Of a stretch of DNA of 64,000 bases, positions 1-64,000 are shown piece by piece (position 1 is the first letter of the stretch; every line of letters starts with the position of its first letter). Source of the stretch: Hormiphora californensis. Its lineage: Eukaryota; Animalia; Ctenophora. The notes beneath the pieces were generated by a model. The model was not told where the DNA came from. It ran no database searches and saw only the letters and a list, made by a program, of their open reading frames with translations. Made by a program: the position numbers and the translations under genes. Where the stretch lies: the NCBI GenBank assembly GCA_020137815.1, contig CM035352.1:4154001-4218000 (forward strand), in the 5' to 3' direction.

Positions 1-2488
1 AATAGTGCCATGCGTCTTCTCAGCACATCCCAATCAGCTCCACTAGAAGTAACTCCAGACCTTATTGAGAAACTCCAGAGTAAACACCCTGCGGCTGCAC
101 CCCTGAGCCGAAAACACCTCGTGTCTACAGTACCTGCTCCCAGTTTCGAGAATGCCACTTTTGACAGCCTCGATGGTGTTGCTATCAAACGGGCTGCAAA
201 ATCTACCCGTGGCGGCTGTGGACCGAGTGGTATGTCATCCGAGCTATGGTCCCGTATGTTGTGCTCCAAGGCATTTACTAAAGAAGGCGACAACCTAAGT
301 TTTAGTCTGGCCCGATTAACAAGGAGAATATGTACAGAGCTAGTGGATCCCACGACCGTATCCTCACTACTGGCTTGTAGGCTAATCGGACTAAACAAAA
401 ACCCTGGGGTGAGGCCCATTGGAATCGGTGAGGTGTTACGTCGAATCATTGGACGTACTGTCACCCAGCATCTCCGAAGTGAAATTATTCTATCTGCTGG
501 TCCGCTGCAGCTTGCGGCTGGGCAAGAGGGAGGCTGCGAGGCAGCAATACATGCTATGAATGAATATTTTGTGCGAGATGAAACTGAAGCTGTATTGTGT
601 GCAGACGCTTCTAATGCTTTTAATGTATTAAATCGTAACACGTGTCTTATTAATATGAGATATTTATGCCCAGAGTTTTCTATTTTTCTAATCAATTTTT
701 ATCGCTCACCAGTAAAACTATTTTTATACAATGGCGAATATGTATTATCGTGTGAAGGAACCACCCAGGGAGATAATGCAGCAGCACCTTTTTACGCCAT
801 TTCCCTTCGCCCCCTGATGGAGGATTTGTCATCATGTTCGGACTTTCAGCTGTTTTATGCTGACGACGGTGCTTCGGCTGGGAAACTGATGAAAATCCGG
901 GAGTGGTGGCAAAAACTTTGTGAGCGGGGCCCGGGATATGGATATCTCCCTAATGGTTCGAAATCGATCCTCCTTGTCAAAGAACAATATCTACAGAAAG
1001 CCATTGACATTTTTGCTGGAACTGATGTTATAATAACAACAGAAGGGGTTCGATACTTGGGATCACCCATCGGGACCAGTGCCTTCAAAACTAACTTTGT
1101 TTCTGAGAAAGTAGAAGAATGGAGCAAGGAGTTGAAAGTTTTGTCGGAAATTGCAACTAGTGAACCACAATGTGCCTACAGTGGTTATACGTTTGGTTTA
1201 TCTAAAAAGTGGTTATTTCTAATGAGAACAACTGCAGGGATTGCAGAACTTTTTACGCCCTTGGAGACCTGTATCAAGGATTCTTTTATCCCTGCCCTGA
1301 TAGGTCCAAACACCCCTCCCAACATCAGAGCTCTCTTCTCTCTCCCTGCACGTGATGGTGGGCTCGGAATTTTGATTCCGACAGAACAGGCGGCTGCTGA
1401 GTTCATCAACTCTTCTCAGGCGACCCAGCCTCTTAAAAATCTCATTCTGGAACAAAAACTCCTAATCAGTGAAGAACGCTCGGAACTCCTCCTGTGGGAA
1501 GCGAAAGGAGCTAAGGCTGCAGTCCTGAAAGTAAAACGATCTACACAGAATGCCGAAAAAGAACAAATCCGGGCACTACTTTCAACCTTTGACCAGCGAT
1601 TATTCGAGGAGATCTCGTCTAGAGGGGCCTCTAGCTGGTTAACTGCTCTGCCCTTGGTGGAACACGGATTTGTCCTGAATAAACAGCAATTCAGAGATGC
1701 CCTGCTACTACGCTACAACTTACCCTTTGAGGGCATACCATCTGTTTGTGCGTGTGGAAAATCAAACACTCTCGAACATTGCCTTTCATGTGCCGTGGGA
1801 GGTTACGTGTATTTACGGCACAATAACATCCGAGACCTCACAGCTAACATCCTCGTGGAGGCCGGCTGCAAAGACGTCCGTATTGAGCCGCAGCTCCTAC
1901 CCATAACTGGTGAAACATTCCAATTCAAATCTACTATCACTGTTAACAGTGCCCGTTTGGATGTTTCTGCCCGGAATGTGTGGAGTGACCTCGATAAGGT
2001 ATTCACTGACATCCGAGTCTTCAATAGCCTGGCACCTACTAACATTTCTCAGCCACTCGGAAACACCATCAAGCGGCATGAGCGAGAAAAAGTACTTCAT
2101 TATGATGCACGAGTAGTTGAGGTGGAGAAAGCAACTTTCACTCCACTGGTTTTCTCAACAACTGGGGTCATGGGTCCAAGAGCCGAAGTATTTTACAAGA
2201 AGCTTGCAAACCGTCTCGCCGACAAAACCGGGCATACCTATAATGATAGCGTGCGTTATATCAGACTACGACTCTCTTTCTCACTCCTAAAAACTGTACT
2301 CATTTCCATCAGGGGGTTCAGGGGGAATAAATGGACTCGGTTTTGTAGTTTAACCAATGACATTAATCTAATCTAATTTATTAATCTAATATGTACTGAT
2401 TACCTTGATTCTTATTCCGTTTTAATTGGACCGGCAACCCCGGCTTTCTTGCAAAATTTTTTTTGTCCTTGAAAAAAAAAAAAAAAAA
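1..2488 (+). mobile_element. CRE-clade (RLE-type) non-LTR retrotransposon; 5' part lies outside the window
   Basis: RT ORF, then a 3' UTR of about 95 bp and an A17 tail at 2472-2488. Confidence 0.88.
10..2376 (+). CDS. Reverse transcriptase + CCHC zinc finger + restriction-like endonuclease (CRE-like ORF, probably N-terminally incomplete)
   Basis: RT motifs GVRPIGIGE, ADASNAFN, GTTQGD, FYADD and YLGSPIG. Zinc finger CACG..EHCLSC, then RHN and the RLE core RLDV..TDIRV..EREK, FTPLVFSTTG. Confidence 0.93.
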   Translation: MRLLSTSQSAPLEVTPDLIEKLQSKHPAAAPLSRKHLVSTVPAPSFENATFDSLDGVAIKRAAKSTRGGCGPSGMSSELWSRMLCSKAFTKEGDNLSFSLARLTRRICTELVDPTTVSSLLACRLIGLNKNPGVRPIGIGEVLRRIIGRTVTQHLRSEIILSAGPLQLAAGQEGGCEAAIHAMNEYFVRDETEAVLCADASNAFNVLNRNTCLINMRYLCPEFSIFLINFYRSPVKLFLYNGEYVLSCEGTTQGDNAAAPFYAISLRPLMEDLSSCSDFQLFYADDGASAGKLMKIREWWQKLCERGPGYGYLPNGSKSILLVKEQYLQKAIDIFAGTDVIITTEGVRYLGSPIGTSAFKTNFVSEKVEEWSKELKVLSEIATSEPQCAYSGYTFGLSKKWLFLMRTTAGIAELFTPLETCIKDSFIPALIGPNTPPNIRALFSLPARDGGLGILIPTEQAAAEFINSSQATQPLKNLILEQKLLISEERSELLLWEAKGAKAAVLKVKRSTQNAEKEQIRALLSTFDQRLFEEISSRGASSWLTALPLVEHGFVLNKQQFRDALLLRYNLPFEGIPSVCACGKSNTLEHCLSCAVGGYVYLRHNNIRDLTANILVEAGCKDVRIEPQLLPITGETFQFKSTITVNSARLDVSARNVWSDLDKVFTDIRVFNSLAPTNISQPLGNTIKRHEREKVLHYDARVVEVEKATFTPLVFSTTGVMGPRAEVFYKKLANRLADKTGHTYNDSVRYIRLRLSFSLLKTVLISIRGFRGNKWTRFCSLTNDINLI

Positions 2489-2907
2489 CTCAAATTTCAA
2501 ATAAATAGAAGATAAATCCGCGCACGAGAGGACGCAGCGTAGTGTTGATATTTTCGCGAGTGCTGTTCATGTTTATCTGGCCGGGAATGGGAGTCTACGC
2601 GCGCTCAACCTTCTTAGCACACCATCGCGCGTTACAGCGATACCATCACTTCGATAAGACTTTCAGTTTCATTCTTCACCGCTACGATTTTACTTCAACA
2701 TTTTTCATGAGGATAATGACCGCAAACCCAGATTTTCCGCTTAAAGTGTAACTTACTAAATAAAACTCAAAATTGTAAAAGGAATAAATCAGAAATGAAA
2801 TTTTACAATTGAATTTTCACACACATTATTACATACAACGAAGAATTAATTTACCAGTCCAAAGAATTAATTTATAACCATTCCAATGAATTAATTTACT
2901 ATTGATT

Positions 2908-28195
<25,288 letters not shown>

Positions 28196-28709
28196 CTAGG
28201 ATCTGGTCCGTCTACTACCATTTACTGGATGCACGGGAAATTTATTAGTTGGATACCAAGAGTGGGTCTACTGGTTACGAAGATACACCTCGCTTGTCAG
28301 CACGGGTTATTTCGTAACCAGGAGCTGGGGTCAAGGGGTGACCTTTTAGAGACAAGAAAACATTTCGCTCATATGAAAACAATTATCAACCGTGGAAAGC
28401 GATACAGTTTAACACAACACGATATATATACCACCTCAGTATATCACTTATATCGAAGGAAACTAAAACCTCAGGAAAGGTTATGTTAAGGGGGAGTGGT
28501 GAAGGACAACGATTATAAGATTTAGGATCAGGTCGCTAATTCTGTTAGAACTGTGTTGTAATTTATATAATATAATAATAATATTTGCACCAGTCAATTT
28601 CTCTTTCTGTATTCCACTTTGTCACAATTGTATGTAACGTGATCTGACACGCTCTGCAATGTGGTCTGTTTGCTCAAGGGTGTAACATATTTGCTCTGAA
28701 ATTCAATAG

Positions 28710-29225
28710 TAGGCCGGTCATATAATGTAGGATTTTATTATGCCTATAAGTTGTACCTGAAAACTTATAACACGAGACCGAAGGTCGAGTGTTATAAGTG
28801 CAACAATAATGATCCGAGACCACAGGTCGAGGCAGATTCTTGTACTTTAGTGCACGAGCCTGCGAGTGTCACTAAGTGTAACTACCTCACGAGCCTGCGA
28901 GTGATGTAGTTTTACTTTTTGACCGAGCCTGCGAGGTCTAAAAGTGTAAGAATCTGGGACATTATTGTTGACGTCAGGTACAACGGAAATAGGCATAATA
29001 AAATTGCATTGTAAAATTTTTTAAACAAGAGTGAGAGACACTTTAGGGTGTAACAATAGAACGAATTCATGATAAGGTAGCAGGTAGAGATAGATCAGTA
29101 TAAGATAAGATAACGCCTGAGATAGGTAAAGAGAGTGAGAGTGAGAGAGATAAAGAATGTGCGGGTCCGGGAGTTCGTAACTGTTATCTTGGTCTCGGTG
29201 CTGCAACGGCTTGAGAGTGTGACAT

Positions 29226-29273
<48 letters not shown>

Positions 29274-29564
29274 TTCGTACACGTTTATCTTTCTAACGGT
29301 TTTTAATTGTGACAGAAACAGTGGAATTCTAAGTCACTTAGAATTCCACTGTTTCTAACTTAGTAAGTGCAGCAGTGTTATAAGTTTTCATGTATCACTG
29401 GGGGGTGTTATAAGTGAAAACTTATAACACTGGGGGGTGTTATAAGTGAAAACTTATAACACTGGGGGGTGTTATAAGTTGTACAAGCAGTGCTACCTAA
29501 AGAATTATATTATATCTCAAAATTTTACAATGATCTTTTTACTAGACATCATATGACCGGCCTA
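28710..29564 (+). mobile_element. Structured non-autonomous element D (branched hairpin module with short TIRs)
   Basis: Ends TAGGCCGGTCATAT and ATATGACCGGCCTA. Nested inverted repeats at 28733-29003 with five CGAG..CGAG hairpins. Confidence 0.78.
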
Positions 29565-29926
29565 ATTACAGTTACAAAAGGCCTGTCAACAAGTTAGAAA
29601 ACAATAAACACAATATTTGCATTGTACATATTATTTTTTCAGCTAAAAATCACAGTTTATAACACGCCCAACTCAAAATATTTCCTAATCTCCAGATAAA
29701 CCTGAAAATGGATCTGTCTTTAAATAGACACACAATATATCATTATTATTAACCCTGATATCTAGATATCTATTGTGATGGATGATCTCACGCTGCTGGT
29801 GGGTTTTTGATCCTAAAAAAACCCAAGAACAGCGTGAATAGTCTCACCACAATAAATATAATATATGAACCCGCCGCCAGCTTCGCCAGCAATAATTCAA
29901 TATTTGGATATTACTAAACTAAATCA

Positions 29927-32900
29927 CTATGAATTCCCTTGCTCTGAGTTTGAGTCTTTTGCACGTTTTGCTTGGATCATTTTGGCTATCTCTGTAAAAC
30001 GATTTGCTGCTGATAAAGCTACTGATTCCCTGAAAGAAAGAAGAGGGGTTTATGCATGGGGATTGGTGGGGGGGGGGAGTAATGAGTATACATGAAATAA
30101 ATGTTGAAAATTATTATGAAGAGTGGCTAACAACAACTAACAGTTTCACTACGAACCTAGTCCATTTTTCCCAGACCGATTCCTGTCCACGGAGCCCCAC
30201 TTGTCGTGCTTCCACTGGGTGATCGTATGCCCATCGAAGGGACTTCCGCACCTCGTCTACCTCTATCTTTGCCCAATGGTGCTGATCTAAATTCTTCTTT
30301 ATTGCCAGCGCTGCAAAAAAAGGGATTATATTTCATTGATGGATACTTTCGGTGAAAGTGCCGGGTGGCAATACTGCAGGTGGCAGCACACAATTTAGCA
30401 TTAGTCCGCACTATCGGTATACGGAGAAGTTGAGAAAGTGGAAATGTGCTGCCATATGGATAGAGAAATAGCTACGTGGAGGTGCACAATAATAAATTAT
30501 ACATTCATTATTCAGATCATCTTACTTACAGAAACTCTTAGGCACTTTCTCAGTTTCCTTAACGATAATTGGTATGGAGATGTTTGGTGTGAGGTATTCG
30601 GTTACACCTCCCCAAAGGGGCACTATTACTGGTACAGCCACTGCCATAGAGTCCACTATAGTCCTGCCCCAACCCTGAGAGTTTTTTAGTAGTTAGTACG
30701 CAGCTTGACCAGCTGTAGAGTGTGAACAAAAGGGGCTTTGTAGTAGGTAGTGCTTTAACAATAGGGAGACGTAAGGATATATAGCTCTATTTTTTTACTG
30801 CTCATTTCTCCTCTAACAACTCCTTTCATTGTTCTTTTTAACTGTGCGTGCTGGAGGATCTCACCTCTCCATGCGTGGCGAGAACAAACACGTTTGCAGA
30901 GCCAAGTAGAGAGGAGTATTCAGGTTCAGGAACTCGGGCCACCGTTGCCACGCGGGGAACTTTATTGGAATTCCGGAGAAACAACTTGTAGTTTGCCTTT
31001 CCGATAATATTCTTATTCTGCTGGATCTTCTTAGACAAACCTGGAAAGGGAAATAGTGAGTAATGGCGTGTTTAGGAACTTGTTTTGTTCAAACCGGGGC
31101 GGGGAGAAACAAGGTCGAGCAAGGCAAAATGAATCATGGGTATCACTTTTAGAGGGGTCACATACCATTACACCGGAATGCTAGGCATACAGCATCCTCC
31201 TGGCTAAACTCTGCTATAAAGGCATCCAGTAGGTGATCGTATCCCTTCCTCTCTTCTGATTTACCTGTCGCGCATTTACGTTAAGATATATAGACTGCTA
31301 GAGTTCATTTTTCAATAAACAACACATTGGATGGTAGCATGCAATAAGTTGTTATAATGCTCACAACAACGGTAGAATGTTATAAAGAAACCACAAGATA
31401 TGATTACTCGTTCGTTACGTTGCATTTCGTTTCACTTTTGCTCGTCTCAGACACCAAAAAGGGCTATTTTCCTCAATAAAATGCAACTCAAATCTGTCTC
31501 TAGTTCTCATTTCCATCACGCATGACCTCCCAGTTACCACTGAACTGTCTCTCGGGTCTGGCCTAGTCTCCTCACTAAACTACAGCTACATTATTGGCCA
31601 ATATTACCCACCGCCCCACCCCCACCCGCCCTCCCCCACCCACCTCTCCCAATATAGCGGACATTGCTAAACACCACACTACAGAGACAATCCTTGTGTT
31701 TTGGTGCACTAAGTCGCTTATCGCGTGTAACAATTAATAAATGTTCTTATCTGTCCCATCCGCATAGTATTCTAGAACATTTTACAGTCTATTGCATTGT
31801 ATTGGTGCTACATTCAGTCCTACCCCTTATCTGTGTTTAATCGTTTTTGTTTATCTTCATCTCCACTGGAAATGGATACACCTCTCATCTCATCATCAAC
31901 AACATCACGGTACCAATCATCTATCAAATTCTGTAAGTTCACCTGTCCGTATTGTCTGTTCACAGATTGTGTAAAGTTATATTGTGAATGTAATTGACTA
32001 TTCAAAACACGGTGTACATCGGGATTCCAGACCCAAACTCAAGACACTCTCAAAGGCAAAACGTTACCTTGTTCCAGACCAAACTAAACTCAAGACACTC
32101 TCAAAGGCAAAACGTTACCTTGATCCAGACTAAACCAAACACAAGAATCTCTCCAAGGGATACCGTTACCTTGTTCCAGACCAAACTCAAGATCAGTCTC
32201 TCAAAGGCAAAACGCTACCTTGTTCCAGATCAAATCAAACACAAGAATCTCTCCAAGGCAAAACGTTACCTAGTTCCAGATTAATATAGGGAATTCCCAA
32301 GTTTTACTTGGTTAGGCCGGGAGTTAGACTCCTTGGAGCGTTTGAGGCGATATGCTCTGCATAGTCCGAATCGCAGCACCACAACAACAACAACAACCAC
32401 AAGATATAATACGAACACTCCAGCTCCTGAAGCTCACTCACTCACTCACCGCCACTTCTCACATGTTCATTTTTGGTCAAAGAATTGATCTGGAAAAAAA
32501 GTGCACTTGTTCCCTAACCCTTCCCACAGATCTATATATATATCGGTAAATAGTGCTCCGATTAATAAATAAAATAATTGCGTGAAACTTACTAACTGTT
32601 AGGAAAACATAATCATCAGCCCGGCACCCAGGGAAGAATTTGCCCCGGTTCGGTTTTACAAGTGCTGGATCCATTTGCAGGGTATTGAAACCCTCCCCTA
32701 TAACCGTCACTACTCGTTCTACCCCACCGGCCTCGTAGACGCCCTTTAAGAAAGTACTGGGCACCCAGATCTCATTGGGACTATCGTTCAAGTCCTTCTT
32801 CCACACCTGCGAAGAGAGATTGCTAGTTAGAAACATGCACAGACCACAAATCACTACACAGAAAACATGCACAGTCAATGTACTAGCCTACATTGTCATG

Positions 32901-34283
32901 TACTGCACTGTACACTCAAATGTATGAATAGGATGAGATTTAACTGTAATAAGTAATAACATTTTGGTTACTAATTTTGTTAGTGGTCGGCCATTCCTAA
33001 CAGTACCAAAACAGTACCCAAATATATATTACCTTCGGCAGTGCACTTGTCTCAAACATTGATCTGGTGATGATCCAATCAAAATTTGCAGTTTCAGGGT
33101 AGTTTTTCAGCTCCTTCTTTAGATCATGTAACATGAACTGAATCATCACAATGTCTGAAGTGAATTAAGAATTAAAATGACAGTGTTTAGATGGGAATGT
33201 ATGTGTGTACCATTGTAGAATGTAGGGCCTCAAGGCACAATTTAGGACCACTTACACGCTGAGTTATCGCCGCTTTTTCGGTCGTTCCCAGCAGCCAATA
33301 TTTTCTCACCCCTTTTGTTGCAACGCAGTAGTAGCTCCTGTAAATATACCGCATAATTAAGAAAGCCGCAAAATGTACATCCTCCCGACTAACAATAATA
33401 CAGGTATTCTGCCGCACACTGAAAATCCCCTTGTATATACATTGGGGTCCCGACTTCCTGTACATGCTCTCAAGAGAACAAACAATAACAATGCATTCTT
33501 CTATGTATACTGTCTAGTGTTTATACAAAGCAAAATGTAGGGGGAATTCTGAGACATCAATATTCATATAATCACCTTATCTTGAACATCAAGTTCTAGC
33601 CATATCGTATCTTGTAAAAAACGACTATCTTTTGGACCTTCTTCCTGCCACCCAAAGTTTCGGGGAAACATTTGACAGAGTGGGATAATAAAGTTTATAG
33701 CTTCTTCTGCAAATCCGGCTGATTGCTGATTCTCTTTTTTAATTGCCTGTCCATAACTGGCTCGTATGCTAGTCACCCATAATACGTTCCAGTTTTGTTG
33801 AGGGAGTGTGGGGGCTTCTTCTTGGACAGGCGGCTGGGTTGGTGATCTGTCTGGCTCTTTTGCAGGTGGGTCGAGTAATAAAAAGTCTTCATATTTTGAT
33901 CTGAAATGAGAGACGAGGGTAAGCAAAATAGCAAAAGCAAAATTGTGAATACTCATTAGGCTGCCAGTAATTAACCAAGCACTCTAGTGCAGCACATTAG
34001 CAACTAAAACTCTTAACTCTCTCTCATATTGGAACACCGCTATCAACTGATAACTACTCATTTATAATAAAACATTATATGAGTTAAACAATTCGAGATT
34101 TCTTCAAAAAAGATTTTATCAAAAAACCTACTTGTTAGTTGGCTCCCCTTCAATAACTTCGAAAGCTGTATACTGCCAGGTTATAAAAATAGTCGAAACG
34201 ATAAATATCCACAAAACTAGAAACGTTAATAGTTTAACTCTGATGTATGCCACGGACGTATTTTCTGAGGCCCGTGCCACCAT
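29927..34283 (-). CDS. GT4-family (GT-B) glycosyltransferase with N-terminal signal anchor
   Basis: Exons 34132-34283, 33576-33900, an uncertain exon near 33440-33515, 33033-33154, 32593-32806, 31166-31264, 30865-31040, 30530-30674, 30157-30310, 29927-30029. Motifs RSMFETSALP, NEIWVPSTF, SKSEERKGYD.LL.AF, FVLATHGEGWGRTIVDSMA and HWAKIE. Confidence 0.85.
32022..32282. repeat. Degenerate tandem repeat of about 50 bp in a GT4 intron
   Basis: About five copies of 'tccagaccaaac..caagacactctcaaaggcaaaacgttacctt'. Confidence 0.75.
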
Positions 34284-34891
34284 CGTCACGTTCGGGGGGA
34301 AATTGAACGCTACCGGATCTCGTTCGATGACTGCATCTGTAGTACTATCAGGTCACGAGGAAATTTCTCTTACTCCCTTGGGTTGAAAATCACGCGTGAC
34401 AGAGCACGATAGACAACGACACAGAGATAAACAGCTTCAAAAAGTCACGATAAACGGCGTCCCGAGAAAAGTTTAAATTTTGGAACTCAAAAGAAAATTT
34501 TGACTCCAAAACGCGACCATCAAAAAAACAAAGACCCAGCCAGTCGAATTTGCGCGGCGTTTTGGTACGCGCAAAACAAACACGCGCGCAGTTTTTATCG
34601 ATTCAATGTGGTTGTTTGCTATTTTTCAGCACCCTTTATTCTTTTCTCGTAAAGTAAGCATATAAAATTAACACTTGATTAATTAAACTCTTTCAAACTT
34701 CAAATTTGTGCTATATACAGATTAATTGAATATTTAAGGTGTTCAGCTTTTAAAGTTAAATGAACCATAGTGATTGACCCGATACATCCCACCAGTGTCT
34801 CCTATCCCAGCACGATTACACATTACAACAGTAGCTCCATGTCCCTGGTAAATGCCATCATAAGGTGTATAAAAAGTGTCAATGTATGTAT

Positions 34892-37800
34892 TTAAACTAT
34901 AAGTCTACATCCCGGGATGAAGCGACTCTCCCGCCAGATGTTTGTAGACCCAGTATTATCACAACACTTCTGGCACTGCCTACATCTCTTGTACCTATCG
35001 CACTGCTCCAGCAATAGCATCCCTGAAAAGAGAAAATGGGATAATACTGGATTAGTGTCTACTAAATACCAACCAGTTTCCAATTCCTACACTGTTGTGG
35101 AAACTAGTTGACTTGCTCTGACCTATGAACACCTTTTCAACACTAGAAAAGTAGTAAAAACTAAAAGTAACAAAATACCTCAAACCCTCGACTACTACTC
35201 AGTGTGCGGTGACATACCGTTTTTCTTTCTGTGTTTCAATTCGTCCAATTCTCGAGCTAACTTCAGCTCATTTTGAGCAGCCCAGCTTTTTGTTAGATCA
35301 TTTTTCTGAGCTTCCCTCATTTGGTATCGCTTGTAACTCTCCTCTCGAACCCTGCGATCAAGAAGTCATTATACGTCATAACGTGAAGCAAAATATCTAA
35401 AATGTAAACGAATCGTGTTAAAATCATTTTGGTTTTAGTGAACTTACTCAGTTTTTCCTCTAACAATCATTTCACACTCCCTCTTCACTGTTTCCTTTTT
35501 CTCAGCCGCAGCCTTCTTTTTAATTTCCTCAGTCGACCTCAGCTGGTGGTTCATCACCTCCTTCAGCCGCTTCCTCATCTCCCCGACCCTCTCCGGAGTC
35601 AAGTCCGATCGCCCAAAGATAGGGCTGTTGGAATCAGAAACGGCAGACGGGAATTGGAATGGAGGATTTAGTAGTTGTGTATTTAGGGCAGCTTGGTATT
35701 CTCTCACACTAGCGTGTTTTTTGGCTATCCTCTCCCTTCTTGATGCGTCAAGCTCCGCTCTCACCTCCGCAAGTTCCGTTTTTTCCAATTTCTCCGTCTC
35801 TATCCGATGGTGTTCGGCCTTTCTCTCCTTCTCCTTCACTTGTTCAGCGAGATGCAGATTGTACTGCTCGGGGGCTAGGTACCGCCGTGGAGCAGGGGGG
35901 CGCCGAGCAAATATATACGATTTCTGAAGAGGTAGAAAGTGTGAGTTGTTGCTACATAAAAATCTGAATAGAAGCGACAATACAATACTGCATGTAGGTT
36001 TTGTGACCTTTTCCGACTCACATAAAAGTCCTTGTCAGGTAGCCGGTCAATTTTAGTTTTCTCTGCCAGGTCCAGATTGAAGTCCGCCACCTCTTTACTA
36101 ATGTCCTTGTCTCGCTGCTGGTATACCTGAAAGAGGGGGGGGGGGTACTTCAGGGTAGAAAAAACACCTGACAGCAGAGTGATACAACCCTAACTATCTG
36201 GCTGCAGTGAAGAAGTAACAGAACACAAAGTGATTTAACTATCCTGGCGACTAGCATATATATCTACCTTCTCCCGTTCGTAGTAAACAGAATCTAGATA
36301 GTTCTGGTACTGCTGCAGCACGGTGTCCTGTTCCTCCTCAGCCTTGGCCCGTTCGGCGGTGAAGGAGAGAGGGAGGTTTCTTCGTTGGCGCTGGTGGCAC
36401 ACATAGCACAGCTCCTGGCCACCACTGTGTTGACACGAACTGAGGGCCGGGAGAAAGTGGGGTTATAGTTGGGAGAAAGTGGGGTTATAGCTGGGTTAGT
36501 GTGGGGTTATAGCTGGGTTAGAGTGGGGTTATAGCTGGGTTAGCCGTTAGAGTGGGGTTATAGCTGGGTTAGAGTTGGGTTTGGGGTTAGGGATGCTTTG
36601 TACAAGAAACAATAAAAAACGCTGTGACCGGGAGGGAATATGATTACATTTCATGTGCTGAAGTTGTTGTTGGTAGAGGTTCCTCTGTCACAGCATTGGT
36701 CGTTTCCACGGCCTTCTTAGGGATAACCTGGACTGTCTCCAGAGTTTCGCTTTTTAAATCAGTGTGTTTCAAATCTGAAAGGGGTATGGTGTAGGTAAGT
36801 ATGTTCTAACCCGGGCGCAGAAAGTATGCGTAGTGCAGTAAGTATGCGTAGTGTTCAAAGGCAACAGGTTAGAGGGGTTACCTGTTTTGATTTTCCGGTT
36901 GACATCCTTCACTCGTTGCATTTCCACTCCCCCATCGCACGCCAAAACATCACTGTTCCATGTTATTCGAGAGGAGGGAGCAGTTGCAGGGGCTACGGGA
37001 TAGCTACTCTCCTAAAAAAAGGGGGGGGGGGTCATAAAACCAGAGGCCAAAACTTCTTGATCCTAGATCAGCCAGTCAGGCCAAAGATAAGCTTATTTTA
37101 TATATCACCACCAACCTCTTCAAGGGTTTCGAGAGGCCTCAAATCCAATGCACTGTTCCCATGATTACTGATTACAGATAGAGGCCTATCCTCAGCTGCT
37201 GACCATACGTTCCTCAATTTGGCACTAGGGAGTCCCATTGTGCTGGGAGTGCTGCTAAGAATGGAGCTCCTGGAGACGAAACTATCAGAGGTATTGGGCC
37301 TCCTCATCAGCATACCCTTACCGCCATCCAAAACTCGCATTAAATCTCGGCAAAACTTGAACTTTGCTTTGCCCTCGCTAACAAATAAACTGCCAATGTC
37401 CTTGAAAGGTAGGATGGCCCTCTTTTTAGAGTGAACTGTACGCGAAAAGGCAGCAAGGATTTCTCTCAAGCAGGTATCTACAACATCCCGCTCCACTCCC
37501 AGGTCCAGTGAGATCGAGGAGAGATTGAGTTGGACAACAGGAATCTCACCTGAGGGGAAAGAGGTAACTTTGAAAAATTAAAAGTTAAAACTTGTTTGCG
37601 GATGTACCACTACACGGAGAAGAAATGAAAATGAACAAATCTAAAACCCCTCCTCTCGCACGGATCTTGATCCATGTGTATCGGTAGACCTTTGCGCGCG
37701 GGATTCTCTACCAAGAGTTGGATCGCGCGTTCCCTCCCTCCAAAACACAGCTTGCGAGTGTGTCACTGTGCCCTGTTCATATCACGCTACTACTGCTGCA

Positions 37801-40606
37801 GCAGCTCTGTTGTACTGTGCAGCAATATTATAGAGCTGAGTGATATGCAGCCGAGGAGGAGGAATCTTGTTAAACTACCAGCCCCCACTCATTTTATAAG
37901 TGTGCCGCCTCGATGGAGCTGTGAGAAACCAGAAATGCGTGCGAGAAATTAATAGAAATGTTAGGGAAAGAGAGGGAGGGGGAGGGAGAAATTGTAAAAA
38001 GTGCACCGTCTCACGGTGTCGGTACCATCATAGCGTCTTATTGGAGTATTGGACTGGATAGTGGATACGGCATTCAACACTAGTTTTATCGCCTACTTGC
38101 TATATCGGACCACAGAGATTGAGAGAAGTAGGTAAAATGAAGAAGCTAGAAGCGGTAGCATCGTCCATAAACTGGGATACGTGGTGGTAACAAAGTTACC
38201 CCTCCCTTGCCGGTTTTCGAGTGGACCAAGGATTCAATATGATGGTACGAGTTTGTTATGTTCTAACCATCTCCTTTACATTTGTGTTTCGCGGGCGGGT
38301 CGCACGAAACACAGACTAGCTAGGCAAGGTACGAGTAACACATGCCCGTCCAAAAACCCTGTTACCCACTCACCTGGGGCAAGGTATTTAGTGTAGGTGA
38401 CAGCGTGGGTTTTAGAAAACTTCTCAGAAAGCATAAAGACAGGTCGATGCATGCTCACTTTGCTGTTTGTACTGAGTTGAAGACTTCTTTCCAGAAGAGA
38501 AAACATCCCAAAACCGGTGATATTAACGGCCTGAGGGCGCTGGGGTGTCAGGGGTTAGGAACAGGGAGGGTGATGGGATGTCAGGGGTTAGAAACAGGGA
38601 GGGTGATGGGGTGTCAGACTGTCAGAGGTTAGGAACAGGGAGGGTGATGGGGTGTCTGGGGTTAGAAACAGCGAGGATGCTGGGGTGTCAGGGGTTAGAA
38701 ACAGGGAGGGTGATGGGGTGTCAGGGGTTAGAAACAGGGAGGGCGCTGGGGTGTCAGGGGTTAGAAACAGGGATGGTGATGGGGTGTCAGGGGTTAGAAA
38801 CAGGGAGGTTGATGGGGTGTCAGGGGTTAGGAACAGGGATGGTGATGGGGTGTCAGGGGTTAGAAACAGGGAGGGTGGTCGCCGGTCGGGTGTCAGGGGT
38901 TAGAAATAGGGAGAAGAAGAGAAAAAGCCTAGAAAAGGAGAAAGACAAGCAGTTCAATATTTGCGGTTGCAACTTGAGTGATTACAGTGTTTGTTACATG
39001 TTGCTGTAAATTCTAAACAAGTACACCTCCAATGCAGGAGTATCCAGTTTTTGACCTCAACTTGGCACTTGTTTCGTTATGCTCAAATCTCCGCTCAACA
39101 AGGATGATTTATGTTGATCTACGACCCGAACTGTGCAGTGTCACGTGACTTGAGTGTGTACCACGTGACATGTCAACATTGACAGGAACTACACGTTACT
39201 TCGCGCCAGATTCAGCAAGCTTCCCCAGGAGTGCTTGACGGACGTAATTACACACACACAAACACTATCACTCACTCTCTCTCTCTTGAATATAATATAA
39301 TTCACTGCAAGGTATCTCTCACAGAGAGGGAGGCATTTGATGCATGTTTCCATAGCAACAAAGAGAGGAACAACTGTATCCTATTACTAGGGAGGGAGAG
39401 GGAGAGAGGATAGAAGAAGAGAAAAAAGGAGAGAGAAAAAAACCCCCTTCTTCCCTCCCCCCTCTTCCTCTCCCCTCTTCCCCCTTTTCTCTCCTCTCCT
39501 CTCTCCTCTTTTCCTCTCCCTCCCTTCTTTCTCTCTCTCGCCCTCTCTCCCTCTTCTCTCCTTTTTTTCCCCTTTTTTTTCCCCCCTTTTTCGTTCCTTC
39601 CCCCCCCCTTCCCCCCCTTAAATACATCGAAAAGGGATTTCATTTTTTTCAAAAAATTCAAAAAAGGTGAAATTTTCATTCTCGTAATTAAGTTTCCCCC
39701 ATTTTCTTTTTTCATTGGATTACCTACGGGGAAACCAAAAAAAACAAACTCGGAAAGGCTTGCCTCAGTGGAAGAATCAAGAAAGACCTGGTTCTAATTT
39801 ACCACAGATACTCTAATTGGAACGAATAGAATGTCCAATGTTCCGGTATTACTTTTATTTTTTCCCTGCCCGTGTGAATGCCGAAGGCATTCACCCGGAA
39901 ACCTTTTTACTTTGGGAAAAAAGGGATAGCAGGGGGAGAATTCAAAACGACATTTTGGTATACTAACTATCGGAGGGGACATTTTTGGGGCAACTTTATT
40001 GCGGGGGCAACGGGGTAGCAAAAAGAGCCCCCCAGTTCCCACTGCTCCTCAAAACCCTTCATTGGGCAAAAGTTTCAGGAAAAATGTGGGCGCGCAATTG
40101 GGGCGTGGCGCGCAAAATTTTTACTAAAACCAAGGATTTTTCTCTAAAAATGTTTGTGTGATTTTTAAATGATCGGGGTTTTTTTTCCCCCCTTCTCTCC
40201 GGGTGGGCCTGTTTTTCCCTTTTTTCCCTAAAATTCACATGGCAGGGAAATTCAGCATTATGTTAGAACATAATGCAATTAATCTTGTTGAATTATTTTA
40301 TTGGCTCTGAAGTCATCCCAATTAACGACAACAGCCTCAGACGACGAGGTTACACCTGAACAATACAACAGATGACGAGGTTACACCACTTCACCCCCCG
40401 GGGACCACTCACTCACGAGCACTCATAATGTCGACAAGATCGCATTGACGAAAGTCACGATAGTTTGATTGGGTTTCCCTAACCCGACACCGCGAAGAAG
40501 AAGAAGTCCTGCACCTACCTTCTACAGAGAGTTGAATGGGTATCAGTGTATACCGACATTTCTTTGCCTCAGTCACTAAAGTGGTGATTGCATCCCCAGA
40601 CAACAT
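34892..40606 (-). CDS. CCDC81: Coiled-coil domain-containing protein 81 (HU-CCDC81 domains plus coiled coil), multi-exon
   Basis: Exon 40519-40606 MLSGDAITTLVTEAKKCRYTLIP. Then AVNITGFGMFS..HRPVFMLSEKF (about 38.4-38.5 kb), EIPVVQLN..CLREILAAFSR..FKDIG (about 37.3-37.55 kb), HSGGQELCYVCHQR, and C-terminal CDRYKRCRQC..NIWRESRFIPGCRLIV. Exon 2 is probably in the degraded zone near 39.75 kb. Confidence 0.85.
38540..38905. repeat. 30-bp G-rich minisatellite abutting a CCDC81 acceptor
   Basis: Unit GGGGTGTCAGGGGTTAGAAACAGGGAGGGT-like, about 12 copies. Confidence 0.92.
39346..39359. promoter_or_regulatory. Candidate RFX X-box in CCDC81 intron
   Basis: GTTTCCATAGCAAC matches GTHNYYATRRNAAC, inside a ciliary/centrosomal gene. 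Confidence 0.45.
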
Positions 40607-40898
40607 TTCCGCATCCTAAAATAATGGGAACAACATGAAAAAGGGGTGGGGGAGGAATAGAATGCTAAATGATGCAATAAAATCTTATTTTCAAGAATTC
40701 TTCCAGTAATCTCTGAACATTTAACGCTTTAGGGTGTAAATTCTACAATCTACACGTTGAAAATGAAATTTTGGGTAAAAAACAAACAATAGGTGGTGAT
40801 TTGAACCATGTTTTCATGGAAAAAAGCTCAGCTTAGCATATTTTTCTCAATCCATCCCTCACTTGCATTGGGACAGTGTCAAACACAAGCCGGCCCAA

Positions 40899-41351
40899 TC
40901 ATAAACCTGACATTAGGAATACTTCATCACACTTTCCAGCCTCTCTCTCAGGGCTCAGACAACAGTCCCAGAAAAATATGTGCCTGTTGCCATCTGGAAA
41001 TGGGGTGGAATAATCGTGTTTCTGTTCTGATATCTGGCATTTCATGACACTACATCTCCACAAGCCCTTGTGTTTTGCAGCAGTAGCCGGACGGGGTGGG
41101 GGAGGGGGAGGAACTGAAGTTAGGAATGTTGGATCTGGTATCACATCTGGGTGAACAAGAGCATCTGGAGTTATTGGATCTGTCGTGGATGGCACTCCTT
41201 GAGCCACACTCTCGTTAACCTGTCTGAGAAGAAGCCGCTCCTCTACTTTCCACGATAGACCGATATCACTAAATGAGTGTTCCCGAAATACCGCATCTAG
41301 TTGGGCTATCTGATGATCTTGCTCACGTAGAATGGCTTCAAGATCAGCCAT
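40899..41351 (-). CDS. Hypothetical 150-aa protein (helical N-terminus, Pro tract, C-terminal Cys/His cluster)
   Basis: Single ORF of normal complexity with an H..WDCC..C pattern reminiscent of a BTK-type zinc motif. No family is recognised. Confidence 0.45.
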   Translation of the reverse strand: MADLEAILREQDHQIAQLDAVFREHSFSDIGLSWKVEERLLLRQVNESVAQGVPSTTDPITPDALVHPDVIPDPTFLTSVPPPPPPRPATAAKHKGLWRCSVMKCQISEQKHDYSTPFPDGNRHIFFWDCCLSPEREAGKCDEVFLMSGL

Positions 41352-42322
41352 CACAAATCAGAGAGAACGCACTACAGCTCACATGTACACGGAGTGTGTG
41401 TAATGCACGAGAGAGAGGATTAGGCTCAATGCTGCTAGAGAGGGATTATGCTCGACAAATCTGAGCTGCAACAAATTGCAAGGCTGATGTTGGGATTAAA
41501 ATACTGCAGTTAAACTTATTACGGCGTGGATCGAAGAAGAAAAGAAGCCGCAAACCAATGTAAAGTAGTGTGGAGAGTTGAAATGAATCAAGGGCGAGGA
41601 GTAACAAGCAACACTCGTGTTAAATAGGCACAAGCTGGAGATCTGATGACCTAATATAATTGAACTTCAGAATAGGTTTAAGCCTTTTGGAAATTTACAC
41701 AGGATAATCTGCAGGAATTGTTCTGTAAAACTAACGGAGATGTCAGGGTCCTTGCACAGGATCATATGGGCACAGGGCAGGCAACCCCAAAAGTTGCTAT
41801 AGAAATATTTCCATCCTCCGCAAACAATCCAGATCTGGTAAAGCGGAGTATTTTATTGAAACATAACCACGCGCACTGCGCGTCGCAAAATGCATAGTAA
41901 AATTATTATTATTGCGCCCTCGAGATTTTCTCCTTAGACCCACGCCTCTAGAGACGTTCCTCTACGGCCGTGGCCGTTGTATTTCCCTTTGTGTCACATG
42001 ATCCACCAAAAGGTCAAGTAACAATGAACTGAGATCATACGACACCGGACACCCTGCCAGACTAGTTCAAGTTGAATGTTGGGTACCGGTAACTGTAAGG
42101 GGAGACTCGCCTCTCTCACGAATATTGGAGAACATAACAAGAAGAGATACCGGTACCCAAAATAACTGATATTTACTTCAGAATAACGCATAAAACACGG
42201 CTATTTTGGTGTATGCTATAAGTATTTATCGAAAACAAAGCAAAAAAAGATGACGGCAAAATATAGTTTTTTTGAAAGGGCCGTACCCAAAACATGACAA
42301 CACCACTCTTGCATTGGAGGCA

Positions 42323-42426
42323 GTCTCCATGACAACACCACTCTTGGAGGCAGTCTCCATGACAACACCACTCTTGGAGGCCGTCTCCATGACAACACCA
42401 CTCTTGGAGACCGTCTCCATGACAAC
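42323..42426. promoter_or_regulatory. 30-bp minisatellite containing four RFX X-box matches
   Basis: GTCTCCATGACAAC at 42323, 42353, 42383 and 42413. Confidence 0.5.
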
Positions 42427-42630
42427 ACCACTCTTGGGATAAAACGCAAACAAAAATGTGATAAAATTTCCATAAAAATAGATGTGTTCAACAAATGTTC
42501 GACCCTTGTTAGAACATGTTCAACAGTATGTAAAAACACTGGAACGGGAGCAACCGCTCAAATAGTCCGTCGTGAATCACACCAACACCCCCAAGTGGTC
42601 ACACCAAGTGGTCACACCGTTGCTTTGTGG

Positions 42631-45600
42631 TCACACCGTTGCTATGACGATTAGTAGATAACCACAATCACCAGCTCCCTCCATGAGCTCAGGACAGAAC
42701 CGCTTCATGTTGATCCGGGTGAAGTCACATGGCGGGAATATGTGCAACACGTAGGGACTTGTCTGCTCTGGAGGGAGAGGGAAGGTGTGTTAGAAATAGA
42801 GGGAGAGGGAAGGTGTGTTAGAACTAGAGGGAGAGGGAAGGTGTGTTAGAACTAGAGGGAGAGGGAAGGTGTGTTAGAACTAGAGGGAGAGGGAAGGTGT
42901 GTTAGAACTGGAGGGAGAGGGAAGATGTGTTAGAACTAGAGGGAGAGGGAAGGTGTGTTAGAACTAGAGGGAGAGGGAATGTGTGTTAGAACTAGAGGGA
43001 GAGGGAAGGTGTGTTAGAACTAGAGGGAGAGGGAAGGTGTGTTAGAACTAGAGGGAGAGGGAAGGTGTGTTAGAACTAGAGGGAGAGGGAAGGTGTGTTA
43101 GAACTAGAGGGAGAGGGAAGGTGTGTTAGAACTAGAGGGAGAGGGAAGGTGTGTTAGAACTAGAGGGAGAGGGAAGGTGTGTTAGAACTAGAGGGAGAGG
43201 GAAGGTGGGTTAGAACTAGAGGGAGAGGGAAGGTGTGTTAGAACTAGAGGGAGAAGGAAGGTGTGTTAGAACTAGAGGGAGAGGGAAGGTGTGTTAGAAT
43301 TGGATATATAGAGGTTCTACCCTAGCATTGCGTTATTCAGTGTGGTCTTGTTCTGTTTTTTTTGCTATTATAGTAGTAGAAGTATGAACAAAATGAACAA
43401 CATGTACTAAGTAGTATGACGAAGCTCCAACGTTGGTGTTTACTTTGGGTACAGTGTCCCCTCTCTTCTTGGGACTAAACGTAGCGTGCGATAACATGAG
43501 AGAGAGAGAGAGACAGCGCAGGAGGATAGAAGAAGGGGGATACCATACCCAAGTGTTTACTGACCTGGTACAGGTAGATTAATAATGCCAGCAGCTTGTT
43601 TGCTATCAAGATAGGATATAAATCCCTGTTGTAACACAGCCGTCTGATTGTTCACCATCACAGGGTCAGTTCCATGGGGCAATGCCAGTAACATACACCA
43701 CTGCCCCTCGTGTTGCATTCTTTTCTGGACCCCCTCTATCTGGTTGGGCTCCAGCCGCATCCTCTGGGCTATCCTCATGGGACCGGGACCCAGGTTTGGC
43801 AGGGCGCCAATGGCCCCCTCCGCAATGCTTGAGCTGCCGGAGAGGAAGTGCAGCTGGGGGAGGTAGGGTCTTATGTATTGTTTGTACTGTTATATACAAC
43901 GTGATACGAGATAAAATGGGGAAACATGTATTCAATTAATTTTCAATTAACTAATTAAATCAATTGTTTCATACCTGAACATTAGCCTGATCGTTTTTAA
44001 GTGCAATGGCCCCTTTCCACATAATCGGATATTTGTTGAGTAGGAATAGTAGCTCTTTCGATTGGGGCATCTGGGGGAGAGGGAGTAGGTTTATAAATAG
44101 GGGTGATCAATATGATCACTGATCATGGTTAACATTTTCTATATATTATGGAGTATGGACGATCTAAGTTATTAATTAATTAATTAATTAATTGTTATTT
44201 ACTGCTAACAAATTACCTCGATTGGGGTAGTAGCTACAGGTGTAATGTAAGTGTTGGCAGGAATTAGAGGGTTGTGAGCGGTCACATCTTGATGGACACC
44301 ACCCCCACTACTGTTCAGCTCCTGGGAGGGAGAGTACCTCTCACTGGTGGATTTGTTGTTCACTGCTCCTGCAGCTGCCTGATATGGGGATATAGAGATA
44401 TAAGATAATATTTTGGACTGCTCACTGCTCAATGCTCATACCCTGTTTTCACCATAATATTATTAGGGTCTGAACAAGATGGTAGATTGATTAGTTTATG
44501 TTCAGGTAGAAAAGAACCAAATTACCAACAAGCTGGAACCGACCGAAACAAGTAAACAACCAGTCAGAACTCGTTATTTAGGGCACGTGACTGGTTATCA
44601 GCCAATCAGGGACCAGTATTTCCTGATTCGGTCGGTTCCTACCAACAAGCGAGGAGGGAGGAGGGAGTTACATATTACTTGCCTAGCTAAAGATAAAATG
44701 GATTTGAACAAAACAAGTTATTACCTGATTATCACAATCGTTCATTATCCTGGCAATTCTATCCAGAGACTCGGCAGTTCCCGGTGGGGTAACAGCAGGG
44801 ACATCCGTAGAAATTGGGTGATCTGGAGACCTCCTTCTCCCCCGGCTCCCACCTCGTGACCTCCTTCCTCCACTTCCCCCACTACCTGCAGTAGGTTTGG
44901 TGGAGGGCTGCTGCTCCTCTCGGCTCGTCTCAGAGGAAGAGCTAGAACTGGGGAAGTAGGCAGTAGGTGAGAGGGTGAGTGGAATTGGTCGGCGGTGTCT
45001 TGATGAGCCAGCTGAGTGATAGGTGAATGATGGTGGTGGACGCTTGGTTGTTAATCGTGGTGTTGAATGAGATAACTTTCGTCTCTTTTTCTTTCTATAC
45101 CTGTCGTCCGTAGTAGATGAATCCTTCCTTGGTCTCTTCTTTTTATCAGGAGTCTTCTTTCTCTGTCCTATCTTCTTCTGTTTCCTTCGTGCAATTAGTG
45201 AATTGAGAATCTCCTCCTCCTCTTCACTCAGTTTCCCCTTGATCTTCTTCCTGCTCCGGCTATTCTCCTCGTGGTATGGCGGGGTACGGGTATTTCTGGG
45301 AGATCTCCCACGAGCACTTCGATCACGTGATTTGGACCTATCACGTGCTCTTGCGTCACGTGACCTCGACCTATCACGTGGTTTAGCATCACGTGATCTT
45401 GATCTATCACGTGGTTTTGCTCCACGTTGCTCTCTCGCCCGGGATGATGGAGGGTCTGGTGTCCGATCTCGCGGTGATCTCTCCCGGGAACTTCTCTTAG
45501 TTGATGACGGTCTCTTCCACTCCGAGCCCCCTCCTCCATCACCCTTGGTATCGTAACTTCTCCTATCACGAGATATCGAGGAGGCCTTCCTCTCCCCACC

Positions 45601-48600
45601 ACTCTCGTACCTGCTCCTCCTCCTACCACCCCTGACATCCTCACTCTCCCTCCTGACACGTTCCTTTCCCTTCCAATCTGCTCCAGCTCCCTCTGAGGAA
45701 CGGTTCCTGTTGGAATGTGGGGATCGGTAGCGTGTTGTCTCGTGATGGGTGGGTGACTCTCGTCTCGAGGTGGTTCGTTGGATGGGACTACGGTCCCGGG
45801 GGGCACCCCCACCATAGCTGGATCGCTGGTAGGAGTCTCGTGGTGCCACAGCCCGGTCATCGTAACTACGCCGCCGCTCTCTCGGTGCTGCTGATCTTAC
45901 TCGCAGGTTGTTCTCGTAGCTGAAAAAGAAAACGAATTAGAGAGAGGGAAAGAAAGAGAGGGAAAAATAGAGAGAAAGTGTGTGCGTGGAAAAAAGAGAG
46001 GGAGAAATATATAGTCAGTAATTTAAATGTACCTATCGGCAGCTTGTGAGATAAGATACATCTGACTCTTCATTATTCTCTGACTGGCCTTGCATTGCTC
46101 ATAGTTCTTGTAAAACTCCTGACACTCCAGATGATTCGCAAAATCAACCTGAAAACAACAATGTCATTGAATAATACCCTTTTCCATTGTTACTCTTTCG
46201 GACAGGAGAATGTAATATATGTCGAGTGTGTGACAACTCTCTCAGAGGTATTAGAACTAACCAGAATCTAACCGCGTACTATATATTAAAGTGGACATAA
46301 ACAGAATTGGACAATCTTGATGGAGGAAGTAGAGCATAACTCTCCAAGTATTTTCCACTACCTGATACCTCAATCAAGCTTGTCCAATTCTGTTTCTGTC
46401 AACTCTCACTTTAAGGAGGAATATATTTACCTTTATCCTACCACTCCGTCCAAGACACCTTCCTCTCATGTTCTCAATTGCCATCTGAGCGGACGCCACA
46501 TCGGAATAAGTGCAGAGAGCAGATCCTAACGCCTTGTTGTATGTCATCCGAACAAGGTCTCCAAAAGTACCGAATTCCCGTTCAACTGTCTGCTCTGAGC
46601 AATCCGGATCTATCTCCATTGCCATTACCGTGTTGGTCGGACAACCCTTTCCGTAGCCGATCTGGGGAGAGGGGGGGGGGGGTTTAGTTAGAAAAGACGG
46701 GGGGTTTTAGTTAGAAACTTTAGTTTGAATATGTAACGGAGGAGAATGGAGGTGTTTTTTGGGACCACTCTGTACCTTGCCTTGTTCAACCCTCCCTCCC
46801 CGCGCCCCAAAAAGGGTTTGAACAAAACAATATGTACCTTCATTTTCCTATCAAATAGCATTTCCTCGTTGAGATATTTTCTGGCATCGCACGCCGATTT
46901 AAGGCCGTAGTACCGTATAAACGCGTAAGGGTATCCCTTGCTGGACTCTTTGATGTCGATACACTGCGAGAGGGTATTTTAGTTTGAATAAATAAGTCTT
47001 TATCAGGAGTTAAATTCCAAGTTAAGTCACTAAATTTATTTTACTTGATGGCTGGCTGCTTTACTAACCTCTATCTCGCCGTACCGTTTGAACAGCCCAA
47101 TAAGATCCTTATACCTAACCTCCCCACTCAAATTCCCAACAAAGAGAGTGCTACTAGCCCCCTCATCTGTCACAGGTTCCTCCTGCCTCCTGGAGGGTTG
47201 CTCCCTTCGTCCCACATCCCCCACTGCAACGGCCTCCTCCCCAGTATCAGGGAAGTAGTTGTACGCTTCCTTCTCTGTAGGGAGTGGTAGATATTAGCAA
47301 CATTAGTATACACTCCTAGTGCAAAAGCACCTGTGTGTCAGTCAGTATCTGTCTAGTGTCGCCGTCTGTCTGTCTAGTGCCTGTCTAGTGTCGCCGTCTG
47401 TCTGTCTGACCTCGTATTAGCTCCAACTCCATTGGTTTGCCAAACATTGGCCGTCTGTCCAGCTCCTCAAACGCATTTCTCGCGCTGTGACCACTGAAAA
47501 AGAGCAACAGTTAAAAACGGGTGTTAATAAAAGATGCACACACATTTTAGCACACACGTTTCGATGTACAAACATAGTATACGCGATTAAGCGGTTTTTA
47601 CACATGTCTACTTACCGTTTGCGAGAGAGTTAAATTGAATCTAAATAATTTTTAAGCAGTGTTCGTAATACAGACATGACAGAGAAAACAGAGGTGAAAA
47701 AATCCCAGCGTAGAGAAAATGGAGAGATATAACTTCCGGTAATCTTCACGGAGAGACTGTTGAAACACAATTGTATAGAAACAAGTGAGATCCCCATAAG
47801 AAGTTGAAAACCGGAAATCGAAGCGTTGACATAATCAGGGTCAGTATTTGCTGGATAACTCTGGAACTGAAGAATAATATTTCTAGTATTTGGGAATATA
47901 AAACTGGTTGCAAAAGTTGAAAAGATATCATCAAAAGTTGACACGATCATCAGTATAATTCTGCTTCCCACGGTGCGCATGTTGTGCCGCGCGTGCTGAC
48001 AACATCTACTTTCAATCCATTTTATCCGCTAGGAGTAGACCTCTCCGGCGCACAGAGTCGTAATTTGGACATGAATTATCCACTTTCCTCCGTTTCAAAG
48101 TCCTTTTCCTCTCTTTACTGAAAACAGCTGCTGATGCAAGTAGCCGATTAGCAGTGCAGCCTGCTGCCGATTATGGAATGGATTTTTAGAGAACTGAGAG
48201 AGAGAGAAAATCTGCAGGACGATTTGGGAGAGCTGCTGTAGGTTGGTTTCCCCTTCTTGCCGGTAGAGATAGATAGAAGTATTATAGAGAGACAACAGAA
48301 ATATAGATAGTGTGTGGTAATATCAGCAGGTGGTGAAGGGGTGCTTACTCGAAAAACACGACAATGCTGTTCCGGTCGCCCTGTCGGCCCTGGTTCATCC
48401 ACCGATCCTTGATCGAGCCAAAGTGCTTGAATTCGTGGTGTATGGCATTGGAGAGCGTATGTACTAAAACACAAGGATTTGTGGGGGTTAGAAGGACGGT
48501 AGTATCGGGGCGGCTTTGGGAATTGGGATATAACTAAATTAAAGATGTTCCTACAACAGTGAAAATAACTGGGAATGAGGGGGGTTATAGTTACTATTAC

Positions 48601-49525
48601 CAGATTTGTCCTGAGGTAGATTATGACAGATGACCACAACTTTACTATAGTCGTGTTTCCCACCCCCTCTAGTTGAGGTGACTACCTCCCTAACTGCCTC
48701 TCTTCTCCCCACATCAGGTCGACTAAGTGGCATCTCAATTCTCCTCTTGATGTCTCGGCCACGCTTCGGTGATGGTGTACGTTTCCTGAGGGAGGTTAAA
48801 ACGTAGGAAACATTTCCTAGTATATGCTAATAAACATTATATCAAGCAGGATGCTTCTGGTAGTTTCTATAATTCCCCACACACACACTCCTCCTTGGTT
48901 ACGAAATAACCCCTGTGAAGGGGTAACTTCGTAACCAACGCTCCTCCATTCTCACCACACATTACAAAACAACTCCCACATGTGCCTGACACTCCTCCAC
49001 TCATATTACAACACTGGAGAGAGAACTATAAAACACACACCCTATTACCTCGTTCTAATCTCAGACTCGATCCTCTTTGGTTTCTCCACAACTAGACTAC
49101 TGGTTGTAGTGGTATCATGAAACCGGGTATTTAGGGTATTGTTCACCATCTTGTGCACCATCCCATGTATCTTTGTGGCCATCTGAAGTGACATGAAGCT
49201 AACAACGGCCGTCACACCACATGAGCTGTCTTTATCTGTCAGTAACTCGATCTTGTCTACCTCACCAAACCTGTGGGTGGATTAATTGGTATAATTAGTA
49301 ATTGCATGTGGTTTGGAAAGTTAGTGGAGTAAAAACTCTGCGATAAATACACTGTCAGGTCAATGCTCTGACCGCTGTTCTCGCGAAACAGGGTGACTGA
49401 TAGTAAATAAATAAACTTTGCATGAATGAAAAGTACACTCACTCATTGAAGAAAGTTGAAATATCAGACTGTGTAGAATTGTCAGGGATGTTCCCCACCC
49501 ATAAGTGACGACTCTCTCGTCCCAT
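42631..49525 (-). CDS. SPEN: Split ends/SHARP orthologue, 4 RRMs + RS-rich region + SPOC, 14 exons, about 1081 aa
   Basis: Exons 49443-49525, 49049-49270, 48601-48785, 48349-48463, 47411-47493, 47069-47274, 46838-46963, 46431-46661, 46033-46148, 44725-45919, 44217-44378, 43975-44070, 43565-43853, 42631-42767, all phase-consistent. Motifs MGRESRHLWVGN, HEFKHFG, TLFVGNL, RIKVDFAN, KYPIMWKG.IALKND, RIAQRMRLE, YLDSKQAAGIIN and YVLHIFPPC..LLIVIATV*. Confidence 0.92.
42771..43300. repeat. 28-bp minisatellite (about 19 copies) at the last SPEN acceptor
   Basis: Unit AGGGAGAGGGAAGGTGTGTTAGAACTAG. Confidence 0.95.
44533..44641. mobile_element. 109-bp hAT-type MITE; partial copies near 8571-8640 and 16200-16292
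   Basis: TIR C(A/T)GGAACCGACCGAA with 8-bp TSD CCAACAAG (44525-32, 44642-49). Confidence 0.85.
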
Positions 49526-50617
49526 ACTATAATCATAAGAAGTGAGTGTGTTGTACATTTTTAATAGTCGCTACATATTACCATTTAATTATATTCGGGT
49601 TAAAATCAAAAAAAGGTTTTTGGATGTAAGAAGTCGAAAATTATGAAATAGGGACACTCTCAATATTTCTTGCTAGCTCCCGAAACAAAAGTATATTTTT
49701 AGAATTATTCAGCTATTATCCCAAAGTTAGATCTTATTTATTCTTACAACAAGTTACAAGGCTTCTCCTAACTTCTAACCCTCCTTTACAATATTTGACG
49801 CAGACCGCGATGAGAGAGGATGGAGTAAGACAAAACAGAGAGCATGTAAACTGATATCCCACACTTGTTGTTATAGTGTGTATTGACACGGTAGTAGCAA
49901 TACCACTATACATGAGAATCACGCCTCATATAAGGCCTCACCCCATAACCCAGTACTTGTCTTAATGTCTTAGTGATAACAGTCATGTGATTCTAGATAA
50001 GTTTCTGTATATAACTTGCATTCATATTTCTATTCTTCATTGCAATTCACTACAATCGAAAACTCGTCTATCGTTACTTTGTTTCCCAACCCCCTGGCAT
50101 GGCGGTGGAGGTGTGGTATGGTCTGGTCCTTTGGGTGTCAACCTACCTTACTCTCCAAAATTAAGATCCAGATAATGTAGCAAACTATAATTAAAATATC
50201 TTCTATTAAGCAATCTTAAATCAAAAACACTAAAATTCGAAATCTGAAATTAAGCAAACAAAAATTACGGCAAATTAAGCAACTCGAAAATAAGAGCAGC
50301 CAAATTTAAGAAACCTGTTATTAAGCAACATCACGTGATACATCACGTGATAAGACTCAGAGAGAGTTTGTGTTGCAATCTAGAGATAAGGCTACCATGC
50401 GCGGCGTTCTGGCACGTGCGGTTCTCAGCGCTGGCAGGAAGGGGGGTTTATAACGAGACTTTCTCAATTCTCACCATTATCCTGATCCCTCGGTCACATT
50501 GAATCCCCTCGCCCTAACCGTCTCTCTCCCTTTCTCCAAAGGTTAGAATGAGTGGGGAAGAAAAAGAAAGAAGAAGAGATGGAGGGAGATAGATAGAGCT
50601 AAAGAGAAAGAGAAAGG

Positions 50618-50697
<80 letters not shown>

Positions 50698-50713
50698 AGA
50701 GAGGAGAGGGGGA

Positions 50714-50749
<36 letters not shown>

Positions 50750-50887
50750 TGGATGACACCACTTTCTGTCTACTGTCTATCTGTCTCTCAGTCTCTTCAT
50801 CTGTCTCTTGTCTTACTCATCAGTCATCTCTGATCTCAATCGGTCGTCCTGTCTGTTTAACTTCTTAATTCCTTATCCTTATTCTTT

Positions 50888-51771
50888 TATATACCCTGCT
50901 AACTTAAATAATGCGCCAGTCCCACTAGCGCTCTCTCGATAACCAGCCAGTCCAGCGGCAGATTATTTCCCACTGGCAGGTTATTTATTTTTAACTCCTA
51001 TGTTACATTCAAAGTGTGTGTAAATGATCAGTTCTTACTGAAATACAGAGGGAAACACTGTTTGGAAGAGTTACACACTAAATTGGAGAGAAAGAAACAA
51101 CACATTCCGCCAATTACTCTCTCTTTATCTTCCCTTTTGTTTCACTATCTCAATTCCTCTGTGTTATGTCTGGCATGCCCCATATCTTGTTATTTCTTTC
51201 TCTCTCTCCTTAGTAACTGTTACCAAACAATGTACACTCAATTGAGAGATGTTTTTGACTGTTTCTCAGTTCTCTTTGTGTGTTTTGATTAGTGTTCTCT
51301 CTCTTGTTAGTGTGTAAAGTCGGATTTTTTGAAACTGTCACCCCCCTAGAGTTTTCAAATTTCTTTAAATGACCATAAGTCCGGTTCCTGATGAGATAGA
51401 GACTTGAAATTTGGAAGTTACGAAGATCTTGCTAAGTTCTTCCGAACCTCCAAATTTCAAGTCTCTATCTTATCAGGAACCGGAGATATGACAAATTTTG
51501 TTATTTCAGGGGGGTGACAGTTTCAAAAAATCCGACTTTAATACTTGTAACAAACAACTAAAGCAGGGTATATAACCTATAAACTCTTGCCACAGACGCG
51601 TTATAGGTTTAAACCCCTCCGCCTCTCCCTCGGCTACGCCTCGGGATCGTCGTCGTGATTTAAACCAGTTTATCCGCCAGTGGCGGATAAACTACAGCTA
51701 CCTTCTCCCAGCGGCGCGCTGGGAGAAAGGTATCTGAAATAACGCGCCACTGGCAAGAGTTTATACCTCAT
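50888..51771 (-). mobile_element. Structured non-autonomous element, copy B
   Basis: Homologous to 26299-27213, with the hairpin module at 51579-51764. Confidence 0.75.
51317..51538. mobile_element. 222-bp MITE (AAGTCG termini, TA TSD) nested in copy B
   Basis: TIR AAGTCGGATTTTTTGAAACTGTCACCCCCCT. The empty site gtgtgTAatac is seen in copy A. Confidence 0.88.
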
Positions 51772-52643
51772 ATAATATCTCTTTCTTTCCTTGTACTACA
51801 GTCCGATATGAAGTAAACTGTAGTAAGATCACGTGATATTAGAAAGAATAACTGTGATAGTATAGTGTAGACTGAGAAAGTTTGAAAGTGTGTATCATCA
51901 ACGAATTATGCGATAAGACAGAAAGAATGAAAGGTATAGTACATCATCATCAATCGATGCTTGTTTCGTTATCACATTCTTGTGTGCTAGCCTATCTCAG
52001 GGGTACTCAGTTCTCACTATCACTGATAGGGAGAACTCGAGTACCCCTCCCTATTGACAGCTATTATAAGGCCGGTCGGGTTGGGTTAAGGGCCGAGGGA
52101 GGGGACCGAGACTAGAGACCCCTAGAGAGAAGGGTGAAGGGAGAGGGGGTGAGAGGGTGAGAGGGAGGGGGGGACGCCCGAGAGGCGGGAGGAGAGGAAG
52201 GGGTGCGGGGGGGGGGGGGGGGGTAGGGAGAGAGGAGAGAGAGAGAGAGAGGACACAGCTCAGAGAGATAGACAGAGCATCGATCAACAAATAGGCCCGT
52301 CAGGGTCAATTAGGAGTTAATTCGGGGTCAGGGGGGGGGGCGGTCAGTTGGAGGTGAGAGGGAGAGGGCGGAAGACTGTTGGAGGGAGAGGAGGGGGGAG
52401 AGGGAGAGGGAGAGGGAGAGGGAGGGGAGAGGGAGAGGGAGAGGGAGAGGGGAGAGGGAGAGGGAAGAGGAGAGGAGAGGAGCAGAAGGAGAGGCGAGAG
52501 ATAGGAGAGCGAGAGCGAGAGAGAGATCGACGAGAGAGACGAGATAGAGAGAGATAGAAGCGAGCGAGCGCGATCGCGCGAATATCTCTCGATCTCTCTC
52601 TCACTAGAGCTCTCTCGCTCTCTCTAGCTAGCGAGAGAGAGAG

Positions 52644-52720
<77 letters not shown>

Positions 52721-54089
52721 TCTCTCTCTCTTTCTAAGATTTACCTCTGTCTTTCAACACAAAGAAGACTCCCCTCTGAGCAAGACAGATAGACTGACAG
52801 ATAGACAGACATACTGTAGTCAGAAAATGGAGTTTCATGCATTTTAATTTTTCTCAATTCTCAATTTTTAGTCATGCCCGAGATTGCTTTTTATCTCGAT
52901 GCTTTGCAACACAACCATGACTCCCCCTTCTACATCTTACACTCGCGCGCTATTGGCTGGAAAGAGTCACGTGATGTACATCACGTGACTCTTCCCAAAC
53001 ACTCTCTCTGTAGGATTTCCCTAATAAAAGTTTGCTTAATAACAGGTTTCTTAATTCGTGATCTGCACCCTCCAGGATTGCTTAATTTTGCTTAATTTTA
53101 GAGTTAGTAATAAGAGGACCCTTAATTTTTCTATATTTTAATTTTGGGTTGCTTAAAAGCTTGTTCTTAATTTTGGAGAGTAAGGTAGTTCTTTAATAAA
53201 TGGAGCCTGATCTGTGCCGAACTACAACCCTCATCTCCATCCCCAATCTTCACCGAGATAGGCAGCTAGACGCTGGTCAGTAGGAGCAGGAGTTTACCTG
53301 TCGCGTGTTCTCCCCCTGTACCCAGGATTTGTGCGTGGATTGTTGAGTGGCGAGTGGAGTCCAGGCCTAGAGGAGAATGAGATGGCCGGCAGTCCCCCAA
53401 TCCTGGGGAAGTAGTCCTGCTTAGCTCAGGACAGTGTGACAGTAGTCAGCTGGTTTTTTGTAGATTGGAGCCAGTTGGGGGAGACTATCCTACTCTATGG
53501 TCGGTGGAGGTGGCGGATGGGCAGTGTGAGTGTGAGTGTGTTTAGGGCCAGATATTTACGGACATTTTGGTAGAATGGACATTTTATTTTAAATTTTAGC
53601 TTTTATGTTGGTGCCAGGGAATAAAATTTTAGCGGTTGGTAGAGAATTGACAATCGAGTTTATTAGGATATTTAATTTCCTGATTACGTAAACGTGATTG
53701 ATATTTTTGATTGTATTTTGAGTCCAATTACGAACTCAAAAGACAATTCTTTTTTGTCAGGGGCATATGTTATAGTGTGTATTGACACGGTAGTAGCAAT
53801 ACCACTATACATGAGAATCACGCCTCATATAAGGCCTCACCCCATAACCCAGTACTTGTCTTAATGTCTTAGTGATAACAGTCATGTGATTCTAGATAAG
53901 TTTCTGTATATAACTTGCATTCATATTTCTATTCTTCATTGCAATTCACTACAATCGAAAACTCGTCTATCGTTACTTTGTTTCCCAACCCCCTGGCATG
54001 GCGGTGGAGGTGTGGTATGGTCTGGTCCTTTGGGTGTCAACCTAGTTCTTTAATATTGTGCACCATGCGTTGCCCTACTAATCATACAG

Positions 54090-54797
54090 TTATGAAACCC
54101 GATAGCTGATTTATCGGTCGTTTGAACATTTTGCGCACACATGATATCTGCTAGCTGGGGGATTTAACACCCTGCTCGCGTTTTAACAGTCCAGTTCCCT
54201 TTTTCTCGCGTTTCTCTTGATTTGAATAACAGGCGTGTAAAATTCCAAGTAATAAAAATGTGTGTAAACACACAGTTCCGTCAACAAGAGAGAGGGGAAA
54301 CATGTCTGCAACACTTTTCAATGTTATCTCTCTCATAAAAAGTCAAAAGAATCACATTCCTATCTTTCTCTCTCTCTCTCATTCCCTCTTTTACTGTTCA
54401 ATATCTCTCACTGTGTGTATTGGCCCCAATCTTGCTCTCTCTTACTCAAATATGTTAGGAACAGTTGCAACTAGGTGCCAGTTATGAGTTAGTCTACACA
54501 CAGTTTGGGGACGTCTGTTGACTATTTTCCAGTACTCCTTGTGTGTTTTACCTTGTGTTGTCTCTCTTCTTTGTGTGTAATTACTATCGGGTTTCATAAA
54601 CTATGAACGTTTGTTAGCCTATCGCGTTATAGGTTTAAATCACCTCCCCCTCACCCTCGGCTGGCGCCTCGGGATCGGCGTCGGGATTTAAACCAGTTTA
54701 ATCGCCCTGCCGGGCGATTAAACTCCAGTTGGCTGTCCCCAGCTCGCGCTGGGAACAGCCAACTTCATAACGCGCCAGTCTACAAACGTTCATAGTT
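54090..54797 (-). mobile_element. Structured non-autonomous element, diverged copy C
   Basis: Same architecture: TTATGAAACCCGATAG is inverted at 54584-54599, followed by the homologous hairpin module 54599-54797. Confidence 0.72.
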
Positions 54798-55065
54798 CAT
54801 TTGAATTCAGTTATGAGTTCATCCATTGATGTGACGCCACGTAGTCTGATAACAATTTGCACAAATGTAAGGTGGAAAATATAAAACTAAACAATATATA
54901 AAACACTTAAAAACAGGAATCTATAAAAACACAAAAAAGTGACCCTGATACATAAAACTCAACAAGACCAGTCTAATCATATTTTCCAGCCAGAAGGAGA
55001 AAACTAAACTTTCTCAATACGGCTCATAAATCAATCAACCGTTCCTTATACTCCAAGGTTTTTAA

Positions 55066-56535
55066 TTATAGACCAAAACAAACCAGTTTCTCCTCTTGGA
55101 ACTCGTGAATCCCAACATGACCCGCCTCCCGTCCAATACCACTCTCCTTCCATCCTCCAAATGGATTATTAGCGGAGGATATGGCTCCTTCATTGACTGC
55201 TACCATCCCATACTCCAACTCCTCAGAAACCCTCCAGGATTGGGCGAGATCCTGGGTAAAAATGAACGCTTGTAACCCATAACGGGTGTTATTTGCTAAC
55301 CTCACCGCTTCTTCCTCAGATGAGAACGAATAGACGGGTGCTATAGGGCCGAATATTTCGGTGTGAAAGAGAGGTGTTTCGTGGTCCGAGCCGCACATAA
55401 CCACTCGGGGAGACACAAAAGGAGAAGAGTTGGAGTCTGGTTTTGTGATTGTTTCATGTTGACTGGTGCCTAATAAGGTTGAAACTCTTTCAAATGCCCG
55501 GGAATTAACAAGCGGTCCAACTGAAATACCATCATCCAACCCATTTCCAACTTTCAGTTTGCAAACTCGTTTCGCCAACTTCTCGACAAACTCACTGTAG
55601 AGGGATTCGTGAACCAGGATACGATTGGCAGCATTGCATGCTTGGCCGGCATTCCTGAATTTGGCCAACATGCACCCAGCAACTGCCCTATCCACATCGG
55701 CACTTTGAAACACAATGAAAGGAGCATTACCACCCAGCTCCAGGTGTAACCGTTTAATTGTGTCCCCACACTGCCTGTAGAGAAGTTTTCCAACCTCCGT
55801 CGATCCTGTAAAACTGAGACAAGCCACATCCTCACTCTCACACAGAGTCTCTCCGAGCACCTGTTTGTCTTCTCGTGCACACGGAATAACGTTGAATAGG
55901 CCCTCAGGGAAGCCTGCCTTGACAGCAAGTTCACCCATGAACAGTGACGTCAGAGGGGTGTCCTCAGAGGGAGCGTTGATAACGGAACAACCCGCTGCAA
56001 TTGCTGCACCCGCCTTACGGGTTACCATGGCAATGGGGAAATTCCAAGGAGTTATAGTAGCCACCACACCAACGGGTTGTCGGATACTGATGGGCCGCCA
56101 CCGGGCTTGACCTGGTGTCAGGACTTCTCCCGTTAGGCCTGTTCGAATCTGGGCAGCAAAATGGGGAAGGAAACTGTTTCCATATAAAACTTCCCCCTTG
56201 GCCTCGGAAAGAGGCTTTCCCATCTCCAGGGTAACAAGTTCCGCGAGAGTGGACGCATTTTTGGAAATTTCTTCGGACCACTTCAACAGCAAATCTGCCC
56301 TGTACGATGGTAAAGAAGTTCGGAACTTGGAGAAACACTCTTGGGCAGCCTGGATAGCAGCTAAAACCTCAACGCGACCACAGGAGGAGACATCTCCAAT
56401 GGATTCACCTGTTGCAGGGTTTATGGATTGGGTGACACGTGACGTTGAAACTGCACAATTCTTTATCAACGCTTTGTTTAGACCAGAGAACCTTTGAAGA
56501 GTCATCGCTATAACAATAACAATAACAATATACAT
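55066..56535 (-). CDS. ALDH5A1: Succinate-semialdehyde dehydrogenase (ALDH5/GabD family), intronless
   Basis: ITPWNFPIAMVTRK, FTGSTEVGK, LELGGNAPF (catalytic Glu), KFRNAGQAC (catalytic Cys), EIFGP and PFGGWKESGIGRE. The start may be the second Met at 56505. Confidence 0.9.
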   Translation of the reverse strand: MYIVIVIVIAMTLQRFSGLNKALIKNCAVSTSRVTQSINPATGESIGDVSSCGRVEVLAAIQAAQECFSKFRTSLPSYRADLLLKWSEEISKNASTLAELVTLEMGKPLSEAKGEVLYGNSFLPHFAAQIRTGLTGEVLTPGQARWRPISIRQPVGVVATITPWNFPIAMVTRKAGAAIAAGCSVINAPSEDTPLTSLFMGELAVKAGFPEGLFNVIPCAREDKQVLGETLCESEDVACLSFTGSTEVGKLLYRQCGDTIKRLHLELGGNAPFIVFQSADVDRAVAGCMLAKFRNAGQACNAANRILVHESLYSEFVEKLAKRVCKLKVGNGLDDGISVGPLVNSRAFERVSTLLGTSQHETITKPDSNSSPFVSPRVVMCGSDHETPLFHTEIFGPIAPVYSFSSEEEAVRLANNTRYGLQAFIFTQDLAQSWRVSEELEYGMVAVNEGAISSANNPFGGWKESGIGREAGHVGIHEFQEEKLVCFGL

Positions 56536-56662
56536 ATTTAAATCGCTTTTGAGCTATATAATGCTATTCTCGATCCGCTTAAACAGCGTCCTCTCGATAA
56601 TAGCAAGCTTTCTAAAGCGCTTCATCGCTGAAATAACCTATAGACATTCGTCCTCGTCGTCA

Positions 56663-56744
56663 TCACTGCGCTGGCAAGCGCAAAGGTGACCCCATCCATC
56701 CCCCGAAAAAAATTTCCCCCAAAAACGGCCCGCTTGCTCACAGC
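56663..56744 (+). repeat. 5' piece of the 8876-9168 repeat, cut off at the LINE 3' tail
   Basis: Near-identical to 8876-8958 up to CTCACAGC. Confidence 0.8.
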
Positions 56745-57075
56745 TATGAATATGAATATGAACTTCACAATTTATATCAAGTCAATATAAGAAAATATAT
56801 GACTCTCCCGCTCTTACACTATACGTATAAAATATAGTTAAAAATTAAGTACATTAATATACGCTTCTAGGCCGAGGCTAATAGCACAACAGCAGTTACC
56901 TAAAGCGGGACAAACACACACAGACGAACCAATGAGACGGGTAACAATGAGCTGAGAGCTAAACGGACAGATAGATTTAACCAGGTTTAATAAATTACTA
57001 AAATCGAAAAGAAAAAGGCGAATAAGTTAGTTAAAAATACGGTAGTTACAAAACACCACCACACATACACACACA

Positions 57076-57126
<51 letters not shown>

Positions 57127-57649
57127 CTCACACTCAAACTCACACTCACACTCACACTCACACTTATACCCCAACACCCAAAAGATAAAGACATACACAA
57201 AACACAAATAAGTTAAGTTAAATAAGTTAATTAAAAAATGGTCATCTCACAAGAGAACACAAAGGTGCACACACAAACGGACACAGCATACCTAGACTAC
57301 TTGGAAACAGTAAATCATGTTCAGCACACATCGTTTACATAAAAATAGTAAGATTGTCATTGATAAACACATACTTATCATCACTTTCGAAGTGTTCATT
57401 TACAGTCTGCAGGAATAACTGCACTTTCAGCCGTTTTCGTAACGGTACACGTTTCTTGTAACTGTTTTCTCCTGGCCCATACTCGGCCAATTCTCGACTA
57501 CCCTCAGACTCTACTCCACATCTCAGTTGCCAAGATCCTACTAACCCATACACCCACCACACACAAACGAACAAGAATACGCACTCAAAAAACCCTAGCT
57601 CTGAACAATATGTGGAGGACGTCTCTCCTAACTCGGGATGGTGGTGAAA

Positions 57650-58290
57650 TAGGACGGATGGTGGAGGATAGGAGTGATGGTACTATCTAGGACAGCTGAT
57701 AGAGGATAGGAACAGGATGATGGAGGATAGGATGGATGGTGAAGGATGGATGGTGGAGGATAGGAAGGATGGTGGGGGATTGGACGGATGATGGAGGATG
57801 GGAGAGATGGTGGAGGATAGGACGGGTGGTGGAAAGTTTGACGAAAGATGGAGGATAGGACGGATGGTCGAGGATAGGACGAATGGTGAAAGGATGCGAC
57901 AGATGGTGGTGGAGGATATTTCAGATCATGGTGGAGGATAGGACGGATGGTGGAGGATATGACGGATGGTGGAGGATATGACGGATGGTGGAGGATGGGA
58001 CGGATGGTGGAGGATAGGACGGATGGTGAAGGATAGGACGAAAGGTGGAGACTGGGACAGATGGTGGAGGATAGGACGAAAGGTGGAGGAAAGGACGGAT
58101 GGTGAAGGATAGGATGGATAGGATGGTGGAGGATAGAGCATATAGCATATGGTGGAGGATAGGACGAATGGTGGGGGATAGGACGGATGGTGGAGGAAAG
58201 GACGGATGGTGGAGGATAGGACAGATGGTGGAGGGTAGGACGAAAAGTGGAGGATAGGATGGATGGTGGAGGATATGATGAGTGGTTGAG
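57650..58290. repeat. About 19-bp GGA-rich minisatellite in the LINE 3' UTR, plus (CA)n near 57060-57160
   Basis: Degenerate GGATGGTGGAGGATAGGAC units. Confidence 0.9.
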
Positions 58291-58406
58291 GATAGAATCT
58301 ATGAAAGGATTCAGAGGTCAGGATTCAGGAGGTCAGAGGAAATCGGAAGGTCATTCAGGTTACGATCATACTAGGTATTGTATGTATGATATCATAGGAA
58401 CGGAAG

Positions 58407-61352
58407 TTAGTCATAGGCAATGTTGAACAGGTGAGTCTTCAGTGATTTCTTGAATGTTGCTACAGACTCTGATTTCCTGATTAATTTTGGAAGTCTGTTC
58501 CAGAGTTTTGGTGCAGCAATGCTAAATGCTTTCTCAGTAACCTTGTACTTGCAGTGGTACTCCTCTAATCTTGTGTCATCGTCATCTACTCTGAGTTTCT
58601 TGGACTTCGCCTGCCTCTTCTGGATCATCTCAGTGATGTAGCATGGAGATTTACCATTAAGTGCATTGTATACCATTAGGCACATTTTGTACTTGATGCG
58701 TTGGTTGATTGGAAGGAAGTGGGATTTCTTTCTCAATTCGGTTACACCTCTTCTGCTGCGCTGACCGTATATAAATCGTGTGGCCGCGTTTTGGAGTACT
58801 TGGAGACGTTTTATATCGGATTCCTTCGAACCAAGGAGTAGGGCATTACAGTAATCGATTCTGGAGTGTATCAGGGTGTTGACAAGAAGAGTCTTCTGGT
58901 TCTTGTTTAGCTTACTAGCTATCCTCCACATGTTTACCAACTGTAGATTGCCCATCTGGACTATCCGTGTTACATGCTTGGTCATGTTTAGCTCTTTATC
59001 AAATATTACTCCCAGGTTCTTGGCTACTTCAGTTACAACTGTATCCTCATCTTCTGTTATGGCGACTGTATCAGGAGCTTCCGATTTATCCCATTTGTTG
59101 TTAAGTATCATGACCTCCGTCTTGTTAGGATTCAACTTGAGAAGATTTTGAGCCATCCATAGTCTAATATGAGCAACACACTTTTGTACCTGGCTCATAG
59201 CTGAAATTAGGTTTTCAGGCACAAAAGATATAGAGAGCTGTGTATCATCTGCGTACATATGTATCTTTAGATTGTACAGCTGAGCAATCTTCTCCAGGTC
59301 ACGGGTGTAGAGTATGAAGAGAAGGGGCCCCAAAATCGATCCTTGAGGGACTCCGATTTTGATGGTCGTGGTAGCAGATTCGTTCGGTCCGATCTTCACT
59401 ATCGCAGTTCTATCATTCAAATAAGACTCTATCCATTTGAGAACTCTGCCAGTGATTCCATAGTCTTGCTGTAGACGTTGAATGAGCTTAGAGTGAGATA
59501 TAGTGTCAAAAGCTGCCGATAGATCGAGCAGCACAAGGATCACTTTTGTTTTCTTGTCCATCTGTATTAGAGTGTCGTTTACGATCTTCAAAGTTGCAGT
59601 CTCACAGCTATGGTGTGAGCGATACGCAGACTGGACCTTGCTAAAAAGTCCATTGCTCTCAATGTGCTCAGTGAGTTGATCGGCAACACATTTTTCTAGG
59701 ATCTTGGACACAAAGGAGAGATTAGAGATCGGTCTGTAGCTACTGAGTTCGTCTGGGTCCAATTCTTTGTTTTTCAAGGAGGGTCGGATAACAGCGGATT
59801 TTAAGTTGGCTGGAACCACTCCGTCCGATAGACTACCGTTCACAATCTTAGAGATAATGGGGACGAGTTCTGTCAGAGAACCAGCTACCATGGTGGATGG
59901 AATAGGGTCGAGAGGACAGTGTTTCTTGTTCATGCTCCGAACAGTTGATACAAGTTCGGCGTCAGACACTGTCCTAAACTTGGAGAGTACCGGGCAGTGA
60001 TGAGCAGATAGTTCATGGGGAATAGTTGGCAGATCAGCTGAGTAAGCAGGGTCCTCTTTAATTGTCTCATAAATCTTCTCGATCTTGGATTTAAAGTAGT
60101 CCATCATCTTGTCTGGAAGCTTCTCAGGCTCATCTGTGGTTGGTAACTGCTTTGGAACTTTCTCTTTGCCAAGAAGATAGTTAAGGATCTGATAGGTAGC
60201 AGCAGGATTACCTTCAGCGGCTTCAAGGCGTATTTGGAAGAACATTCTTCTGGCTCGAGTGAAAACAAGCTTTGCAGCACGGATTTCAGTGATAAACTCC
60301 TTCTCTGCATCTAGCACTTTGTCGTGGGGGACGGGTTTGCCCTTGTTTTTCTTTTGTAGGGCTTGTTTAAGGGTTTTCCTGTATCTTCGCTCAGCCTTCC
60401 TACGCCTTCTAAGGGCATTATAGCACTCTTGGTTGAACCACTGTGGTTTGCTGGAGAGTTTGATGTCTTTATCCTCAATCGGTGCCAGTTCATCTAGTAT
60501 CTGTACAAGAGTAGTGTTATAGAGTTCAACACATTCCTCAACGGTCTTTGGAAGAGGTTGTTTACAGAGTTTAGATTGGAGTATGTAGGTTTTCAGGGTT
60601 TCAATCGATAGTTTCTTCAATGATCGTCCAGTAACTTTCTTGGAGATTAGCTTCCTGTTCGCTGACCCACAATGTAGATGAAAGTCAACGAGAAAGTGGT
60701 CTGGAGCCTCGGGGGTCGGGATAACATTCACAGAGCTTACAATGGGGACATCCTTCGTCAAAACAAGGTCCAGGGTTCCTCCTAGGATATGGGTGGGTTC
60801 TTGAACATGCTGGATCCATCCATGGTCTTCCAAGGTTTGCAGGAAACCGTTTGCAAGAGTGCATGTAGGCTTTTCGATGTGTATATTGAAATCCCCGGTT
60901 ATCATCAAATGGCCAGACTTCGAAGAGAAAGAGGACAAGAAAGCTTCAAAATCATCCAGAAACTGTATCTGCTTAGGTTGGTTTGGAGGGCGGTAGATTA
61001 CTGCTATTCTTGTGAGATCAATACCTGGACCGTAAATAGTGGCTTCAAGAAGCTCAAAGGTTAGGAACTTTTTCTTCGGTTTACATTTCTTTACATTTAT
61101 TCCATCCCTATAAATGAGTGCCACGCCCCCACCTCTGCTACCTCTAGCCACATTGAGTAAATTGAAGTTCAGCTCAGCGATTTCTCTTGAGAGGGCTTCA
61201 TCATTAGGGGATAACCAGGACTCAGTAATGCATAGTACATCTAGTTCCTGTTCAGCGGCTAGAATAAGTACTTCTTCAGTTTTGTTTCGCAGTGAGCAGC
61301 AATTAAGATTACCGATGCGAAGATAAGGGACATTGAGCAGATCTAGTTTTTT
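58407..61352 (-). CDS. LINE ORF2: APE endonuclease + reverse transcriptase (no AUG upstream of the APE domain)
   Basis: GNLNCCSL, CITESWL, IYRPP, TGDFN, TLDLV, PDH; YRPISNL, LDLSAAFDT, GVPQGSILGP, YADDTQ; C-terminal HFLPI..RI.YK and FKKSLKTHLF (L2-like). Confidence 0.95.
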   Translation of the reverse strand, partial: KKLDLLNVPYLRIGNLNCCSLRNKTEEVLILAAEQELDVLCITESWLSPNDEALSREIAELNFNLLNVARGSRGGGVALIYRDGINVKKCKPKKKFLTFELLEATIYGPGIDLTRIAVIYRPPNQPKQIQFLDDFEAFLSSFSSKSGHLMITGDFNIHIEKPTCTLANGFLQTLEDHGWIQHVQEPTHILGGTLDLVLTKDVPIVSSVNVIPTPEAPDHFLVDFHLHCGSANRKLISKKVTGRSLKKLSIETLKTYILQSKLCKQPLPKTVEECVELYNTTLVQILDELAPIEDKDIKLSSKPQWFNQECYNALRRRRKAERRYRKTLKQALQKKNKGKPVPHDKVLDAEKEFITEIRAAKLVFTRARRMFFQIRLEAAEGNPAATYQILNYLLGKEKVPKQLPTTDEPEKLPDKMMDYFKSKIEKIYETIKEDPAYSADLPTIPHELSAHHCPVLSKFRTVSDAELVSTVRSMNKKHCPLDPIPSTMVAGSLTELVPIISKIVNGSLSDGVVPANLKSAVIRPSLKNKELDPDELSSYRPISNLSFVSKILEKCVADQLTEHIESNGLFSKVQSAYRSHHSCETATLKIVNDTLIQMDKKTKVILVLLDLSAAFDTISHSKLIQRLQQDYGITGRVLKWIESYLNDRTAIVKIGPNESATTTIKIGVPQGSILGPLLFILYTRDLEKIAQLYNLKIHMYADDTQLSISFVPENLISAMSQVQKCVAHIRLWMAQNLLKLNPNKTEVMILNNKWDKSEAPDTVAITEDEDTVVTEVAKNLGVIFDKELNMTKHVTRIVQMGNLQLVNMWRIASKLNKNQKTLLVNTLIHSRIDYCNALLLGSKESDIKRLQVLQNAATRFIYGQRSRRGVTELRKKSHFLPINQRIKYKMCLMVYNALNGKSPCYITEMIQKRQAKSKKLRVDDDDTRLEEYHCKYKVTEKAFSIAAPKLWNRLPKLIRKSESVATFKKSLKTHLFNIAYD

Positions 61353-62803
61353 GATTGTAACTGCTGCAACTGTTGGCGGACAGGGCACAATCTATCTCCA
61401 CTGTGGTGACGGCTGGCCTCGGATTTGAAAGTATCAGAACTACTGCAGTTAATACAAAACAGTTTTTCCCTATCGGTACAATCCTTGACATCGTGATTAT
61501 CTCCACAAAGTTTGCAAACTAGTACTGAGCTGGTGCACTCAGTGGTCCTGTGGTTGAAACGGTGGCATTTAATACACTGTGGAATGTGGAAACGTTCCAC
61601 AACATTAAGTCGGGATGTTGCATAGTATATTTTACCGGCGTCAAGGAGACGCTGTTGTGCGGGAATCGGTAGACGCAGGCCAATGGTACATTTATCCTTA
61701 TTCCGGTAGTGACTTTTGATGTACACGATGGTTACCTCTTCAGTCTTGAGCCATGGGTTTTTGAGTTGGAGCATGGTTAGCACTTTATCCTTAGCTTGGT
61801 CGTTTGACAAGGATTCGATGTTTTCAGGTACATTCAGTATAGTCACTTTAGCAGTGGAGGATAGAGTGGTAACTGTTGCATCTTTAGGTATCGCCTCTGT
61901 GACTAGCTGTATTACTGCCTCAATGTTAGTAGATTCAGGGAATCCAATCTTGATCTCTGCAGCATTTTTTGTGTCAAGGAACAGCATAGGTGTCTCGGCA
62001 AGGCAGTCACTTACAGACTTGGCTGTTTTACTGGAGTCGTTAACGCCGCAAGAAATAAGCAGCTTATGCACTCTCTCACGGGGTTGTGATTGGGTGGGGG
62101 TTTGTTGCTGGGTTTGTTTAGTTCTAGCCTGGGGATGAGCTTGGGGTTGTGGAGCTGCGGCAGTTGAATCAATTGCACTTGTGGCAGGTGTATTGATGTT
62201 CAAAGCATCCGAGTAGTTTGCTCTGTTACCTTGGGGAGTAGCAATGTCTGTAGGCGCGTTTTCAGCTCGAGTGTGTTGCTGGGTGACGGTTTTAGTAGGA
62301 GCAGTTGCAGTAGAGGCGAAGATGCGGGCAGCGTTTTCAGCTATTTTATTGAATAATGCGCTGTCGGGTTGCATCAGTTGGGCGAAAACTAGACAAACAG
62401 GGCAAGACCAACCAGGGGCGTTATAAACACCATCGGTAATAGGGATGGACCCTTTTGCAATAGAGAGGAAATTAAGGCCAACGCAGTCTGCATGATAGTG
62501 AGTATTGCAGGAATAGCAGTGTACGAGACCAGAGCTACCGGGTTCAGTAGGGTTTTTGCCACATAGGCATTTCCTTGACGCCGAGGTGAGTATATGAGGC
62601 GTTTGGGTTGGGTCGCTCATGATGTTGGGAACGGGACTTGGGGTGGAGAATAGTCCGGGTGTAGTCCCAGGGTTACATTGGGGGTCGATGTTTTTACGTA
62701 CCGGTGTTGTAGTGAAACTGATCTCAGAGAACTCTTTACCGTTCCGTAGTCCGCTCGTCAACTCAGGAGTTGGACTGCTTCTTTGGCCGTCCATCATCTT
62801 CAC
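61343..62803 (-). CDS. LINE ORF1: PHD finger + gag-type CCHC knuckles
   Basis: CLC..CYSC..H..C..CPVC (PHD). Knuckles CIKC..H..C, CKLC..H..C and CINC..H..C. Ends QSKN*. Confidence 0.9.
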   Translation of the reverse strand: MKMMDGQRSSPTPELTSGLRNGKEFSEISFTTTPVRKNIDPQCNPGTTPGLFSTPSPVPNIMSDPTQTPHILTSASRKCLCGKNPTEPGSSGLVHCYSCNTHYHADCVGLNFLSIAKGSIPITDGVYNAPGWSCPVCLVFAQLMQPDSALFNKIAENAARIFASTATAPTKTVTQQHTRAENAPTDIATPQGNRANYSDALNINTPATSAIDSTAAAPQPQAHPQARTKQTQQQTPTQSQPRERVHKLLISCGVNDSSKTAKSVSDCLAETPMLFLDTKNAAEIKIGFPESTNIEAVIQLVTEAIPKDATVTTLSSTAKVTILNVPENIESLSNDQAKDKVLTMLQLKNPWLKTEEVTIVYIKSHYRNKDKCTIGLRLPIPAQQRLLDAGKIYYATSRLNVVERFHIPQCIKCHRFNHRTTECTSSVLVCKLCGDNHDVKDCTDREKLFCINCSSSDTFKSEASRHHSGDRLCPVRQQLQQLQSKN

Positions 62804-62921
62804 GACTATCGATGTCGACTTACAGAGACTATCAATATCGGGTCTCTCGTCAGATAGGTTGGCTTATGTTACGGGTTCGTCACCTCCCCCGTAACTTTAT
62901 TTGCTAGATGCCATCACCTAT

Positions 62922-62964
62922 CTCAAATTAATTTGTTTAAAGTAGTGTTGAAAAGTTTGAAACT
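62922..62964 (-). other. Spliced-leader exon-like sequence
   Basis: AGTTTCAAACTTTTCAACACTACTTTAAACAAATTAATTTGAG matches the ctenophore SL as I recall it. It is followed by ATAG rather than a GT donor. Confidence 0.75.
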
Positions 62965-63959
62965 ATTCCAAAAAGATGTTTTAAGTTTTTAAATTTCATG
63001 TAGGGCGGAAAGCTGACGGCTGTAAACCTTGCTTTAAGAGCGTTTCCGCCGTTTTTCTTAGTGGCCATACGCACAGCGCCCCACATGCGTCGTTCCCAGC
63101 GTCCAAAACCAACAATGTGTGCTTTTTCGTGCGTTTTGGACGCTGTGAACCACGCATGGGCTACGCTAGAACGAAGCCAATATGACGGAGCACCACTATT
63201 ATACGCATAAGGCAGCGCTTTTCAATCCAAAAACGGAAAAAGTCACAAAAAAGTTACAAAAAATATTTCTTAAAAATTTTTTTTTTTTATTTGTCCCGCG
63301 CGGCGTCGGCGAGCCATTGCTAAAAAGCGCGTCACGGTTAAGCAGCGCCTTCTACAAAAACTAGCGCCTCACGTTTCAAGTCATACAGTTTTCGCCTGTT
63401 TAGGGAGCTTTTGGCACAGCCAGACACTGACAGCACGGGTGAGTGTTGTACTACTTCATTTTACATCATATTTTGATATTCAGAAAGAAACTGATTTCAA
63501 CAGCTTAGGAAACGTAAACTCATTTGTTTACAATTACACATCACAATATTTTGCACTGCTTAAACAATCTTCAACTTATCAAATTTCAACTGTTCCAATT
63601 CCAATTATACTGCAGTTATACCGGGGAGATATATAACCCGGCATTAAACTGATGGATTTTAACAAACAAACAAATGAAAACAGTTCACGTACATTCTGTG
63701 TGACTTTGGCAAACTTGTCAGATGTAGTTTGTAATTACACCGGACCACTAATTTCAGAAAATTAGAAAAGGACCAGGTACAAATGACAATGGCCAACCGT
63801 ACAGAAGAAAAAGTATTACTAACTGTACTCTTATTTTATAATCACTCTCAATTCATGATCAGTTTACTCAAAGTTTAAACTGTTTAAAGAATTTCAATCT
63901 TATATCTGCTGAATACTAATAACTCTCGGTGTATAAATTAATGAGAACACACTTGTGTA

Positions 63960-64000
63960 CAGTTGGATCCCGATTTACCGGGGGGATGCTCGGAGGGGAA
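63960..64000. mobile_element. Start of a second copy of the 3361-3532 MITE family (opposite orientation)
   Basis: TA + CAGTTGGATCCCGATTTACCGGG..GGATGCTCGG. Confidence 0.75.

Follow-up and report, generated by a model that had tools for sequence, protein, structure and literature searches.

Several systems are known in which a spliced leader (SL) meets a transposable element. In Schistosoma mansoni, six SL exons are merged to transposable elements, and either trans-spliced, retro-transcribed elements or chimeric assembly was suggested as the cause (PMC5832876); in parasitic flatworms, partial leaders are found at LTR and LINE elements at 597 loci, for which integration of trans-spliced element RNA was suggested (PMC12582326). 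Dinoflagellate retrogenes carry relic SLs, and both a promoter role for these and re-splicing at AG have been discussed (PMC5585692). In Hydra, some 30% of the transposon Iso-Seq reads bear an SL (PMC12220107), and SL1 is found on a spliced RNA of Cer1 in Caenorhabditis elegans, an element whose 8-kb genomic RNA does not undergo trans-splicing at that site (PMC3315495). SL exons are among the targets of elements with a restriction-like endonuclease (RLE) (PMC4640811). In the ctenophore Hormiphora californensis, the leader is present on 56% of Iso-Seq reads, more than half of the annotated transcripts start with AG, and the genome holds 718 leader copies (PMC8527503). Portions of these papers were available, and our comparisons apply to those portions.

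We analysed a stretch of 64,000 nt of H. californensis DNA (the window) and found on its minus strand an intact LINE of about 6.2 kb, with both frames open, that encodes an APE endonuclease and a reverse transcriptase (RT), is of the L2/CR1 type, and has an SL exon as its first 43 bases, as a prior sequence-only reading had proposed. Public contigs of four of ten runs (X3, X5, X7 and X10; X1, X2, X4, X6, X8 and X9 were left out) were aligned to 58400-64000, and those of the DNA runs X3 and X5 were re-aligned to 62700-63300. The parts of the element are:

62922-62964, minus strand: SL exon of 43 nt, the 5′ end of the element; identical to the published leader minus its first G, and lacking in the X3 and X5 flank contigs
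62798-62921, minus strand: LINE 5′ leader with a 5-codon upstream ORF (uORF, 62914-62897); multicopy, depth 242-418 in X3 and at least 2820 in X5
61343-62797, minus strand: ORF1, 484 aa, with putative PHD finger, middle domain and three Cys/His knuckles; resembles ORF1 type IC
58407-61391, minus strand: ORF2, 994 codons from stop to stop, with APE endonuclease and RT; no ATG before codon 163
56748-58406, minus strand: presumed 3′ UTR, about 1.66 kb, assigned to the element by the tail repeats and the target-site duplication (contig alignment began at 58400)

The flatworm SL-retrotransposons resemble this locus in having a genomic SL attached to a retrotransposon. They were reported as side remarks, with partial leaders or with chimeric assembly possible, and the papers only suggest a trans-spliced origin, whereas the Hormiphora locus adds a full-length SL, an intact element, a likely target-site duplication, and a flank that is SL-free in other samples. 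With SLs joined to LINE and LTR elements already in print for flatworms, the view that an SL on an APE-type, L2-like element would be unusual was overstated. The dinoflagellate relic-SL retrogenes share the use of the SL as a DNA tag of reverse-transcribed mature RNA; in those cases host genes are carried, often behind partial or tandem relics, while here an autonomous LINE carries a single perfect SL. Hydra transposons and Cer1 are alike in that transposon transcripts use host trans-splicing, but those findings are at the RNA level, the available portions reporting no SL in a DNA copy, and the Hormiphora SL is in the DNA. NeSL, CRE and SLACS are non-LTR elements adjoining an SL exon; these use a restriction-like endonuclease and have SL genes as their insertion sites, in contrast to the Hormiphora LINE, which has an APE and brings the SL to an SL-free site. 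The target of SLACS is the SL gene. With LINEs of the L2 and CR1 lineages that have a type IC ORF1 (PMC4120745), our element shares an ORF2 with APE and RT, a putative PHD finger plus three CCHC-like knuckles, and short 3′ tandem repeats, to which it adds the 5′ SL and overlapping ORFs with a candidate −1 slip site. A literature search, with most subscription journals outside its scope, found no SL-headed LINE reported for ctenophores, and the available portions of PMC7986045, PMC5009743 and PMC2566580 contain nothing on SL-headed LINEs. This is apparently the first such LINE for ctenophores, SL-bearing retrotransposon loci being already known elsewhere.

On the minus strand, 62964-62922 matches the 44-nt H. 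californensis leader (PMC8527503) at 43 of 43 positions, with the leading G missing, which confirms the earlier recognition of this 43-mer as the ctenophore trans-spliced leader; the chance expectation for such a match in the 64-kb window is ~3e-20. In an SL RNA gene the exon would be followed by a GT donor and an intron with an Sm site. Re-reading the sequence gave ATAGGTG and then ATG after the 43-mer, with no GT donor, just as had been described; what comes next is ATAG and the LINE leader. An Rfam search returned three weak chance matches only, none of note at the SL locus. The SL does join the LINE leader. The ATG behind the SL (62914) was rejected as the ORF1 start: it opens only the five-codon uORF, and ORF1 starts at 62797, a position equivalent to the start of its relative P0121. 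Run X10, which has the same species label and is RNA only by guess, yielded 534 records aligned to the stretch, whose depth is concentrated on the bin of the SL; one of the six SL records listed begins at the SL start. X7 and X10 have zero cover of 62701-62887 and next to none of ORF1, which says nothing on expression. In one X3 contig (depth 31.4) a partial SL is followed directly by a new SL start (62934-62964), a tandem relic of the kind found in dinoflagellates.

The DNA on either side of the element bears on how the SL came to be there. Its features are:

62963-62966, minus strand: 5′ copy of a likely 4-bp target-site duplication (ATAG), whose final two bases double as SL bases 1-2 (microhomology)
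56744-56747, minus strand: 3′ copy of this likely ATAG duplication, sharing bases with the final tail repeat
62967-63414, no strand: host flank outside the element, CpG-rich, with a multicopy hairpin (63084-63158), probably upstream DNA of the dehydrogenase gene; low depth, SL-free continuation, CpG observed/expected (o/e) 1.49
56662-56744, no strand: host flank on the 3′ side, an 83-bp repeat with a second copy at 8875-8957 (98.8% identity)
55066-56535, minus strand: host aldehyde dehydrogenase gene (SSADH-like), on the same strand as the element and about 210 bp downstream of it

One contig in each DNA run spans position 62990. That of X3 (record 5; 187 nt, depth 88.9) aligns over 62963-63118 with 26 nt left over, and that of X5 (record 14; 434 nt, depth 390.9) over 62963-63084 with 307 nt left over. 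In both of the two runs the match stops exactly at 62963 and the contig continues into sequence that is not SL, since an SL continuation would have aligned. The pre-insertion site therefore had no SL, and the SL arrived with the insertion. Both contigs carry a 5-nt insertion at 62990 that is absent from the window, and so represent other alleles, or possibly a paralogous copy; the window's own junction of flank and SL was seen in neither run. The ATAG duplication is weak alone, with a chance of 0.005 at a fixed site and of ~0.1 with free registers. A site with a single ATAG would agree with the window as far as 62963 and depart from it one base further on, and both contigs stop at this point. 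Their continuation would then lead into 56743 and beyond; the 20-mer predicted for the empty site is matched nowhere else in the window. The two flanks are rich in CpG (o/e 1.49 on the 5′ side and 1.46 at 56536-56743, vs 0.65 for the window, of whose 142 tiles of 450 bp only 2 have 1.45 or more), which fits a single interrupted region upstream of the SSADH-like gene, a region that may be the promoter of that gene. SSADH is the best NCBIfam match of the dehydrogenase, below the curated cut-off.

These contigs also bear on an SL-targeted insertion of the NeSL or CRE kind, in which the LINE would have landed behind a pre-existing SL exon. Genomic SL copies are numerous, and some non-LTR elements do insert into SL exons (PMC4640811), yet the flank is without SL in two of two runs, no SL remnant stands at the 3′ junction, and the element encodes an APE, the only nuclease found by Pfam search of the element; we hold such an origin to be very improbable.

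Contig depth indicates what travels with the element. Summed contig depth is not copy number, and adjacent contigs differ by a quarter or more (noise that is plain in the depths 242, 418 and 314 of adjacent X3 leader contigs), so that only large ratios were used. In X3 the depth is 242-418 over the leader and 195 over ORF1, as compared with 88.9 at 62973-63056, 36 at 63179-63369 and 60.9 at 63340-63963; in X5 it is at least 2820 over the leader, 390.9 at 62973-63056 and 76 at 63179-63369. The leader thus exceeds the adjoining flank 2.7- to 4.7-fold in X3 and 7.2-fold in X5, while 63179-63369 has 0.18 times the depth of ORF1 in X3 and 0.03 times that of the leader in X5. Low depth together with the SL-free continuation indicates that 62965-63414 does not travel with the element. 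The hairpin at 63084-63158 had been correctly noted (−43.7 kcal/mol, z −7.9) and has a depth peak of its own, separate from the LINE (517-693 at 63078-63119 in X3, vs 88.9 beside it).

It had been proposed as a second model that the element captured an SL-gene promoter together with the exon, so that 62965-63414 would move with it between CACAGC duplications and copies would share some 450 bp upstream. The segment is CpG-rich and hairpin-bearing, CACAGC is found on both sides, and a 19-nt piece of the segment (63207-63225) is found no more than 40 nt from an SL in four other contigs. Against this, depth falls 2.7- to 7-fold below that of the leader immediately upstream, and further at 63179-63369, the flank continues SL-free, and CACAGC occurs twice upstream; we give this model almost no credence. 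The segment is host flank, probably the upstream DNA of the aldehyde dehydrogenase gene. CACAGC is indeed present at 63415-63420 and 56739-56744, but is a poor candidate for the target-site duplication: two copies of it (63420 and 63077) fall within 500 bp on the upstream side, the one at the 3′ junction coincides with the opening 6 nt of the 83-bp repeat that recurs at 8875-8957, and one X3 contig of low depth (63340-63963, depth 60.9) spans 63415-63420 unbroken.

The 83-bp repeat has equal boundaries in its two copies (8875-8957 and 56662-56744). It was considered as an SL RNA intron and rejected, there being no GT start after the SL and no SL upstream of the other copy. The four contigs with the 63207-63225 piece near an SL are from X3 and X5 and have it on either side of the SL; in one further contig it stands in tandem with the hairpin. 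SL-headed insertions could favour this motif, of which only the copies beside an SL were visible.

Other copies of the element were sought in the contigs. X3 record 4 (depth 314) takes in the last 3 nt of the SL and X5 record 13 (depth 1732) the last 5 nt, and the leader thus stays multicopy up to the last 3-5 bases of the SL in both runs; the X3 contigs after record 4 sum to a depth of about 328 on the premise that they begin at 62895. Among the 12 loose ends listed of 84, none points to another 5′ end at 62921-62926; if these are ranked by depth, as we assume, any hidden alternative 5′ end would have less than one fifth of the leader depth, the X5 entry in question being probably that of the contig of depth ~503. 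None of the 16 records listed of 1216 spans the joint of SL and leader by 31 bases in both directions. At the 3′ end of the SL, 24-26 contigs per run leave it with an agreement of 0.4 (mixed neighbours), and at its 5′ end groups of 8-10 contigs leave at 62962-62964 with an agreement of 0.4-0.5. Many SL copies with unrelated neighbours, and with 5′ ends within 2 bases of the SL start, are what frequent copying of SL-capped RNAs to their ends would lead one to expect. A second multicopy sequence (depth 138 in X3 and ~503 in X5) has the same leader and diverges near the ORF1 start (62797-62864); it may be a related subfamily or a non-autonomous partner.

These multicopy ends speak to the possibility of a one-off chimera, arising either by an RT switch from LINE RNA to SL RNA or to an SL-capped mRNA at insertion, or by an assembly mis-join across the 43-nt repeat. 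Template switching has a precedent in the U6-L1 chimeras. The junction of flank and SL is in neither X3 nor X5, one X3 contig seems to join the SL to 61856 in ORF1 (depth 126.5, short side 27 nt), and in the Schistosoma cases chimeric assembly was among the suggested causes (PMC5832876). The leader with the last 3-5 bases of the SL is nevertheless multicopy in both runs, and the 4-bp duplication agrees with the stop point of the SL-free flank contigs, and we regard a chimera as improbable. In the contig with the SL-61856 joint, SL position 62922 is the one joined and no AG acceptor is present at 61856; it is possibly a deleted derivative or a chance match.

Searches beyond these runs found the SL-leader junction in no metagenome contig, the SL in no viral contig, and the SL with a variable gap in no genome contig. 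Related loci numbered 80 in metagenomes and 80 in genome contigs, at 22-46% identity, with none in viral contigs. None of the 160 has the SL (best ungapped match 29 of 43), a blank that is uninformative since the loci are distant, mostly without 5′ ends, and from hosts not established as ctenophores.

As the SL forms the 5′ boundary and the site before insertion had none in two of two runs, the locus has the form of an SL-tagged retro-copy, and its candidate marks of retroposition are the 4-bp duplication and the 6-bp tail repeats, both short. The first model of the sequence-only reading, that an SL trans-spliced RNA was fully reverse-transcribed, gains support from the SL-free flank contigs of both DNA runs, X3 and X5. 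We consider it very probable that the SL entered by reverse transcription of an SL-headed RNA at some point. That SL-capped LINE RNA is reverse-transcribed to the cap end with trans-splicing renewed in each round is a narrower claim, which we hold in even balance. The insertion itself probably proceeded by target-primed reverse transcription from a nick at the ATAG site, within the CpG-rich DNA ahead of the dehydrogenase gene, and its 5′ end was probably closed by the 2-nt microhomology between ATAG and SL bases 1-2. In the renewal scheme, LINE RNA would be trans-spliced to the host SL and reverse-transcribed to the cap end. The new copy would then be read through from a host promoter and trans-spliced again at the AG that ends its DNA-encoded SL, so that every cycle would regain an identical 5′ end with no need of an internal promoter.

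The AG end of the SL resembles a candidate acceptor at 56630 ahead of the dehydrogenase. However, the SL ends in GAG, and a TAG stands 4 nt downstream. GAG is a rare splice acceptor, and this together with the TAG speaks against easy renewal. We saw no outron acceptor of the CAG or TAG type at the SL-leader junction, X3 record 4 ending in GAG. That lack of a CAG or TAG variant favours a one-time capture, in which an ancestor's RNA was trans-spliced once, the SL has since been passed on as DNA, and a promoter in the SL or leader drives transcription from the first base of the SL or close to it. Such a capture fits all the DNA evidence of contigs and duplication as well as does the proposed use of host trans-splicing instead of an internal promoter, and a promoter role of relic leaders has been proposed in dinoflagellates (PMC5585692). 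Against it, the SL is still perfect with respect to the published leader, while leader variants differ at 6 of 102 positions; this argument is weak, because the window copy is only ~0.7% from the X3 contigs (10 of 1335), so that no change is expected in 43 nt. One-time capture is in our estimate a tenable though somewhat doubtful account.

If renewal in each round is true, it would give a randomly inserting LINE a promoter-free life cycle that depends on host trans-splicing. An SL-headed LINE offers a possible origin for the 718 Hormiphora leader copies, which the available portion of PMC8527503 discusses only as mapping targets, and not all SL copies in ctenophore assemblies are SL RNA genes. 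The fullest form of the renewal reading, a LINE family that lacks a promoter, regenerates its own SL head, is tolerated upstream of genes that still get their own SL, and is the source of hundreds of dispersed ctenophore SL copies, is speculative and in our view unlikely.

ORF1 has relatives at 48-71% identity. Its PHD match is weak (E 1.4e-4, below the Pfam cut-off), and the three Cys/His motifs are present; from its sequence it resembles type IC of the L2 and CR1 lineages, which has PHD, RRMs and three CCHC (PMC4120745). ORF2 matches PF03372/PF14529 (APE, at its N-terminus) and PF00078 (RT), the combination found in L2/CR1 LINEs, and its named relatives are from Pleurobrachia bachei (59% identity) and Mnemiopsis leidyi (36-38%), which, like the SL match, points to a ctenophore host. 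The RT motifs of ORF2 are, we presume, L2-like. The element is a LINE of the L2/CR1 type, and a place in the L2 clade in the strict sense, which these motifs suggest, is tentative. The presumed 3′ UTR contains a 19-bp tandem array (57636-58295) and a TG-rich run (57060-57163), and the element ends in three terminal 6-bp repeats (~56762-56745). Folds of the element tail, the SL with the leader, the region after the slip site, and the 83-bp repeat are non-significant (z −0.6 to −1.9).

ORF1 and ORF2 overlap at 61391-61343 on the minus strand, with ORF2 in the −1 frame, and the overlap contains one further feature:

61346-61352, minus strand: A_AAA_AAC heptamer directly before the ORF1 stop, a candidate −1 frameshift site

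All five ORF1 relative sequences seen have S/A-K-N at the heptamer position, and KKL is present there in three (P0001, P0007 and P0009; not P0003) of the four closest distinct ORF2 relatives with enough N-terminus; the distant loci L081 and L082 likewise have the A_AAA_AAC heptamer near the ORF2 start. This suggests that −1 frameshifting may occur between ORF1 and ORF2 at the heptamer. Downstream of it there is no significant hairpin (fold z −1.5), and a rival to frameshifting is initiation of ORF2 at the overlapping GTG/ATG at 61388.

Elsewhere in the window, 9900-11750 and 39300-40300 are homopolymer-rich and noisy-looking, and are probably poorly polished long-read assembly. At 20939-25142, inverted repeats of 968 bp, 98% alike, surround two ORFs (22135-23358 and 23509-24234), the second of which has a DEDD-type exonuclease match; from this arrangement the segment is probably a DNA transposon with long terminal inverted repeats.
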